Shown one piece after another: positions 1 through 64,000 of a DNA stretch of 64,000 nucleotides. Below the pieces are notes generated by a model that did no database searches, was not told the DNA's origin, and saw only the letters and a list, made by a program, of their open reading frames with translations. The stretch covers positions 64,001 to 128,000 of the forward strand of contig JBMNIW010000006.1 in NCBI GenBank assembly GCA_050951325.1, in the 5' to 3' direction. This DNA is from Clostridia bacterium (GTDB lineage Bacteria; Bacillota; Clostridia; UBA1212; DUPL01). How positions within the stretch are numbered: the first letter of the stretch is position 1; each line of letters starts with the position of its first letter. The position numbers were made by a program, and so were the translations under genes.

Positions 1-542
1 ATTGTGATTCTGTAATGTATGCATTTGTAGCCTTTAACAAAAACCTTCATATAATGTATGGTGAATTCTGTTTTAACAACACTGTTGGAAGGAGTGTAAA
101 GCAATTCAAAAAACTCCTCAATTATCTTTTCATCAAAAAAACCCTTGCCATCCTCATACTCCATGTATTGTACATCGGTAATATTTGGCATACTCAGCAC
201 AATATCATCCCTTGCAAACAACACATAATCCTTGCTTGCAAAAACCTTTTTAGGCTGATAAAACAAGTTTTCCGGGTCATCTTTCAAGCTGTATATACCA
301 TGCTTGAATGGAGCATAAAACATGCTTGGTAGATAGTTGTCCTCTTTTACATAACCTATCCTTTCACTCAGCTCATTGTACTTCCATTCCGGAGTCATGG
401 GCATATATCTGTTTCCATCTATATACAGCACATATTGACTCATACCATATCTTTTCACCTTTAGCTCATAAACTCCAAGTATAACAACAAGCAATACCAA
501 AGGCACAAGCACGGTAATAACTTTCTTTGTTTTCCTGCTCAT
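1..542 (-). CDS. hypothetical membrane-anchored/secreted protein, 3' end beyond window
   Basis: Not in ORF track because it runs off the edge. ATG at 542 with GAGG upstream; reads MSRKTKKVITVLVPLVLLVVILGVYELKVKRYG... open to position 1; basic N-terminus plus hydrophobic helix. Confidence 0.75.
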   Translation of the reverse strand, partial: MSRKTKKVITVLVPLVLLVVILGVYELKVKRYGMSQYVLYIDGNRYMPMTPEWKYNELSERIGYVKEDNYLPSMFYAPFKHGIYSLKDDPENLFYQPKKVFASKDYVLFARDDIVLSMPNITDVQYMEYEDGKGFFDEKIIEEFFELLYTPSNSVVKTEFTIHYMKVFVKGYKCIHYRIT

Positions 543-720
543 AATATCAATCCTCACAATGAACAAACGCCAACTGCAGAACCTATGTAACATTAAAAAA
601 TCGTATTCTACATCTTTATTGTATCACAGTTATTGTAAATACCAAATATACATAATGTCAAATCCATCCTTGTTTTGTAAAATGATTTATATGGTTTGCA
701 GAGTTTGATACTTTGAGGAA

Positions 721-1480
721 CTATTCTTCCAACATTATTGTGCATAGCAGTCCTCTTACAGGTATCCTGTCTACCTCATACTTTCGCCGAAGTGTCGAGG
801 GGATGGATTCCACGCCGTTACGGATCTTTGCAAAATCCTTAAACTCCGATGTTTTCATGTAGCGGAGTTGTCTTGCTCTTAAAACGGTTTTATGTGATAT
901 TGTTTTGGACGATTTCTTTTTATGAAATTTCGGTCTGCACTGCTCACGGTAAGGACATTTGTTGCAAGTTTCTTTATTTAGTATGATGCGAACTGTATTT
1001 GTGGATAAATAATATTTGCAGGTTGTAGGGAATTGGCCTTCTAGGCATTTTAAAACTTTTTTGTCATATTTGCTGAATTCAAATTCCGTATAAAAGTAAT
1101 CAGGTATCTTGCCTACCAAGTTGGTGTTGATCAGATTTATATTATTTTCATCTGCAATTGCAACATTTTCCTCGCCTCTATATGATCCATCGGTTACAGG
1201 TGTTTCCTGAGCTTCAACGACACCCTTTAGAAATTGGCTTTCACTGTATGTGTTTGGTTGAAATCGTAATCAGTTATAACACTACCGTTTTCAGAGATAT
1301 TTTAAACTATGTTAGCTACATAACCACGGTGTTCTTTTCCCGCTTTCATGTAATAGGTCGCATCATGGTCAGAAGGATTTTGAAGTATTTCGGAGTGCTA
1401 GGATTTATCATCGTCTTCCTTAAGGTTCAACACTCCGTGTTCATCCATTACTCTTTGCTCAACTATTACTCGCTCAAGTA
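721..1480 (-). pseudogene. decayed DDE transposase (IS1182/IS5-like), central and C-terminal fragments
   Basis: Minus-strand pieces in shifting frames: LQNPSDHDATYYMKAGKEHRGYVANIV*, PVTDGSYRGEEN, then CNKCPYREQC and RNGVESIPSTLRRKY; internal stop and frameshift; no N-terminus. Confidence 0.7.
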
Positions 1481-1549
1481 ACAGATACTCACTTTTGCCT
1501 TTGTATTTTCGGAGTATCAATTTACTTTACACCCTAATTATTTATGGTT

Positions 1550-1623
1550 ATTACATTATTAAACAAACTGTAAAATTTGCCATTTATATAGAAAAAGTAT
1601 TCCATTAGTGCGGATAAGGTAAT
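1550..1623 (+). repeat. 74-bp direct repeat, left copy (target-site duplication of the IS1634-family element)
   Basis: attacattattaaac...gcggataaggtaat is identical to 3658..3731. Confidence 0.95.
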
Positions 1624-3657
1624 CTTGAGTTTAACAGTTAGAATTAAAAAAAACCTCCATAAACCCTTGTAATTAGTGGGTTTTTGAGGTTTTGTTTATT
1701 TCAGAAAAATGTTGTGTATTTATGGTCACTTTTTGGTATTTGCAATTAGTTGCCTGATGTCGCCTGCTTTTAGGAAGCGTCTATCCAGTCTCAAATTCAA
1801 ATCCTCACCCAAATCTTTTAGTATTTGGTCATAGTAGGTTGCCTTGTATACATTGTCCTTAATCCAACAAACCTGATAATTTCTCAAAGATTTGATTACC
1901 TGTTCAGGGGCATACTTTCCGTCCAGTCGTTTACACAAAAGTCTTAAGACTAGCAAGGCTATGAAACATGTAAGAAAGTGGGCATCAATCCTTTGCTCGA
2001 GTGTAACATTAACAGGTCTGGCTTCAATATCGCTTTTAGTAATCCTGAAACTATGTTCTATCTCCCAAAGACCGTGATATGCTTTGACGACATCATGGTC
2101 TGGCATATCCAGTTCGCTTGTAATGATTGCATAGTAGCCATCATACTTTTCGTCTTCCGCAATCCTGTCTTCATCCAGACTGGGTAAACGCCTGGTTTTA
2201 ATGTACTCACCAGTTTCCGGGTCATATTCAATGTTTTTTACATATCGTAATGCCCCACCTGCCTCACTCTTATCATAGCGTTTGGGATTTTCTATGATTC
2301 TTTTGGCCTTGGCAATAAGTTCAGCCCTCTTGTGCTTCTGGCGTCTTGCATAAAGCTCGTTGTAACATACAATCTGTTTTACATCCAACTGTATTTTGCG
2401 TTTGACATCATCTGCATGAGTTACCCAGAATTCCTGTGGATATAGTCGTGATTTCATGCGGAACAATCCGCTGTCTTGGTTGCCATTTCTTTCGTTCCAT
2501 GAATCAGCATGTTTTACTATCCCGTGCACATCTACATATCCTGACTGATCAAAAACATAGTCTTGCAGATCTTTGGAAGCTCCCCGTATTTTCTGAGAGA
2601 ATATGAATCCATCTCCTTTGGCCATGAGAAATGCGATGTTGTCTCCGCTATTCAATCCTTTGTCTGCTACGGTAATTATTCTACCCAGTCCATAACTGGC
2701 ACGTATTTTATGCAACAGCGGCATCATTGTCTGACTGTCATGGGTGTTCCCTTTAAATAACTGATACGCTATTGGAATAGCATCAGAATCAAGAAGCAGT
2801 CCCATTTGCACTAGCGGATTTCGTGTATTGTGCTTGCAATAACCCTTGCGACGAAATTCATCCTCTTTATCAATCTCAAAGTAAAAGTTTGTGACATCAT
2901 AAAAGACAACATCAGTTTTACGTTGATAGTTGATTCTGACCTGCTCGTGAAGATGGAGGAGAAGGTCATCTCGAAAAGATGCAAAATAGTCCAATGCACG
3001 ATAAACATCATACCAATCACATTTGAAATCTTTAGCCATACGTTCTTTTTGTCTGTAACTGTCTATCTTGGACCCTGGAGATAGAATCCTTGTATACACC
3101 AACAATTGCATAACATCGTTTAGCGAATAATCCATGGACAGGCTTCGTTGACGATTGATAATGAATTTGTCGATTTTTAACTGATGGTAAATTGAGCTTA
3201 GAGGAAGGAATCCCATGTGCTGCAAGGAATCTTCGTTCACTTCCATGGTCTCGTCTTCAGAAATAGTACCCAGAAATATTTCCTTTTTACTTTTTTCCTC
3301 GTTAAGTTTCTGGGTCCGAATACGTGCAATCTCTTTAAAATGTGCTATTGGATCCTCGTAACGATCAAGATATTCATCCAGATAGCCCAAATTCTCAACC
3401 AGCTTATGTTTGACTTTTTTGGTTGCAGGGTCACGATAACCTTCAACAAAACTTAAATTGATTTTGCCGTTTTTCAGTTTGGTAACTTTCAAAAACATCC
3501 AACAGCACCTCCTGATAGTAATCAGTTATATTATACCATGTTCTACTACATTATACAACAGAAAAATGAAAATTATTTGACATAAAAAAAGGCGCCAAGT
3601 TGGCGTTATTTAGGGCATTTTTGCAATTTAAATTGAAGATTAACTGTTAAACTAGGG
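1624..3657 (-). mobile_element. IS1634-family insertion sequence, complete, 2034 bp
   Basis: Imperfect 17-bp terminal inverted repeats (cttgagtttaacagtta at 1624; taactgttaaactaggg ending 3657), flanking 74-bp direct repeats, one long transposase ORF. Confidence 0.9.
1726..3498 (-). CDS. IS1634-family DDE transposase
   Basis: 590 aa; FYDVTNFYFE, VADKGLNS, YDGYYAIITS, YHGLWEIEHSFRITKS, RIDAHFLTCFIAL motifs. Confidence 0.92.
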   Translation of the reverse strand: MFLKVTKLKNGKINLSFVEGYRDPATKKVKHKLVENLGYLDEYLDRYEDPIAHFKEIARIRTQKLNEEKSKKEIFLGTISEDETMEVNEDSLQHMGFLPLSSIYHQLKIDKFIINRQRSLSMDYSLNDVMQLLVYTRILSPGSKIDSYRQKERMAKDFKCDWYDVYRALDYFASFRDDLLLHLHEQVRINYQRKTDVVFYDVTNFYFEIDKEDEFRRKGYCKHNTRNPLVQMGLLLDSDAIPIAYQLFKGNTHDSQTMMPLLHKIRASYGLGRIITVADKGLNSGDNIAFLMAKGDGFIFSQKIRGASKDLQDYVFDQSGYVDVHGIVKHADSWNERNGNQDSGLFRMKSRLYPQEFWVTHADDVKRKIQLDVKQIVCYNELYARRQKHKRAELIAKAKRIIENPKRYDKSEAGGALRYVKNIEYDPETGEYIKTRRLPSLDEDRIAEDEKYDGYYAIITSELDMPDHDVVKAYHGLWEIEHSFRITKSDIEARPVNVTLEQRIDAHFLTCFIALLVLRLLCKRLDGKYAPEQVIKSLRNYQVCWIKDNVYKATYYDQILKDLGEDLNLRLDRRFLKAGDIRQLIANTKK

Positions 3658-3731
3658 ATTACATTATTAAACAAACTGTAAAATTTGCCATTTATATAGA
3701 AAAAGTATTCCATTAGTGCGGATAAGGTAAT
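3658..3731 (+). repeat. 74-bp direct repeat, right copy
   Basis: Identical to 1550..1623. Confidence 0.95.
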
Positions 3732-3809
3732 CTACTATAGTAGAAAATGCTTTGAACGAAGTATTCAGTTAAAAATTTTATAATGAAATCTAATAAGGAG
3801 TGATAAAAA

Positions 3810-4625
3810 ATGAAAAAAAGAATTTTGATTGCTGTTTTTGCAATGATTATTTCGGTTACTATCATAGTTCTTTCTGGTTTTGACAAGACTACGATGGAAC
3901 CGATTGATAATGGTCCGTATGAATCATATGCAGGTGTGCGTTTTCTGGCAAAAAAAGTTCCTAATGAAAGGGTTCTTACAATTGACGGTAATAAGATTTT
4001 GCTGAAATATGATAGCACGATAAATACCGCTGATAAAATGCCAGAAGACAGAGAAGACAAATACGGAACTTATGATGAGTATGTTGACGACGAAGGAAAC
4101 ATATATTCATTTTTGCATAATACCAACCTTCTCTGCGGCATACTTAACTTGGGAATAAACAAGCAATATGCAGACTCCATATCTGAAGATACAGCTAGGA
4201 ACATCGCTGAACTTTATCTAAACGAGGTTCTTGGTGTTGATGCTTTCAAAAAATACACATATGACAGCATAATATATGACGAAGGGTTTGAAAGGTATAT
4301 CCTTAAATATTACTATCCTCTCGGTAACATGAAGACCGATGATGAGATTTATATAACTATTGATAATTTTGGAAATATTATTAGTTTGTCTGCGCTTAAT
4401 CTAAATAAGTACGCAGAGATTACAATAGATACGTATGACATTGAAAAAACAGAAGGCAACGGAATGAACTATCTGTCTAATTTGGATAACAGTAATGTGG
4501 AAATCCAGGATATATTTATTTCCATGGATTACAAAGGCAGGTTGACTCTCACATATATCTATACATTTGCAAATAACGAGATAAGTCAAGCTGAAAGGTA
4601 TGATACCATACTGATTAAAAAGTAG
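3810..4625 (+). CDS. secreted hypothetical protein (possible PepSY/YcdB-like repeat)
   Basis: AAGGAG RBS; signal peptide MKKRILIAVFAMII; ISEDTARNIAELYL motif resembles PepSY-type helices. Confidence 0.7.
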   Translation: MKKRILIAVFAMIISVTIIVLSGFDKTTMEPIDNGPYESYAGVRFLAKKVPNERVLTIDGNKILLKYDSTINTADKMPEDREDKYGTYDEYVDDEGNIYSFLHNTNLLCGILNLGINKQYADSISEDTARNIAELYLNEVLGVDAFKKYTYDSIIYDEGFERYILKYYYPLGNMKTDDEIYITIDNFGNIISLSALNLNKYAEITIDTYDIEKTEGNGMNYLSNLDNSNVEIQDIFISMDYKGRLTLTYIYTFANNEISQAERYDTILIKK

Positions 4626-4775
4626 CATATATGTTATGTATTCAAAAGCTGTAGCATTAGTTGTTTCATAGAACTGATTTTTTTGCTCTGGAATGATATA
4701 ATAAAGGTTATGTCTTGTCAAGTGGTGTGAAATATTTTTCTACTAAGTAACTAAAATTAACTATACCCACCGCAT

Positions 4776-5818
4776 TTATTCCACGGTCCTATTGACAACA
4801 AGCATCTCCCATATGCTTTCATGCAGCTGCGGCACCTCCATGCCTGGGGCATTAAGCTGCCTGGCTTGAGAGCCTAGCATATGGGGCCCTCTTATTGTCA
4901 ATAGGCTTTCGCGGCACAAACGCTTATTTCTCATATTATTACATTTTGTCTGCATTCGGCAGCTTTTTAAATGCATCTTTAACATAAGTTCATCTATCGA
5001 TTTCTTGGATAGGTACCTTCTTTCTGCTACGTTCCATTCATCGTTCTGCTCTATCAGTATAGCTCCGCCTAAGCAAATTACAGAGGACCTGTCCGGGAAA
5101 ACACTTACTACATTAAAACGCCTTCTAATCTCTTTATTTAAGCGCTCTATCAAGTTTGAAGAGTATATATGTTTCCAATGTTTTTCCGGAAAACTCATAT
5201 ATTCCAGGATGTCTTCTTCCGCGTCCATAACTGTCTGAGCAGCTTTAGGAAATCTCCCTTTTAACTGCTCAATGACATACTTCAGTGTTTGCTTTGCATT
5301 ATTTAGATCTTCTTGCATAAATATTGTTCTTATGCCACCAGACTTTTCTGTTTCTTAGGAACATCACATAGTACTTTTCTCATGAAATGAACCTGGCAAC
5401 GTTGCCATGAGGAGCCTGTTAATACCTTACTTATTGCGTTCTTAAGCCCTTGATGAAAATCACTGATCACCAGCTTTACACCTTTCAATCCCCTGTTAAC
5501 CAGTGATTGTAGGAAGTTTATCCAGTATTCACACGTCTCGCTCATTCCAATATCATAGCCAAGTACCTCTCGTGTGCCATTGGTGTTAATTCCAACTGCT
5601 ATTACCATTGCCATAGACCTGATATGACCATTTTCTCTTACTCTGGGGAATGTTGCATCCAGATACAGGTATGGATATCCTTTGTCTGATAATTCTCTGT
5701 TTCTGAACTCTTCAACGATGCCATCCAGCTCTTTGGATAACCTTGAGACCTTGCTCTTATCGATATTTAACTCTAGGCTTTCTACCAAGTTATCGACCTT
5801 TCTGGTGCTAACACCAAA
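4776..5818 (-). pseudogene. IS256-family transposase pseudogene (5' truncated, frameshifted)
   Basis: GVSTRKV, YLYLDAT, REVLG, LVISD.H.GL, WQRCQVHFMR, then frameshift near 5333 (VA* vs IRTIFMQED), SSNLIERLNKEIRRR, LIEQNDEW...RRYL. Confidence 0.9.
4788..4905. repeat. 118-bp imperfect palindrome with ~30-bp arms
   Basis: cctattgacaacaagcatctcccatatgct pairs with agcatatggggccctcttattgtcaatagg. Confidence 0.8.
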
Positions 5819-6109
5819 TTGACAAACATCAGAAACACTACAAGAACAAGTCGTAAAAACAAAAAACAGCTGCATAAATGGTCTTCCTACAGACTTGCTA
5901 GTTTTATCCAATACAAGGGAAGTTTAGCGGGAATTAAGGTTGAATATGTTAATCCACAAAATACAAGTCAAAAGTATCCGAATTGTAAAGCCTTTAACAA
6001 GGTGGAAGATAGAAAATACGTGTGTAAATTATGTGGCTATGAAAAGCACAGGGATATAGTGGGTGCTATAAATATAATATCAGCACCTGTGGTGGATGGT
6101 GTAGCGTAA
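5819..6109 (+). pseudogene. tnpB: tnpB (IS200/IS605-type RNA-guided nuclease) C-terminal remnant
   Basis: LHKWSSYRLASFIQYK..GIKVEYVNPQNTSQKYPNC...YVCKLCGYEKHRDIVGAINI is the Zn ribbon plus RuvC-III; first Zn Cys replaced by Tyr; N-terminal part missing. Confidence 0.88.
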
Positions 6110-6241
6110 GCGATAGTCTACCAGCCCAAGATGCTATATGCACTGTCTTGGGAGGGGTGATGGCACACCCTAAACTTCGGGGAACTACAGATGCCAGAAA
6201 TGGACTTCTGACTACCACCGAAGAATCCAGGGGAGTGTCAA
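6110..6241 (+). ncRNA. putative TnpB omegaRNA scaffold / IS605-type right end
   Basis: Hairpins cccaagatg/tgtcttggg, gggtg/caccc, cttcgg/ccgaag after the tnpB stop; ends gaatccaggggagtgTCAA. Confidence 0.6.
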
Positions 6242-7293
6242 ATACTTAGCAAACTTCTATACCACCTGATTGCAATAGCCCTTATCATTGCATAAACAGG
6301 AACAGCAAGAAAAACTCCTGCAATTCCGAAGAACTCTCCTCCCAGGAACACGACAATAATGGTGGTGACAGGATGTATGCCCAGTTTTCCTTCGATAATC
6401 TTGGGACCCAGAAAGTTATTGTCAAACTGCTGCACGCCTACAAACAGCAGAAAAGTCCACAACGCCTTTGTGGGAGAAGCAAGAAGAGCAACAATAACTG
6501 CAGGCACTGCACCAATAAAGGGGCCAAAATATGGTATGAGATTTGAAAACCCTCCAATAATTCCTAAAAGAATAGCGTAAGGAACCTTTAGAAGATAAAG
6601 CCCAATGGTTTCGAGCACCCCGATTATTACCGCTATTAGCAATTGCCCTTGAAGAAACTTTGCAGAAATCTTACCAAGCTCATAAAAGGTGTCGGTTATT
6701 GTGTTTCTATAGTCGTACGGAAAAACAGACAAAATCCAGCTGCTTAAAACTTCCTTGTCCTTGAGAAAATAATATGTCAATATGATGGAGGTTACCAAGT
6801 CCAGTATTAAATTGAATACTTTCTTGTAGGACCTTGAGATGGCATCAAGCATTTTTTCACTGGTCTTTTCAATAACGTCCATGGCGCCTTTAGAGTACTT
6901 CTCAAATACTACATAACGCTCGCTGTTTTTCCCCATCCCTAACATGCCTGCTATTCTTTCTGCAATTTCATCCACTCTCTCCTGGATCACAGGTATATTC
7001 AAGACAATCTCCTTCAGGTTTTCTGCAATTGCGGGTATGAGGAAAACCATTACCATGGTAAGCATGACAAGGCCCAATATGAAAGTAAGCATGATGGCAT
7101 GATTTCTTTTCATATTGGCCTTCTTTTGAAACATGGAAACAACAGGCTCCATCATGTACGATAACAAAAGCGCAATAATTACAGGGACGAGGATGTGTAT
7201 AAGCCTTTTTCGTAATATTATGACAATTATGAGCAAAAAGATGGCAGGAAGAAGAAAAATTATCTTCTCCCTGCATTTTGTATCCCTTTTCAT
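6238..7293 (-). CDS. AI-2E family transporter (YrrI-like)
   Basis: 351 aa, multiple TM helices, NLIPYFGPFIG and QQFDNNFLGPKIIEGKLGIHP motifs. Confidence 0.9.
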   Translation of the reverse strand: MKRDTKCREKIIFLLPAIFLLIIVIILRKRLIHILVPVIIALLLSYMMEPVVSMFQKKANMKRNHAIMLTFILGLVMLTMVMVFLIPAIAENLKEIVLNIPVIQERVDEIAERIAGMLGMGKNSERYVVFEKYSKGAMDVIEKTSEKMLDAISRSYKKVFNLILDLVTSIILTYYFLKDKEVLSSWILSVFPYDYRNTITDTFYELGKISAKFLQGQLLIAVIIGVLETIGLYLLKVPYAILLGIIGGFSNLIPYFGPFIGAVPAVIVALLASPTKALWTFLLFVGVQQFDNNFLGPKIIEGKLGIHPVTTIIVVFLGGEFFGIAGVFLAVPVYAMIRAIAIRWYRSLLSI

Positions 7294-7451
7294 TAGAACA
7301 TTCCAGATATGAATGAACCTGCTTTTCGTAGAACTTTTTTGCTGTTTCTCCCTAATGTCTTGTTGTTAGCCATGCTTTCAACAATCATTCCAATAGCTCC
7401 TCCAGCAGCCGCACCTACAATTAACCCTGTAAGATATTTAGTTTTTTTCAT
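7293..7451 (-). CDS. small membrane protein (YtxH/YrzQ-like)
   Basis: MKKTKYLTGLIVGAAAGGAIGM; start moved to the ATG at 7451, which overlaps the upstream gene end. Confidence 0.7.
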   Translation of the reverse strand: MKKTKYLTGLIVGAAAGGAIGMIVESMANNKTLGRNSKKVLRKAGSFISGMF

Positions 7452-7929
7452 CCCAATCACTCCTTCCGGCAATAATGTGATCTTCAGCAAATTCCACACC
7501 GTCCCTAAGTAACAGAAGATTTCTTCCTTGCACAACATCCTCCATAAACCCGCGGGACAATTCAAAGCCTTCTATACTTCCAGTCTCTATATCAAACACC
7601 AGATCCCTTACAACACCAAGACCTTTTCCGTCTCTGGTAACAACGTTACGCCCAAGCAGTTTTTCCATATCGTTGTTCCTTTTGTACTTACGCTTTCTGG
7701 GCAACTTCCTGATTGCACTGGAACTGTAGATAATACAGTTGTTTTTATCAATTCTTAAACAGTCTTCCAAAGCAACAAACTTTCGTCCAAAGCTCAGGCC
7801 TATTTGATCCACTAGAAAGCCTACAATGCAATTGGACTCGTCATAGACAGGTTCCATAAGGAAACCTGCCCTGCTTTCATCTTTAAGACATACTATGGGA
7901 ATTCCTTTTACATCCATCAGTTTAACCAC
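7438..7929 (-). CDS. PRC-barrel domain protein (YrrD-like)
   Basis: Two PRC-barrel halves; LLGRNVVTRDGKGLGVVRDLVFDIETGSIEGFELSRG; AAGGAG RBS. Confidence 0.85.
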   Translation of the reverse strand: MVKLMDVKGIPIVCLKDESRAGFLMEPVYDESNCIVGFLVDQIGLSFGRKFVALEDCLRIDKNNCIIYSSSAIRKLPRKRKYKRNNDMEKLLGRNVVTRDGKGLGVVRDLVFDIETGSIEGFELSRGFMEDVVQGRNLLLLRDGVEFAEDHIIAGRSDWDEKN

Positions 7930-8046
7930 AAAAAGCGCTCCTTATTGAAATAAATATGCAAAAAGATAAAACCGTTTGGACGGCAAAAATATTTTGCTCA
8001 TAATCTGTAATTTTAATTCAATACAAAATATGGGATAAAAACAGGC

Positions 8047-8075
8047 TTGAAAATGATACTAAACACAAGTACAAT
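8047..8075 (+). promoter_or_regulatory. sigmaA-type promoter
   Basis: TTGAAA-N17-TACAAT upstream of AAGGAG RBS. Confidence 0.65.
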
Positions 8076-8114
8076 ATGGGATGTTGAGTAAATAAGAAGG
8101 AGTAAAGATGTAAA

Positions 8115-9428
8115 GTGATAAAAATACCAAAGATTCTTTTGCCAAATAAAAACATTAACATGACAAAATGGTCCACAATAGCATGCGACCAATACACATC
8201 CGAACTGGAATATTGGAAATCTGTTGAAAGCGAAGTAGAAAACGAACCTTCAACGTATCATCTAATGCTTCCCGAAATTTATCTTGAGGAAGAAGATGTC
8301 GATGAAAGAATTGAAAAAATAAACAAAACGATGGATAAGTACATAAGCGATGGGATATTTGAAGAGAAAGGCCCTTGCATAATTGTGGTTGAACGCTCAT
8401 TTCCAAATGCGCCAACAAGAACCGGCATGATGCTGACTTTGGATCTGGAAGACTATGATTTCCATAAAGACTCTACATCTTTAATCAGGGCAACCGAAGG
8501 CACTGTGGAGGAAAGAATACCTCCTAGAATGAAGATAAGAGAGAACGCTTCTATCGAAATGCCCCATATCATGGTGTTGATTGATGATCCTGAAAAAACC
8601 GTTTTAGAACCATTAAAGGAATATGCGGTAAACAATCTTGTACCCATTTATGACTTTGAACTTATGAAAGATGGAGGCCATATAAAAGGTTATGAGATAA
8701 CAGATAATGAGATAATTGAGAAAATGAAATCCTCAATTTTAAGACTTGCTGACAAGGAAGTGTTTAAAAACAAGTACAATACAGACGTTGATGTATCACC
8801 CATGCTGTTTGCAGTAGGAGATGGAAACCATTCTCTGGCTTCTGCAAAGTGTCATTGGGACAATATTAAAAAAGGACTGAGTGAAGAAGAAAAGGCAAAT
8901 CATCCTGCAAGGTTTGCATTGTGTGAGATTGTGAACATACACGACCAAGGTATAGTATTTGAGCCTATACACCGTGTTCTTTTTAATGTGGATACAGGAT
9001 ATTTGCTTGACGAACTGCAAGGATACTTCATGGAAAATGCAACGATAGTGAATATCCCAGAGGATTTTGATGAATCAAAAGCAGAAAAACAGGAAGGCGT
9101 TCATACCATTTTGTTTGTTTCTGAAAATGAAAAAGGAATAATCTATATCGATGAAAAAGTACACACCCTTGCAACAGGAGCACTGCAGCCTTTTCTTGAT
9201 AGGTTCCTTGAATACAACGAGGATGTGAAAATCGATTACATCCATGGACTTGACTCATTGAAGCAAATTGGGACAAGAAAAGGCAATATAGGATTTATCT
9301 TCCCCAATCTTGACAAGAGAGACTTCTTCACCTCTATTGTTAAAAACGGACCCATGCCAAGAAAAACATTTTCATTGGGAGAAGCCAATGAAAAAAGATA
9401 TTATCTGGAGTGCAGAAAAATAAAATAA
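8115..9428 (+). CDS. DUF1015 family protein
   Basis: ACDQYTS, IRATEGTVEERIPPR, VGDGNHSLA, MPRKTFS motifs. Confidence 0.85.
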   Translation: MIKIPKILLPNKNINMTKWSTIACDQYTSELEYWKSVESEVENEPSTYHLMLPEIYLEEEDVDERIEKINKTMDKYISDGIFEEKGPCIIVVERSFPNAPTRTGMMLTLDLEDYDFHKDSTSLIRATEGTVEERIPPRMKIRENASIEMPHIMVLIDDPEKTVLEPLKEYAVNNLVPIYDFELMKDGGHIKGYEITDNEIIEKMKSSILRLADKEVFKNKYNTDVDVSPMLFAVGDGNHSLASAKCHWDNIKKGLSEEEKANHPARFALCEIVNIHDQGIVFEPIHRVLFNVDTGYLLDELQGYFMENATIVNIPEDFDESKAEKQEGVHTILFVSENEKGIIYIDEKVHTLATGALQPFLDRFLEYNEDVKIDYIHGLDSLKQIGTRKGNIGFIFPNLDKRDFFTSIVKNGPMPRKTFSLGEANEKRYYLECRKIK

Positions 9429-9446
9429 TATCTAGGAGGTATTTTT

Positions 9447-10760
9447 ATGGTTAAGGTAACATTTATGGGAGCAGGCAGTACGGTATTTGCAAAGAATGTT
9501 CTCGGAGATTGCATGTCCTCACCGCTGCTCAAAGGAATGGAAATTGCCCTCTACGACATTGACGGTCAAAGACTCAAGGATTCCGAAATGATGCTTCAAG
9601 CAATCAACAGAAATTTTGGGAACCATGCCAGCATAAAGTCGTACCTGGGTGTCGAGAACCGCAAAGAAGCCCTAAGAGGTGCAGACTTTGTAGTAAATGC
9701 TATCCAGGTCGGAGGATACGACCCTTGCACTATAACCGACTTCGAGATACCGAAGAAGTATGGTTTGAAGCAGACCATTGCAGACACTCTGGGTATTGGC
9801 GGTATATTTAGATCATTGCGTACAATACCCGTTGTACTTGACTTTGCAAGGGAAATGGAAGAAGTATGCCCCAAAGCCCTTTTCATCAACTACACAAACC
9901 CAATGGCCATGGTAACAGGAGCAATTCAAAGGGCAACATCCATAAAGGCACTGGGCCTTTGCCACAGTGTTCAGGTTTGTGCCATGACTCTAATGAACGG
10001 TGTAGGCATGGGCGACCAGTACGACGAAACCGTACAATGGAAGATTGCGGGTATAAACCATCAGGCATGGCTTCTTGAAATTACCAAGAACGGTAAAGAC
10101 CTGTATCCTGAAATCAAGGAAAGGTCACTCAAAAACGGGCCGCCTGAGTGGGACAGAGTAAGACATGAGATAATGCACAGATTCGGTTATTACATAACTG
10201 AATCCAGCGAGCACTTATCTGAATATCTACCGTATTTTATAAAAAACCAATATCCTGAACTCATAGAAAGGTACAACATACCAATAGATGAGTACATGAG
10301 AAGATGCGAAAACCAGATTAAGGGCTGGGAGAGCTTGAGAGAAACTTTGGTATCAAAAGATACGCTTGAACATAATCGTTCCGGCGAATACGCTTCATAC
10401 ATAATTGAAGCCATTATTTCAAACAAACCATACAAGTTTGGTGGTAATGTTTTGAATACCGGACTAATAACCAACCTTCCAAAAGAAGCATGCGTTGAAG
10501 TTCCCTGCATAGTTGACGCATCAGGTATACAACCCATATACATAGGAGATCTTCCACCGCAGCTGGCAGCTCTCAACAGGACAAACATAAATGTCCAACT
10601 CCTTACAATAGAAGCTGCACTTACCCTCAAGAAAGAACATATTTATCATGCAGCCATGCTTGATCCACATACATCGAGCGAACTCACAATAGATAATATT
10701 GTAGCAATGTGTGATGATTTAATTGAAGCTCACAAGGGTTGGCTTCCAGAATACAGATAG
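9447..10760 (+). CDS. melA: GH4 NAD-dependent alpha-galactosidase/alpha-glucosidase
   Basis: GAGSTVF, QTIADTLGIGG, NYTNPM, GLCHSVQ, AGINH, TESSEH motifs. Confidence 0.9.
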   Translation: MVKVTFMGAGSTVFAKNVLGDCMSSPLLKGMEIALYDIDGQRLKDSEMMLQAINRNFGNHASIKSYLGVENRKEALRGADFVVNAIQVGGYDPCTITDFEIPKKYGLKQTIADTLGIGGIFRSLRTIPVVLDFAREMEEVCPKALFINYTNPMAMVTGAIQRATSIKALGLCHSVQVCAMTLMNGVGMGDQYDETVQWKIAGINHQAWLLEITKNGKDLYPEIKERSLKNGPPEWDRVRHEIMHRFGYYITESSEHLSEYLPYFIKNQYPELIERYNIPIDEYMRRCENQIKGWESLRETLVSKDTLEHNRSGEYASYIIEAIISNKPYKFGGNVLNTGLITNLPKEACVEVPCIVDASGIQPIYIGDLPPQLAALNRTNINVQLLTIEAALTLKKEHIYHAAMLDPHTSSELTIDNIVAMCDDLIEAHKGWLPEYR

Positions 10761-10761
10761 C

Positions 10762-10790
10762 AAAAAAGGCATCCACGAGATGCCTTTTTT
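10762..10790. terminator. bidirectional intrinsic terminator
   Basis: aaaaaaggcatc-cacga-gatgcctttttt between convergent genes. Confidence 0.85.
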
Positions 10791-10791
10791 C

Positions 10792-12198
10792 TTACCACAA
10801 ATCTATTTTTTCAAACACCCACGCCGAAAGCTCATTCAGTGAAGGATGTATTACCATGGACTCGCTAACCACATCATATGTGCCGTCATTTGAGTTCATG
10901 ACATATACAAAGGGCTGAACCAGCATGGATGAATGAGGCCCTACAGCGTGTACTCCAAGAATTTTTCTGTCCTTGGAGACTATCACTTTTACAAAACCAT
11001 TGTCGTCAGATTTATCCGAATATCCTCTTGAGATGCCTCCCACTACTTCGGAATAGTAGTTGAATGCGGTAACATACTCAATACCCTTCTCTTTGACTTC
11101 CGCCTCAGTAAGTCCTACATGGGACACCTGGGGATAAGTAAAAATAGTCCATGGAACTGCGTTGTAGTTTGCTTTCCTTTTTTCCCTTCCAAACAAATTT
11201 GTTATTAAAACTTCAGCTTCATGATTAGCCTTATGCCTGAATTGATACTTGCCGTTAATATCACCTAGGGCATAAATATGCGGCACATTGGTCTCAAGAT
11301 AATCATTTGTCACTATCCAACCCTTTTCATCCACCTCAATACCGGCCTTTTCCACCTTTAATATATCGGAATTTGACCGAAGCCCCATCGCAATGAAAAG
11401 CTCCTCACTTTCAACAAGGCTTATCTCACCACTTTCCCTATCCTTGAAAGTCACACTCTTGCCTTTTTTCGTCTTCTCTACTGACATCAAGTCCATGTTA
11501 GCAAGAATTTTAATACCATGCTTTTCAAACTGTCTTTTTACAAAATCCCTTATCTCAGGTTCCTCATGTCTTAATAAACCTCTTCTTGCAATAATTGTGA
11601 CATCCACGCCAAATGCGGACAGAATATGGGCAAACTCGGCACTGATTATACCTCCACCCAGGATGGTAACACTTTTCCACAGCTTCTTTGGAAACTTTTC
11701 TCCAAAGAAAGTCTCATAGGTAACATAACCTGTCTCTTCCAATCCATCAATATCAGGAACAAACGACCTTGCACCTGCACTGACAACTATTCTATCACCA
11801 TGAATCTCCTCGGTATTGCCATTCTCGTATCTTACAAGCAAGGTATTTGGTCCTGTAAACTCTGCCAAACCTTTATAAACATCGATATCAGGGGTCTTGT
11901 CAAGATTATCCTCTATCCTGTAGGTGTAGTTAATCTGCTTCCACATTCTCTCTTGTATCTTTTCCCAATCTATGCGGGGTTTTGACAGTTTGACTCCAAC
12001 CCTGTCAGCTCTTTCCGATTCCCTTATTAAATCCGCAGGATAAACCAGCATCTTGGAAGGTATGCAACCCTTTGTAAGGCATGTCCCACCGAACTTATCC
12101 TTTTCAATCAATGCACATTTCACACCTATCTGCATTGCAACTTCTGCTACCATCAGTCCTGCCCCACTACCAATAACCACCAAATCGTACTTCTTCAA
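10792..12198 (-). CDS. flavoprotein disulfide reductase, dihydrolipoamide dehydrogenase family
   Basis: GSGAG FAD site, GGTCLTKGCIPSK redox disulfide, GGGIISAE, C-terminal HPSLNE. Confidence 0.88.
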   Translation of the reverse strand: MKKYDLVVIGSGAGLMVAEVAMQIGVKCALIEKDKFGGTCLTKGCIPSKMLVYPADLIRESERADRVGVKLSKPRIDWEKIQERMWKQINYTYRIEDNLDKTPDIDVYKGLAEFTGPNTLLVRYENGNTEEIHGDRIVVSAGARSFVPDIDGLEETGYVTYETFFGEKFPKKLWKSVTILGGGIISAEFAHILSAFGVDVTIIARRGLLRHEEPEIRDFVKRQFEKHGIKILANMDLMSVEKTKKGKSVTFKDRESGEISLVESEELFIAMGLRSNSDILKVEKAGIEVDEKGWIVTNDYLETNVPHIYALGDINGKYQFRHKANHEAEVLITNLFGREKRKANYNAVPWTIFTYPQVSHVGLTEAEVKEKGIEYVTAFNYYSEVVGGISRGYSDKSDDNGFVKVIVSKDRKILGVHAVGPHSSMLVQPFVYVMNSNDGTYDVVSESMVIHPSLNELSAWVFEKIDLW

Positions 12199-12227
12199 TT
12201 ACATCCCCTCCCACATTACTAGAAATT

Positions 12228-13370
12228 TTATTCCACGCTCTTTTTAGCTATCTCAAGGTATGAAAACTCTTTCGCGCCTTTTTCCTTTGCAATTATCTTC
12301 ATATTCTCATAAAATTCCTTGTCTTTCAAAACCAAACTTATCTTCTCCCTTATTTCCTCCACGTTGTCTTCGTAGAGAAAAAGGCAGTTTCCTCCCATAT
12401 CCACATGCTCGTTGCCTTCCCAGTACTTTACTATCATAGGTATTCCAAGACCCAGTACCTGTTCCCAGAAAACCGAGTGTCTTCCCGGAAAAACAACCAA
12501 ATCCGCCGAAGAAAAGTATTTATATGAGTCGAATGCATTTATCCACCCAATATACTGGACATTACCATGTGCTCTTTTTAATACTTCTTCCTTTAAATCT
12601 TCCTCCACCGAGCCAAAAACAATAAGTTTTGCATTATCAAGAGTAGATACTGCATCCATCAAAAGAAGAGTCTGCTTCTTTGCATAATCTATCTTTCCAC
12701 CAGTCATTATTAAAAAATCATCTTCACCAATGCCATATTTGGTCCTTATCTCTTTTCGGGCATTGCTGTTTAAAGCTTCTTCCACCTTGTCTGTATCCGC
12801 ACCCATGAGTAAAAGACCAAGCTTGTCGTCCTTAAGCTTGTATACTTCTTTCAAAAATCTAACTCTTCCGGGTGTTACCCCATAAATCTTTTCAGCATGC
12901 TTGTATGCAAGCTTTGCATACCGCTTCCAAATAACTCCGTGAAGAATGTATCTGGACAGAAAGTTCGTGGCACTGTTTGAAAAGTCAGCATGGTTGTCCA
13001 CATACATCTTTACATAGTCATTCCTTTTCTTGTACTTGACAACCTCCGTCAAATCCAGAAATTGAACACCATGAACAAACAATACATCCGGGTTTATCCT
13101 TTCAATTGTTTCATACAAGCCATCATACCTTCTAAACTTGTCCTCGTAATCTCCCTTTTTAACTTTCAAACGATATAATTTCACACCATCGGAGTTTACA
13201 TACTCTTTCTTGTCTGATATTGCAATGGTTCCTTCCTGGGTGAAATAATAGGGCGAAGCTATCATGGAAACATCCATGCCCAGCTTCGCCTGATATTTCG
13301 TCAGCAGATTTTCCTGATAGCTGAAATTATCCGTTACCGGTCCGCACAAACAAACATGGCACACTTTCAT
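12228..13370 (-). CDS. GT4 (GT-B) glycosyltransferase
   Basis: GGKIDYAKK, YFSSADLVVFPGRHSVFWEQVLGLGIPMIV; overlaps folA stop. Confidence 0.82.
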   Translation of the reverse strand: MKVCHVCLCGPVTDNFSYQENLLTKYQAKLGMDVSMIASPYYFTQEGTIAISDKKEYVNSDGVKLYRLKVKKGDYEDKFRRYDGLYETIERINPDVLFVHGVQFLDLTEVVKYKKRNDYVKMYVDNHADFSNSATNFLSRYILHGVIWKRYAKLAYKHAEKIYGVTPGRVRFLKEVYKLKDDKLGLLLMGADTDKVEEALNSNARKEIRTKYGIGEDDFLIMTGGKIDYAKKQTLLLMDAVSTLDNAKLIVFGSVEEDLKEEVLKRAHGNVQYIGWINAFDSYKYFSSADLVVFPGRHSVFWEQVLGLGIPMIVKYWEGNEHVDMGGNCLFLYEDNVEEIREKISLVLKDKEFYENMKIIAKEKGAKEFSYLEIAKKSVE

Positions 13371-13888
13371 TTGGTTTTACCTGTCTTTTCATATATAGTA
13401 AATTTGAAAGAAAAATCTCCTCCCGTATCTGTCTCGGGATTTGTTCTAAACTCTTCACTTTCATAAACGCATATCCAATCATCAGATTCGTCCAGATTTG
13501 GAATATACGTGTCCTTGTCAAACGACTTGTCAAATTTGGTAACATATGCTTTCGTACAATAAGGAAGGAGCTGGTTGTACACACTTGCCCCGCCTATGAC
13601 AAAGATATCCTCTTTGTTGTAGGATTCAAGCTTCTTAAACAAGTCATCAAGAGAGTTTGCAACAATTGCACCCTCGACCTTGAAATCAGGGCTTGGATTT
13701 AAAATTATGTTAATCCTGTTTTTCAATACCTTGCCGCCTGGAAAGGTCGCCAAGGTATTAGTGCCATACACAACAATCTTGCCAGAAGTAACCTTTGCAA
13801 AGTTTCTGAGGTCTTCCCTAACCCTGGCAAGCAAATCTCCCTTGTATCCTATACCCCAGTCCGTGTCTACTGCCACAATCAGATTCAT
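13367..13888 (-). CDS. folA: dihydrofolate reductase
   Basis: IVAVD..WGIG, LKNRINIIL, FVIGGASVY, DTYIP; follows thyA. Confidence 0.93.
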   Translation of the reverse strand: MNLIVAVDTDWGIGYKGDLLARVREDLRNFAKVTSGKIVVYGTNTLATFPGGKVLKNRINIILNPSPDFKVEGAIVANSLDDLFKKLESYNKEDIFVIGGASVYNQLLPYCTKAYVTKFDKSFDKDTYIPNLDESDDWICVYESEEFRTNPETDTGGDFSFKFTIYEKTGKTK

Positions 13889-13903
13889 AAAACTGTCCTT
13901 TCA

Positions 13904-14734
13904 TTAAATAGCAACAGGAAACCTGCCTATCTTCTCACCATGCATGTAGTTCAATACCGTAAAGCTCTCCGGCGTGAATTTATAGAAATCGTCTATGGAT
14001 TCATCCAGTAAAACCGTCGGTGATTCATACTCCTCTCTTGCAAGAAGATCCTCTATTATCGGTATATGGCGATCATAAATGTGAGCATCAGCAATTACAT
14101 GTACCAGTTCTCCCGGCTTTAGGTTGGAAACCTGTGCAAGCATAAGAACCAGTGCTGCATACTGGGCTACATTCCATGCATTGGCCGCCAGCATATCCTG
14201 GGAGCGCTGGTTAAGTATGGCACAAAGTCTTCCATCCACCACATTAAAAGTCATGGAGTAAGCACAAGGGTAAAGTGCCATTTCATTAAGGTCCGCAAAA
14301 TTGTACATATTAGTCATGATTCTGCGGCTGTGGGGATTGTTCTTAAGGTCATAAAGAATCCTGTCCACCATGTCGAACTCCCCTTCTTTGTACTTGTGCT
14401 TTATTCCCATCTGATATCCGTAGGCTTTACCAATGGAGCCGTTTTCATCCGCCCACTGGTCCCAGATTCTGCTGTTCAAATCCTTTATGTTGTTGGATTT
14501 CTTCTGCCAAATCCAAAGTATTTCATCTACAGCTTTGTGGAAGCTAATAGGGCGGATAGTAATTAGCGGGAATTCCTTTGACAAATCGTATCTATTTACA
14601 ACTCCAAACTTCTTTATCGTATATGCAGGAGTACCGTCTTCCCATCTGGCTCTAATATTCTCATCCTTTACCCATACTCCATTATCTAGTATATCCCTGC
14701 ATGTTTCCTTGAATGTCCTGTCCAGTATTCCCAT
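13904..14734 (-). CDS. thyA: thymidylate synthase
   Basis: GKAYGYQ, SRRIM, MALYPC, QRSQD, HIYDRH motifs. Confidence 0.96.
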   Translation of the reverse strand: MGILDRTFKETCRDILDNGVWVKDENIRARWEDGTPAYTIKKFGVVNRYDLSKEFPLITIRPISFHKAVDEILWIWQKKSNNIKDLNSRIWDQWADENGSIGKAYGYQMGIKHKYKEGEFDMVDRILYDLKNNPHSRRIMTNMYNFADLNEMALYPCAYSMTFNVVDGRLCAILNQRSQDMLAANAWNVAQYAALVLMLAQVSNLKPGELVHVIADAHIYDRHIPIIEDLLAREEYESPTVLLDESIDDFYKFTPESFTVLNYMHGEKIGRFPVAI

Positions 14735-14743
14735 TTCAACCCC

Positions 14744-16687
14744 CTATATTCTCTTCTCATCTATTTCTTCTTTAATCATTCTGCAGAATTCATCAACTGC
14801 AATACTGCCCATTTCTCCTTGCTTTCTGGATCTTACACTAACTTTTCCTTCCTCCAGCTCTCTATCCCCAGCTACCAGCATGTATGGAATCTTCTCCACC
14901 TGTGCTTCCCTTATCCTGTAGCCAATCTTTTCATTCCTGTCATCAAGCTCGGCTCTTACACCTAGCGCCTTAAGCTTCCTTACAACCTCTGCACAGTAGT
15001 CCGCCTGCTTTTCAACAATTGGCATGACTCTTACCTGCACCGGAGCAAGCCATGTCGGGAAAGCACCTGCATACTTCTCTATCAAGAGAGCAAGGGTTCT
15101 TTCATAGCATCCAATTGAAGTACGGTGAATGATATATGGGTGTTTCTTTGTTCCATCCCTGTCCACATAGACCATTCCGAATCTCTCTGCCAGCTGGAAG
15201 TCGATCTGGATTGTAATAAGGGTATCTTCCTTGCCGTGGACGTTCCTAATCTGAATGTCAAGCTTCGGACCATAGAACGCAGCTTCACCCACGCCTTCAG
15301 TATACTCCAAGCCCGAATTGTCAAGGATGGTCTTCATTGCACTTTGAACATTCTCCCACTCCTCAGGACTTCCAATATATTTCTCCTTGTTCTCAGGATC
15401 CCATTTTGAGAACCTGAAGAACACATCCTCATGCAGTCCAAGTGTCTTCAACATGAAGGTTGCAAGATCCAGACAGTCTCTGAACTCCTCTTCAAGCTGC
15501 GAAGGAGTAACTATCAAATGTCCCTCCGAAATGGTAAACTGTCTTACTCTGATAAGTCCATGCATTTCACCGGAAGACTCGTTTCTAAACAAAGTCGAAG
15601 TCTCAGCATACCTTATTGGAAGGTCCCTGTAACTTCTAGTCTTTGTTAGGTAAGCCTGAAACTGGAATGGACAAGTCATTGGCCTTAGTGCAAGTACTTC
15701 CTCTTCGTCAGCCTTTTCAGGGTCGCCAATAATGAACATGCCATCACGGTAGTGGTACCAATGCTGTGATATCTTGTATAAATCAGACTTTGCCATAAAT
15801 GGTGTTTTTGTAATCTGGTAACCACGCTTTTCTTCTTCGTCTTCCACAAAACGCTGCAGAATCTGCAGTATTTTAGCTCCCTTTGGCAGCATAATAGGTA
15901 GTCCTTGACCAATATAATCTACGGTGGTAAACAGCTCCAACTCACGTCCCAATCTGTTGTGGTCTCTTTTTCTCGCCTCTTCAAGCTTCTCAAGATACTC
16001 CTTCAAAAGTTTCTTGTCAGGAAAGCTTGTTCCGTAGATTCTCTTAAGCATCTTGTTCTTTTCATCACCTCTCCAGTAAGCTCCTGCTGTCTGGATAAGC
16101 TTGAAAGCCTTCACTCTTCCTGTATTATCAAGATGCGGCCCGGAACACAAATCCACAAACTCTCCCTGTCTGTAAAAGGATATTTCCGCATCCTCAGGCA
16201 AATCATTGATAAGCTCCACTTTGTATGTTTCCCCTAGCTCGTTCATATACTCTATAGCCTTGTCCCTAGGCAGAACGAACCTTTCAATAGGGAGCTTCTC
16301 GGAAACAATCTTCTTCATTTCTTCTTCTATTTTAACAAGATCTTCACTCGTAAATGTTCCATCTATATCAAAGTCGTAATAAAATCCATTCTCCGTAGCA
16401 GGACCTATTGCCAAGCGTACATCTTTATACAGTCTCATAACTGCCTGGGCCAATATGTGGGACGTTGTGTGTCTGTATGCCTTTTTCCCTTCCTCACTGT
16501 CGAACGTCAAAATGTTTAATGTGCAGTCCTTATCCAGAGTTGTGCCAAGCTCAGTAACAACTCCATCAACTTCTGCAAGCACTGCATTTCTTGCAAGTCC
16601 ATGACTAATCATTTTAGCAACTTCAATAACACTAGTTCCTTTTTCTACTTGTATTTTGGATCCATCTTTCAAAGTTACGTCTATCAT
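14744..16687 (-). CDS. thrS: threonine--tRNA ligase
   Basis: TGS domain, HTTSHILAQA, DLCSGPH, RPMTCP, GLIRVRQF, FYGPKLD, IHR. Confidence 0.98.
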   Translation of the reverse strand: MIDVTLKDGSKIQVEKGTSVIEVAKMISHGLARNAVLAEVDGVVTELGTTLDKDCTLNILTFDSEEGKKAYRHTTSHILAQAVMRLYKDVRLAIGPATENGFYYDFDIDGTFTSEDLVKIEEEMKKIVSEKLPIERFVLPRDKAIEYMNELGETYKVELINDLPEDAEISFYRQGEFVDLCSGPHLDNTGRVKAFKLIQTAGAYWRGDEKNKMLKRIYGTSFPDKKLLKEYLEKLEEARKRDHNRLGRELELFTTVDYIGQGLPIMLPKGAKILQILQRFVEDEEEKRGYQITKTPFMAKSDLYKISQHWYHYRDGMFIIGDPEKADEEEVLALRPMTCPFQFQAYLTKTRSYRDLPIRYAETSTLFRNESSGEMHGLIRVRQFTISEGHLIVTPSQLEEEFRDCLDLATFMLKTLGLHEDVFFRFSKWDPENKEKYIGSPEEWENVQSAMKTILDNSGLEYTEGVGEAAFYGPKLDIQIRNVHGKEDTLITIQIDFQLAERFGMVYVDRDGTKKHPYIIHRTSIGCYERTLALLIEKYAGAFPTWLAPVQVRVMPIVEKQADYCAEVVRKLKALGVRAELDDRNEKIGYRIREAQVEKIPYMLVAGDRELEEGKVSVRSRKQGEMGSIAVDEFCRMIKEEIDEKRI

Positions 16688-16712
16688 ATTGAAACCTCTT
16701 TAAAATATACTG

Positions 16713-16729
16713 GGTGGCTACAATCCACC
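16713..16729 (-). promoter_or_regulatory. putative thrS translational operator (tRNA-Thr UGU anticodon stem-loop mimic)
   Basis: mRNA GGUGG-AUUGUAG-CCACC: 5-bp stem, 7-nt loop with U-UGU-A at the anticodon positions, -42..-26 from the ATG. Confidence 0.55.
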
Positions 16730-16738
16730 TGTCTCTTT

Positions 16739-16767
16739 ATTGTACGCTCAATTCAGCAAAAAATCAA
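16739..16767 (-). promoter_or_regulatory. proximal sigmaA-type promoter for thrS
   Basis: TTGATT-N17-TACAAT on the minus strand. Confidence 0.6.
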
Positions 16768-16894
16768 GAATTTGACTTCTAGTCTTAAAGTTATGGTGAT
16801 TATCTCATTACTCTGTTCTTCTCCCTTGAGCGTCTTCCGTCATTACATATTTCTGTTTTCCTGTTTTCCAAATGTTTCTTTACCTCTAAATCAA

Positions 16895-16923
16895 ATTGTA
16901 TACCACATACTGGAATATTTCAA
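16895..16923 (-). promoter_or_regulatory. distal sigmaA-type promoter upstream of thrS
   Basis: TTGAAA-N17-TACAAT on the minus strand. Confidence 0.55.
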
Positions 16924-17002
16924 TGCATTTACTTGTTTATTTTTATCCATAAATACAAGTTTAACGGTAATTAAAAAAAACATATACTGTATTCAAAGTA
17001 TA

Positions 17003-17188
17003 GCCATCGAACGAGTTTTGTTGTTGGCTTTTGTAGCGGCAATTGCCCTTGCGTCGTTTTCCGCAAAAAGTGCGGCACTAAGCCCCAAAGAAATGGCAAA
17101 GTTGCAGAAAAAGATTGAATATTTCAAAGATTAAAGTAAAGATAAGTATGCAAAATTGGAGTTAGAGAAGGAACCTGAAGTAAATTAG
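17003..17188 (+). pseudogene. possible 3' remnant of a membrane protein gene
   Basis: Protein-like LLLAFVAAIALASFSAKSAALSPKEMAKLQKKIEYFKD*SKDKYAKLELEKEPEVN* with no RBS or good start and an internal TAA; ends just before a terminator. Confidence 0.35.
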
Positions 17189-17220
17189 AAAGAGCTGTTG
17201 CCAATTGCAACAGCCCCTTT
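17189..17220. terminator. intrinsic terminator
   Basis: gctgttgc-caatt-gcaacagc flanked by A/T runs. Confidence 0.75.
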
Positions 17221-17221
17221 A

Positions 17222-18238
17222 TTAATAACTGTAATCCACATTATTCTTTGGTTCCATATCAAAATCAAACGGGAACTCAATATATTCCGTACCATATAGT
17301 CCTGAGATATAATGGTGTTTGACTTGCAAATCCTCAAACATCCATTTCTTTGTCTCATCTGTTCTGAACTGTTTGTTGGTGTTCGCCCAAACCCATTCAG
17401 GTATAGGCCACAAACATACCTTTGGATTAATCTTCACATAATGTGCTTTCTGAAGACCAGCCTGACCATGGTGGGACATCTGCACCATGTCACTTTGTAT
17501 GGTATCTTTATACTCCCTTATTAGCTTTGAGCCAGCTTCCGCACCCGCATCACCTGTGAACAGAACTGTCTGGCCCTCAACTTCCATGCGGAAGATAAGG
17601 GATGAGTTGTTTATGGGATTGGCTGTAATTTTCTCATCAGGCACCTGAAGAATTTCAAACTTAACATTGTCTACTTCAATGATGTCGCCAACCTGGACAC
17701 CCTCATATTCCTGATATGCATTTTCACCGAACAGAGTGTTATATGCAGCTCTGAATCTGTCCATGTATGGTTCACCATTGGGTTCATACTTGGCTATGAA
17801 CTCATCAGACGGGAAATTGAAGTACACATTGTTTACAGTAAACTTATCATTCTTTTGTTCCACCATCTTTACAAACTCATAGTAATGATCGTAATGGGCA
17901 TGGGAGATGAACCAGGCATCGATAACCGGATGTTCCTCTCCACTAATCTCCTGCAACTCTTCCAAAAGATAAGCAGGAGCATTCAATCCATGACCATCAA
18001 TTCCTCCGTCAATAACAATGAGCTTGTTGTTTTTTGTCTTAATGACGTAACACATCATAAGGCTAAGTTTTTCAGGAACCACCTGATAAAGAATGGTCTT
18101 GCCTTCAACCTCGCTGGTTGATTCCGGTGTTGCTGTAGCCTCAGGATCACTGTCATTCTTTTTGTTATTCACATCGCAAGATGCTAATGTAAATATGAAT
18201 ACTAAACTAAGAACCAAAGATAAAACTCTTTTCAACAT
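17222..18238 (-). CDS. MBL-fold metallo-hydrolase lipoprotein (ComEC/Pce-like)
   Basis: Lipobox LASC; IDGG, SHAHYDH, NNSSL, FTGD, SHHG motifs. Confidence 0.85.
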   Translation of the reverse strand: MLKRVLSLVLSLVFIFTLASCDVNNKKNDSDPEATATPESTSEVEGKTILYQVVPEKLSLMMCYVIKTKNNKLIVIDGGIDGHGLNAPAYLLEELQEISGEEHPVIDAWFISHAHYDHYYEFVKMVEQKNDKFTVNNVYFNFPSDEFIAKYEPNGEPYMDRFRAAYNTLFGENAYQEYEGVQVGDIIEVDNVKFEILQVPDEKITANPINNSSLIFRMEVEGQTVLFTGDAGAEAGSKLIREYKDTIQSDMVQMSHHGQAGLQKAHYVKINPKVCLWPIPEWVWANTNKQFRTDETKKWMFEDLQVKHHYISGLYGTEYIEFPFDFDMEPKNNVDYSY

Positions 18239-18265
18239 TTTTCTACCTCACCTAACTAATTCGAT

Positions 18266-20113
18266 TCATTTATACCATGTCATGGCTTCTTCCATGTATT
18301 TTATGAAATACCCATTACTTCCGCTGCGCTCTTTTGCAAAGGATGCAAGAGAATCATCACCATACACAGCATTCTTCCAAATATCAAAATTCGTATGGGC
18401 AGTCCATTCCCATTTTCCTCTGTTAAACATATGAAATCTCATTTCAGGAGCTACTGCCTTGTAAATATCATCAAGCTCTTCAATCATAACATTAGGCGGC
18501 AAAAGCTCTGTTGCAAGTTTTATGCAGTAGTCTCTAAACTGCTCCCTGAAATCATCTTCCCTCAAACAGAAATCAAATATCCTTTGTGTAATCAAAGAGT
18601 CCGGATACTTATCCCATTCCACGTAAGGGAAGCCAGAGTGATCTTGGATTTTAATAAAGTTTGCCAGAGTAAACCTGAAGTTCTTGGAATCTGCCCTTGT
18701 GTAAAGCTCAACAGGCGCACTAGGTTCGTATGAAGCCAGAATGTATCTTCCCAAGCCAAGGTCCTGATCCTTGAACATGAACCTCCATCTTCCATCCCTG
18801 ACAGTTCCTTCTTCCTTGTTTGGTCCTGCATACCTCCACACCTTTACATTATTATGAGGCCAGTCGGTATTGCAAATAAACAGGTTGAAGGCATAAAACT
18901 CGATTATGTTCTGTATGTCGAACTGTTCAGTCAACTCCCTGTACGTAATCCATCGGTTACTAATATCAAACCCAATGTTGGTAAAATCTCTAACCTGATC
19001 CCCAGGGCCGCTGTCCTGCACGTAGTAGAACCACAATCCATCATACCTTCCTCCCCTGGTAACATCCAGCTCGGAAGAGATTATTGCAATATTCTCCACA
19101 TCTTCAATATCATAAATATTCTTGATATAATCCTCGTCCTGTCTCTCCCTTATGTTCAGAATACCATAATATCCCCCATTCAGGTAGACAACACAAGGCC
19201 TGTAAGACATGGTGTCCACATTTGGAGTAGCAACCTGAGACATCCTGGCTGCCCAGCCATCCCTAAGATGTGTAGCCCTGTCTCCCTCCACACCTGAAAT
19301 CAGCGAATCATTTCCACCATTACGCAGTATAAAGCTGTTGTAAACAGTAAGAACTTCTCCATTTGCCTTCTTCCTGCCGGGGAATATTTCATAGCTGAAC
19401 TCCCTGGCACCATCATATTTGTCAGTGTTGAAATATCCGGTTTCTCTAGCAGATATTCTCAAGGATTTCTGAGGCAGACCCCTTGAGCTTCCACCAAACA
19501 GTCTAATGCCCGCATCCTGGGAAAATCCCAAGGTTCCGTCATTTTCAAAGAACTGAATATGAACCGGTCTTTCCCATTCCCTGCCTTTGTTCTGCCAGTT
19601 AACAAATATTCCATTCCTGTTGTTATGAAGATGTTTATCTTCAGTTACCAGTGAAATTACCGGCATGGTGTATCTTGATTCCTTGTCAGACGTTTTTATG
19701 TATGTAGCGGTGGATATCTTGCCCACCATCTCGCCCTTAATGTTAAAGACAGCCGCTCTGACAACAGTCACAAAGTCACCATTCGATTCGGTGTAAAGTT
19801 TTCCTGGAATTCTGACACCTTTTGTCGAGTCGTACAGAATCCCCCTCTCCATCGTAGGCTCGCTGCCGTCCATTGTGTAGTATATGCTATGGCCTTTGAC
19901 TGCATACATGTCGGGGAAATAGATCTTTAGTGTAAAGTCCCTTTCGTAAAATCCTCCCACATCTGAAAAAACAGGTCGCTGCAAATCAAAGGTCTCAGGA
20001 TAGTTGCCTGTACCATTGTTCTCTTTTGGTATCTCCTTTATATCCTTGCACGCTACCAAGAGTGCAATCAACAATACGATAACGGCAATAAGTACTATCT
20101 TTGTCCTTGACAA
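18266..20113 (-). CDS. CotH-kinase family lipoprotein with N-terminal Fn3/chitobiase-like domain
   Basis: Lipobox LVAC; YYTMDGSEP; GREWERP, GIRLFGGSSR..PQKS, LRNGGND, YLNGGYYG, NTDWPHNN, WRFMFKDQD. Confidence 0.85.
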   Translation of the reverse strand: MSRTKIVLIAVIVLLIALLVACKDIKEIPKENNGTGNYPETFDLQRPVFSDVGGFYERDFTLKIYFPDMYAVKGHSIYYTMDGSEPTMERGILYDSTKGVRIPGKLYTESNGDFVTVVRAAVFNIKGEMVGKISTATYIKTSDKESRYTMPVISLVTEDKHLHNNRNGIFVNWQNKGREWERPVHIQFFENDGTLGFSQDAGIRLFGGSSRGLPQKSLRISARETGYFNTDKYDGAREFSYEIFPGRKKANGEVLTVYNSFILRNGGNDSLISGVEGDRATHLRDGWAARMSQVATPNVDTMSYRPCVVYLNGGYYGILNIRERQDEDYIKNIYDIEDVENIAIISSELDVTRGGRYDGLWFYYVQDSGPGDQVRDFTNIGFDISNRWITYRELTEQFDIQNIIEFYAFNLFICNTDWPHNNVKVWRYAGPNKEEGTVRDGRWRFMFKDQDLGLGRYILASYEPSAPVELYTRADSKNFRFTLANFIKIQDHSGFPYVEWDKYPDSLITQRIFDFCLREDDFREQFRDYCIKLATELLPPNVMIEELDDIYKAVAPEMRFHMFNRGKWEWTAHTNFDIWKNAVYGDDSLASFAKERSGSNGYFIKYMEEAMTWYK

Positions 20114-22653
20114 ACCAGATCTTCCTCCTCAAACAATTGAATTTCGCCAAACAATCCGGACATTAGCATTTTTCTGTCCGAATCTATGCGCTGCGGAATG
20201 TCAAACATTTTTTCCATGTCTTTTGTTCCAATATATCTATTTACAACAGTGTTTTGTACATAAACGTATAGAATATGCCTGCCTTCCTCCACCACTCCCA
20301 AATCAACCTTGAAAGGAGCAAAGGAAATCTTTTCCCCTTCCTGAAGAGGATTAACTCTTTTATCAAGGGAACAGACAAGGCAATGTCCTACCTTTCCAAA
20401 ATCAACAAAAGCCCTTTTGCCCTTCCATTCAAACTCAATCTCATATTCGACAAAGCCTGATTGTCCGGGATAACCCAAATCCGCCCACGAGGGCAGTTTT
20501 CTCGAATCCGTAATGTATCTTGTGCCATTCGGCAAGTTTATTGTAACACATTTTATTGAATCTTTGACAACTTTCAGTTTTAATTTTTTCTCTGCATCCA
20601 GTTTTGCATTGGAAACAATATAGCACTTGAGCTCCCCAGGCTCAAAAACACTCCTCACCACCCGTTTGGATTCTGAGAAGATACTGTCTTCCACATACAT
20701 CTTGCCTGTATTCATATCTATGGAATAAACCTTTACATCATCACCCGTTACTCTGAAAGATAACTCACAATCACACTTTCTTGCAGACTCGTTAAGAAAG
20801 AGATAAACAAGTCTATCTTTGTCTCTTCTCACACACATGGACACTTGCTTGTTATCGCTCTTTAAAGATACGGTAGGCCGTACATACTCATCAAGAAGAA
20901 AATAATCCGAACAGAGAATAAATTCATTTGCATACCTCTGCAAAATTGATATTACATTCCCACCACTTTTCACAAACCTTTTAAGTCTTACCATGACTTT
21001 ATCATCAATTGTGGCACCAGGAGGAATTATTATTGTACGAATAACCTGACCTTTAGCTGTGACAAATCCCTCATCTATTTTCAGCTCACATATAGCTTCA
21101 TCCCATATATAATCAAAGTCGCAGGGCATGTATGCTAGTATCCTTGCTATCCTGTCAACCTCATCATATGGAAGAATTGAATTCATATTGTGTGCATCAT
21201 TGTCCCTTATCAAATGTGCATATATGTCCCTCATCGGAATGTATACTGCAAGGTCGGATGCAGGCGTACCCGCATTTGCCAGCCCGATTGCCCTTTTTAC
21301 ATGCTCATTTACATTTCTTCCATGCAAATCATTAATGTAATTGCCAGGCTTGAACAAGTCATACGTATCTTCTTCATAATCAATACTTGATATCATATTA
21401 AAGAATGTATCAATTCCTCGAATCACCTGATGCTCCATAAGGTATCTCATCCTGTCTGGGGAATGAGCTATTCCCATTATCGCAAAAGTTTCACTCATGG
21501 CAGAGTTTTTGCCATAAAGGCGTTTGCAGGACCCAGCAAACCTTGGAAAATCATAAAATGTGTCAATATCAATATTGCTGCCTATCACATCAATACCAGG
21601 AGAATCATTGTAATAACTGTTTTTAAAGAAATGACCACTTACCGACGCAAGAGTTTTTGTATGATTATCCATGTCCTGATGTCCTACCGACAAGACTCCT
21701 CTTTTATGGCAGTACTTCTGTATCTCACCATAGAAGTTTTCTGCTACCAGATCGGTCCATACGTCAAAGTAATCAAATACCAGGTTTTTAATAATCAAAT
21801 CTGCCTCATGGTAACCGGGATGATAGAAATTTCCAGCATATGCCATAAGAATAGGAAGATTGTCCCTTAAGTCATATCCTTTTCTTTTAATAAACTCGTT
21901 CTCAAAACCTTGCGTCCATGGAAAATCAAAGCAAACCTCAGGCTCATCATAGAAAAACCCTTTTATTACCGTACCGAAATAATCCTTCAATTCATCATAA
22001 AATTTTTCATGTACGACCTTAATAAATCTACTTGCCGCTTCCTTGTTCATTAAATCAGGAGTACCCAAACTGAAATTTAAAGGATCATTCGTTATAGGAA
22101 CATGGGAAATAAATGATACGTACTCCCAGGTTACCAATATGACTCTTTCATACCCCTTGCTTGTGTACTTAACAATATCACCTGTTGAATTTTCTTCTGC
22201 AATATCGTTACAACGGCCTGCAGGCGCATAAAAACCATAACGGTTCACTGGAATACTCTTCAATGAAACCGTCCTGTCAGGTATCTCAATACTAATTGTC
22301 TCGCCAGGTTCCAGAAATCTATCGTAAGATACGTGAAGTTTCTTGGCTCTTAACTCCTTGTTCTCACAGACAAGACCTGCCGCCACGCAGCTAGGATATC
22401 CCCATTCATCAAAAATCCAAACTTCCAAGTCAAGTTTTTTGGCTTCCTCCACCAATACTCTAGCAGAGGCCAACAGTTTATCGTACCAGTAATCAGGCAA
22501 AACGGGGGAGTCAACAGGATTTGAAAAGATTAAAGCAAATCCTCCAAAACCTCTATCCTTACACCAGCCAACCCATTTTCTCATGTCGCCTTCGCTTTTA
22601 TTAAAGTCTACATTGAGGTTAATCAATGGACCTGAAAATTCGGTGCGAACCAT
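20095..22653 (-). CDS. glycoside hydrolase, GH106 (alpha-L-rhamnosidase-like)
   Basis: WIFDEWGYPS, GFFYDEP, PGID, AMSETF motifs; C-terminal sugar-binding-like domain ending SGLFG. Confidence 0.7.
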   Translation of the reverse strand: MVRTEFSGPLINLNVDFNKSEGDMRKWVGWCKDRGFGGFALIFSNPVDSPVLPDYWYDKLLASARVLVEEAKKLDLEVWIFDEWGYPSCVAAGLVCENKELRAKKLHVSYDRFLEPGETISIEIPDRTVSLKSIPVNRYGFYAPAGRCNDIAEENSTGDIVKYTSKGYERVILVTWEYVSFISHVPITNDPLNFSLGTPDLMNKEAASRFIKVVHEKFYDELKDYFGTVIKGFFYDEPEVCFDFPWTQGFENEFIKRKGYDLRDNLPILMAYAGNFYHPGYHEADLIIKNLVFDYFDVWTDLVAENFYGEIQKYCHKRGVLSVGHQDMDNHTKTLASVSGHFFKNSYYNDSPGIDVIGSNIDIDTFYDFPRFAGSCKRLYGKNSAMSETFAIMGIAHSPDRMRYLMEHQVIRGIDTFFNMISSIDYEEDTYDLFKPGNYINDLHGRNVNEHVKRAIGLANAGTPASDLAVYIPMRDIYAHLIRDNDAHNMNSILPYDEVDRIARILAYMPCDFDYIWDEAICELKIDEGFVTAKGQVIRTIIIPPGATIDDKVMVRLKRFVKSGGNVISILQRYANEFILCSDYFLLDEYVRPTVSLKSDNKQVSMCVRRDKDRLVYLFLNESARKCDCELSFRVTGDDVKVYSIDMNTGKMYVEDSIFSESKRVVRSVFEPGELKCYIVSNAKLDAEKKLKLKVVKDSIKCVTINLPNGTRYITDSRKLPSWADLGYPGQSGFVEYEIEFEWKGKRAFVDFGKVGHCLVCSLDKRVNPLQEGEKISFAPFKVDLGVVEEGRHILYVYVQNTVVNRYIGTKDMEKMFDIPQRIDSDRKMLMSGLFGEIQLFEEEDLVCQGQR

Positions 22654-22741
22654 CCTTTATCCCCCGCATGCTTTTCTAAAACTAATGATAACACAACGAA
22701 AAATGTACGTCAATTTAACAAATTGTTACGATAGCATAAAC

Positions 22742-24091
22742 TTACGTTCCCAATCTGCTTTCAATCAATGCCGCTAATAGCTCAGCCTTGTGTTTAATGT
22801 ACGCCGTGTTCTCTCCTTCAATCATAACCCTTACAAGAGGCTCTGTGCCTGAGGGTCTTATCAATACCCTTCCGTTCTCACCAAATTCATCCTCAAGACT
22901 TCTGCACATTGCTGCAATGTCATCATCTTCCATAAACTTGTGTTTCAAGCTGTCTCTGACTTTTGCATTAACAACTACTTGTGGGAAACGTGTAAAGACC
23001 GAGGCCAAATCGGAAAGCCTGCAGCCTTCATTTTTTAACACCCTTACAAGCTGCACAGCAGTTATGAGTCCGTCCCCTGTAGTGTTGTGCTGTAGCATAA
23101 TGACATGTCCTGACTGCTCTCCACCAATTATGCAACCTGATCTAAGCATTTCTTCAAGAACATATCTGTCGCCTACCTGGGTCTTTACGACATTAATACC
23201 GTGCTTCTTGGCAAAAACATCTACTCCCATGTTGCTCATTACGGTAACTACAATGGTATTGTTTACAAGAAGACCTTTCTTTTTCAAATCCAAAGACAGG
23301 ATAGTTATAATGGCGTCTCCGTCCACAACCTCTCCATTTTCATCAACGCAAATAAGTCTGTCCGCATCACCATCGAATGCCAGGCCTAAATCCGCACCTG
23401 TTTCCCTTACTTTTTGACTAATATATTTTGTATTACCTGAACCGCACTTCTTATTTATATTTAAGCCATCCGGATTGTCGTTCATTACAATAATCTCGGC
23501 ACCCAGACGTCTAAACAATTCTGGAGCTACCTTGCAGCTTGCTCCGTTGGCACAATCCAATACAATCTTCAAACCTGAAAAGTCCACATCCACTGTGCTT
23601 TCCACATACTTTATATAATCCTCCCCCGCAGTATTCAATACTTTCCTACGGCCTACATTCTCAGCAAACGGGAAGTCTGTGCCAGAGTCGTCATGAACCA
23701 GCTTCTCAATCATGTCTTCAGTTTCATCCAGAAGCTTGTGCCCTTGATCACTAAAAAACTTAATACCGTTAAACTCAAAACTGTTGTGGGAAGCAGAAAT
23801 CATGATTCCAGCGTCCGCCTCATACAGCCTTGTCAAATATGCCACTGCAGGAGTTGGAACTACTCCAAGACAAATAGCTGATGCGCCCGTAGAGCATATT
23901 CCGCTTACAAGGGCGCATTCAAGCATGTCGCAGGAAATTCTCGTATCACATGCAACTACAATATTTGGTCTTCTAAAAGTACTTTGAGCAAGCACTATCG
24001 CACCTGCTCTACCCAACTTGTACGCCAAAAGGGGGGTAAGGTCCCTGTTGGCAACGCCTCTTACACCATCAGTACCGAACAATCTCGCCAT
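22742..24091 (-). CDS. glmM: phosphoglucosamine mutase
   Basis: FGTDGVRG, ISASHN, DGDADR, GGEQSGH, RPSGTEPLVRVM. Confidence 0.96.
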   Translation of the reverse strand: MARLFGTDGVRGVANRDLTPLLAYKLGRAGAIVLAQSTFRRPNIVVACDTRISCDMLECALVSGICSTGASAICLGVVPTPAVAYLTRLYEADAGIMISASHNSFEFNGIKFFSDQGHKLLDETEDMIEKLVHDDSGTDFPFAENVGRRKVLNTAGEDYIKYVESTVDVDFSGLKIVLDCANGASCKVAPELFRRLGAEIIVMNDNPDGLNINKKCGSGNTKYISQKVRETGADLGLAFDGDADRLICVDENGEVVDGDAIITILSLDLKKKGLLVNNTIVVTVMSNMGVDVFAKKHGINVVKTQVGDRYVLEEMLRSGCIIGGEQSGHVIMLQHNTTGDGLITAVQLVRVLKNEGCRLSDLASVFTRFPQVVVNAKVRDSLKHKFMEDDDIAAMCRSLEDEFGENGRVLIRPSGTEPLVRVMIEGENTAYIKHKAELLAALIESRLGT

Positions 24092-24115
24092 GCACGATCA
24101 CCTGCATCCCCTCTG

Positions 24116-24847
24116 TTACTTTTTCAAATAGGTCGCGGCATCCTCGTCCACAATAACTGTAACGTCACTGTGTTTCTGAAGCGCCGATGCAGGCATTTTG
24201 GGGTCGACAGGACCGTGAATTGCTTCATATACTGCCTTTGCCTTGTTCTTGCCCGACACAATCATTAATATTTTCTTTGCACGCAGGATGGAACCAATGC
24301 CCATTGTAACCGCTCTTTTTGGAACTTCATCAATTGAATTGAAGAATCTGGAATTATCCTTTATTGTCGATTCTGTAAGATCCACAGTATGAGTTATATC
24401 GCTGAATTCGTCTGCCGGTTCGTTAAATCCAATATGACCATTGGAACCTATTCCCAAAAGCTGAAGATCAATGCCTCCAGCCCTTTCTATCATCGCTTCA
24501 TATTCCTGGCAGTATGCATCATAATCCGTCTCTGTACCGCTGGGGATGTGGGCGTTTGTGTTTACTATATTGATGTGATTAAACAGATTTTCATACATGA
24601 AATATGCAAAACTCTGATCGTGGTTTTTGTCAAGTCCAATATATTCATCCAAGTTAAATGTTACAACATCACTAAAATCTATTTCCTTGTTTGTATTCAT
24701 TTTTATTAGATTTTTGTACGTTCCAACAGGTGTGCTTCCTGTGGCAAGACCCAAAACAAAATTCTTCTTCTTTTTCATCTCTTCGGCAATAAATTCCGCC
24801 GCCTTTATGCTCATTTCATCATAATCCTTGCACACAATTACTTTCAT
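24116..24847 (-). CDS. nagB: glucosamine-6-phosphate deaminase
   Basis: GLATGSTP, FNLDEY, GIGSNGHIGFNEP; start moved to MKVIVC. Confidence 0.96.
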   Translation of the reverse strand: MKVIVCKDYDEMSIKAAEFIAEEMKKKKNFVLGLATGSTPVGTYKNLIKMNTNKEIDFSDVVTFNLDEYIGLDKNHDQSFAYFMYENLFNHINIVNTNAHIPSGTETDYDAYCQEYEAMIERAGGIDLQLLGIGSNGHIGFNEPADEFSDITHTVDLTESTIKDNSRFFNSIDEVPKRAVTMGIGSILRAKKILMIVSGKNKAKAVYEAIHGPVDPKMPASALQKHSDVTVIVDEDAATYLKK

Positions 24848-24934
24848 AAAAACATCCCTTTCTTTTAAAAATCTACCCATATATATTATCACAATTGTGC
24901 AATACCATCAATAATTGAGAAAACGCCGGCCCTT

Positions 24935-25813
24935 TCAGCCGGCGTTCTCTTCATTTGCTTGTTGAAGCAGTTCATAAATTTTCTTGTTCAACGGGTACTC
25001 CATATCCACGTATACCCTCTTTCTTTCTTGTGTTTCCTTGTCTTCCCGGACACAGATTATTAGCGTCCCCTCTGGTGAATACTGAAAATACACAATATTT
25101 TTATCAGTTTCGAATCCGAATACAGGCAAAAGATTGGTTTCAGGTGGAATGTCATAATCTCCAAGCAATCTCCAAAATTCATTTTGAGGCAGCTGGCATA
25201 ATTTGACCAGTTCCTCATCCGAATTAAGAATGGCATCCCTTCTTTCCCTGAATTCCTTTTCCTCCTGGATAACCTTCTGGATAGCTTCCCTTACTTCTTC
25301 AAGATTTAAAGGAGCATTGATTTCCCGGACAAAGAATCTGTCCTCATGCATGTTCCCGGCTTCATCAAAGTTGTCAATATCGACCAGTTTGTAAAGCTTT
25401 CCATCCTTGAACAGAAGCAAAAGTTCATCATCAGGAAACACCCAAACATCTTCAATTTCACAAACAGGTTTTCCAACCAGTGCTCGCACTTCCTCCTTTG
25501 TCAATTCATCATGGATAACCGGCTCATACTTTCTTTCAACACAGTCATCAAAATTGCAGCTTAACTTTGCATACATTAAAAGGCGGTAATTGCTTTCACC
25601 ACTCTTCTCAAGTTTACAATCAGCAAGCAATTCATCAAGCCACTTCTTCAAATCTTCTTCAGACATCTCTTCGTTCTTTTGTGGTTCTTCCGTCTCCACG
25701 ACCTGCATTGACATGAAGGGCAGACTCTTGCCATTTATGAAGCAAGCAACAAGTGCGGCACCTGTTATCAGCGCAAAAGTAATCAGTAAAACCTTTTTCA
25801 TGTCAATCATCAC
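24935..25813 (-). CDS. hypothetical secreted/lipoprotein
   Basis: Signal peptide with LVAC; acidic; LTKEEVRALVGKP is weakly SmpA/BLIP-like. Confidence 0.7.
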   Translation of the reverse strand: MMIDMKKVLLITFALITGAALVACFINGKSLPFMSMQVVETEEPQKNEEMSEEDLKKWLDELLADCKLEKSGESNYRLLMYAKLSCNFDDCVERKYEPVIHDELTKEEVRALVGKPVCEIEDVWVFPDDELLLLFKDGKLYKLVDIDNFDEAGNMHEDRFFVREINAPLNLEEVREAIQKVIQEEKEFRERRDAILNSDEELVKLCQLPQNEFWRLLGDYDIPPETNLLPVFGFETDKNIVYFQYSPEGTLIICVREDKETQERKRVYVDMEYPLNKKIYELLQQANEENAG

Positions 25814-25925
25814 CCTTTCTATAATTGTAAAAGTGCTTTTTCGTCCATATTTGCAATATAATTATACTCCTTTTTACGAAAAATGCCAACAAGAAAAGCT
25901 GGCAAATACCGGCACTTTCATAAAA

Positions 25926-26786
25926 TTATTTATATCCCTTCACAACAATTTCATCAACCAGTGATGCGCAGTAGTGGTTGAAAAACAGGAAGGATCCCTC
26001 CTCCTGCAGCATGTTTTCTTCCCTCCAAATCTCATTACCATCATGGTCATGAATGACCAGTTCCTCACCTTCAAATGTGACTTTTAGAATAAGGTAATAG
26101 TCCTCTTCCGCAGTGTTCATGTAATATGCAATAACATCACCACAATCGACTACCGTAACGGTATGATTCTCTGTAAAATCCTCAGGCAGATCAATGGTAA
26201 AATACTTCAGATTCCACTGCTCCCCATGATACACTCCTCCACCTCCAGGATAGACATGGGCTTTTGCATCCTTGTTAAAAGCAACCCAGAAGTATCCTAT
26301 CTTGTCTGCAATAGTGACGTTACCTTCCGGTCCCCGACATCCAACAAACAGCGAAGACCATGGACTTGTGCCAGAAGAAGCAGAGAATGTAACCGACATT
26401 TGATACTGGCTGTGCTCAACACCCAGCTGATAATCCACTATCGGGCTGTAGGCCGACCAATGCTCTGTAATTATCAGCTTGCCATCTTCAACGGCCATAT
26501 AACTTCCTTGCAGAGTGAGGTAGTTGCCAAAATCCTCCTCGTCAAAAGTGTCCTTGAAAAGCTCCTCCGCATCTTCCTGAGGAAATCCCTTCTTGTCTTC
26601 AGGAATGGGCTCCACCGTTGGTTTTGGTGTTGGGGTTGGAGTCGGTTCTGGTGTAGGCGCTTTGGTTGCAACTTCAGTAGGCTCGGGTGTTTCCTTCGGT
26701 CCTGTATCCTCTTTGTCACATGCTGTAAAAACCAAAGCAGCAACCACCAATAGTGATAAAAGAAAAAGATATAGTTTTCGTTTCAT
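25926..26786 (-). CDS. acidic lipoprotein, PT linker plus beta-sandwich (lectin-like) domain, paralog A
   Basis: Lipobox FTAC; TPEPTPTPTP linker; clearly homologous to the upstream neighbour. Confidence 0.82.
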   Translation of the reverse strand: MKRKLYLFLLSLLVVAALVFTACDKEDTGPKETPEPTEVATKAPTPEPTPTPTPKPTVEPIPEDKKGFPQEDAEELFKDTFDEEDFGNYLTLQGSYMAVEDGKLIITEHWSAYSPIVDYQLGVEHSQYQMSVTFSASSGTSPWSSLFVGCRGPEGNVTIADKIGYFWVAFNKDAKAHVYPGGGGVYHGEQWNLKYFTIDLPEDFTENHTVTVVDCGDVIAYYMNTAEEDYYLILKVTFEGEELVIHDHDGNEIWREENMLQEEGSFLFFNHYCASLVDEIVVKGYK

Positions 26787-26821
26787 TAAAGACCTCCGTT
26801 CATCAGATGCAAGAATACCAA

Positions 26822-27685
26822 TTACTTCAAGCCTTTAATAACTATCTCGTCTACCGAAGAGTTGCAGTAATGGTTGAAGAACATAAACATCCCGGTATCG
26901 GCAATCATGTTCGTCTCTCGCCATATCTCACTGCCATCATTGCCAAAAATGACAATTTCATCACCCTCGAAGGTAGCCTTTAGTATCAGATAGTAGTCCT
27001 CTTCTTCAGTGTTCATGTAGTAGGCAATAACATCTCCGCAATCAACCACCGTAACCGTGTGATCCTCTGTAAAATCTTCAGGAAGTTCGATTTCGAAATA
27101 TCTAAGATTCCAGGCATCTCCTTCATACTGGCCGCCTCCCCCTGGATAAACAAATGCCTTGTTAGTAAAGTTGAATGCAACCCAGAAATAACCGTTGCTG
27201 GTTGCAATGGGTGTGGTAGCATCACCACGGCACCCAATAAACAAAGATGCCCAGGGATTTGAATCCCCTCCTTCTTCCGCCTTGAATTTAACCGACATCT
27301 CATATTGGCTGTGGTCAACTCCCAAGTCATATGTAACATCTGGTATGTAAGCGGACCAGTTTTCAGGTATGAGAAGCCTTCCATCTTCAACAATCATGAA
27401 CTCACCTTGTTTTAACAGATACTGTTCCAAGTTGTCCTCATCAAAAGTATCCTTGAATAATACTTCTGCGTCTTCCTGTGGCACGCCTTTTTTCTCTTCG
27501 GAAATAGGTTCCACCGTAGGTTTGGGTGTAGGGGTTGGAGTTGGTTCCGGTGTTGGCGCCTTGGTTGCAGTATCGGTAGGTTCCGGTGTTTCTTTCGGAC
27601 TCTTGTCTTTTACGTCGCATGCTGTAAAAACAAGAGCCATTACCAACAAAAGCGTTAAAAGAAAAGCAAATAATTTTCGATTCAT
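26822..27685 (-). CDS. acidic lipoprotein, PT linker plus beta-sandwich domain, paralog B
   Basis: Start moved to MNRKLF (GGAGG RBS); shares GYFWVAFN, TVTVVDCGDVIAYYMNT, FFNHYC with paralog A. Confidence 0.82.
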   Translation of the reverse strand: MNRKLFAFLLTLLLVMALVFTACDVKDKSPKETPEPTDTATKAPTPEPTPTPTPKPTVEPISEEKKGVPQEDAEVLFKDTFDEDNLEQYLLKQGEFMIVEDGRLLIPENWSAYIPDVTYDLGVDHSQYEMSVKFKAEEGGDSNPWASLFIGCRGDATTPIATSNGYFWVAFNFTNKAFVYPGGGGQYEGDAWNLRYFEIELPEDFTEDHTVTVVDCGDVIAYYMNTEEEDYYLILKATFEGDEIVIFGNDGSEIWRETNMIADTGMFMFFNHYCNSSVDEIVIKGLK

Positions 27686-27802
27686 AACTCGACCTCCGTT
27701 TATTCTATATGTGTAAATTATATCTATTTCATGAATAAATTGCAACCACATAATTAAACAACAATATATTTCCATATCATCCAATGCATTAATTTCTATT
27801 AG

Positions 27803-28588
27803 ATGATAAATACTAACAAAAAAGAAAAAGAGGTGTTGTCATTGTCCAGGAAAACACTGAAACTACTGAACCTTTTATTCGTTTTGTCGTTTACAATAGG
27901 TTTTTTGGGAACAATAATATATTTTAAAAAAGAAGGCAAAGATATTGCAAACTATGAAACTGTCTTCGACCATGCAAAAAACGAAGAAGATATTGATGTC
28001 CTATCAAGAAGAGGTTCAAGAGGACAGGAAGTCATATCTATACAGAGAAAACTTAAGAGATGGGGATATTACAAAGGAAACGTAGATGGAATTTACGGAC
28101 CCCAGACTGAAAGCGCCGTCCGATATTTTCAAAGAAAGAACGGCTTGAGAGTAGACGGTATCGCAGGACCACAAACCTTGCGTGCCATGGGAATATTCTC
28201 TTCAGCTTCTTCAAATCAAGGTTCATACCAGCAGAATGTAGAGCTTCTGGCAAGAGCAATTTACGGAGAAGCACGAGGCGAACCTTATACAGGCAAAGTT
28301 GCCGTTGCTGCAGTTATCATCAACAGAACCAAAGACAGCCGCTTCCCCAAAACAATAGCAGGCGTCATTTACCAGCCTGGTGCCTTTGACGCTGTAGCAG
28401 ACGGACAGATAAACCTGCAGCCGGATCAAAGCTCATACAATGCAGCAAGAGATGCCTTGAACGGCTGGGACCCCACCTACGGTTGCCTTTACTACTACAA
28501 TCCTCAAACAGCAACCAACAAGTGGATAAGATCACTTCCAATTGTTGTTACCATTGGAAAACACGTTTTCTGCAAGAGCAACACTTAA
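27803..28588 (+). CDS. sleB: spore cortex-lytic enzyme
   Basis: PG-binding domain (DGIYGPQT...FQRKNGLRVDGIAGPQT) plus Hydrolase_2 (LARAIYGEARGEPY, YQPGAF, YYYNP, IGKHVF); real start probably a TTG near 27836-27842. Confidence 0.93.
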   Translation: MINTNKKEKEVLSLSRKTLKLLNLLFVLSFTIGFLGTIIYFKKEGKDIANYETVFDHAKNEEDIDVLSRRGSRGQEVISIQRKLKRWGYYKGNVDGIYGPQTESAVRYFQRKNGLRVDGIAGPQTLRAMGIFSSASSNQGSYQQNVELLARAIYGEARGEPYTGKVAVAAVIINRTKDSRFPKTIAGVIYQPGAFDAVADGQINLQPDQSSYNAARDALNGWDPTYGCLYYYNPQTATNKWIRSLPIVVTIGKHVFCKSNT

Positions 28589-28589
28589 A

Positions 28590-29447
28590 TTATTTCAGTC
28601 GTCTTAGAAACTCCCCCGGACAGCTCCATGTGGACGTGTGGAGAGCGCCAAATTCATCAAGCCTAATCCACACATTGCCTTCCCTGTCTGTTACCACATA
28701 AGTTTCGGAAGCGGGAGTAGTGCTTTCCGCAATTAACAAGAGCTTTTCCCCCGTTTCTTTATTGACGCACATGTCCACCACGATGACTGCATGCCCAAGA
28801 CTTTTATTCATCTGGGATGCAGTCATTACAAATATATCGCCAATACGAATATCCTCATAAGAAACTGGTTCCGCCTGCTTTTGAAGCGATGTGGTGTTTG
28901 CGTAGTTATGCACCAAATCCATGTAACGCCTGAAGGTTTCATAGGAATAGTCTTCTTCAGCATCCTTGTACCAGTAGCATATCTTGTCATCCACATGCAG
29001 CCTGTTGCCTTCTGCATAGCTTACATAATCGCACTCAAAGCCGTTGACAAAATTGAATTTTATCCTGTCATACTCTCCCCTGTAGTACAAGTATTCCGCC
29101 CAAAGACGCATCACGGCATCCGCACACTGCTCCAGATTTTTAGGAGTTATCTCATTGTCAAAAACACCATATACAGGTGCATTCCTGTTTATTTTCCCAT
29201 TGTAGTGATATGCCTTACTTCCATATTTCTTCAAAGGTAAATTCTGAAGGTAATATTCAAAAGAGCCTTCCTCGGTCTTAACCCTTTCATACCCTTCAGG
29301 CACCTTGAACCTGGTACTTATCGTATTACCGGATTTGTTTATGTACTTCTCCTGCTTTGGAGCATGAAATTTGACAAAGATAAAGAATAAAAAAACTGCC
29401 GCAGCACATAAGGCTGCAGCAATTACAAATCTTCTCTTGCGACTCAT
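28590..29447 (-). CDS. DUF4846 family protein, paralog A
   Basis: RFKVPEGYER, EQCADAVMRLWAEY, GHAVIVVD; N-terminal TM; ATGA overlap with the upstream gene. Confidence 0.8.
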   Translation of the reverse strand: MSRKRRFVIAAALCAAAVFLFFIFVKFHAPKQEKYINKSGNTISTRFKVPEGYERVKTEEGSFEYYLQNLPLKKYGSKAYHYNGKINRNAPVYGVFDNEITPKNLEQCADAVMRLWAEYLYYRGEYDRIKFNFVNGFECDYVSYAEGNRLHVDDKICYWYKDAEEDYSYETFRRYMDLVHNYANTTSLQKQAEPVSYEDIRIGDIFVMTASQMNKSLGHAVIVVDMCVNKETGEKLLLIAESTTPASETYVVTDREGNVWIRLDEFGALHTSTWSCPGEFLRRLK

Positions 29448-30427
29448 CCAAACCTCCTGATAAACTGGGCAGGACATACCCACTCATTCTTAACAAACTC
29501 AAAATTATTGTTTAGTTTGTGCCATGCACCCATCATTTCGTCATCATTAAGAACAATATACGTCTCGGTTGCAGGCATGTTTCCTTCGGCCACAAGAAAT
29601 ATCTTCTCTCCGGTTTCCTTGTGGACCGCCATGTCGACAATAATTGCTGCGTGCCCATAGTCATTGCTCATCTGCTGCGCTGTCATGATAAACACATCTC
29701 CGATGGAAAGCTGGTTGACCTGAACGGGAGTCATTTGCATTTGCAGTGAAGTTGTGTTTGCATACGCATGCACCATATCAAGATATTTTCTGAAAGTCTC
29801 GTAACTGTAATCTTCGCCAGCATCGGTTTCAACCCATGAAACTTCGTTTCCATCAATTTTCACACGCTTGCCGCTAGCCCAGGATACGTAGTCGCATTCA
29901 AAACCGCTTAGGAAGTTAAACGATATTCTGCCGTACTCCTCACGTTCATAAAGGTATTCAGCCCATAGCCTCATTATGGCATCAGCGCACTGCTGCAGAT
30001 CCCTTGGAGTAATATCCTGGTTGAATACGCCTTGAATGCTTGCCTCTTCATTTATAATTCCCTCATACGTATATGCAGGCACGCCATAGTTCTTAAGAGG
30101 ATGATTTCTTAAAAATTCAGCAAAACTGCCTGGCTCTACAGGAACTCTTTCATATCCCTCAGGAACAGGAAACCTCTCCTTAATGGTGTTTCCTTCCTTG
30201 TTTACAGGATATGGAGTTGGTGCAGGTTCCTCCGTGGCAGTGGGCTCCGGAGTTTCTGTAACACCTGGAGTTTCACTTGGGTTTTTCCTGGCAAGCCAGG
30301 GTACATTGTCCCCGAAATAGTAAAGATAGACTAAAAATCCAATTATGATAATAAGTATGGCGATTACCACTAGCATGATAATGCTTCTTGCATCGAGACC
30401 ATCTTTTTTCATCATGTTAAATGACAT
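29444..30427 (-). CDS. DUF4846 family protein, paralog B
   Basis: RFPVPEGYER, DLQQCADAIMRLWAEY, GHAAIIVD; TM plus PT linker. Confidence 0.8.
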   Translation of the reverse strand: MSFNMMKKDGLDARSIIMLVVIAILIIIIGFLVYLYYFGDNVPWLARKNPSETPGVTETPEPTATEEPAPTPYPVNKEGNTIKERFPVPEGYERVPVEPGSFAEFLRNHPLKNYGVPAYTYEGIINEEASIQGVFNQDITPRDLQQCADAIMRLWAEYLYEREEYGRISFNFLSGFECDYVSWASGKRVKIDGNEVSWVETDAGEDYSYETFRKYLDMVHAYANTTSLQMQMTPVQVNQLSIGDVFIMTAQQMSNDYGHAAIIVDMAVHKETGEKIFLVAEGNMPATETYIVLNDDEMMGAWHKLNNNFEFVKNEWVCPAQFIRRFG

Positions 30428-31376
30428 CCCCTTCCGCTTCTTTTGTAGTTTCTTTGGATTTGTCTGCGCTTTCGTTATCTATGAGATACTTTTTAATAGT
30501 ATTATTAACGTAAAAGTTGTTTAAGAACCCAATAAATGCAGGAGTGATAAATATATACAAAACCGTGGGTATTACCAAGGTAGAATTGCCAAACATAAAC
30601 AGGAACGGCAGAGCAATCAATACCGCATTCAATATGAGTATCAAAAGGTTAGGTATCCACCTTATCAATGACAGTATAATTGCATTCTTGTAAAGCTGTT
30701 TGTACGTGACATTGAAGGTAACCATGATGGGGTATGCATATAAATTTACCATCATAAGAAGAAGCGACAAAAACAGGATAACTGCAATTGCAATAAACAG
30801 TATGAAGGAAGGTACATTGGAAAACTGTCCCTGACTGTTGTTGCTGATTGCCATGTAAGCTGCCGCATCCACCATAAGGAAAAAACCTGCCACAAAGTTT
30901 GTCAGCCCCACTTTCAATCCTAGTTTGAAATTGCTTCTTGCCTTTGTTTTGAAATCATGCCACAGAAATACAGGATTCTCCGTGACAATACTTCTGAGCA
31001 GGTATGTAAATCCTGCGTAGAAAGGACCAACTGCAAAAATCGGAACAACAGTGGTTATGATTGCTGTAAATGCTATTACAATAATTATTGTCTGCCTTGC
31101 CATTTCCGTTGCGGATTCCCTGTTCTGAAGGAACTGTGAAATGGCATTGTCCGAACCTTCAAGCGTCACAAACAAAGATGCCGCAACCAGGAATACCAAT
31201 GTTGCAACAAAAAGAGAAATTATTGCGCTGGGCAAATACAAAAAATTCGCACCGATTAACCTATATCTTTTTTCCCAGAATCTGCTCCAAAACCTAAAAA
31301 ATGCTCTTTTCTGAGGAGCGTCCTTTTCTATACCTTTTCCGTCTTTTGTAAAATCTAAAAATTTGAACAATTTCAA
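30417..31376 (-). CDS. YesL/DUF624-like integral membrane protein
   Basis: GKGIEKDAP, VGPFYAG, LWHDF, KQLYKNA; multiple TM helices; start moved to the TTG after GGAG. Confidence 0.7.
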   Translation of the reverse strand: MKLFKFLDFTKDGKGIEKDAPQKRAFFRFWSRFWEKRYRLIGANFLYLPSAIISLFVATLVFLVAASLFVTLEGSDNAISQFLQNRESATEMARQTIIIVIAFTAIITTVVPIFAVGPFYAGFTYLLRSIVTENPVFLWHDFKTKARSNFKLGLKVGLTNFVAGFFLMVDAAAYMAISNNSQGQFSNVPSFILFIAIAVILFLSLLLMMVNLYAYPIMVTFNVTYKQLYKNAIILSLIRWIPNLLILILNAVLIALPFLFMFGNSTLVIPTVLYIFITPAFIGFLNNFYVNNTIKKYLIDNESADKSKETTKEAEGDVI

Positions 31377-31541
31377 TATTAACACTCCAAATAATACTTG
31401 TCTTGCGCACAATTAATTATACCATACGTTTGACTTTATCCACAACACAAAAAATGGTTCTTTTCAAGAACGTTTTTGCTTTGTACAAAAGTATGCATTA
31501 TGGTAACATATATTGTACAAGTTATTAAAGGAGTTGGAAAC

Positions 31542-33272
31542 ATGCCCTATGATGGGATAGTCGCAAACGCAGCAGTATGGGAATTGTCAGGACTGCTGGC
31601 AGGAGGAAGAATAGAAAAAGTTTACCAAACGGAGAGAGATGAAATAACTTTACTCATACATTCCATGGGGGAAAGATTCAGGCTGCTTGCCAGCGCAAAC
31701 GCCACCTACCCCAGACTTCATCTTACAATCGGGAAGAAAGAAAATCCTATGAATCCACCACCTTTCTGCATGGTGCTGAGAAAGCATCTTCAGGGCGGAA
31801 GAGTTGTGGACATAACCCAGTCAGGATACGATAGAATCATAACTCTTACCATTGTAAAAACGGATGAAATGGGCGATCTTGTAAAGAAGCACCTGGTTGT
31901 TGAAATAATGGGAAGGCACAGCAATATAATTCTCGTAAACGATTCCAAAACAATCATAGACTCAATAAAGCATGTAGACGCAAATATTAGCAGTGTAAGG
32001 GAAGTCCTTCCGCTGCGTCCTTATGTTCTGCCTCCGCAGATGGAAAAGCAAAGCCCGGAATTCATAGATTTTGAAAAACTTTTCAACGAAAAGCCAGCAC
32101 AAAGATTGGACAAGCATCTTGTAAACTGCATATGGGGGTTCAGTCCTTTCCTGGCCATGGCAATTTGCAACAATGCGGAGGTGGATCCTTTTAAAAACAT
32201 TTCACATCTAACAGATTGTGATAAACTTAGACTGAAAGAAACGATAACGGAAACAACGAATAACATAAAAGAAAGGAAATACTCTCCTGCAATAATCCAT
32301 GGAGACAAGGTGGATTTCCATGTTCTTTCTGTTGCTCATGGAGAAAGAACAGTCTTGTTCAGCACTGTGAATCTAATGCTGGATGAGTACTATACAAAGA
32401 AGGACATAGATGAAAAACTTAACGCGATCAGAGCAAATATTCTAAAAAGCGTCAATACGGCAATTGATAGAAACACGAAAAAACTTGCTATACATGAAGA
32501 AACCATAAGAGAAGCAGCCGATTATGACAAGTATAGAATATACGGAGAGCTTCTATTTTCAAATATATACAACCTTAAGGAAGGTAAATATGCGGAAGTT
32601 TTAAACTACTACGAAGACCCGCCAATCCATGTAAAGATAGAGTTGGACGAGGAAAGAAGTATAAAAAACAATGCAAACAGGTATTTTAACAGGTACAAAA
32701 AGCTAAAGAGCTCGTATGAGAACGCATTAAACCTCCTTGAAGAGGTAAAGAACGAACTCTTTTACCTTGAGAATGTTAAAACCCATCTTGAGAATGCTAC
32801 CGATTTTGAAACTTTGGAAGACATAAGACAGGAGCTATATGAAGGCGGATATGTAAAATTCCAAACTAAAAGCAGAACAGCAAAGAAGTTAGAAACAAAA
32901 TCAAAACCCATTCATGTTGTTTCAGAAGAAGGTTACGACATATATATTGGCAGAAACAACAAGCAAAACGAAGAGCTTTCGCTCAGGTTTGCCTCCCAGA
33001 ACGACTTGTGGCTGCACGTAAAAGATGCTCCTGGTTCCCACGTTATAGTGAGAACAGGAGCAAAGAATGGTGTTGTTACTCAAAAAGTTATTGAGGAAGC
33101 TGCAGCGTATGCCGCCTTTTACAGCAGTCATCGTACCTCAACCAATGTTATCGTCGACTTCACACGAGTCAAACATGTGCGAAAAATACCAAAATCAAAA
33201 CCCGGCATGGTAAGCTACACAAACCACAAAAGCATTGTGGTTAAGCCCCAGGAAGCTAGTTCTCAATCTTGA
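31542..33272 (+). CDS. rqcH: ribosome quality control protein RqcH (NFACT/FbpA family)
   Basis: MPYDG, FCMVLRKHL, EIMGRHSNIIL, GRNNKQNE, WLHVKDAPGSHV. Confidence 0.92.
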   Translation: MPYDGIVANAAVWELSGLLAGGRIEKVYQTERDEITLLIHSMGERFRLLASANATYPRLHLTIGKKENPMNPPPFCMVLRKHLQGGRVVDITQSGYDRIITLTIVKTDEMGDLVKKHLVVEIMGRHSNIILVNDSKTIIDSIKHVDANISSVREVLPLRPYVLPPQMEKQSPEFIDFEKLFNEKPAQRLDKHLVNCIWGFSPFLAMAICNNAEVDPFKNISHLTDCDKLRLKETITETTNNIKERKYSPAIIHGDKVDFHVLSVAHGERTVLFSTVNLMLDEYYTKKDIDEKLNAIRANILKSVNTAIDRNTKKLAIHEETIREAADYDKYRIYGELLFSNIYNLKEGKYAEVLNYYEDPPIHVKIELDEERSIKNNANRYFNRYKKLKSSYENALNLLEEVKNELFYLENVKTHLENATDFETLEDIRQELYEGGYVKFQTKSRTAKKLETKSKPIHVVSEEGYDIYIGRNNKQNEELSLRFASQNDLWLHVKDAPGSHVIVRTGAKNGVVTQKVIEEAAAYAAFYSSHRTSTNVIVDFTRVKHVRKIPKSKPGMVSYTNHKSIVVKPQEASSQS

Positions 33273-36180
33273 AAACTCTTTCAGTGGACGGACTTTCCAT
33301 CTCGAACACAAACGAGAAGCTGTAGGTTCCGTCCATGTTAAAGTGGACTGAATATCCGTCATACTCATGAACCGAGTATTCATAGGGCACATATTCTCCA
33401 TCCACAAGCTCGTATATGTTCGGCTTCTTTATGTTTGTAAAGCCGTCCACGCACACTACATTGTTGTTCCTTCCACCGGTTATTCTGAACTCAGCCCTGT
33501 TGTTCTCGCACTTTATCCTTGGTATGTAGGCATCCTTCACGACGGTGCCTGTAATAGCCTCTATCTTCAAAGGATTAAGTGCCGAGTCCTCTCTTACCAT
33601 CCTTACATTGTCATCATGCTTGTCGTTGTGTGAACCATATGGAAGCAGAATGAAATCCATCTGAATCTTGTCACCCTTCTTGAAGGTAGTCTTGCCCAGA
33701 TCCAGAGAAATCGCTCCCGTGTTCAGGTTGCCATCAAAAGAATCCCTGTATGCAAAGTTGCCCTTGAACTTCTTTCCACCTATTGTAATGTTGCTGCTTT
33801 TCAGTATGAATCCGAAGTTCATGACATTCTCGCCATTATGCAGGTCAAAATACGAAAAGTATGGATTCTCTGTTCCCAGTGTGAAAATCCTTGAACCCGG
33901 CGCCAGAGTATCAACTCTTTCCACCTTTGGATTATTGTCTTTGTCAAGATAGCCGGTCTGCTTGAAATATGTAAATCTGCCATCAAAGGCAAAAATGGTA
34001 AAGTCCTCCCTCACATTGTCAATGGTCAGATTCTTCAAGAACTCCAGCGACAGAGAGTAGTACGTTCTGTTTTCATCCAATTGAGGGAATTCCACATGTC
34101 TTAATGTGTATTTATATGAACCGCAGTCGGAAACATAGCTGTAGTCCATGTCTACATAAGTCTGCCCTGCACAGCGAATATGGCTTCCGGTATACTCGCT
34201 GCCAATATTTCTGTCTTTTTGATAAGATAAAAAGTACAACCTGCCCACAGAGTTGAACTGTGGCTGGCTATCCCACATTATTCCGCTAGCTCCTCTGAAG
34301 TCAGGCAGAGTCCAGCCGTCCTTGCCGTATACAAAATATGGAGCTATGCAGTTTGATTCCGTGACACCCGTTGAGAGGTGGTAATAAGAGATGTGGAACT
34401 GGATGGAGGACAATTGTTTCAAAGGATAGTTGCCCCAATTCTGATAGAGATTCAAAAGGGTAAACTCCGCTTCCTCGTTTGCATTAAGTCTCAACGGGAA
34501 AAATGTGTCACCGTATGCAGGATCAATTGGGTCGTAAAACGGCTCCTCAATCTCGCCTTTGAAGTTTTTGCAAACCTGCATTGGAATCGGTATAAGGGTT
34601 TTTGTATCATCCAAAAGACCTGCGCATTCAAGACCGCCTGCATCCGTGTTCATCCAGATGTAGAAGTCCCTGTCATTGCCGTCTGATTTAATCTTTATGG
34701 TCGCAGTATAATGTGTGTCAGGTTCTCTGTAATATGCCTTATTGAAATTGGAACCATCCATGGTGAACCTGTATGCTCCTCTTAAATGATCATAATGAGC
34801 GAATCTTGCATTGGCGTTCGAATCCAGAACATTAATATCATTAAGAGGATTTCTTTCCAGGTTTGCTGCTTTATCAATCCCGTCAAAAGAATGGGAAGTG
34901 TCGGTGTATAGTCTGTTTCCAAAGGATTCTTCATCCATTCTCTTGAATGAGTTCTTGGTTAGGTTGGCGTATTGCCTAAGCACATACTTCGAACCTTCTT
35001 CCGTCACAACAACTGACTTGGTGCTGCCGTCTGACGGAACTATGAATCCAATAACACCCACCTTTTTGATATCAAACGCCACGTATTCCACAGACTCACT
35101 GTCCATTTTGGAAATGTCGCTACCCACACCGTTTTTGTCCCTGAACTGGATTTTGGCCACATTCTTTTTATCAAACGCCGCTTCAAATCCAACATTTTGA
35201 ATATTGGAAGCTTCGCTTGTTGCAATTACCCTGAACTCCTGATGGAGTTTGTCCGGATATGTATGAAAGGTTTTGTCCAGTTTAAAAGGCACAACTCTTG
35301 TTGATGTCTGAATCGCTTTTACATATTCTATTGTAATTACATCGCCAACAGCGCTTCCTATGTCAAAACGTATTCCCTTCAAAGGAGCGTTGTATTCTCC
35401 TGCTCCCGCCAAATCCAAAACGTATGTATGGAACTTGCCATCATTTTTTACCTGAAAAGAGAGGCGCTGTTCCGCATTGAAATTGCCCTTGTCAGCAGTG
35501 AAGTAGTAAACTTCCGCAACTTGAGCCGCTCCATCAACCTTCATCTTCACTTCTATACCGTTATACTTTGTATTGTCAATATTCAGACCTGACCTGGATA
35601 CATACGGATCATGAGTATTTGTTACCTTTAAAATTACACCATTGTTGTAGACAGGACTCTCCATTTGATGTACTTTCCAATCTTTTGAATCAAGTCCCGT
35701 TATATCCACCTTATTGCCTACCAGTTCACCCTCGTCTGTTGAAAACCCCAGTTCCCTGATATGGCTCTCGTAGTAATAGAAGCCTAATCTGGTAGTGTTC
35801 ATTCTTCCTGATGAAGGAGACTTGCTTGCATAATATCTTCGCCCTTCATTGTTTTCAATAAAGACGTCCAATGAATTTTCAATATAAGTTTTACCTTTTA
35901 ACGTTTGAAGTTTTGAAACGTTCTTTTCTCCTGCAAAACCCAGCTCATGTACCAGTTTCATCTGCGTGTTGGCAATGGTATAACTGTCCCTGTCAGGAGT
36001 TGTGTAGTATGCCTGGACCGTGTTTGCAATCGTATTTGCGTAGACCATCGATTTTGACAATCTTGTATCGTTGCTGGTGTCCCTTGGCTTGGGTTTAGGT
36101 TCCTCTGTTGTACAGCCTACAACTGTAGCAAATATTGAAATACTTAGCAGAATGCTGAAGATGCGTTTGATTATTACCAT
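33256..36180 (-). CDS. large hypothetical lipoprotein with an internal CBM-like beta-sandwich
   Basis: 974 aa; lipobox VVGC; beta-rich; no catalytic motif recognised. Confidence 0.8.
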   Translation of the reverse strand: MVIIKRIFSILLSISIFATVVGCTTEEPKPKPRDTSNDTRLSKSMVYANTIANTVQAYYTTPDRDSYTIANTQMKLVHELGFAGEKNVSKLQTLKGKTYIENSLDVFIENNEGRRYYASKSPSSGRMNTTRLGFYYYESHIRELGFSTDEGELVGNKVDITGLDSKDWKVHQMESPVYNNGVILKVTNTHDPYVSRSGLNIDNTKYNGIEVKMKVDGAAQVAEVYYFTADKGNFNAEQRLSFQVKNDGKFHTYVLDLAGAGEYNAPLKGIRFDIGSAVGDVITIEYVKAIQTSTRVVPFKLDKTFHTYPDKLHQEFRVIATSEASNIQNVGFEAAFDKKNVAKIQFRDKNGVGSDISKMDSESVEYVAFDIKKVGVIGFIVPSDGSTKSVVVTEEGSKYVLRQYANLTKNSFKRMDEESFGNRLYTDTSHSFDGIDKAANLERNPLNDINVLDSNANARFAHYDHLRGAYRFTMDGSNFNKAYYREPDTHYTATIKIKSDGNDRDFYIWMNTDAGGLECAGLLDDTKTLIPIPMQVCKNFKGEIEEPFYDPIDPAYGDTFFPLRLNANEEAEFTLLNLYQNWGNYPLKQLSSIQFHISYYHLSTGVTESNCIAPYFVYGKDGWTLPDFRGASGIMWDSQPQFNSVGRLYFLSYQKDRNIGSEYTGSHIRCAGQTYVDMDYSYVSDCGSYKYTLRHVEFPQLDENRTYYSLSLEFLKNLTIDNVREDFTIFAFDGRFTYFKQTGYLDKDNNPKVERVDTLAPGSRIFTLGTENPYFSYFDLHNGENVMNFGFILKSSNITIGGKKFKGNFAYRDSFDGNLNTGAISLDLGKTTFKKGDKIQMDFILLPYGSHNDKHDDNVRMVREDSALNPLKIEAITGTVVKDAYIPRIKCENNRAEFRITGGRNNNVVCVDGFTNIKKPNIYELVDGEYVPYEYSVHEYDGYSVHFNMDGTYSFSFVFEMESPSTERVFKIEN

Positions 36181-36274
36181 AAAAAAACCCCCAGTTCCAT
36201 ACTCATTAATTTAAAGGTATTGTAACATATTAACAAACATGGAACAAGGAGCGCAAAATATATTAAGAGATCAA

Positions 36275-37438
36275 TTATCTGTATTTTTTCATAAGTTCCT
36301 TGAAGGCTTTTCTGGAATTAACTATAGTATCCATGCTTATGCAATATGAAAGCCTTAGATAGCCTGGGTACCCAAAACCTGTACCTCCCACCAGCACAAT
36401 GTTGTACTTAAGAGCTTCTTTTGCAAACTCACTGTCATCGGGAATCGGGGATTTGGGGAACATATAGAAGGCGCCTTCTGGTTTTCTGCATTCAAAACCC
36501 GCATCGACAAGAACATCGTAAAGCGCATCCCTCTTTGCCTTGTATTCTTCAAGACCTACCACCTCGTCCAGATGTTCGGCTATCACTCTCTGCATCAATG
36601 ATGGAGCATTTACAAAACCTAGAGTTCTGTTGGCAAAAATCATTGCCTGAAGCAAGAGGTTTACATCTTCACAATTTGGACTCACTATACAAAATCCTAT
36701 TCTTTCTCCTGGAAGAGCCAAGGATTTACTGAATGAATTTATGACTATGGAGTTTTTAAAAATCTTAAGTATTGCAGGAACGCAAACCCCGTCATATACA
36801 ATCTTCGCATAAGGCTCGTCCGATATTACATAGACAGCATGTCCGACACCATCCAAAACATTACTCAAGTCATTTAATGTTTTCTCATCGTAAACCGTAC
36901 CTGTCGGATTGTTTGGAGAATTCAGTATTATTGCCTTTGTTTTATCTGTTATTGCATTCTTTATAGCTTCTACATCCAAATTGAAGGAGCCTGCTTGTGC
37001 AGGAACAGGCACAACAACACCGCCGTGATTCTCGGTATAGAATTTATATTCAGAAAAATATGGGGCAATTACAATTACTTCATCGCCCGGATTAAGTATT
37101 GACTTTAAAACCACATTCAAGCCACCTGCAGCACCATTAACCATGACAACATGATTTGCCGTCACCTCAACCTGACTTTCGTTTGATGCGTGTTCAGCCA
37201 CCTTTTCCCTTACATCCTGGAAACCTGCATTGGACATGTACTTATGGATTCCCGGTACCCTGACTAGACTCTCCATAGTGGCAAGAATGCCTTCAGAGGG
37301 TTCGGGATCAGGGTTTCCCAAAGAGAAGTCAAACACATTTTCTTCTCCAAACTGTTTCTTAAGCTGCATGCCCTGCTCAAACATAGCCCTAATCCATGAG
37401 CTTTTTTGCAGGTTATCTTCCACCTTTTTGGATATCAT
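36275..37438 (-). CDS. PLP-dependent aminotransferase class I/II (aspartate aminotransferase-like)
   Basis: FSLGNP, NSPNNPTG, DEPY, SFSKSLALPGERIG. Confidence 0.9.
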   Translation of the reverse strand: MISKKVEDNLQKSSWIRAMFEQGMQLKKQFGEENVFDFSLGNPDPEPSEGILATMESLVRVPGIHKYMSNAGFQDVREKVAEHASNESQVEVTANHVVMVNGAAGGLNVVLKSILNPGDEVIVIAPYFSEYKFYTENHGGVVVPVPAQAGSFNLDVEAIKNAITDKTKAIILNSPNNPTGTVYDEKTLNDLSNVLDGVGHAVYVISDEPYAKIVYDGVCVPAILKIFKNSIVINSFSKSLALPGERIGFCIVSPNCEDVNLLLQAMIFANRTLGFVNAPSLMQRVIAEHLDEVVGLEEYKAKRDALYDVLVDAGFECRKPEGAFYMFPKSPIPDDSEFAKEALKYNIVLVGGTGFGYPGYLRLSYCISMDTIVNSRKAFKELMKKYR

Positions 37439-37439
37439 T

Positions 37440-38093
37440 TTACTTTCCCCCATTTCTCAATACTGAGATTATTTCTCTTGTATCTTCAGCTTTGTAAACT
37501 GCAGACCCTGCAACAATAACATTTGCGCCTGCTTCAATCACATCTTTTACAGTTACTGCATCAACGCCTCCATCAACCTGTATATCCGTATTGAGATTTC
37601 TCTCATTAAGCATTCTTCTAAGTTCCCTTATCTTGTCGGTAACGGAGTGGATATATGATTGACCGCCAAAGCCGGGATTTACGCTCATAAGAAGTATCAT
37701 ATCCACATCTTCCAAAACCGGCTCCACCATGCACAAAGGAGTTCCGGGATTCAAAGCCACTCCCGCTTTTATACCCAGTTTGTGAATGCTCTGCACTACC
37801 CTGTGTATATGTTTTACCGCTTCCACATGTACAGTAATTATGTCTGCTCCGGCTGCATGATAGTCTTCCAGATATCGCTCTGCATTGTCTATCATAAGGT
37901 GGACATCAAAAGGCAGTTTCGTTATCTTTCTTATGGACTTTATCACCGGCAAACCAATGGTAAGGTTTGGCACGTAATGACCATCCATTACGTCAATATG
38001 GACCATGTCCGCTCCAGCTTCCTCTATCTTCCTTATCTCATCCCCCAGCATAGCAAAATCCGCCGAAAGTATGGAGGGTGCTATTTTAATCAT
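37440..38093 (-). CDS. rpe: ribulose-phosphate 3-epimerase
   Basis: [36 protein letters not shown]. Confidence 0.97.
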
Positions 38094-38112
38094 AAAATCA
38101 TCCTTTCATTAG

Positions 38113-38997
38113 CTATTTGTACTTGTTGAGCTCCTTTTCCTTAAGCTCTTCGTAAATGTATTTGTATCTGTCATACCTTCCTTCAGGAAATAGGCCATTT
38201 TCAATCAGCTCATCCACCATGCATCCAAGCTCTTTGGTATGGCTGCAGTCCTGGAATTTACAGAATGTTTTTCCATCCAGTTCAGGATAATATTTCTGCA
38301 GCTCTATCGGTGCAATTTCACCCAGCTCATACATGCTGAAACCAGGAGAATCTATAACGTAGCCATCCATCTCCTTAAGCGAAAACATTTCAGAATGCCT
38401 TGTCGTGTGTTTTCCTCTTTTGGTCTTGTCACTGATATCTCCCGTCTCCATGACTTGTGTCTCTAGAATACTGTTAAGAATAGTTGACTTGCCCACACCT
38501 GATTGGCCACACATTACAGTTATTTTATCCTCTAAAAGACTCTTAAGCTCTTCGATGCCTTCTCCTGTAATGGCACAGGTAATGACAATGCTTTGAAGTG
38601 CATGTTTATACTCTTTACGTATTTCATCGCAAGCAAGCCTGTCCTGGTCCGACTTGTTAATTACAAGAATCGGAGTTATGCCCTTGTACAAGGCGGTAAT
38701 AATGAGTCTGTCTATAAGGAGGAAATCAGGTTTTGGAAAAATTGGAGCAATTACTATAGCTAGCTGATCAACATTAGCAACACTGGGGCGGACGAGCTTG
38801 TTTCTTCTCTCAAAGACCTCGTCAATGACCGCCTCCATCTTTTCCTCATCTATTTCCGAAATCTCAACATAATCCCCTATTACAGGAGTTAATGCTTCTT
38901 TTCTGAATATCCCTCTTGCCCTGCAGACATATGGTTTTCCATCTTTCCTTACCGTATACAGACCTCCGACTCCCTTTACAATTACTGCTTCTCTCAT
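38113..38997 (-). CDS. rsgA: ribosome small subunit-dependent GTPase
   Basis: NKSD, GQSGVGKS, GKHTTR, DSPG, CKFQDCSH..E.GC. Confidence 0.95.
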   Translation of the reverse strand: MREAVIVKGVGGLYTVRKDGKPYVCRARGIFRKEALTPVIGDYVEISEIDEEKMEAVIDEVFERRNKLVRPSVANVDQLAIVIAPIFPKPDFLLIDRLIITALYKGITPILVINKSDQDRLACDEIRKEYKHALQSIVITCAITGEGIEELKSLLEDKITVMCGQSGVGKSTILNSILETQVMETGDISDKTKRGKHTTRHSEMFSLKEMDGYVIDSPGFSMYELGEIAPIELQKYYPELDGKTFCKFQDCSHTKELGCMVDELIENGLFPEGRYDRYKYIYEELKEKELNKYK

Positions 38998-41219
38998 ACG
39001 TGTTGTTCCATGTAAGGATTTCTGTTAAGTCTGATTACGACCTTCGTCTTTCCCCTGAAAGACTTTGGCACCATGTACTTTATCGGGAAGTCGGATTCGT
39101 CAAAATGGCCGTCTACCAGGATTGAGAGAAGTCCGTCTGCAGGAGTGCTGTCAATTCTGACATGCACTCTTCCTGATGCAATACCATAAGGATAAAGAAG
39201 GATACATTCCTCATACTCCCTAAGGCTCTCAAAATCATAAAAATACAAGTCAACAAACTCGTGCTCATTTAAAGTTGTTCCAGGAGCAGGGTACTGATAC
39301 ACCACCTTGTCCGATGCATAAATCCTGCTTGGGTCCTTGGTGGGCGTCGGCTCCGGAGTCGGTTCTGTTGGTTCTGGTGTACCTTCCGTTGGTTCCGGAG
39401 TGTTGAATATATTGAAAAACTCCTCTTCATACGTCGAAGTAGGCGTTGGTGTTTCCTCTTCCGTTTCAGGAGGTGTTGGCGTTGATTCAGGCTCCTCCGT
39501 TTCGGGTGGTTCAGGTGTTGGAGTTTCAGTCTCTACAGGAATTGTTGGTGTTGGCGTTGGTGTTGGAGCAGGAGTATGATCAGGGAACAAATCCGTTATA
39601 TCAGAATCAGGAAACGGATATACCTTTCCTGTTTTAAGATTAAGCCTCTCCAACTCTTCCATGGCTTCTTCCAGTGTTAGACCTATCAGGTTTGGAACAG
39701 TTACCTTCTTGCTCATAATTCCAATGCTCTTGTACAGAATTACAGTGTCCCCGGGGGAAACAATAGTGTTTGCCACAGGAGACGTACGGACAATCTTGCC
39801 GGCATCCACCGAGTTGCTGGTAACCTCCCTTATTTCTGTATGCACTCCTTTTGATTCAAGAGCCTGTTCCACAAGTCTGTAGTCTTCGTTTTTATAGTCT
39901 TCAAGAACAAAATCGCCTTCTCCGCCGGACACCTCAATTTGAAGCTTGTCGCCCTTCTTGATGGATGTTCCTGCCTCTACATTCTGTGAGACAATATACC
40001 CGGAAGGAAGAATGTCATCATTTACAATATTCTGAACAACATTTATTCCATACTCCTTTAGTATGGGAACAACATCATCCGCTCGCAGACCAACGTAATC
40101 CTCTATAACATACTTTTCTGAAACCAGGCCGTTAATATTTGCATTCATACGGCTTGTAAGGCCTGCTATGAATATGACAACAACAATGCCCGCAAGGATT
40201 GAAATGATGTAAGTGATGGTTTTCATAGTCACGCTTCTTACAATCTCTGCGGTATTGACATAAGGATATTCCGGCTCTGCGGCCACTTCCTCAACTTCAT
40301 CCACTTCTCTTACGGCATTTTCCATCAGTGCCGTATCGACCGGCTCGTAAGCAGGTTCATATTCCTCGTCCAAAAAGGAATGATGAGGATTTTCAATAAC
40401 CTTGTAAAGCCTGGAAAGCATGTCTCTTGCAGACTGAAACCGTTTGCCCGGATCCTTCCTTGTTGCCATGACTATAAGGTCGTTGACACCTTTTGGTATT
40501 TCAGGATCCACTTCCTTTGGAGGAATTATCTTCCCGTCCAAGTGTTTCAAGGCAATTGAAATATGGGAATCCCCATCAAAAGGTACCACACCGGTAATGA
40601 GCTCGTACAATGTAATTCCTATAGAATAAATATCTGAGCGCTCGTCGACAAAACCGCCTCTTGCCTGTTCAGGCGACAAGTAGTGCACGCTTCCTGCGCT
40701 GTTATCGTTTGCCTGTATCGTTGAATTGCTTACCGCTCTTGCTATGCCAAAGTCGGTTAGTTTTATGTCGGAAGAATCCGACACCATTATATTCATGGGC
40801 TTTATATCCCTGTGTATTATCTGTTTTTCATGAGCATGGTCCACAGCTTCAAGAATCTGTTTTGCTATTACCAGAGTGTCCTGCCATGATATGTATTGCA
40901 TGGCATCGATATAGTCTTTTAATGTGACTCCGTCCACATATTCCATTACGATGTATATTACGTTGCCATCCTGCCCAATATCCTTTACAGATACAATATT
41001 AGGATGGTTCAGTTTCATGGCTGCTTCAGCTTCCTTTCTGAACCTCCTTATGAATTCCTCATCCTGGGCATACTCCTCCTTCAATATCTTTATGGCAACA
41101 GTTTCACCAGTCCTGACATCCTCTCCCTTGAACACAATGGCAGTGCCACCAAGACCGATTCTTTCTATTAATCTATATTTTTTGTTTAGCATGAATCCCT
41201 CAATAGAGTTGTTCATCAC
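38994..41219 (-). CDS. prkC: PASTA-domain Ser/Thr kinase
   Basis: GLGGTA, VAIK, HRDIKPMN, DFGIA, YLSPEQ; TM; three PASTA repeats. Confidence 0.95.
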   Translation of the reverse strand: MMNNSIEGFMLNKKYRLIERIGLGGTAIVFKGEDVRTGETVAIKILKEEYAQDEEFIRRFRKEAEAAMKLNHPNIVSVKDIGQDGNVIYIVMEYVDGVTLKDYIDAMQYISWQDTLVIAKQILEAVDHAHEKQIIHRDIKPMNIMVSDSSDIKLTDFGIARAVSNSTIQANDNSAGSVHYLSPEQARGGFVDERSDIYSIGITLYELITGVVPFDGDSHISIALKHLDGKIIPPKEVDPEIPKGVNDLIVMATRKDPGKRFQSARDMLSRLYKVIENPHHSFLDEEYEPAYEPVDTALMENAVREVDEVEEVAAEPEYPYVNTAEIVRSVTMKTITYIISILAGIVVVIFIAGLTSRMNANINGLVSEKYVIEDYVGLRADDVVPILKEYGINVVQNIVNDDILPSGYIVSQNVEAGTSIKKGDKLQIEVSGGEGDFVLEDYKNEDYRLVEQALESKGVHTEIREVTSNSVDAGKIVRTSPVANTIVSPGDTVILYKSIGIMSKKVTVPNLIGLTLEEAMEELERLNLKTGKVYPFPDSDITDLFPDHTPAPTPTPTPTIPVETETPTPEPPETEEPESTPTPPETEEETPTPTSTYEEEFFNIFNTPEPTEGTPEPTEPTPEPTPTKDPSRIYASDKVVYQYPAPGTTLNEHEFVDLYFYDFESLREYEECILLYPYGIASGRVHVRIDSTPADGLLSILVDGHFDESDFPIKYMVPKSFRGKTKVVIRLNRNPYMEQHV

Positions 41220-41232
41220 ATACCTCCATTAT

Positions 41233-41964
41233 TTACAGGCGGACCACAATTATGGTTATATTGTCGTTTCCGCCGTTTCTCTTGGCCTCATTAATGAGGT
41301 TGTCACAAATCTCCTCGGGAGATTCGTATTTGCTCGCAATTTTATATATCATCTCGTCACTTACCATTGAATTGAGACCGTCCGAGCACATTATTAACAG
41401 ATCTCCTTCTTTATAAGTAAGTTCGAAAGTATCCACTGCAATTTCGGGTACAATTCCCAAAGCCCTCGTAATTATGTTTCTGTCGGGATGTTCATTTGCC
41501 AGATCCCTGTCAAGAAGGCCGTTCCTTATTAAATACTCAATATATGAATGATCGATGGTAAGCTGCTTCCTTTCATTATCGGAAAGAAAATATGCACGGC
41601 TGTCACCGACATTGGCAACAATGATGTAGTTTGGAGTTATGATTGAGATTACAGAAGTAGTTCCCATTCCTGCATAATTGTAATTATCATTGGATGCATC
41701 ATATATTGCGCAATTAATCTTTTTGAGTGTGTTTATTGCGAAATTTCTCACAGATCTTTTTGTTTTGCTGCCCTTGTATTTCCTTGCAGCATCAAGAAAG
41801 CTCTCTACGGCCATGCTGCTTGCCACATCGCCGGCATTATGTCCTCCCATGCCATCAGCAATGATGAAGAAGGACATCTCGCACTCATCACAAATATACC
41901 AACCGTAACAATCCTCATTTGATAGCCTTTTGTGGCCAATATCGCTTTTTCCGTAGTAAACCAT
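41233..41964 (-). CDS. prpC: PP2C-type Ser/Thr phosphatase
   Basis: NED, ADGMGGH, GMGTT, VGDSRAY, CSDGL, GGNDNIT. Confidence 0.93.
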   Translation of the reverse strand: MVYYGKSDIGHKRLSNEDCYGWYICDECEMSFFIIADGMGGHNAGDVASSMAVESFLDAARKYKGSKTKRSVRNFAINTLKKINCAIYDASNDNYNYAGMGTTSVISIITPNYIIVANVGDSRAYFLSDNERKQLTIDHSYIEYLIRNGLLDRDLANEHPDRNIITRALGIVPEIAVDTFELTYKEGDLLIMCSDGLNSMVSDEMIYKIASKYESPEEICDNLINEAKRNGGNDNITIIVVRL

Positions 41965-41967
41965 ATG

Positions 41968-42987
41968 TTACACCTTTGTCCTTCTAAGCTGCCCGCATGC
42001 AGCCTCAATATCAGGACCGAGTTCCCTCCTAACAGTTACAGATATGCCGCTTAGGCTTAGTATTTTCTCAAACTTCCTTATATTCTCATCCCTGCTTCTT
42101 TCATATCTGCTGGTTTCTATCTTGTTTACCGGTATCAGGTTGACATGACAAAGCATGCCTTTTACAAGTCTGACCAAATCTTCAGCATGCGTCTTAGTAT
42201 CATTCACCCCGGATATCATAGCATATTCAAATGTAATTCGTCTACCTGTTTTTTCAACATATTTCCTACAAGCATCCATAAGCTGGTCTATGGGATACTT
42301 TATGTTTACAGGCATCATTTCTTTTCTTTCCCCATCGTACGGTGAATGCAACGATACCGACAAGGTAACAGGCAAATTTTCATCTGCCAGTCTTTCAATT
42401 CCGGGAATCAATCCGCATGTAGACAGGGAGATCTTTCTCAAACTAATTCCAAGGCCGTCTCCCGCCTCTTTAATAAATTTGACTACATTGTCATAATTGT
42501 CCAAAGGTTCTCCAATACCCATTATTACCACATTTCCAACCCTCACACCTGCATCCGATTGCATTGTAAGTATCTGTGAAAGCATCTCTCCCGATGTAAG
42601 GTTTCTTTCAAAGGACAGCCCGGTGGATGCGCAAAACCTGCATCCCATTTTGCAGCCAACCTGTGAGGATATGCAGGCGGAATAGCCGTATTTGTACTTC
42701 ATGAGAACACTTTCAATTACATTTCCGTCTCCCAGATCAAAAAGATACTTTTTAGTTCCATCTATATTTGATTCCAGCTTCCTTACTATCTCAAGCCTTC
42801 CAGTACATGCAACATTGTCAAGTTTCTCCCTTGTTTCAACTGGAAGATCCGTCATCTTGGAAAATTCAAAAACACCCTTGTATATATTACTCCTTATCTG
42901 TGCTGCCCTGTATTTGGGAAGACCCAGTCCAGATACATATTCTTTTAGTTCATCCAATGTATAATCGAGAAGGTTTGTCTTCTTCAC
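41968..42987 (-). CDS. rlmN: 23S rRNA A2503/tRNA C2-methyltransferase
   Basis: SSQVGCKMGCRFC, MGIGEP, AACGQL. Confidence 0.96.
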   Translation of the reverse strand: MKKTNLLDYTLDELKEYVSGLGLPKYRAAQIRSNIYKGVFEFSKMTDLPVETREKLDNVACTGRLEIVRKLESNIDGTKKYLFDLGDGNVIESVLMKYKYGYSACISSQVGCKMGCRFCASTGLSFERNLTSGEMLSQILTMQSDAGVRVGNVVIMGIGEPLDNYDNVVKFIKEAGDGLGISLRKISLSTCGLIPGIERLADENLPVTLSVSLHSPYDGERKEMMPVNIKYPIDQLMDACRKYVEKTGRRITFEYAMISGVNDTKTHAEDLVRLVKGMLCHVNLIPVNKIETSRYERSRDENIRKFEKILSLSGISVTVRRELGPDIEAACGQLRRTKV

Positions 42988-42997
42988 ATTTTCACCT

Positions 42998-43942
42998 TCA
43001 ATTTAATATTGTTCCAGGAGGCATGGGATGTCCGTTGTTGTAATCCCAGACATGCATTCTCTTTGCATTTTCTCCCTGTACTTCAATAATTCTGACAACA
43101 CCCAAACCCGCTTTCACCAATGCACCTGTTTGATCTATTTCAACAACTTCTCCAGGTCTTGCATCTTCAACATCCATATCAACAAGAGCTGTCTTCCATA
43201 TCTTAAGCTTCTTGCCATCTACAAAGCAATAACTTCCTGGAAAGGGATTTGTGCCCCTAACAAGATTATGCACATCCAAAGCGGATTTTTTGAAATCTAT
43301 TCTTCCCGTTTCCCTTGTTACCATGGGAGCATAAGTTGCCTCGTCATGGTTCTGAGGTATCCTTTTAAGAGTTCCATCCATAAGCTTATCAATTGTTTCT
43401 ATGATAACAACACTGCCAAGCTCCGCCAGCACATCATGCAGCTCTCCCATGGTCATGTCAACGGGAATGTCAATCTCTCTGGCAAGTAGAATATCACCCG
43501 TATCCATGCCCACATCCGTCATCATGGTGGTAATTCCAGTTTCCTTTTCTCCATCTATTATGCAGTGCCAAAGAGGAGCAGCCCCCCTATACTTTGGCAA
43601 AAGGGATGCATGTATGTTTATGCACCCGAACTTCGGTATTGAGATAATACTCTCAGGTAGTATCTTTCCATAAGCGCATGTCACAAAAACATCCGCACCA
43701 TAGGATGTCAAGGCATCGTAAAATTCCTTTGCCTTCACGCTCTCAGGCTGCAGAACATCAATCCCTTTACTCTCTGCATACACCTTTGTACACGGACTGG
43801 TTACTTTTCCTCCCCTGCCCTTTGGCTTGTCCGGGTTTGTGACAACGCAAACCACATCATGATGCACATCCAAAGCTTTCAGGGAAGGCAGGGCGAACTC
43901 AGGAGTACCCATGAATACAATTTTCAATCTTTTATTCATCAA
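42998..43942 (-). CDS. fmt: methionyl-tRNA formyltransferase
   Basis: FMGTPEFA, NIHASLLPKYRGAAP, MDTGD. Confidence 0.96.
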   Translation of the reverse strand: MMNKRLKIVFMGTPEFALPSLKALDVHHDVVCVVTNPDKPKGRGGKVTSPCTKVYAESKGIDVLQPESVKAKEFYDALTSYGADVFVTCAYGKILPESIISIPKFGCINIHASLLPKYRGAAPLWHCIIDGEKETGITTMMTDVGMDTGDILLAREIDIPVDMTMGELHDVLAELGSVVIIETIDKLMDGTLKRIPQNHDEATYAPMVTRETGRIDFKKSALDVHNLVRGTNPFPGSYCFVDGKKLKIWKTALVDMDVEDARPGEVVEIDQTGALVKAGLGVVRIIEVQGENAKRMHVWDYNNGHPMPPGTILN

Positions 43943-44431
43943 TCACTCATCCTCGTCAGACAATTCTTTATCCTCTTCAAGCTTGGCAAATTCATATGCC
44001 TTGTCTTTGTAGAGAACTCCATCCAAATGGTCAAGCTCGTGACTTAATATGTTTGCTAGCATTCCGTTTGCCTTTATCTCAATCTCTTCACCATTTTCAT
44101 TCAATGCCTTTACATGTATCTCAGACGGTCTTTTTACATAGCCGTAATATCCTGGAATACTGAGACATCCTTCCTTTGACTCCTGTTCTCCGATTTCGCT
44201 GACTATATATGGATTTATCAGTGCGTATTTTGCACCGTTGTAATCGTCTATGACTACAATTCTGCGAACAATCCCGATTTGGGGCGCTGCAAGGCCGACT
44301 CCGTTCAACTCGTACATCGTGTCGAACATGTCTTCTATAAGTCTTTTTATTCTTGGGCTTATCTCGTTTACCTTCTTGCACTTGACCCTGAGTACGGGAT
44401 CGCCTTCATATCTTACCTGCCTAACTGCCAT
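43943..44431 (-). CDS. def: peptide deformylase
   Basis: GVGLAAPQIG, EGCLS, HELDHLDG. Confidence 0.96.
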   Translation of the reverse strand: MAVRQVRYEGDPVLRVKCKKVNEISPRIKRLIEDMFDTMYELNGVGLAAPQIGIVRRIVVIDDYNGAKYALINPYIVSEIGEQESKEGCLSIPGYYGYVKRPSEIHVKALNENGEEIEIKANGMLANILSHELDHLDGVLYKDKAYEFAKLEEDKELSDEDE

Positions 44432-44509
44432 AATTCTCTTCCTTTATATTGATATTTTATATTTTATTTTGTCAATATATATTACCATATACGACATCTC
44501 TTTTCAATT

Positions 44510-46738
44510 CTATATCATAAAGCCGGGATTTATGTCATACATCATACTTATGTCGTTTTTAACGTACTTGTTATCCTTCCTTATTTCCTCCAAGTACTCT
44601 CTAAATAAATCAACCAACAAGTCCCGGTCTGAACATTTTACAATAAGGCGCCATCTGTATTTGTTGTTTATCTTGGGAATACCGCTTCTGGTAGGACCTA
44701 ACACCTCCGTCCCTTTATCCTTCACAAGACCCACCAGAACCTTCCTATGCAATGCCGCCATATCATAAACATCCTTGTCGTTCACTCCACTGAACCTGAC
44801 AGCTCCAATTTCGCAAAACGGAGGATACCACAGTTTTTGTCTTACCAGTATTTCATTTCTGTAAAAATCCTCATACACTCCATTGGCAGCACATTCAATT
44901 GCATAGTCATCTATATTATATGCTTGAATTATAACTCTGCCAGGAAGTTCATCCCTGCCTGCACGACCAGACACTTGTGTCAATAGCTGGTACGCTTTTT
45001 CCTGCGCCCTGTAATCCTGCAGATTAATAAGGGAATCTGCATTAATAACTCCTACTAGTGTTACCAATGGAAAGTCATGACCTTTTGCAATCATCTGGGT
45101 ACCGACCAAAAAGTCAGCCCTTTCATCCCTAAACTTTTGTATCATCTTTGCATGCCCGTCCTTTACGGAGGTTGTGTCCGTATCCATCCTTACAACAGTG
45201 CACCCGGGAAACTGTTTTTTAAGCGCCTCTTCAACTTTTTCCGTACCTATCCCCTTTCTTATAAAAGAAACACTCTTGCAGTGGGGGCATGTCTTTGGAG
45301 CTGGCGCGGTATTGCCACAGTAGTGGCAGACAATCCTCTCCTGCTTCAAATGCAGTGTCATTGGTATATTGCATCGTCTGCATTTCATGGTCTTTCCGCA
45401 GCTTTGGCACTGCAAATTTCTCGAAAAACCCCTTCTGTTTATGAAAAGAACTGTCTGCTCGTTTGCTTCAAGGTTCTTTTTCATCTCCTGCAGGAGTCTT
45501 TGTGAGAACATGTTGTCGCCAAGCCCCATTTCCCTTCGCATGTCAACTATCTCAATTGGAGGGAGCAAAGACACATCCTTCGCTCTTTGTTTAAGAGTGA
45601 ACAGATGCACATCTCCCTTTGTCGCCCTATAATATGTACTGATATTGGGTGTGGCTGAACCATAAATGACGATGGCACCATTCATTTTCGCCCTCATCAC
45701 ACAGACCTCATGGGCAAGATATCTTGGCGCCAAGTCATCTGACTTGTATGTATCTTCCTGCTCTTCATCTATTATGAAAAGAGAGACATTGTCAAACGGA
45801 GCAAAAACGCAACTTCTTGCGCCAACCGCCACCGACACCTCTCCCCTTCTTATACTTTTCCACTCCATGTTCCTTTCATTATCAGTAAGCCTTGAGTGAA
45901 GTATTGCCACCTTGTTTCCAAATCTGCCGGTGAGTCTTTCCACCATCTGGGGTGTAAGGGATATCTCAGGAACCAAAAGTATGGAGTTTCCTCCCTTTTC
46001 CATAACCTTGGCTATGAGCTGCATGTACACTTCCGTCTTGCCACTGCCTGTAACTCCATGCAATAGTACTTCTGCAAACTCTTCCTTTTCAATCATCCTG
46101 CAAACTTCTTCATAAACAGCTTTCTGCTCGTTGTTAAGCACCAACGGCTCGGATGTAATCTCAATATTTTTTGGTTTTTCTTCCTCCAACACACGTTCCT
46201 TGTATACTATTATGTGCCCATTGTCCTTAAGTTTGTTTATTATATACATGCTTGCCTGGGTTGCATTCATAAGCTCGCTTGTCAGCATTGGTCCTTCGAA
46301 AAGTGCTTGCAACACCTTTATGTACTTAATATTCCTAAACTCTTCTGATTTGATAATCTGCCTGGTTTCTTCCTCACTTCCTGCAAGTTTTGCCACATTC
46401 TGCAGTCTGCCTTTGTTTCCTTCAGGAGGTATCATACACCTTGCCGCCTCTCCGATGGTGCAGAGATACGTCTCATGCATTTTCCGAGCCAAAACCATCT
46501 CCTTTTCTGTCAACGGTTCAATATCTGCAATACTTTGAATCTCCTTAAGCTCATATTCACCTGAATAACTTTCCTGAAGCTCCCAGACAAGAGCTGCAAC
46601 CTTTTTGTTACCCTTCCCAAAAGGCACGGTGACAAACACACCTTCCGACACATCATTCGCCAGGTGCTTTGGTACAATGTAACTGTATTTGTTATCATAT
46701 ATGAAGTTGCTATCAAGAAGGTATACGTTTGCTATCAT
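44510..46738 (-). CDS. priA: primosomal protein N' helicase
   Basis: GVTGSGKT, VPEISLTPQ, DEEQ, four CxxC pairs, GTQMIAKG, QVSGRAGR. Confidence 0.96.
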   Translation of the reverse strand: MIANVYLLDSNFIYDNKYSYIVPKHLANDVSEGVFVTVPFGKGNKKVAALVWELQESYSGEYELKEIQSIADIEPLTEKEMVLARKMHETYLCTIGEAARCMIPPEGNKGRLQNVAKLAGSEEETRQIIKSEEFRNIKYIKVLQALFEGPMLTSELMNATQASMYIINKLKDNGHIIVYKERVLEEEKPKNIEITSEPLVLNNEQKAVYEEVCRMIEKEEFAEVLLHGVTGSGKTEVYMQLIAKVMEKGGNSILLVPEISLTPQMVERLTGRFGNKVAILHSRLTDNERNMEWKSIRRGEVSVAVGARSCVFAPFDNVSLFIIDEEQEDTYKSDDLAPRYLAHEVCVMRAKMNGAIVIYGSATPNISTYYRATKGDVHLFTLKQRAKDVSLLPPIEIVDMRREMGLGDNMFSQRLLQEMKKNLEANEQTVLFINRRGFSRNLQCQSCGKTMKCRRCNIPMTLHLKQERIVCHYCGNTAPAPKTCPHCKSVSFIRKGIGTEKVEEALKKQFPGCTVVRMDTDTTSVKDGHAKMIQKFRDERADFLVGTQMIAKGHDFPLVTLVGVINADSLINLQDYRAQEKAYQLLTQVSGRAGRDELPGRVIIQAYNIDDYAIECAANGVYEDFYRNEILVRQKLWYPPFCEIGAVRFSGVNDKDVYDMAALHRKVLVGLVKDKGTEVLGPTRSGIPKINNKYRWRLIVKCSDRDLLVDLFREYLEEIRKDNKYVKNDISMMYDINPGFMI

Positions 46739-46752
46739 CTTTCTCCCCAATT

Positions 46753-46791
46753 AAAAAGGCGGTACACATTATTATGAGTATCCGCCATTTT
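46753..46791 (-). terminator. terminator-like hairpin directly upstream of priA
   Basis: Minus strand ggcggatac...gtaccgcc followed by ttttt. Confidence 0.6.
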
Positions 46792-46817
46792 GTTCAATAT
46801 TCCTTTTATTTAATGAC

Positions 46818-47228
46818 TCAAACAGCATACTCCTTAATAAATTCAGGAATATTGTTTTCATCTCCATTAATACTCATATAAAAGTTAACGTCATGCTCTT
46901 TGGAAATCTTGGATACGCCTTCGAAAAACTTTTTTAATGACTCTGCGTCCTGGTGAACTATATACGTAAGTCCATCTATGAAAATCGTTTCTATGTCATA
47001 ATTCTGGGAAACCACACCGCATAGAAAACCTAGAAATGCTTCAGAACCGTAAACAGGATAATCGAGAATGTTGATAAATCTGATCTTGTGAGACAATTTT
47101 ATGAGCAGCTCGTTGCTGTCATCAATGAATACAACAACTCCGGAACTTTCCCTGGCAAGATTGTTTGCATCTTCCAACATCTTCTTAGTCTTGCCCGTTC
47201 CTTTACTGCCATAGAGTACCTTAACCAT
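46818..47228 (-). CDS. small conserved P-loop protein
   Basis: N-terminal GSKGTGKT, Walker B-like IFIDG; start moved to MVKVLY. Confidence 0.8.
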   Translation of the reverse strand: MVKVLYGSKGTGKTKKMLEDANNLARESSGVVVFIDDSNELLIKLSHKIRFINILDYPVYGSEAFLGFLCGVVSQNYDIETIFIDGLTYIVHQDAESLKKFFEGVSKISKEHDVNFYMSINGDENNIPEFIKEYAV

Positions 47229-47282
47229 AATAGCATCCCTCCGATATTTTTCTATACTCATATTCTACTATATTTACAAAAA

Positions 47283-47930
47283 TTATTCAAGAAAATTATC
47301 CGGCCTCGGTGTTACCAATTCCACCCTGGAAACCGACACCTCATAAGCCACCCTTGTTTCCGTCTCTCCCGAGGGCAGCACTTTCTCATATTCCCTGCTT
47401 TGCACCCTTCCAAAAATCCTGATATTGTCCCCAACGGACAAATTCTTGGCAAATCTTGCATTTCTTCCCCACAAAATACAGGGTATGTAATCTGAACGAT
47501 TGTATGGACGGTTTACCGCAAGTAGAATATCAGCTATTTCACGGTTAAAGGGAGTAACTCTGTAAACAGGCTGTTTGCAGATAAAACCATTCAATTCAAT
47601 CTGATTCATATCCGGCTTATCCGGTTTTGTATCAGCAATATTAATATCCTTCACGAATAAAGTAAGCATCAACCTGGATTCTCCGTCCGCCATGTTGTAT
47701 GATCTAAACTGACCGTTCACTTCCACGTATTTGCCCTTTTGAAGCTTTTCTATGGGTACAATTCTTTCGGAAATTGTGACAGGTATTGTATCATAACTTT
47801 TGCTCAGTCTCATTACGACAACATAAAAATTGTAAAACGACTCTCCATATATCTTATGACTGTATTCAATTTCGGAGGATATTATTCCTGATATTGACGC
47901 AACATTATTCTCTGCAAGTTCAGCTGACAC
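47283..47930 (-). CDS. double OB-fold ssDNA-binding protein (clostridial SSB/PriB-like)
   Basis: Two OB folds (GQFRSYN; SDYIPCILWGRNA, GRVQSREY); no acidic SSB tail. Confidence 0.85.
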   Translation of the reverse strand: MSAELAENNVASISGIISSEIEYSHKIYGESFYNFYVVVMRLSKSYDTIPVTISERIVPIEKLQKGKYVEVNGQFRSYNMADGESRLMLTLFVKDINIADTKPDKPDMNQIELNGFICKQPVYRVTPFNREIADILLAVNRPYNRSDYIPCILWGRNARFAKNLSVGDNIRIFGRVQSREYEKVLPSGETETRVAYEVSVSRVELVTPRPDNFLE

Positions 47931-48022
47931 AAAAAAACTCCCTTCTCTGTTGTAATTAAAACAAGTTTTTTCCTATGGCGACTTCCATTATATACAATAA
48001 CAAAGGTTAATGCAATTACTTT

Positions 48023-48790
48023 TTAACCTCTTTTGCCTCTCTGGATTCCCTGGTGGTCTATGTAGTAATCGGTCTTGTATATAAGTTCGGAAACCTTGAC
48101 AAAATCATAGCCTTCATTCTTCAAATGCTTGATGATGACCGGCAGAACATCCTTTGTATGTTTTGTGTCATTATGGAAAAGAAGTATGCTGCCGGACCTT
48201 GTTCTTCCTGTGACCCTGTCTATAATGTTCTGGGCAGTCATCGAATCTTTCCAGTCTATGCTGTCAACAGTCCATTTTATAGTATACAATCCTTTCCTCT
48301 GGGTAAGCGTCAAAAGCTCCTCCGTATGGTCTCCTGAAGGAGCCCTGTATAACAAAGGCCTGAATCCTACAATCTTCTCTATTGCATCATTTGCCTTGTC
48401 TATCTCCTCTTCCATCTGTTTCACAGATATTCTGGAGGGCAGCTTGTGGGAATATGAATGATTTCCAATCTCATGACCTCTGTCATGTATCAATTTAAGC
48501 ATCTCAGGATTCTTCTCCGCCCAGATTCCTAGAACAAAAAACGTAGCCTTTACCTGTTCCCTGTCCAGAATATCAAGTATCTCAGGTATGTCATCAGCAC
48601 CCCAGGCACAGTTAATTGTAAGAGAGATTCTCATGTTATCATCGTCCGTACCATATATGGGTAGAAGGGTTTCCTGAGCCCTTCCCAAATGATCCTTTAC
48701 CATCGACACAACCGCCAGCATCATTACAATAACCAGGACAAGAGAAATAATTAAAAATTGCCTGCCGTGTTTTATGTATATCAGTTTCAT
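48023..48790 (-). CDS. polysaccharide deacetylase, PdaB-like
   Basis: LTINCAWG, KATFF, HEIGNHSYSH, RAPSG, DSIDW, ILLFHN; N-terminal TM. Confidence 0.85.
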   Translation of the reverse strand: MKLIYIKHGRQFLIISLVLVIVMMLAVVSMVKDHLGRAQETLLPIYGTDDDNMRISLTINCAWGADDIPEILDILDREQVKATFFVLGIWAEKNPEMLKLIHDRGHEIGNHSYSHKLPSRISVKQMEEEIDKANDAIEKIVGFRPLLYRAPSGDHTEELLTLTQRKGLYTIKWTVDSIDWKDSMTAQNIIDRVTGRTRSGSILLFHNDTKHTKDVLPVIIKHLKNEGYDFVKVSELIYKTDYYIDHQGIQRGKRG

Positions 48791-48856
48791 AATAAGCTCC
48801 AAAACCTTGTTTGCTAAATATTACGCAAAACACGAATGATTTATGACAAACAATAT

Positions 48857-48873
48857 GGCGGGCACAGCCCGCC
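48857..48873 (-). terminator. GC-rich hairpin, probable terminator
   Basis: ggcgggc-aca-gcccgcc just downstream of the USP-like gene. Confidence 0.5.
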
Positions 48874-48886
48874 TCATTATTTCTAT

Positions 48887-49327
48887 TTATGATATTCTGA
48901 GACTTATCGTATCCAGCCTCTTCATATTTTCCTTCATGTCTACTGAGTATATCGGCACACCAGGCGCCATGTTCATTATCTGTTCCAAAAACGACCCTGC
49001 TCCCAAATTGCCCGGGAGACCGGTCACCATAATCATTGGTTTGAATCTTTTTATAGTATCGTGCGCTGCCTCATACATGTCATCTGAGTATACAACTGTA
49101 AGTTCGGCATCCGCACTTTTTGCAGCTTCGCTTAGTTTCTTAAGGTCGCTTGCGCGATTGTTCCAATCGCCCTTGATGCTTCCCTGTATGCTAACAATTA
49201 CAAGTTCCACCTTGTTATCATCAGCCAGTTTTCTTCCTGCGCTGACGATACTTTGGCAGGCATCGGGATTGGTTACCCAAACCAATACGGTTTTCTTCCT
49301 CTCTTGTTTTCTTGTCTTCATCGACAC
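48887..49327 (-). CDS. universal stress protein-like domain protein
   Basis: VLVWVT..DACQSIVSAG..LA, MVTG motif; single USP-like domain. Confidence 0.7.
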   Translation of the reverse strand: MSMKTRKQERKKTVLVWVTNPDACQSIVSAGRKLADDNKVELVIVSIQGSIKGDWNNRASDLKKLSEAAKSADAELTVVYSDDMYEAAHDTIKRFKPMIMVTGLPGNLGAGSFLEQIMNMAPGVPIYSVDMKENMKRLDTISLRIS

Positions 49328-49516
49328 TTTCCTTTCTATATAATTTTAAAGGTTCAAATTAAAGCAAATCGCCTCCTTATGCACTTTACGCATTTCACTG
49401 TTCCCAGTATAACATATCTATCTCCATTTTTCAATCAAAAATCATTAATCGAAATTATTGACTTATAAATTTTTATGTAATATTATTTTATCTAACAAGC
49501 TTAAGGAAGGGATAAC

Positions 49517-50611
49517 ATGATAACTCCAAACGAAAAAATATTGAGTCAGTTTGCTTTTAGTGGCAAGCACATAAGCACAGAGCCAATAATTGCAGGTCAC
49601 ATCAATAATACTTTTCTAGTTACATACGACAAGGCAAAGTATACGCTGCAGCGCATCAACACAAATGTTTTCAAGGATCCGTACAAACTAATGAGCAACA
49701 TTCAAGGGATAACCAAACACATATACAACAAAATGAAATCATTAGGCAATGATCCGGAAAGAGCAACTTTAAGGGTTGTGGAAACCATTAATGGACAACC
49801 TTTGTTCAAGGACGAAGATGGCCATTTCTGGAGAGCCTATTATTATATTGACGATGCGAAAGCTTATGACATTGTTGAAAACCCGAGTCTTTTCTATGAA
49901 GCAGGAGTTATACTTGGAAAATTCCAAAAACTTTTGGAAGACTATCCTATTGATTTACTTCATGAGACAATACCTGATTTTCACAACACTCCAAAAAGGT
50001 TTGAGAATTTTGTAAAAGCCCTTGAGCAAAACGCATCACGCAGAGCCCATGAATGCAAGGAAGAAATAGAATTTGTTCTTTCCAGGGAAAAATACTGCCC
50101 AATTATTGTTAATCTGATGAATGAGGGAAGAATACCAAAAAGAGTTACACACAATGACACAAAACTGAACAATGTCCTTATCGACAACAAGACAAACAAG
50201 GCAATCTGTATTGTCGACCTGGACACCGTAATGCCCGGCTCTGCACTTTACGACTTTGGAGACAGTATACGATTTGGAGCAAGTTCAGCCCTTGAAGACG
50301 AAAAGGACCTTGACAAGGTATATATGGTAACTGAATTGTTCGAAGCGTATGCAGATGGCTACCTGAGCCAGGTCAAATCATCCCTTACAAAGGACGAAAT
50401 TGACAACCTTGCCATGTCCGCCATAATTATTACTTTGGAAATAGGAATGCGCTTTTTGACTGACCATTTGGACGGAGATGTTTACTTCCAGATTCACAGG
50501 GAAAACCACAACCTCGACAGAGCAAGAACCCAGTTTAAACTGGTGGAAGACATGGAATCAAAATACGATGAAATGGTGGAGATTATAAATAGAACAGCGA
50601 GCAAGTATTAG
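49517..50611 (+). CDS. N-acetylhexosamine 1-kinase-like APH-family phosphotransferase
   Basis: GHINNT, LQRIN, ETIPDFHNT, HNDTKLNN, DLDTVMPG, RFLTDHLDGDVYF, NLDRARTQ. Confidence 0.85.
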   Translation: MITPNEKILSQFAFSGKHISTEPIIAGHINNTFLVTYDKAKYTLQRINTNVFKDPYKLMSNIQGITKHIYNKMKSLGNDPERATLRVVETINGQPLFKDEDGHFWRAYYYIDDAKAYDIVENPSLFYEAGVILGKFQKLLEDYPIDLLHETIPDFHNTPKRFENFVKALEQNASRRAHECKEEIEFVLSREKYCPIIVNLMNEGRIPKRVTHNDTKLNNVLIDNKTNKAICIVDLDTVMPGSALYDFGDSIRFGASSALEDEKDLDKVYMVTELFEAYADGYLSQVKSSLTKDEIDNLAMSAIIITLEIGMRFLTDHLDGDVYFQIHRENHNLDRARTQFKLVEDMESKYDEMVEIINRTASKY

Positions 50612-50640
50612 AAAGCCGTTGCATAATGCAACGGCTTTCT
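50611..50640. terminator. bidirectional intrinsic terminator
   Basis: gaaagccgttgca-taa-tgcaacggctttc between convergent genes. Confidence 0.88.
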
Positions 50641-50641
50641 T

Positions 50642-51400
50642 TTACACAATCACATCTATTCCCATTTCTCTTAAATACTTTTTTAAATCTATAATCTCAA
50701 TTTCTTTAAAATGGAACAGCGATGCAGCCAAAAGCCCTCTAGCTTTCCCTTCTTTTACAACCTCGTAAAAATGCTCCTTTTTACCAGCACCTCCGGAAGC
50801 AATAACGGGTATGCTTACATTTTCAGCTACTAGTCTTGTAAGTTCTACATCATATCCGTTTTTCGTTCCATCTCTATCCATACTTGTAAGGAGGATTTCT
50901 CCAGCGCCAAGCTCTTGCACTTTTTTCGCCCATTCAACCACATCAACACCGGTGTTTGTTTTTCCTCCGTTTATCATCGTATCGTAGCCTGAACCGTCTT
51001 CCCTTTTCCTGGCATCTATTGCAACAACAATGCACTGTTTACCAAACCTTTCAGCACACTCCCTGATTATGTCCGGATTCTTGAATGCAGCGGTGTTTAT
51101 TGCCACCTTGTCCGCACCCTGCCTGATAACCTCCTTTACATCCTCAACTGTACGGATGCCCCCACCTACGGTGAATGGTATGTCCACATTTTCAGAGACT
51201 TTTCTTACCATGTCCAAGTGAGTCTTTCTGTGCTCGGTGGTTGCAGTTATGTCGAGAAAAACAAGTTCGTCCGCACCAGCTTTTGAATACGCTCTACCTA
51301 CCAGTACAGGATCACCTGCATCAATCAGATTCTCAAAGTTTACTCCTTTTACTACTCTTCCCCTGTTAACATCAAGACAGGGTATCACTCTTACCTGCAT
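50642..51400 (-). CDS. hisF: imidazole glycerol phosphate synthase cyclase subunit
   Basis: [41 protein letters not shown]. Confidence 0.95.
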
Positions 51401-51527
51401 GGGCTTTTAGCTCCTTTAAAAAAGTTTACCTGTTTAGTATAGCAAAGCGTTCATTTTTAGTAAAGAAGGTTTACAGAAGAAGAAAGATATAATATACTTT
51501 AATATAAGAAACATGGAGGGGTTGTTC

Positions 51528-52043
51528 ATGGCCAGAAAAAAGTTGAATGAAATAGAAATATACGAAAAGAAAAGAAAAATAAAGCTGATAATATTCCCTT
51601 TGTTGGTAATAATTATAACTCCAATGATAGTTTTTGCCGCTTCCCGCTTGACCACTCTATCTGAGCAGCTTAATGCCAAACTGCCTCACACTATGATAAT
51701 CTACAGGGCAAGGGACCAAAGAAGCCGGGAAGTGTTTGACCAAAACGCACTTAAAGACATCACCAGAAGAATCAATATGATGCCAAAAGAAAAGGTTTAC
51801 GATCAGAGAAATGTATACATAGATTACGAAAACGCATACTACCTTACACTTCAATTCGAAGATGATTACGGTTACGACTACACTGAGCAGTACCTAATTT
51901 CCGGTACATACATGAGCGTATCCAAGGATGGAGTTACAGAACTATATAAAATCAAATCAAAAGATGATGTAGACAAACTCATAAGTTCAATCAACACCGT
52001 TCTGAGGCCCAGAAGAAATCGTGGAGATTGGTCTCAAAACTAG
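51528..52043 (+). CDS. hypothetical single-TM protein
   Basis: GGAGG RBS; basic N-terminus followed by IIFPLLVIIITPMIVFAA. Confidence 0.7.
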   Translation: MARKKLNEIEIYEKKRKIKLIIFPLLVIIITPMIVFAASRLTTLSEQLNAKLPHTMIIYRARDQRSREVFDQNALKDITRRINMMPKEKVYDQRNVYIDYENAYYLTLQFEDDYGYDYTEQYLISGTYMSVSKDGVTELYKIKSKDDVDKLISSINTVLRPRRNRGDWSQN

Positions 52044-52104
52044 ATATTTTCTTTGATACAAGGTATAATAGATGTTAAATTTTATTTCAACAAGGAGAAT
52101 CAGT

Positions 52105-52584
52105 ATGCACAGAATTCTTGAACTTTTGGAAAATAACAGCAATCTGACCCCTGAAGACATAGCAGTCATGATTGACAAAACCCCTGATGAAGTAAGGGCA
52201 GCAATAAGTCAGTACGAGAAGGAAGGCGTCATTGTTGGCAAGAAAACCATTATCAACTGGCAGAAAGCTGACAAGGACCTTGTTACAGCTTTTATAGAAA
52301 TAAAATGCACACCGCAGTATGGAAGAGGTTTTGACCAGATTGCAGAACGCTTCTACCAGTATGAGCAGGTCAAATCCGTTTATTTAATGTCGGGTGCATA
52401 CGATCTTGCTCTGATTGTTGAAGGCAATTCACTTACCGAGGTTGCTTCCTTCGTATCAGGCAAACTTGCTCCCATGGACACCGTTATAAGTACATGCACC
52501 CACTTTGTACTCAAGAAGTACAAAGACAACGGAGTCATGCTTGAAACGCCCCCAAAAGATGAAAGACAGGTGATGGCGTTTTGA
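52105..52584 (+). CDS. Lrp/AsnC family regulator (AlaR/YugG-like)
   Basis: HTH plus VYLMSGAYDL, THFVLKKYK; coupled to an aminotransferase. Confidence 0.9.
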   Translation: MHRILELLENNSNLTPEDIAVMIDKTPDEVRAAISQYEKEGVIVGKKTIINWQKADKDLVTAFIEIKCTPQYGRGFDQIAERFYQYEQVKSVYLMSGAYDLALIVEGNSLTEVASFVSGKLAPMDTVISTCTHFVLKKYKDNGVMLETPPKDERQVMAF

Positions 52585-53756
52585 AACTCTCTCCAAAAGA
52601 TCAGATAAATTCAGTTGTTGCGAATTTGCCCCCATCAGGTATTCGCAAACTTTTTGATATTGCTTCAGGCATGGACGGTGTAATTTCCTTGGGAATAGGT
52701 GAACCAGACTTCATAACTCCCTGGCATATTCGCAATGCCGGTATCATGTCTTTGGAAAAAGGCAGAACCCAATACACCTCCAACGCCGGGCTTGTGGAAC
52801 TCAAGCAGGAAGTCGCAAACTATATGAAGAGGCGCTTTGGCCTATCATATGAACCAAACAACCAGGTTTTGATTACTGTTGGCGGCAGTGAGGCCATTGA
52901 CCTGGCAATACGTGCATTTGTGGAGCCAGGTGATGAGGTGCTGATTCCCATCCCCTGTTTTGTCTGCTATGATCCAATAACAAGACTTGCAGGAGGAGTC
53001 CCTGTCCTTTTGGAAACTAAAGCGGAGGACAACTTCAAACTCACTCCCGAGCTTCTTAAAAAGAACATCACAGACAAAACAAAAGCACTGATTCTGCCCT
53101 TTCCCAACAATCCCACAGGAGCAATAATGGATAAGGAAGACCTGGAGAAAATAGCAGAGGTTCTGCGCGATACGAATATAATGATAATATCGGATGAGAT
53201 TTATGCTGAACTTACTTACACTGACAAAAGGCATGTCTCCATTGCTGAAATAGATGGCATGTATGATAGAACCGTTGTAATAAACGGGTTTTCAAAAGCT
53301 TATGCCATGACAGGCTGGCGTCTGGGATTTGCCTGTGGACATCCTGATGTAATCGGACCTATGATAAAAATACACCAGTATGCTATAATGTGTGCTCCAA
53401 CTACAAGCCAGTATGCTGCAATAGAAGCTCTTAGGTTTGGAGACAAGGATATTGAAGACATGAAGACCGAGTACAATTACAGAAGAAAGCTCATTGTTAA
53501 CGGCTTCAACAAAATGGGACTTGACTGTTTTGAACCAATGGGTGCCTTCTACTGCTTTCCAAGCATAAAGAGAACAGGCCTTTCATCTGAAGAGTTCTGT
53601 GAAAAACTTCTTTTGGAAGAGAAGATTGCACTGGTTCCTGGAGTCGCTTTTGGAAAGAGCGGCGAAGGTCATTTAAGAGTTTCATACGCCTACTCCGTGG
53701 AACATATTAAAAAAGCTCTGGAAGGTGTGGAAAGATTTATATCTAAATATATATGA
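52581..53756 (+). CDS. aminotransferase class I/II (AlaT/YugH-like)
   Basis: PSGIRKLFD, GEPDF, PNNPTG, DEIY, GFSKAYAMTGWRLG. Confidence 0.92.
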   Translation: MKLSPKDQINSVVANLPPSGIRKLFDIASGMDGVISLGIGEPDFITPWHIRNAGIMSLEKGRTQYTSNAGLVELKQEVANYMKRRFGLSYEPNNQVLITVGGSEAIDLAIRAFVEPGDEVLIPIPCFVCYDPITRLAGGVPVLLETKAEDNFKLTPELLKKNITDKTKALILPFPNNPTGAIMDKEDLEKIAEVLRDTNIMIISDEIYAELTYTDKRHVSIAEIDGMYDRTVVINGFSKAYAMTGWRLGFACGHPDVIGPMIKIHQYAIMCAPTTSQYAAIEALRFGDKDIEDMKTEYNYRRKLIVNGFNKMGLDCFEPMGAFYCFPSIKRTGLSSEEFCEKLLLEEKIALVPGVAFGKSGEGHLRVSYAYSVEHIKKALEGVERFISKYI

Positions 53757-53769
53757 ATAGAATAAGACA

Positions 53770-53790
53770 GGGGCTCTCACGAGCCCCTTT
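53770..53790 (+). terminator. intrinsic terminator
   Basis: ggggctc-tcac-gagcccc-ttt. Confidence 0.75.
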
Positions 53791-53792
53791 AT

Positions 53793-54038
53793 TTATGATT
53801 TTCTCTTCTTAACCACAACCACCACTACTACACCTGATACCAAAAGAAAACCCCACTATATGGAGGTTGACACAGGAGATGTCTTGGGGGTTGGTGATGT
53901 CTTTGATGTAGATGACGGAGTCTTGGTAGGTGTAGGACTTGGTTGCCGTCTTATAATCTTAATGTAGTACATGGCAGAAGTCTTCATATCGGATGCAGTT
54001 ACTAATATTTCCGGTACAATAACATAGATTTGCTGCAA
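53793..54038 (-). pseudogene. remnant of a PT-linker, C-terminally anchored surface protein
   Basis: ...QPSPTPTKTP...STSI* continues in frame past TAG as WGFLLVSGVVVVVVVKKRKS*. Confidence 0.7.
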
Positions 54039-54070
54039 AAGCTATATGAAAAAAAGATGTCATAAAAAAA

Positions 54071-54101
54071 GTCACATTAGTCGATAATCGACTAATGTGA
54101 C
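54071..54101 (-). terminator. strong intrinsic terminator
   Basis: Perfect 14-bp stem gtcacattagtcga-taa-tcgactaatgtgac with a T run on the minus strand. Confidence 0.85.
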
Positions 54102-54115
54102 CTCTTCGTGATTTC

Positions 54116-55456
54116 TTATCCTTTTTTCTTTTTCATTACTACGGCTACTGCAGCACCTGCTACAACCAAAACAGCTACAACTACAATTATGATAACAACG
54201 CGTGTATTTGAACCGCCATCTTCTTTTTTATCCTCTTCAGTTTCAGTTGGATCTGGACTGTCTGTCTTATCTGGAGTTGGTGTTCTTTCAGGTGTAGGTG
54301 TTGGCTCTGGTGTAGGTGTTGGTTCAGGAAGTGATGATACATCAAAGTTTCTTGCAGCCTCCTCGGTTCCAAAGAACAGTATGTAGGCTATCTCAAAAAC
54401 ATATTCCTGATCGGCACTTGGAAGTATATCAAACCTGAAGGACAAAAGATCTCCCTTCCAGTGTTTGTTTGTTGAAAAGTCGATTATGACATCCTGCCAT
54501 TCGGTGGTATCCTCATAGCTGAATACTACCGAACCTCCGGGAGCGGGACCTTGGAATTCGGTTGTGTTAAAGAATATCTCTGCTGATCTTGGCGCACCTT
54601 CCGGTCTCTTGATACCAATTCTCATTATTGGATACTCCTCACAAGGAACAGGTTCCAATTCGTCTAACAGTAAGTGGAACTGAGGGTCTCCAATACCTGG
54701 TACTACCTGTACTATGAGTTTTCCATCCTCTATGTACAAATCCTCAATATCATGTTTATCTATCTCTGTAAAATAATACTCAGCATTCGGATCCGAAAAT
54801 CTCATAAGAGCACCTTTGAATGGCTCTGGATCAGTGTTGACTTCGCCAGTTTCAACCTTTACAGGTGTAAGATTACCATAAGGAACCTCTGGAGCTTCGC
54901 CCTTGAACTCAACGTACATTCTAGCCGAGAGGCCTTTGTTGTAATGACCGTCCTCAAAAAAGTTCTGGCCAGGATACGGCTTATGTGACCAAATACCTAC
55001 ACCAGGATTTATCGCACTTCCCGTTTCATCATACGCATCAGTTATCTCAATTACATATTCACCTGCTGCGAGAGGATCAGCCTCTGTAAATTCGAAGCCG
55101 AGATAGGAATTATCCTGATAATCTTCAAATGTATGCTTTATAATCGGATCTTTGGAGACACTAGTTGCATAGTCTGTGTCAAAAGCATACAAAGCCAGTG
55201 TTAGTTCTCCAATATCATTGTTCCAGCTTGGACAACCTATTCCTACATAAAGTGCATCAGCAGCCAGCGAAAATTGAATGCCGACTGTTTCATCCTCCTT
55301 GATGGAATATGCACTGTTTTCATCTCCCGAAAAATTCGGATCAATTTTTGAATCTTTTTGCGGAATTTCTTTTGGTGTTCCTTTGGCCTGTACCATTGTA
55401 ACTGCCAAAATGGAAACAACAATTAAAATAATTGCGACTACGAGTTTGGATTTCAT
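54116..55456 (-). CDS. surface protein with two beta-sandwich domains, PT linker and C-terminal TM anchor, paralog A
   Basis: Signal peptide (VQA), PEPTPTPEPT linker, TM plus KKKKG. Confidence 0.85.
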   Translation of the reverse strand: MKSKLVVAIILIVVSILAVTMVQAKGTPKEIPQKDSKIDPNFSGDENSAYSIKEDETVGIQFSLAADALYVGIGCPSWNNDIGELTLALYAFDTDYATSVSKDPIIKHTFEDYQDNSYLGFEFTEADPLAAGEYVIEITDAYDETGSAINPGVGIWSHKPYPGQNFFEDGHYNKGLSARMYVEFKGEAPEVPYGNLTPVKVETGEVNTDPEPFKGALMRFSDPNAEYYFTEIDKHDIEDLYIEDGKLIVQVVPGIGDPQFHLLLDELEPVPCEEYPIMRIGIKRPEGAPRSAEIFFNTTEFQGPAPGGSVVFSYEDTTEWQDVIIDFSTNKHWKGDLLSFRFDILPSADQEYVFEIAYILFFGTEEAARNFDVSSLPEPTPTPEPTPTPERTPTPDKTDSPDPTETEEDKKEDGGSNTRVVIIIVVVAVLVVAGAAVAVVMKKKKG

Positions 55457-55560
55457 AACATGCCTCCTTTTGTTGTTGGTGGTTATATTTTAACATATTC
55501 ATAACAAAATGCAAACAATAGCCTTTAAAAAAAACAATTATTCATCTAATAAAATATAAA

Positions 55561-55595
55561 AAAAGGAGCTGCAGCGAAAAGCTGAAGCCCCTTTG
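55561..55595 (-). terminator. probable intrinsic terminator
   Basis: Imperfect hairpin (cagc-gaaaa-gctg core) with a long T run on the minus strand. Confidence 0.55.
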
Positions 55596-55605
55596 ATTAA
55601 ATTTG

Positions 55606-56931
55606 TTAACTATTTTTCTTCTTGGCTATAAATACAACAGCAACGCCAGCAACTACGAGAACGGAAACACCAACGATAGCAATTATCATTCCTGTATTTT
55701 GTCCGCCTTCTTCCGTTTCTTTCTCTGTTTCAGTTGGAGAAGGACTCTCTGTCTTCTCTGGAGTTGGAGTTCTTTCAGGAGTTGCAGTTGGTTCTGGTGT
55801 TGGTGTTGGTTCAGGAAGCGTGCTAACATCAAAGTTTCTAGCAGCCTCTTCTGTACCAAAGAACAGAATATATGCAATTTCAAACAAGAATTCATCTTCT
55901 GAGCTTTGGAGAATGTCAAACCTGAATGACAAAAGATCTCCCTTCCAGTTTTTGTTTGAGGAAAAGTCAACTATGACATCCTGCCACTCGGTGGTATCCT
56001 GGTAGTTGAAAGTAACAGAACCACCTGCAGCAGGTCCTCCAAACTCTGTGGTATTGAAGAATATCTCCGCACCTGTAGGAGCACCCTCAGGCTTCTTCAG
56101 ACCAATTCTCATAATTGGATACTGGTCGCAAGGTACCATTTCCAACATATCGCTAACAAGTATATTGAACTGTGGGTCGTGGCTAGGCATGACCTGAACA
56201 AACAGCTTGCCGTCTTCAATATACATGTCACCTATGCCAAATTTGTCCTGCTCGGTGTAATAGAATTCTGCACTTGGATCAGAGAATCTCATGAGAGCTC
56301 CCTCAAAAGGATTGGGATCAGTATTTACTTCACCATTATCACTCTTTACAGGTGTCAGGTTGCCATATGGAACCTCTGGAGTTCCACCTTTGAACTCGAC
56401 GTACATTCTTGCGGACAAACCTTTATTGTAGACACCGTCTTCATAAAAGAACTGACCAGGATACGTCTTGTGGGACCAGAGTCCTACACCTGAGCCGCTT
56501 TCATCAAACGCATCACTTAATTCAATTACATATTCACCTGCTTTAAGGGGAGCAGCTTCAGTAAACTCAAAACCAATATATGAGTTATCCTGATAGTCCA
56601 CAAATGTATGCTTCACTATTGGATCCTTGGAAACACTGGTAGCATAGTCAGTATCAAAAGCATACAAGGATACTGTAAGTTCTCCAATATCATTACTCCA
56701 GCTAGGACAGCCTACACCTACATAGAGGGCATCTGCCGCTAATGAGAATTGTATTCCAACAGTTTCTCCCTCATTAAGGGGGTATGCACTGTTGTTTTCA
56801 CCTGAAAAGTTAGGTTCTAGTTCTGAATCCTTTGTTACAATTTCTTTAGGCGTCCCACTAGCGCTTACCATGGTAACTGCCATTATTGACGCAATAATAA
56901 AAGCTATTATTACTATAAGTTTTGATTTCAT
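55606..56931 (-). CDS. surface protein, paralog B
   Basis: Start moved to MKSKLI (AGGAGG RBS); long identical blocks with paralog A (ETVGIQFSLAADALYVG, YNKGLSARMYVEFKG, WKGDLLSFRFDIL). Confidence 0.85.
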   Translation of the reverse strand: MKSKLIVIIAFIIASIMAVTMVSASGTPKEIVTKDSELEPNFSGENNSAYPLNEGETVGIQFSLAADALYVGVGCPSWSNDIGELTVSLYAFDTDYATSVSKDPIVKHTFVDYQDNSYIGFEFTEAAPLKAGEYVIELSDAFDESGSGVGLWSHKTYPGQFFYEDGVYNKGLSARMYVEFKGGTPEVPYGNLTPVKSDNGEVNTDPNPFEGALMRFSDPSAEFYYTEQDKFGIGDMYIEDGKLFVQVMPSHDPQFNILVSDMLEMVPCDQYPIMRIGLKKPEGAPTGAEIFFNTTEFGGPAAGGSVTFNYQDTTEWQDVIVDFSSNKNWKGDLLSFRFDILQSSEDEFLFEIAYILFFGTEEAARNFDVSTLPEPTPTPEPTATPERTPTPEKTESPSPTETEKETEEGGQNTGMIIAIVGVSVLVVAGVAVVFIAKKKNS

Positions 56932-56951
56932 ATACAGCCTCCTATAATTTC

Positions 56952-56990
56952 GTTTGCAGTATATTTTAACATACTGCAAACAAAACGCAA
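56952..56990 (-). promoter_or_regulatory. extended -10 promoter enclosed in an 11-bp perfect inverted repeat
   Basis: Minus strand TTGCGT-N16-TAAAAT with TG; gtttgcagtat-N8-atactgcaaac at 56952..56981. Confidence 0.6.
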
Positions 56991-57058
56991 CAGGTTAATC
57001 ACTAGTTCACAATTGAATCAAAATATAGTACAAAAAGTTCCGAATTTAGTACAATCCA

Positions 57059-57811
57059 TTAATCCTGTTTCTTTTTCCTTAACATAACTAAAACAATAAC
57101 TATTGCAGCAATTACCACAACTCCAACTATTGAGGCAACTATAATCGGTGTTATATTGGATGATTCGCCCTTTGTACTTTCTTCTGCCGTTTTTGTTGGA
57201 ACTGGTGTATCGGTAGGATCCGGAGTTGGCGAAGGTTCTTCCGTAGGTTCCGGTGTAGGCGGTACGTATGAGGAGTCGGAAAAGATTATTTCCGTAATCG
57301 CAACGCCGTCCTGCCTGTCGCCAATTTTGGCCATGGTAAGTGCAAGGTAGACAACCCCATTGTAATCTGTATCAAGTTCCATCACCACTTCATTATCAGC
57401 TACCGCCCAATTACCGTATGGATTCTCCAGATTCACCTGTGCAATTATCTCCACATCTTCTATGGGATTATACGCACCGTCTGTGGTGGGACCGTTTTTG
57501 GTAAGAGCAAACCAAGCGCTCTTTTCGTCATCGTAGAACTGGGCTCCCTGGTCTGCCCCATAACGAATAGTCACTGTATCATATTTACTCAGATCAATTT
57601 CACCAAGACAATGATAATCTCCAATATTGCCCATCTGTAGAACATAGTCATTATACCCAGCTGCAGTGAAGATATGTACGTTGCCCTTGCCCTCCTGTTC
57701 CTGCAAGGCTTCAATGTCAAGCTCCAACGGAGGATTTGCAGCAAATACATTTGCAACCAACAGAAGCATGCATACAGTTAGTATTACTGTGAAAAACCCA
57801 GCTTTTCTCAT
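57059..57811 (-). CDS. CBM-like surface protein with PT linker and C-terminal TM anchor
   Basis: Signal peptide VFA; GDYHCLGEIDLSKYDTVTIRY resembles CBM6/35-type folds; TM plus RKKK. Confidence 0.75.
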   Translation of the reverse strand: MRKAGFFTVILTVCMLLLVANVFAANPPLELDIEALQEQEGKGNVHIFTAAGYNDYVLQMGNIGDYHCLGEIDLSKYDTVTIRYGADQGAQFYDDEKSAWFALTKNGPTTDGAYNPIEDVEIIAQVNLENPYGNWAVADNEVVMELDTDYNGVVYLALTMAKIGDRQDGVAITEIIFSDSSYVPPTPEPTEEPSPTPDPTDTPVPTKTAEESTKGESSNITPIIVASIVGVVVIAAIVIVLVMLRKKKQD

Positions 57812-57922
57812 ATATATCACCCTTCCATATATTTATATTTTAATTTTAATATTTTCTATGCTATTGTCAAACAATATATTAATATTGGTAAAAATACTTC
57901 ATTGATTTAACACATTAATGTA

Positions 57923-57951
57923 TTGCAATGATATATAGAAGAATATATAAT
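57923..57951 (+). promoter_or_regulatory. sigmaA-type promoter of the amino-acid ABC operon
   Basis: TTGCAA-N17-TATAAT. Confidence 0.7.
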
Positions 57952-58000
57952 GTATTTTTGTATACTACATATACATTAATCAAAGAAGTAAGGAGAGTTC

Positions 58001-58804
58001 ATGATCATGAAAAGAACAATAATAGTTTTGTTAATGGCCGTTATAATGGTGCTGTCTTTATTCTCAGGATGTACAAAGAATGATGAGAATACACTATTGG
58101 TTGCAACAAATGCGGAATTTGCACCATGGGAGTTTCTCGAAGATGGCGAAATAGTTGGCTTTGATGCTGATTTGATCAAACTGGTTGCTGAAAAGATGGG
58201 CATGAAGATCAAATTCGAAAACATGGAATTTGACAGCGTACTGGTTTCAATTGCTTCAGGTAGTTGCGATGCAGCTATCGCAGGCCTTACTATCAACGAT
58301 AACAGAAAGAAATCTGTTGACTTTTCCACCCCATATTACATAGGAGCATCCCAGATTCTGATTGTAAGGGAAGATGACGATGTATTCACTGGCACAACCA
58401 AGGAAGAGCTTGACGAACAGCTGAAGAATAAAACCATAGGTGTTTGTATTGCATTTACTGGCGAAGCATATGCCAAGGGAGATGACGAATGGGGCTTTAA
58501 AGGCATCGAAGGAGCCGATGTCAAGGTATATGACAATGCAAGCACTGCCGCAGAGGATCTCAAAAACGGTACCCTTGATACAATCATTATGGACGACACA
58601 GTTGCATACAAACTTGTGGATACAGAAAGTTTTAAGGGAGTTCTGAGGGTTGTTGACATTCCTCTCACAACAGAAGCTTACGGGATAGCTGTAAAGAAAG
58701 GCAACAAAGAATTACTGGAGAAGATAGACAAGGCTTTGAAGGAACTTGAAGAAGAAGGAAAAATCAAGGAATTGTTTGAAAAGTGGAATATAGATCAAGA
58801 ATAA
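58001..58804 (+). CDS. polar amino-acid ABC transporter substrate-binding lipoprotein
   Basis: Lipobox FSGC; TNAEFAPWEF, GFDADL, VDFSTPY, YGIAVKKG. Confidence 0.92.
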   Translation: MIMKRTIIVLLMAVIMVLSLFSGCTKNDENTLLVATNAEFAPWEFLEDGEIVGFDADLIKLVAEKMGMKIKFENMEFDSVLVSIASGSCDAAIAGLTINDNRKKSVDFSTPYYIGASQILIVREDDDVFTGTTKEELDEQLKNKTIGVCIAFTGEAYAKGDDEWGFKGIEGADVKVYDNASTAAEDLKNGTLDTIIMDDTVAYKLVDTESFKGVLRVVDIPLTTEAYGIAVKKGNKELLEKIDKALKELEEEGKIKELFEKWNIDQE

Positions 58805-58815
58805 AGGATATTTAA

Positions 58816-59514
58816 ATGTTTGACGATTTTTGGGGAAAGTTTCACAGGATATTTATAGTACAAGAAGGATACAAGGACATACTTGCAGGACTCGAGAATA
58901 CCATAATCATTGCTCTGGGAGCTTTGATTTTAGGTATATTGCTCGGAGTCATAACTGCTACGATAAAGATTCTTCCTAAAAAAGGTGTGTTAAAACGCAC
59001 TCTACATCTAATTACAGATTTATACATAACCGTTATACGCGGCACTCCCGTAGTGGTGCAGCTCCTTATAGCCTATTTCGGCATTTTTGCAAAACATAGA
59101 ACAATCGACGCTATCACAGTAGCCATATTGGTTTTTGGTATTAATAGCGGTGCATATGTAGCGGAAATAGTGAGAGCTGGAATTCTTGCCGTAGACAAGG
59201 GACAAATGGAAGCAGGAAGGTCTTTGGGACTATCTTTTGGAACAACCATGTCAAAGATAATCCTTCCGCAAGCTATTAAGAACATCATTCCAGCATTGGG
59301 CAACGAATTCATTACACTGATTAAGGAGACATCGGTAGCAGGCTTTATAACAGTTACTGATGTAACCCGTGCAGCTAGAAGTCTTGCCGGCAAGCACTAT
59401 GAGGCTGGTGTCATATACCTGGTTCTTGCGGTTGCATACCTGGTGCTCGTGCTTGCTGCCACTGCCCTTGTCAACTTTATAGAAAAGGAGCTGAGGAAAA
59501 GTGATACGCGTTAA
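58816..59514 (+). CDS. polar amino-acid ABC transporter permease
   Basis: [36 protein letters not shown]. Confidence 0.93.
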
Positions 59515-60223
59515 TAACATACACAAGTCCTTTGGTGATTTGAAGGTACTCAAGGGAATAAACTACCACATAAAAAAAGGCGAAAAGATTGTGGTTGTTG
59601 GTCCTTCAGGTTCAGGCAAAAGCACCTTCTTAAGGTGCCTTAATCTATTGGAGGTTCCTGAAGAAGGAGAAATATTCTTTAAAGGTGAGAAAGTCAACTG
59701 TCCTGAATGCAATATTAATGAACTGAGAAGAAATATTGGGATGGTGTTTCAACAATTCAATTTGTTTCCACACCTTACAGTACTTGAAAACATTACCCTG
59801 GCTCCTGTTACCCTCAAGTTACAAAGCAAGAGCGATGCTGAAGAGAAAGCAAAAAACCTTCTTAAAAGAGTCGGCCTTCTTGACAAGGCCAAAGCATATC
59901 CCAATCAGTTATCCGGTGGGCAGAAACAAAGAATAGCAATAGTTAGAGCCTTGGCAATGAATCCAAGCGTCATGCTTTTTGATGAGCCAACCAGTGCACT
60001 GGACCCTGAGATGGTGGGTGAAGTTCTAGATGTTATGAAACAGCTTGCCGAAGAAGGATTAACCATGTTTGTTGTAACTCACGAAATGGGGTTCGCAAGA
60101 GAAGTTGCTACAAAGGTTCTGTTCATGGACGAAGGTATGATTCTTGAAGAAGCAAGTCCTGATGAGTTTTTCTCAAACCCGCAGCATCCAAGATTAAAAG
60201 AATTCTTATCGAAAGTATTGTAA
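59501..60223 (+). CDS. polar amino-acid ABC transporter ATPase (GlnQ family)
   Basis: [27 protein letters not shown]. Confidence 0.95.
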
Positions 60224-60263
60224 AAAAAATGCTCCTCTGCATAACTCAAGAGGAGCTTTTTTA
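60224..60263. terminator. bidirectional intrinsic terminator
   Basis: A run, gctcctct...agaggagc, T run between convergent genes. Confidence 0.75.
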
Positions 60264-60265
60264 TT

Positions 60266-61762
60266 CTAATTCTTTTTTCTTAATACTAGAACAATTGTCA
60301 CTATTCCAGCTACAATCGCCACGGAAGAAATTATAATAATGATTGTATTTGAATCAATTCCCTTGTCGTGTTTTTCATCCTTGGTATTCCCTCCGTTATT
60401 CTCACCATTGTTCTCATCGCCGTTCTCATCATTGTCTCCAACCTCATCCGTTGGCTCAGGCTTCTGCTCAACATAGGACACTACAAGACAGTTCAGCACC
60501 TGCCTTTCAGCACCACCTTTGTCTGCAGGATTGTTTGCAACCTTGTACTCATTCTCATCCAGAACAACTGTCGTGGCAGATCCTCCACCATCAAATATGA
60601 AGGCATCAACAAGGTCCAGATCCTTGACAAGGTCCTTGTAAGAGGCAATTCCCACGCGGCCGCCATCATGCTTACTGGAACCGTATGTACCCATGATTAT
60701 TTTTCCTTCCGAAGTGATTCCAATAAAAGCTGTAGGATAGGAACCACCAGGGGAAACATTTTGAAATCTTCCATTTACAACAAAGGGGATATGTCCACCG
60801 GTCGCAACCTTTGCTCTTCTCCACTCTTCTGTAAATCTTCCGTTTTTGTCCCTTACATCAACCTTTATATTTATCTCATCCCCTATCTGGTAATCGGAGA
60901 TTTTGGATACTCTTGAACCTCTTGCGGTAAGTATGATCTTGTTTGAATTAGCTTCCATAACAGGATTGTCTTTATCTTCAGGTCCGTATATGGCAATAAC
61001 TTTTCCCGTTATATCCGTTCCATGCTTTATGACATAATCCGGCGTAGATGTAATGTCAATAACAACCTCAAAGGCATCATCCAGCGCATAATTGTTGGCA
61101 CACCCTTTGTCAGTATACATGACAAGAGCATTGTTTGCCGGAAGTCTGTTTATTCCATCAGCTTTCGCATTTGTGTTCTTTGTCAAGTTCGTAATATTCA
61201 CAGTTGCAGTAGGATTGGACAAGATAGGAATATTGTCCTCGGTAATTCCGAAACTCCAAAAATCACCTTCAAAAGGAGTTTCCTGCCGCATATGGGATGT
61301 GGATACTATTTCTCCGTCAATAACATTATATCCTCTAGGTAATGCCAAACCCTTCTTCACCACAGGATCGTTGTATCCACCATAGGAGGTTTCGCTGCCC
61401 AATACTCTGGAATGAGCATATGTAACCGTCCAAAGTTCTGCATTTATTGCAGCCAAAGCCTTCTTTCCATCCGTCCCGTTAAACTCCTTTATCATATCAG
61501 AAGTTCTCTTCCATGCATGGGTTATAAAAGGGCTGCCGTAAACATTATCAAAAACTATTCCTTCTTTTGAAAGGTCCACTTCTATCAGGTCAAACTGTAC
61601 GTTGTTGTAATTCTTACCCGCCTTGATTTGAGTATACTTGACTCCGTCAGCAAGCTCCCTTTCAGCTGTGACCCTGTTATTCTCGCCGGTCAACGTATAA
61701 GCAAAAACACTCGAACATCCAACAATAGCGACAATTAATAAAACAACTAGAATTTTTTTCAT
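60266..61762 (-). CDS. phosphodiester glycosidase (NAGPA-like) family surface protein
   Basis: LAAINA, FIFDGGGSAT, NNPAD..ERQVLNCL; signal peptide; D/E/N linker; C-terminal TM plus RKKN. Confidence 0.8.
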   Translation of the reverse strand: MKKILVVLLIVAIVGCSSVFAYTLTGENNRVTAERELADGVKYTQIKAGKNYNNVQFDLIEVDLSKEGIVFDNVYGSPFITHAWKRTSDMIKEFNGTDGKKALAAINAELWTVTYAHSRVLGSETSYGGYNDPVVKKGLALPRGYNVIDGEIVSTSHMRQETPFEGDFWSFGITEDNIPILSNPTATVNITNLTKNTNAKADGINRLPANNALVMYTDKGCANNYALDDAFEVVIDITSTPDYVIKHGTDITGKVIAIYGPEDKDNPVMEANSNKIILTARGSRVSKISDYQIGDEINIKVDVRDKNGRFTEEWRRAKVATGGHIPFVVNGRFQNVSPGGSYPTAFIGITSEGKIIMGTYGSSKHDGGRVGIASYKDLVKDLDLVDAFIFDGGGSATTVVLDENEYKVANNPADKGGAERQVLNCLVVSYVEQKPEPTDEVGDNDENGDENNGENNGGNTKDEKHDKGIDSNTIIIIISSVAIVAGIVTIVLVLRKKN

Positions 61763-61998
61763 GTTTCACCCTCACACATTATATTTTTTTAATTATCTCA
61801 CAAAAATCCTTTCATTACAAGAAATCAAATCTTAATATAAATTCTCCGTCCTCAACATCCCCATCTCATAAAAGCCTTCCACAGACAGAACACAAACAAC
61901 ATTCTACTACTTTTTAGAAAAAATGTTATGATAATTGAAAGATTTGCAGTACTTTTTTTGAAGTATATTAATGGGGGAAGAAAAAAGGAGGATATGGC

Positions 61999-62598
61999 TT
62001 GGATGAACTAATAGTTGACATACTAAAGAAAAACCCACAGAAGGGGTTAAAACTCATTATTGACCAATATACCGGATTAATTTACACAATATGCCATAAC
62101 AAGCTTAAAGGAGTCATGTCTCACGAAGACATAGAGGAATGTGTTAGCGATGTTTTTGTTGATATTTACAAGCAGCGAGATATCATTGATCTTGCCGAAG
62201 GCTCGCTAAGAAGCTATTTGTGTGTCATTGCAAAGCGTAAAGCAATTAATTTATACAACTCGATGTCTTTAAAAAAGAATATTGCTGCAAAAAATGCAAT
62301 ACCTCTGGAGGACGACTTGCTGAACAAAGTGCAAGATGAAAACCTCACCCCCGAAGAGATATACATAGAGTATGAAAACAGAATTGAAGTTGCCAAGGCC
62401 ATAAGAGACTTGGGGGAACCAGACTGCGAGATACTTGTCAGAAAGTATTTCCTAATGGAAAGCTCAAAAAAAATAGCAGAGTGTTTTGGCATGAGTGCCA
62501 ACGCAGTAGATATAAGGGTACATAGAGCTCTTAAGAAACTAAAAACAATGCTTGGAGGAAACGAAAGTGAAAAAAGAGAAACTGTCAAATCTATTTGA
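61999..62598 (+). CDS. ECF-type sigma-70 factor
   Basis: AGGAGG RBS; region 2 EDIEECVSDVF...SLRSYLCVIAKRKAIN; region 4 KKIAECFGMSANAVDIRVHRALKKLK. Confidence 0.92.
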   Translation: MDELIVDILKKNPQKGLKLIIDQYTGLIYTICHNKLKGVMSHEDIEECVSDVFVDIYKQRDIIDLAEGSLRSYLCVIAKRKAINLYNSMSLKKNIAAKNAIPLEDDLLNKVQDENLTPEEIYIEYENRIEVAKAIRDLGEPDCEILVRKYFLMESSKKIAECFGMSANAVDIRVHRALKKLKTMLGGNESEKRETVKSI

Positions 62599-64000
62599 CG
62601 ATCCTACTGTCGAAGAAACTGAAATTCTAGTTACTGATAATATTAAGACTGAGGAATTTGAATCCAGGAAAGGAATCATAACCAAAAAAGTATTGAAACA
62701 GATTCCGTCAGTTAAGAGAGTTTTTGTCGTGAGTAAAAAAGGTGTTTTTGCGGCAGCCGCTACAATAATTGCTCTATTTGTTATCTCACTTACAATAATT
62801 TTAGTCATGGATCGAGATCCAAGTAATGGTACAATAATAAACAACCCAACTCCAACACCATCTATAACAAACCATATTACAACAACACCAAGTGTGATTC
62901 CGACAGCCACAGCGCCATCAACCACAAAGACGCCAGCACCTACAAAAACATCCACTCCAGCACCAGGAACTCCAACTGCAACAGCCGAGCCTACATCAGA
63001 ACCCACTTCCACTCCTAAACCAACACCTTCTCCCACCCCCATACAACCAAGAGAAGGTATTGAAAAAGACTGGCCGGATGATAATTGGGCACCCGCGAGC
63101 GCAACAGTATTTCTGGCAGATTATCCACCAGAATACAGTTATTTTGATAACCGGTTTATGTTTGAGCTTCAAAATATTGTGAGTCAAAAAACAGTATTGG
63201 CTCTGGAGAAATTTTCGTATGGCACTGCATACGAGTTGTTAAAACAAGGAGGGAATGTAAACTACAGTCCATTAAGTCTGTACTTTGCACTGAGCCTGTG
63301 CGCTCAAGGTGCGGAAGGGGAAACTTTTGAGGAACTCATGAATGTGTTGGGCCTGAACAATATGTCAAAAGAGTTCCTGATGGATGAGACAAGGAAATTG
63401 TACAACAGACTTTACATTGATCATGAGTTTGGAAAGTTAAAGATAGCAAACTCGGTCTGGCTGTCCAATCTTAATGGCGTTACCTATAAACAAACCTTTA
63501 TTGACAACGCAAGACAGCATTTCTATGCAACCTTGTTCAGTGTGGATTTTACAGATGAAGATACAAGCAAACTAATGAAAAAATGGATATTTGACAACAC
63601 CGAGGGAACACTTGCACCAGATTTTCCGCATGACCCTACAACCATATTTAAAATAATCAACACAATATATTATAGAAATCAATGGAACGAAGAGTTTGAA
63701 GAAGAAAACAACTATCTCGACAAGTTTTATGGATGCACTGAAACAACAGATATGGAGTTCATGAAAAGAACGGATGTGCAAGCAGAATACTATAAAGGCG
63801 AGGACTATACATGTACAACCCTGAGGGTTAAAGGCGGAAAGATGGTGTTCTTGCTGCCTGATGAAGGAGTCAGTATAGAAGACTTCCTGACCAGTCCGGG
63901 AAAACTGGAAGCAGCAATCAAATCCCCCACTATTTATGCACCACTATTTGATGGGTATATGGTTACTTTGCATTTACCCAAGTTTGGATTTGAAAGCAAA
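62567..64000 (+). CDS. membrane-anchored serpin with anti-sigma-like topology (3' end beyond window)
   Basis: Not in ORF track. GTG at 62567 after GGAGG, open for 478 codons: ~58-aa N-terminal segment, TM (VFAAAATIIALFVISLTIILV), P/T linker, then serpin motifs NVNYSPLSLYFALSLCAQGAEGET, LKIANSVW, WIFDNTEG, IINTIYYRNQWNEEF, MVFLLPD, LHLPKF. Confidence 0.9.
   Translation, partial: MKKEKLSNLFDDPTVEETEILVTDNIKTEEFESRKGIITKKVLKQIPSVKRVFVVSKKGVFAAAATIIALFVISLTIILVMDRDPSNGTIINNPTPTPSITNHITTTPSVIPTATAPSTTKTPAPTKTSTPAPGTPTATAEPTSEPTSTPKPTPSPTPIQPREGIEKDWPDDNWAPASATVFLADYPPEYSYFDNRFMFELQNIVSQKTVLALEKFSYGTAYELLKQGGNVNYSPLSLYFALSLCAQGAEGETFEELMNVLGLNNMSKEFLMDETRKLYNRLYIDHEFGKLKIANSVWLSNLNGVTYKQTFIDNARQHFYATLFSVDFTDEDTSKLMKKWIFDNTEGTLAPDFPHDPTTIFKIINTIYYRNQWNEEFEEENNYLDKFYGCTETTDMEFMKRTDVQAEYYKGEDYTCTTLRVKGGKMVFLLPDEGVSIEDFLTSPGKLEAAIKSPTIYAPLFDGYMVTLHLPKFGFESK

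Follow-up and report, generated by a model that had tools for sequence, protein, structure and literature searches.

The thrS operator of E. coli is the textbook example of a synthetase that controls its own translation through tRNA mimicry. This operator is about 120 nt long, its key G is located at -32, and a crystal complex of the system is available as 1KOG. In Firmicutes, the usual and known control element of thrS is the T-box.

According to several reports, the ThrRS of E. coli attaches to two mimics of the anticodon arm upstream of the Shine-Dalgarno (SD) sequence via an anticodon-like G and U, its N-terminal portion collides with the 30S subunit's platform, tRNA-Thr competes for the enzyme, and changing the anticodon of the mimic to that for Met shifts the control to MetRS (PMC7373986, PMC9976931, PMC3858243). 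Repression needs the N-terminal domains of ThrRS (according to sections of PMC7373986), and the threonine identity elements include anticodon nucleotides (according to sections of PMC9976931). Synthetases that bind anticodon-like stem-loops of their own mRNAs have also been described for yeast, among them AspRS and HisRS (PMC9976931 and PMC6542539); these cases are alike in principle, but they are eukaryotic, concern other enzymes and other sites on the mRNA, and show no homology to the element discussed here. Among the results listed by full-text searches, with subscription-only literature outside their scope, there was no paper on such a thrS element in a Firmicute and only E. coli and yeast work. 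Here we describe a hairpin in the thrS leader of a member of the Clostridia that resembles the anticodon arm of tRNA-Thr. The hairpin is real and conserved, and it is very probably functional.

The thrS locus and its leader hairpin

The window, i.e. the whole 64-kb stretch of DNA that was analysed, contains the sole thrS copy of the 3.08-Mb genome (one full match in a search of this genome), followed by two further genes on the same strand:

14744..16687, minus strand: thrS, threonine--tRNA ligase, 647 aa, full length (NCBIfam TIGR00418, 654.5 bits)
13904-14734, minus strand: thyA, downstream of thrS after a gap of 9 nt
13367-13888, minus strand: dihydrofolate reductase gene, downstream of thyA after a gap of 15 nt

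The three genes (13367-16687) appear to be co-transcribed, hence a control exerted in the thrS leader might extend to the thymidylate/folate genes. The encoded ThrRS consists of the TGS, SAD, class II core and anticodon-binding domains (Pfam PF02824, PF07973, PF00587, PF03129), with TGS at residues 2-61 and SAD at residues 169-218; the N-terminal domains that E. coli ThrRS requires for repression are thus present. Moreover, the protein can be aligned from end to end with the solved ThrRS 1nyq, the E. coli enzyme 1qf6 and the 1kog sequence.

An intergenic region of 534 nt separates thrS from the stop codon of an MBL-fold gene at 17222. Within it, two small hydrophobic open reading frames overlap on opposite strands of the window (16993-17137), one of 44 aa on the minus strand (TTG at 17127) and one of 38 aa on the plus strand (TTG at 17018), neither of which matches Pfam or has a clear SD; at a depth of 66.5, an RNA-library contig (X2) covers 16997-17400. 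The following features were located in the thrS leader:

16695..16699, minus strand: Shine-Dalgarno sequence AGAGG, at -12 to -8, separated by 13 nt from the hairpin and by 7 nt from the ATG
16713..16729, minus strand: hairpin like the anticodon arm of tRNA-Thr, GGUGG-AUUGUAG-CCACC, 5-bp stem and 7-nt loop (evidence: sequence, folding, conservation)
16718..16724, minus strand: loop A-U-UGU-A-G of this hairpin, with U33, the anticodon-like UGU and A37; its G at 16721 is -34
16739..16767, minus strand: candidate proximal promoter-like site TTGATT-17-TACAAT (consensus scan, 9 of 12 matches)
16895..16923, minus strand: candidate distal promoter-like site TTGAAA-17-TACAAT (consensus scan, 10 of 12 matches)
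16739..16752, minus strand: second, weaker hairpin AUUG-AGCGUA-CAAU, judged to lie outside the element

The minus-strand sequence of the leader is ...TTGATT-17-TACAAT-aaagagaca-GGTGG-ATTGTAG-CCACC-cagtatattttaa-AGAGG-tttcaat-ATG. With the A of the start codon (16687) as reference, which also gives the -34 of the loop G, the hairpin with its arms GGTGG (16729-16725) and CCACC (16717-16713) occupies -42 to -26. The hairpin, its loop and the G at -34 are thus present in the sequence just as originally described.

The isolated hairpin folds at -6.2 kcal/mol and is the only element of the leader that formed in every context folded. The fold of the long leader is no better than that of shuffled sequences (z = -0.22), and an 8-bp long-range complement in it (ACGCUCAA / UUGAGCGU) was set aside as within chance. 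The anticodon arm of the genome's own tRNA-Thr(UGU) is ACUGA-CUUGUAA-UCAGU, so that loop positions 33-37 (U-UGU-A) are identical in the mRNA hairpin (AUUGUAG) and in the tRNA (CUUGUAA). The stems, GGUGG/CCACC and ACUGA/UCAGU, are unrelated, which excludes a remnant of a tRNA gene. A terminator was rejected as well, since the stem has just 5 bp and a U-rich tail is missing in the related hairpins of L025, G107, G417 and G144, which are introduced below. From the genome-wide density, 0.0037 hairpins with at least 5 bp and a 7-nt NU[UCG]GURN loop are expected by chance per 60-nt leader, and 0.0013 with the exact loop NUUGUAN.

Much of this arrangement recalls the E. coli operator. The hairpin belongs to the thrS leader and lies shortly upstream of the SD, it is a stem-loop like the anticodon arm of tRNA-Thr whose key bases are G35 and U36 and whose G is at -34, and the same set of ThrRS domains would take part in a proposed competition between tRNA-Thr and mRNA for the enzyme (compare sections of PMC7373986 and PMC9976931). 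However, the E. coli operator has two anticodon-like domains with a single-stranded joint that match the enzyme dimer, whereas the present leader offers one 5-bp hairpin, and the linker between hairpin and SD is longer and probably flexible. There is one conserved mimic only and no counterpart to the pair of domains 2 and 4. Common descent with the enterobacterial operator finds no support either, as the stems are unrelated even among the examples from Clostridia. Judged from its sequence, the element is thus no member of the E. coli operator family, having one domain and no evident homology. The label "E. coli-type", which had been attached to it, describes a possible way of working but neither the two-domain architecture nor a shared origin.

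Promoters, transcript extent and the second hairpin

The proximal promoter-like site had been expected to produce a leader of ~45 nt. The site is indeed present, but such sites are no commoner in this region than in shuffles (4 found compared to 2.9 expected). The short leader is doubtful, because contigs from all four anaerobic-digester RNA libraries cover the leader and reach upstream of this site, although contigs place no start, strand or RNA template; their ends are at 16771, 16866, 17012 and 17235. The distal promoter-like site would yield a leader of ~200 nt, and the contig end at 16866 (run X3) gives a weak hint to it. No strain variants occur within 16688-16771, a result that is uninformative at such low divergence.

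The second hairpin (16739-16752) had been considered as a further operator domain showing the other Thr anticodon, CGU. It exists in the sequence, but its stem has just 4 bp and its loop 6 nt, a G stands in place of U33, the hairpin overlaps the -10 box, and no counterpart was found in the relatives L023 and L025. Being unconserved and without U33, it does not supply a second domain, so that the two-domain architecture of E. coli is absent here.

Absence of a T-box

The prediction of a thrS leader without a T-box agrees with the Rfam searches. With Rfam 15, no family reached its gathering score in the whole 64-kb window, and even at E<=10 the region 16500-17400 had six weak matches, all to other families and none to the T-box (RF00230). 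The same model gave 12 T-box matches elsewhere in the same genome, ten of them above the cut-off, and at E<=0.01 it recognised the T-box in 3 of 3 thrS leaders used as positive controls and in 0 of 10 hairpin-bearing loci. A gathering-score run on the loci of 20 relatives was not used as evidence for absence, since it missed obvious T-boxes whose scores of 67-84 bits lie below the cut-off of 93.

The mimic stands where most Clostridia have a T-box. The genomic position is the same, and so presumably is the need to adjust the supply of ThrRS to the status of tRNA-Thr, but the present leader lacks a specifier codon, a T-box sequence and a terminator/antiterminator pair. Since the loop presents an anticodon and not a codon, the reader would be an enzyme, unlike in the T-box, where it is the tRNA. 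A T-box remnant was rejected for the same feature: the loop corresponds to the anticodon, an ACN codon is missing, and the related hairpins of family f2 have the stem GGCGG instead of GGUGG.

Conservation within the order

The GTDB order comprises 45 genomes, 41 of which had a thrS match, and 35 thrS leaders were read. The element occurs in three of these 35 leaders, namely in the present one (family f1) and in L023 and L025 (family f2). The two f2 genomes (G006, G010) belong to two genera and both carry GGCGG-GUUGUAG-CCGUC; it ends 24 and 19 nt ahead of the ATG. When the three leaders are aligned (A1), 14 of the 17 hairpin positions are invariant, among 32 invariant columns in all; outside the hairpin only the promoter-like hexamers, the SD and the ATG are conserved, and the flanks have diverged. 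Between the present hairpin and that of f2, pair 3 changed from U-A to C-G, i.e. in a compensatory manner, and pair 2 from G-C to G-U. The ThrRS proteins share only 72% and 71% identity with those of L023 and L025. That a 17-nt block has been kept across such a distance, with stem changes that preserve the pairing, speaks for selection acting on the stem as well as on the loop. Conservation had been named at the outset as the test for a hairpin so small, and in both f2 leaders the GU of the loop is kept and the stem covaries.

The distribution within the order is nevertheless patchy. In quick trees of thrS, the present gene and those of L023 and L025 fall into different sub-clades, and the nearest relatives of the present gene, L017 and the g11 group, lack the element. 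A T-box is present in some members, for example L021, L022 and L029 to L033. Other close relatives have neither mimic nor T-box: these are g2 (L020, L126) and f3 (L019, L024), where no recognisable leader element was found, and L017, which has an unrelated 12-bp 5' hairpin at the same place. One g2 genome has an additional second thrS under a T-box. The patchy occurrence among T-box-bearing relatives looks convergent with E. coli; of the two origins originally proposed, convergent or retained, retention from an ancestor shared with E. coli is very unlikely.

Two further leader types were observed. In g15 (L018, L127, L128), a conserved 5' hairpin GGCGGUAUG-UUNNG-CAUACCGC is followed by a U-run and has no resemblance to an anticodon arm; its outer stem is similar to the stem of the f2 mimic. 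In L040 and L041 (genus g12), the last 130 nt before thrS contain a terminator and a GGUGAAAUUGACCCGCG stretch, which resembles an aberrant T-box core and had escaped the regular expression used to divide the leaders.

Recurrence in other Clostridia

For a wider comparison, leaders from the order were pooled with those from a scan of genome contigs, a pattern scan of metagenomes and an even sample of the class. The genome-contig scan comprised 80 thrS loci, 74 with an assignable start; its best thrS relatives are just 70-73% identical, and most have a T-box. The metagenome pattern MI[NDK]V.LKDGS, which reflects the N-terminal codons, gave 116 matches. Eighty of these were fetched, nearly all of them T-box thrS loci from other clades, and no close relative of the present leader was among these 80. 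In one metagenome locus, L200, the candidate GGGUUGC-AUGGUAU-GCAACCC was not counted because its loop may close to a triloop. The class sample comprised 400 genomes; of the 398 that were scored, 357 had a match, and the 150 best-listed places yielded 144 leaders. After removal of duplicates, 311 unique thrS leaders remained.

The last 90 nt of each leader were screened for hairpins with a stem of at least 5 bp, a loop of 7 or 9 nt and a U-NNN-A centre. The division into leaders with and without T-box followed a regular expression for the T-box core, which was checked by Rfam on only 16 loci, and gave the following counts:

T-box leaders: 221 leaders, 389 hairpins, 52 with a U-NNN-A centre, 0 with an NGU centre
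Non-T-box leaders: 90 leaders, 96 hairpins, 13 with a U-NNN-A centre, 6 with an NGU centre

Shuffled non-T-box leaders contained on average 0.67 NGU hairpins; at least six were reached in 0 of 300 shuffles and at least four in 4 of 300. The six NGU hairpins are the present one, the two from f2, one from G107 (family f32), and those of G417 and G144 (family f41, genus g97), and all six end 17-25 nt before the AUG. The loop signature therefore recurs before other T-box-less thrS genes, as U-UGU-A or U-CGU-A in two further families of Clostridia.

The hairpin of G107 is GGAAUUUCU-GUUGUAG-GGAAGUUCC with a 9-bp stem. In a follow-up of f32 with nine leaders read, the element was found at just one of the two thrS copies of G107, and the other copy has a T-box. 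The mimics of g97 are GUUCUUC-AUUCGUAGC-GAAGAAC in G417 and GCCUUUC-GUUCGUAUA-GAAGGGC in G144, with the loops AUUCGUAGC and GUUCGUAUA, respectively. G438 of the same genus has GUCUUUC-...-GAAGGAC, with a compensatory change of C-G to U-A. In the follow-up of f41, 56 of 67 genomes had a thrS match and 30 leaders were read; the element was found only in four leaders, all from g97, where it is thus present in four of the five genomes examined. The linker between hairpin and SD measures 13 nt in the present leader, 2-13 nt in most other lineages and 24 nt in G438. Among the mimics of G107 and g97, only that of G438 does not end 17-25 nt before the AUG; it lies further upstream because a second hairpin, UCGGAU-UUA-UCCGA, with a U-run is inserted between mimic and SD (L400).

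Two sets of hairpins outside the enrichment test were also noted. Three Oscillospiraceae leaders (L066, L074, L083), which were left out of the test, have a T-box-less thrS with an 8-bp hairpin abutting the SD, whose loops UUUGUCC, UUUGUUU and (A)UUUGUUC(A) keep U33-UGU but have a pyrimidine at position 37; this hairpin may be a variant mimic. In a Nanoarchaeota MAG (L118), CUGU-GUUGUAG-GCAG with the loop of f2 and G107 and a 4-bp stem overlapping the SD stands 12 nt before the thrS ATG, a match that may be due to chance.

Covariation and evolutionary history

Eleven hairpins were placed in an ungapped alignment (A2), eight rows of which came from a screen that required U33, G35, U36 and A37. 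Because all rows were chosen as hairpins with this loop, the figures for invariance and pairing are partly given by construction: only U33, G35 and U36 are invariant columns, and 85.2% of the cells are paired, compared to 52% in shuffles (0 of 500 reach the observed value) and 37-55% with a slid partner. Position 34 is U or C, as among the Thr isoacceptors, and U36-A37 is kept in 8 of the 11 hairpins. The stems have nothing in common between lineages, and both sides change in seven of the eight pairs. The independent evidence consists of the enrichment test and the compensatory changes within lineages. Moreover, the 75 paired cells include 13 G-U or U-G wobbles. Such pairs form on the sense strand of thrS only; hence, this is a structure of the thrS RNA rather than a palindrome in the DNA.

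How many independent lineages are represented is a separate question, and the count is small, with about four events. The thrS genes of the present genome, f2, G107 and G417 belong to one subtype with 66-76% identity, so that part of the recurrence may reflect shared descent or gene-linked transfer. G144, G439 and G438 have the other deep thrS subtype, which is 55% identical to that of G417 from the same genus, and yet nearly the same leader hairpin, which suggests from the sequences that the gene body may have been replaced in g97 behind a retained leader. The genes of G417 (L403) and of G144, G439 and G438 (L410, L399, L400) also begin with a similar N-terminus and share a UUCGUA-loop hairpin despite their different subtypes. 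In the quick trees, T-box-bearing genes are interleaved throughout the thrS tree. The element may be old and often lost, it may have been gained repeatedly, or it may have moved with and without its gene; each of these histories demands selection for the U-NGU loop.

Proposed mechanism and alternative explanations

We propose that this one hairpin mimics the anticodon arm of tRNA-Thr and is bound by ThrRS, which thereby represses the translation of thrS, and would give this reading about even chances. When ThrRS exceeds uncharged tRNA-Thr, the C-terminal anticodon-binding domain of the free enzyme would bind the loop via G35 and U36. The bulky dimer, held 13 nt upstream of the SD, would hinder binding of the 30S subunit and lower the translation of thrS, and competition by tRNA-Thr for ThrRS would relieve the block. 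The logic would be the same as for the E. coli operator, with a single binding site. We infer that ThrRS binds, that it competes with the ribosome and in which direction the effect goes. It is not certain that the 30S subunit would be sterically excluded, since the 5-bp hairpin is short and the 13-nt linker to the SD probably flexible; the bound dimer might exclude the subunit or act instead through the stability of the mRNA.

It is rather unlikely, though worth considering, that selection acts on an RNA structure that does not bind ThrRS and that shields the mRNA against 5'-end-dependent decay or gives the ribosome standby site its shape. Transcription from the proximal promoter would place the hairpin 2-4 nt from the 5' end, and the unrelated 5' hairpins at the same place in g15 and L017, the former with its f2-like outer stem, would fit such a role. 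However, a stabiliser could do with any loop, whereas the loop is here conserved more strongly than any other part and has a Thr anticodon in every lineage. The predicted distance to the promoter varies, being about 3 nt in the present leader, 11 nt in L025, 17 nt in L023 and 48 nt in G107, and the RNA-library contigs reaching beyond the proximal promoter also speak against a hairpin at the very 5' end.

The partner could also be another factor that recognises the anticodon loop of tRNA-Thr, or a complementary RNA, without any autoregulation by ThrRS. The machinery for t6A37, for example, acts on tRNAs with U36-A37, the dinucleotide kept in most hairpins of A2 (8 of 11), and nothing in the sequence identifies the binding partner. 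Nevertheless, we consider such a partner improbable: the element occurs specifically ahead of thrS, the variant from Oscillospiraceae still has U33-UGU with a pyrimidine at position 37, and the known precedent for a thrS mimic is ThrRS itself (as described in parts of PMC7373986).

With a similarly low probability, the resemblance is fortuitous, i.e. a small hairpin was kept by slow divergence or weak structural selection and its loop happens to read UGU. A hairpin of 17 nt is indeed small, the genome contains 137 NUUGUAN hairpins with a stem of at least 5 bp, the lineages are few, and the first examples were already known when the cross-lineage screen was set up. Against these points stand the low number expected per leader, the conservation of the hairpin between diverged flanks including compensatory change, the NGU centres in 6 of 13 hairpins of non-T-box leaders versus 0 of 52 in T-box leaders, at a level that the shuffles did not reach, and the constant distance of 17-25 nt to the AUG.

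Finally, the inverted repeat GGTGG-N7-CCACC lies just downstream of a promoter-like site and might serve a dimeric transcription factor as its DNA operator at the thrS promoter, which is very improbable, because the stems differ wholly between lineages while the centre is kept, the wobbles would be A-C mismatches in a DNA palindrome or on the other strand, and the position is tied to the AUG and not to the -10 box.

Implications for thrS control in Clostridia

Beyond the single locus, we tentatively suggest, at somewhat less than even chances, that single-hairpin mimics form a recurrent class of ThrRS operators in Clostridia, which originated repeatedly or travelled with the gene and took over where the T-box was lost. 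A one-hairpin mimic replacing the T-box in several lineages of Clostridia would show that this control logic evolved repeatedly. Such elements would explain the regulation of thrS in genomes where T-box scans find nothing, and with 17 nt, compared to about 120 nt in E. coli, they would provide a much simpler model operator. If this holds true, autoregulation by anticodon mimicry would be no enterobacterial peculiarity but a general and easily evolved solution.

What the first reader, a model, noticed from the sequence alone, without database searches (positions are those of the whole stretch)
61999..64000. ECF sigma factor coupled to a serpin-bearing anti-sigma-like protein: candidate protease-sensing system
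Seen: an ORF absent from the supplied track starts at GTG 62567, overlapping the sigma gene by 32 bp. It encodes a ~58-aa N-terminal segment, one TM (~62744-62806), a ~65-aa Pro/Thr stalk and a clear serpin fold from ~63200 to the window edge. Knowledge: the gene downstream of an ECF sigma is typically its single-pass anti-sigma; in Clostridium thermocellum RsgI anti-sigmas display CBMs on linkers as sensors; serpins undergo a large irreversible conformational change when their reactive loop is cleaved. Inference: the serpin is both bait and sensor, so attack by a foreign protease would trap the enzyme and trigger sigma release. I know of no characterised example, but could not search. The reactive loop lies beyond the window, and the IYYRNQW variant of the usual IYFKG.W motif leaves inhibitory activity open.
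Basis: partly seen in the sequence, partly recalled or inferred. Interest (0 to 1): 0.85.

Follow-up and report, generated by a model that had tools for sequence, protein, structure and literature searches.

The report
Sigma factor held by membrane serpin
A stress-type sigma factor gene is fused in one operon to a membrane protein whose inner tail looks like a sigma-factor inhibitor and whose outer part is a protease-trapping serpin, a pairing that recurs in many Clostridia and may be a way for bacteria to sense attacking proteases.

Summary
An ECF sigma gene (61999-62598) overlaps by 32 bp a 573-aa gene (GTG 62567, ending 288 nt past the window). That gene encodes a 58-aa cytoplasmic tail, one TM helix, a Pro/Thr linker of about 95 aa and a complete serpin with an inhibitory-type hinge.

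The tail is homologous to the tails of the single-pass partners of this sigma's closest relatives. Those partners are of the DUF4179/RsiV or RsgI_M type, and none of 28 carries a serpin. The tail is predicted to sit between sigma domains 2 and 4: score 0.87, best control 0.00.

A sister sigma clade is paired with TM-serpins bearing a "KIFDAIT..EEA" tail. A sigma is adjacent in 33 of 35 motif-bearing serpin genes and in 0 of 49 others. That clade has its own conserved promoter.

Metatranscriptome contigs bridge the two window genes. My four literature searches found no description.

Anti-sigma identity is well supported. Protease sensing remains an inference, and the long linker argues against signalling by conformation alone.

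The parts
61936..61971 (+). Promoter-like element TGAAAG-21 nt-GTATATTAA, 28 nt before the sigma start (candidate autoregulated ECF promoter)
   Evidence: Relatives of this sigma share TGAAAC, a T-rich spacer of 17-18 nt and GTATATAAT(A)G upstream. The window's copy has a spacer 3 nt longer. Of 5 strict matches in the 3.08-Mb genome, only this one lies before a gene. Suggestive only.
61999..62598 (+). ECF-type sigma factor gene (199 aa, TTG start, RBS GGAGG 61987-61991)
   Evidence: Pfam Sigma70_r2 (30.8 bits) and r4_2 (29.1 bits). TIGR02937 at 66.8 bits. Closest relatives are 37-45% identical. It is sister, on a long branch, to the serpin-linked sigma clade with support 96/88.
62567..62740 (+). 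Cytoplasmic tail of the serpin protein (residues 1-58): putative sigma-binding anti-sigma segment
   Evidence: An HMM of the tails of 7 partners of related sigmas, built without the window's protein, ranks this protein first of 10,094 own-genome ORFs (E = 0.0014, residues 8-52). Predicted complex with the sigma scores 0.87 against a best control of 0.00; residues 1-49 touch sigma residues 12-83 and 120-162. No Pfam or NCBIfam family matches and there is no Cys or His, so it is not a zinc anti-sigma.
62744..62809 (+). Single transmembrane helix (residues 59-81), N-in and C-out
   Evidence: Hydrophobicity maximum found. Helix 57-81 in the AF2 model. Basic residues precede it and acidic residues follow it.
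62819..63106 (+). Pro/Thr-rich extracellular linker (residues 85-180)
   Evidence: 57% P/T/S over 96 residues. pLDDT is below 50 and no secondary structure is predicted.
63182..64000 (+). Serpin domain (residues 206-573); the last 95 residues, with the hinge and reactive loop, lie 288 nt beyond the window (L004 up to 3289)
   Evidence: PF00079 at E = 6e-38. Conserpin 6e-36, tengpin 2e-29, miropin 8e-27, alpha-1-antitrypsin about 1e-26. Hinge E523/G525/A528/A530/T532.

Best explanation
The two genes form a self-contained ECF sigma / anti-sigma operon that is probably autoregulated. The anti-sigma is a single-pass membrane protein. Its 58-residue cytoplasmic tail clamps the sigma between domains 2 and 4. 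Its extracellular part, held on a Pro/Thr linker of about 95 residues, is an inhibitory-type serpin.

Most likely mode of action (inferred). Extracellular serine proteases attack the exposed ectodomain, at the reactive-loop bait and, once the serpin is spent, at the linker. The trimmed stub is then cut within the membrane by a site-2 protease. The sigma is released and drives its own promoter, so fresh sigma and fresh surface serpin are made. This would be a consumption-triggered supply of a suicide inhibitor.

My odds for the separate steps:
- The protein is this sigma's anti-sigma: about 0.85.
- A protease is the cue: about 0.5.
- Release runs through ectodomain loss plus site-2 cleavage: about 0.45.
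For: Shown by computation:
- Gene overlap with a ribosome-binding site for each gene.
- An ECF-type sigma.
- Topology and a complete serpin with a conserved hinge.
- Tail homology. The tail matches the tails of the partners of the sigma's closest relatives. It is the top hit of 10,094 ORFs at E = 0.0014, and the next hit is at 0.069. Those partners carry DUF4179, the domain of the lysozyme receptor RsiV (passages of PMC6066255), or RsgI_M.
- Predicted complex. The score is 0.87 (runs 0.86, 0.87, 0.87) and the best of 3 controls is 0.00. That mark was reached by 58 of 80 solved complexes and 2 of 110 mismatched pairs. The runs agree in at least 86% of contacts and the partner's pLDDT is at least 77. 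My own alignments were used, so these counts hold only roughly.
- No other anti-sigma candidate lies before a terminator-like hairpin 375 nt downstream.
- Contigs of three metatranscriptome runs from three studies bridge the gene junction (X15 1084-3419, X16 1505-3647, X18 1447-1860 in L004).
- The genome has M50 site-2 proteases (2 matches).

Second scaffold with the same pairing:
- In 80 loci holding 84 serpin ORFs, a sigma gene lies directly upstream of 33 of 35 ORFs with the KIFDAIT..EEA tail. It lies upstream of 0 of the 49 others, 6 of which sit at contig ends.
- 32 of these sigmas (one partial copy was left out) form one clade with support 100/100.
- A conserved promoter precedes them, GAATAT-N12-CCTGTCTAT. 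A regex finds it in 23 of 32 loci, and in 2 more it lies inside over-extended ORF calls.
- Only the sigma and the serpin are conserved in the neighbourhoods of the 32 loci examined.
- In 4 of 5 whole genomes the exact motif marks this operon. The 3 extra matches have no ORF behind them.
Against: - No experiment exists. Binding is a model's confidence, and because sigma/anti-sigma complexes have been solved the pass may reflect likeness to them.
- The tail homology is weak (18.4 bits).
- A phmmer search of 1.84 billion representatives with the tail found only one near-identical fragment.
- The window's promoter-like site has a spacer 3 nt longer than in relatives.
- The reactive loop is 3 residues longer than that of alpha-1-antitrypsin, so P1 is uncertain. 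It is G539 by hinge count and E542 by C-terminal anchoring.
- The DUF4179 juxtamembrane switch of RsiV is absent, so the site-1 step has no identified site or enzyme.
- Nothing in the data identifies a protease as the ligand.
- RNA-library contigs can contain DNA and do not prove a single transcript.
Confidence: 0.55

Rival explanations
1. Cargo model. The tail is a true anti-sigma, but the serpin is only a tethered effector. Sigma release would be governed by some other envelope signal or by constitutive turnover, and the serpin would play no part in sensing.
For: The linker of about 95 residues decouples the serpin from the membrane. The sigma's relatives use quite different ectodomains on the same tail. 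The regulon appears to be the operon itself, so a tethered inhibitor under any envelope-stress control would fit.
Against: Serpins were recruited onto two different anti-sigma scaffolds. The serpin-linked sigmas form one clade that keeps the pairing across several families. A mere effector is more simply made as a lipoprotein, as in the 27-29 lipobox serpins found without a sigma.
Confidence: 0.25
2. The serpin ectodomain binds or controls one of the cell's own secreted or surface proteases, or a non-protease ligand, rather than foreign proteases. The system would then report on the state of that partner.
For: The reactive loop is strongly conserved within the sigma-linked clade (Q-I-D-Y-x-G-[AS]-A-x-P), as expected for one conserved target. 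Cellulosomal serpins are thought to guard the cell's own machinery (passages of the review PMC8201313).
Against: No protease gene is conserved beside the module in the 32 loci examined. The hinge is as conserved as in free lipoprotein serpins.
Confidence: 0.12
3. It is not an anti-sigma at all. The gene would be a membrane-anchored serpin that merely shares a transcript with an ECF sigma, whose real regulator lies elsewhere.
For: No Pfam or NCBIfam anti-sigma domain is found in the tail. The AF2 monomer model of the tail has low confidence.
Against: Tail homology to the partners of related sigmas. Predicted complex at 0.87 against 0.00. Translational overlap. No other candidate gene in the operon. 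In the sister clade the tail motif is seen decayed in several serpin genes that lack a sigma (L019, L036, L070, L073).
Confidence: 0.08

Closest known systems
SigV / RsiV of Bacillus subtilis (ECF30; anti-sigma that is a receptor for lysozyme)
   Same: It is a single-pass anti-sigma whose ectodomain binds a hostile enzyme. Sigma release runs by site-1 then site-2 proteolysis, and the operon is autoregulated. The partners of the window sigma's closest relatives carry DUF4179, the RsiV domain (passages of PMC6066255).
   Different: The window's protein has no DUF4179 and no lysozyme-binding domain. A Pro/Thr linker and a serpin take their place. The ligand would be a protease that is covalently trapped rather than reversibly bound. 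That RsiV binds lysozyme directly is partly my recall; one search showed only the passages on signal peptidase cleavage in the presence of lysozyme.
SigI / RsgI of Clostridium thermocellum (anti-sigmas displaying carbohydrate-binding modules)
   Same: The logic is modular: one cytoplasmic tail and TM segment with interchangeable extracellular sensor domains on linkers. One partner of a related sigma (L099) carries the RsgI_M domain.
   Different: The sigma here is ECF-type, not SigI-type. No RsgI_N domain is found. The sensor is a protease inhibitor rather than a sugar-binding module. The description of RsgI itself is recalled, not read here.
Serpin operon of Bifidobacterium breve controlled by a two-component system
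   Same: Serpin production is placed under an autoregulated signalling system.
   Different: There the sensor is a separate histidine kinase and the serpin is a free product. Here the serpin is part of the regulator itself. I saw only the title in a reference list (Alvarez-Martin 2012, in PMC8201313); that proteases induce it is recalled.
Free bacterial serpins (tengpin, miropin, siropins, C. thermocellum PinA)
   Same: Same fold and hinge. Tengpin and miropin are among the best solved matches.
   Different: Those are secreted, lipoprotein or dockerin-borne inhibitors with no link to a sigma factor. The review PMC8201313 contains no occurrence of the word 'sigma'.

Membership tests
ECF (group 4) sigma-70 factor | Only domains sigma-2 and sigma-4, about 200 aa | tested here: met
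   199 aa. Pfam r2 at residues 21-86 and r4_2 at 130-181. TIGR02937 at 66.8 bits against a cut-off of 42.9.
ECF (group 4) sigma-70 factor | Co-transcribed cognate anti-sigma directly downstream | tested here: met
   32-bp overlap. RNA-library contigs bridge the junction. Predicted binding at 0.87 against 0.00.
ECF (group 4) sigma-70 factor | Autoregulated group-specific promoter | tested here: inconclusive
   A motif like that of relatives, but with a spacer 3 nt longer.
Inhibitory serpin | Serpin fold | tested here: met
   PF00079 at E = 6e-38 on the window part. Residues 206-569 align to conserpin residues 18-373. The AF2 core has pLDDT 70-90, although the whole model is poor at a mean of 58.
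Inhibitory serpin | Hinge P17 Glu, P15 Gly, small residues at P12-P10, P8 Thr | tested here: met
   E523, G525, A528, S529, A530 and T532. P14 is Ile; the clade has Val in 34 of 35.
Inhibitory serpin | Reactive loop of canonical length with a defined P1 | tested here: inconclusive
   The loop is 3 residues longer than the alpha-1-antitrypsin loop in conserpin-AATRCL. P1 is G539 or E542 depending on the anchor used.
Inhibitory serpin | Forms a covalent complex with a target protease | not testable with these tools
   Needs biochemistry.
RsiV/DUF4179-type anti-sigma (ECF30) | N-terminal sigma-binding tail homologous to the family's | tested here: met
   Leave-out HMM of 7 partner tails gives E = 0.0014, rank 1 of 10,094. 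The match is weak.
RsiV/DUF4179-type anti-sigma (ECF30) | DUF4179 juxtamembrane segment with the signal-peptidase site | tested here: not met
   No PF13786 match at E <= 0.01 or at E <= 1 on residues 1-85. A Pro/Thr linker is there instead.
Zinc-binding (ZAS) class I anti-sigma | H-x3-C-x2-C motif in the N-terminal domain | tested here: not met
   Residues 1-58 contain no His or Cys. No zf-HC2 match.
RsgI anti-sigma-I | RsgI_N domain and a SigI-type partner | tested here: not met
   No RsgI_N match. The sigma's best families are ECF models.

The most novel reading that the evidence does not exclude
A serpin works as a signalling receptor. Covalent capture or cleavage by an attacking serine protease would be the event that licenses intramembrane proteolysis of the anti-sigma and frees the sigma. 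The bacterium would then measure extracellular protease load with a suicide bait and answer by making more of it. Serpin-bearing anti-sigmas occur on two different anti-sigma scaffolds: the window's DUF4179-related tail and the KIFDAIT..EEA tail of many Clostridia. This suggests the design was selected repeatedly, or was moved between scaffolds, because the serpin itself is the sensor.
Probability: 0.35. Interest if true: 0.9.

Novelty: new variant of a known kind. Interest (0 to 1): 0.78.

Why it matters
How bacteria perceive extracellular proteases is poorly understood. The known ECF pathways sense misfolded porins, lysozyme, beta-lactams or sugars.

A two-gene module in which the inhibitor is the sensor domain would give a directly testable protease-sensing pathway. 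It would also be the first signalling role for a bacterial serpin and a compact protease-responsive switch for synthetic biology.

The module is not a curiosity of one genome. 33 examples were seen among the best 80 of 556 related loci, in Oscillospiraceae, Lachnospiraceae, Tissierellaceae, Acutalibacteraceae, Paenibacillaceae and others. That list includes gut and digester organisms, where protease load is high.

The work also exposes a very large and apparently uncharacterised family of modular anti-sigmas with the KIFDAIT..EEA tail.

Tried and rejected
- AF2 monomer model. Mean pLDDT was 58 and the tail was below 50. I used it only for the TM helix and the disorder of the linker, and ran no fold search on it.
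- phmmer of tail plus TM (85 aa) against 1.84 billion representatives. It found one near-identical 83-aa fragment, so it gave no family.
- Pfam, NCBIfam and Pfam at E <= 1 on the tails of the window protein, of L007 and of L099. Nothing meaningful came back.
- The search for homologous proteins with the whole protein. Only one 99% cluster shares the architecture. Only the 8000 candidates sharing most words were scored, so this is not proof that the protein is unique.
- Same-order relatives. Their serpins are at most 35% identical. Many of the listed 'matches' are hits to the Pro/Thr linker and were ignored.
- The first two regexes for the tail motif misclassified rows and were replaced. L015 and L052 were then reclassified by eye after translation.
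- The first genome pattern had the wrong spacer range and returned only background. It was corrected.
- Regulon scans used exact patterns only, so weaker sites would be missed.
- Gaps in RNA-contig cover, for example L004 770-898, were not used as evidence for a transcript start.
- The serpin tree (FastTree) places the window's serpin with L005 on a long branch. I draw no conclusion on the direction of any domain swap.
- Supplements of the ECF reclassification paper, which could list serpin as a neighbour domain, could not be read.
Full report
**1. What is in the sequence**

The window is G000:C6:64001-128000. An ORF at 61999-62598 (+) starts at TTG, seven nt after GGAGG, and encodes 199 aa. 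It carries Sigma70_r2 and Sigma70_r4_2 and matches the ECF superfamily model TIGR02937 at 66.8 bits.

A second ORF starts at GTG 62567, eight nt after GGAGG. It overlaps the sigma gene by 32 bp and runs off the window. I fetched the continuation from the same contig (L004). The gene ends 288 nt beyond the window and encodes 573 aa (P0001). An independent database cluster at 99% identity starts at the same residue.

The layout of the protein is:
- Residues 1-58 are hydrophilic and contain no Cys or His.
- Residues 59-81 form one TM helix, with K/R before it and D-R-D after it.
- Residues 85-180 are 57% Pro/Thr/Ser.
- Residues 206-569 align with solved serpins: conserpin 6e-36, tengpin 2e-29, miropin 8e-27, alpha-1-antitrypsin about 1e-26.

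The hinge reads E523-K-G-I-T-A-S-A-V-T532, and the loop continues N-I-S-G-G-M-G-S-P-E-W-M. The loop is 3 residues longer than the alpha-1-antitrypsin loop, so P1 is G539 by hinge count or E542 by C-terminal anchoring.

A terminator-like hairpin (11-bp stem) lies 375 nt after the stop codon. No credible ORF lies between them. The only corrections are that the stalk is longer than stated and the hinge is a variant of the expected motif.

**2. Is the tail an anti-sigma domain?**

Profile libraries give nothing for the tail. An exhaustive phmmer search found only one near-identical fragment. Context was informative.

I searched 398 scored genomes of the same class with the sigma. 56 had a match at E <= 1e-15, and the best were 37-45% identical. 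In 28 of the 29 fetched loci, a single-pass protein follows the sigma, usually with a small overlap. Each has a tail of 40-70 aa and a variable ectodomain. None of the 28 is a serpin.

Of the ten I scanned, six match DUF4179 (three above Pfam's cut-off, three below it), three of those also match DUF5643, one matches RsgI_M, and three match nothing. DUF4179 is the juxtamembrane domain of the lysozyme-responsive anti-sigma RsiV and of BAS1627, both ECF30 (passages of PMC6066255; passages of PMC7826278).

An HMM of the tails of the seven closest partners, built without the window's protein, was searched against all 10,094 ORFs of at least 60 aa in the window's genome. The serpin protein ranked first (E = 0.0014, 18.4 bits, residues 8-52). 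The next hit was at E = 0.069.

I then sent the sigma (alignment A2, 29 rows) and tail residues 1-60 (alignment A3, 29 rows) to complex prediction. The result:
- The score was 0.87 (runs 0.86, 0.87, 0.87), and the best of three controls was 0.00.
- That mark was reached by 58 of 80 solved complexes and 2 of 110 mismatched pairs.
- The runs agree in at least 86% of contacts, and the partner's pLDDT is at least 77.
- Because I used my own alignments, those counts hold only roughly.

Tail residues 1-49 touch sigma residues 12-83 (domain 2) and 120-162 (domain 4), which is the classical clamp. Sigma/anti-sigma complexes have been solved, so the pass shows likeness to them and does not show that this copy binds.

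**3. A second, widespread serpin-anti-sigma family**

The nearest serpin relatives are 37-43% identical over the serpin part only. Many of them begin with 'MKEKKIFDAITNVxDELIEEA' followed by a TM helix.

A scan of one genome per species found 556 related loci, of which the best 80 were kept. They hold 84 serpin ORFs. 33 carry the motif by regex. Two more (L015, frameshifted; L052, an over-extended ORF call) carry it on inspection.
- A sigma gene lies directly upstream in 33 of these 35, typically with a 4-bp overlap.
- L067 and L078 have none within 4 kb.
- Of the 49 serpin ORFs without the motif, 0 have an adjacent sigma. These are mostly lipoproteins, and 6 sit at contig ends.
- Several sigma-less genes (L019, L036, L070, L073) show a decayed motif.

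The 32 full-length adjacent sigmas form one clade with support 100/100. One partial copy, in L013, was left out. The window's sigma, together with a non-adjacent sigma of L033, is their sister with support 96/88, on a long branch.

Upstream of the clade's sigma genes lies a conserved ECF-like promoter, (C)GAATAT-N12-CCTGTCTAT. It is visible. A regex finds it in 23 of 32 loci, and in two more it lies inside over-extended ORF calls.

Only the sigma and the serpin are conserved in the 32 neighbourhoods. The next most frequent family occurs in 7 loci. In 4 of 5 whole genomes the exact motif marks the operon. The three additional matches have no ORF of 80 aa or more within 220 nt.

Four loci carry a second serpin gene after the first: a signal-peptide one in L026, L062 and L059, and a tandem pair without an adjacent sigma in L014.

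This sigma family is much larger than its serpin branch. 67 of 398 class genomes match at E <= 1e-30. In 29 of the 30 fetched loci the partner again has the K.F.AI..V.DE.IEEA-type tail and a TM helix, but only 2 of the 30 carry a serpin. Serpin is therefore one of many exchangeable ectodomains on this scaffold as well.

**4. Relation between the two**

The window's serpin groups with that of L005, a motif-type sigma-linked serpin, on a long branch. It shares a G-M-G-[GS]-P-E loop with it. The window's sigma and tail, however, belong to the DUF4179-related group.

So serpin-bearing anti-sigmas exist on two scaffolds, either by independent recruitment or by exchange of modules. I cannot tell which.

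The hinge is invariant in both groups: E P17, G P15, A P12 and T P8 in 35 of 35 sigma-linked and 48 of 48 other serpins (one short ORF was dropped). The capacity for loop insertion is therefore retained throughout.

**5. Expression and habitat**

Near-identical DNA occurs in runs labelled anaerobic digester, bioreactor, sludge, biogas fermenter and compost metagenomes. 20 rows from 18 studies hold it, and 6 of those rows may be the source of this DNA.

In four metatranscriptome runs, contigs with at least 99% identity cover the operon. Contigs of three runs from three studies bridge the sigma/serpin junction. Such contigs can include DNA and do not prove a single transcript.

**6. Promoter of the window's operon**

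Relatives of the window's sigma share the motif TGAAAC, a T-rich spacer, then GTATATAAT(A)G. The window has TGAAAG-21 nt-GTATATTAATG ending 28 nt before the sigma start. The -10 part and the T-run match well, but the spacer is 3 nt longer.

Of five strict matches in the genome, only this one precedes a gene. Autoregulation of the window's operon is thus likely but not established.

**7. Mechanism**

Shown by computation:
- The architecture and topology of the protein.
- Homology of the tail to partner tails.
- The predicted clamp on sigma domains 2 and 4.
- Conservation of the pairing in a sister clade.
- The clade's own promoter.
- The presence of M50 site-2 proteases in the genome.

Inferred:
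- The tail inhibits the sigma.
- Extracellular serine proteases are the cue.
- Removal or destruction of the ectodomain licenses site-2 cleavage, as in other single-pass anti-sigmas.
- The output is mainly the operon itself, so surface serpin is replenished as it is consumed.

It is less implausible in the KIFDAIT clade, where the linkers are short.

**8. Literature**

Four full-text checks found no description of a serpin joined to an anti-sigma or ECF system:
- 'serpin' with 'anti-sigma': 18 papers, none relevant by title and abstract.
- 'serpin' with 'extracytoplasmic function': 5 papers, none relevant.
- 'bacterial serpin' with 'sigma factor': 2 papers, none relevant.
- The ECF reclassification paper has no occurrence of 'serpin' in its main text. 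Its supplements could not be read.

The review 'Gut Serpinome' has no occurrence of 'sigma'. Database names for these proteins are only 'serpin family protein', 'serpin B' and 'serine protease inhibitor'.

**9. Verdict**

This is a real sigma/anti-sigma pair with a serpin ectodomain. It is a divergent representative of a pairing that is widespread in Clostridia and, as far as my four searches show, undescribed. It is a new variant of a known kind, the ECF sigma with a single-pass anti-sigma bearing a sensor domain. Protease sensing is the most attractive reading and remains to be tested.

Noticed in passing
L127-L156; L005-L084: A very large Clostridial family of ECF sigma plus single-pass partner pairs. 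The partners have a 'K.F.AI..V.DE.IEEA' tail, there is almost always a 4-bp gene overlap, and the ectodomains are highly diverse. 67 of 398 class genomes match the sigma at E <= 1e-30. The tail has no Pfam family.
   Followed up: partly
L033 3808-3834 and 3893-5179: A serpin gene without the anti-sigma tail and without an adjacent sigma still has the clade's promoter motif directly upstream. It looks like a remnant left after loss of the sigma and the tail.
   Followed up: no
G000:C1:222156-224269 (outside the window): The same genome has two further serpin reading frames in tandem. One is a 413-aa lipoprotein-type serpin only 26-27% identical to the window's.
   Followed up: no
G000, several contigs: The genome holds about 12 ECF sigma genes. 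Some partners are zinc-finger anti-sigmas. Several others (C8:207320, C7:57258, C12:468894) are single-pass proteins with Pro/Thr linkers like the one here.
   Followed up: no
L004 898 (window 61897): Metatranscriptome contigs of two runs (X15, X16) diverge from the window's sequence upstream of this point, with the same loose end in both. This suggests a strain variant in the intergenic region before the sigma promoter.
   Followed up: no
window 60266-61762 (-): The divergently oriented neighbour is a 498-aa protein with a lipoprotein-like N-terminus and a C-terminal hydrophobic segment. Its N-terminal half gave no Pfam family. No link to the operon was seen.
   Followed up: partly
L026 5268-6689, L062 5498-7213, L059 1764-3170: In some KIFDAIT-type operons a second serpin gene, with a signal peptide, follows the anti-sigma serpin. 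It may be a secreted effector of the same system.
   Followed up: no
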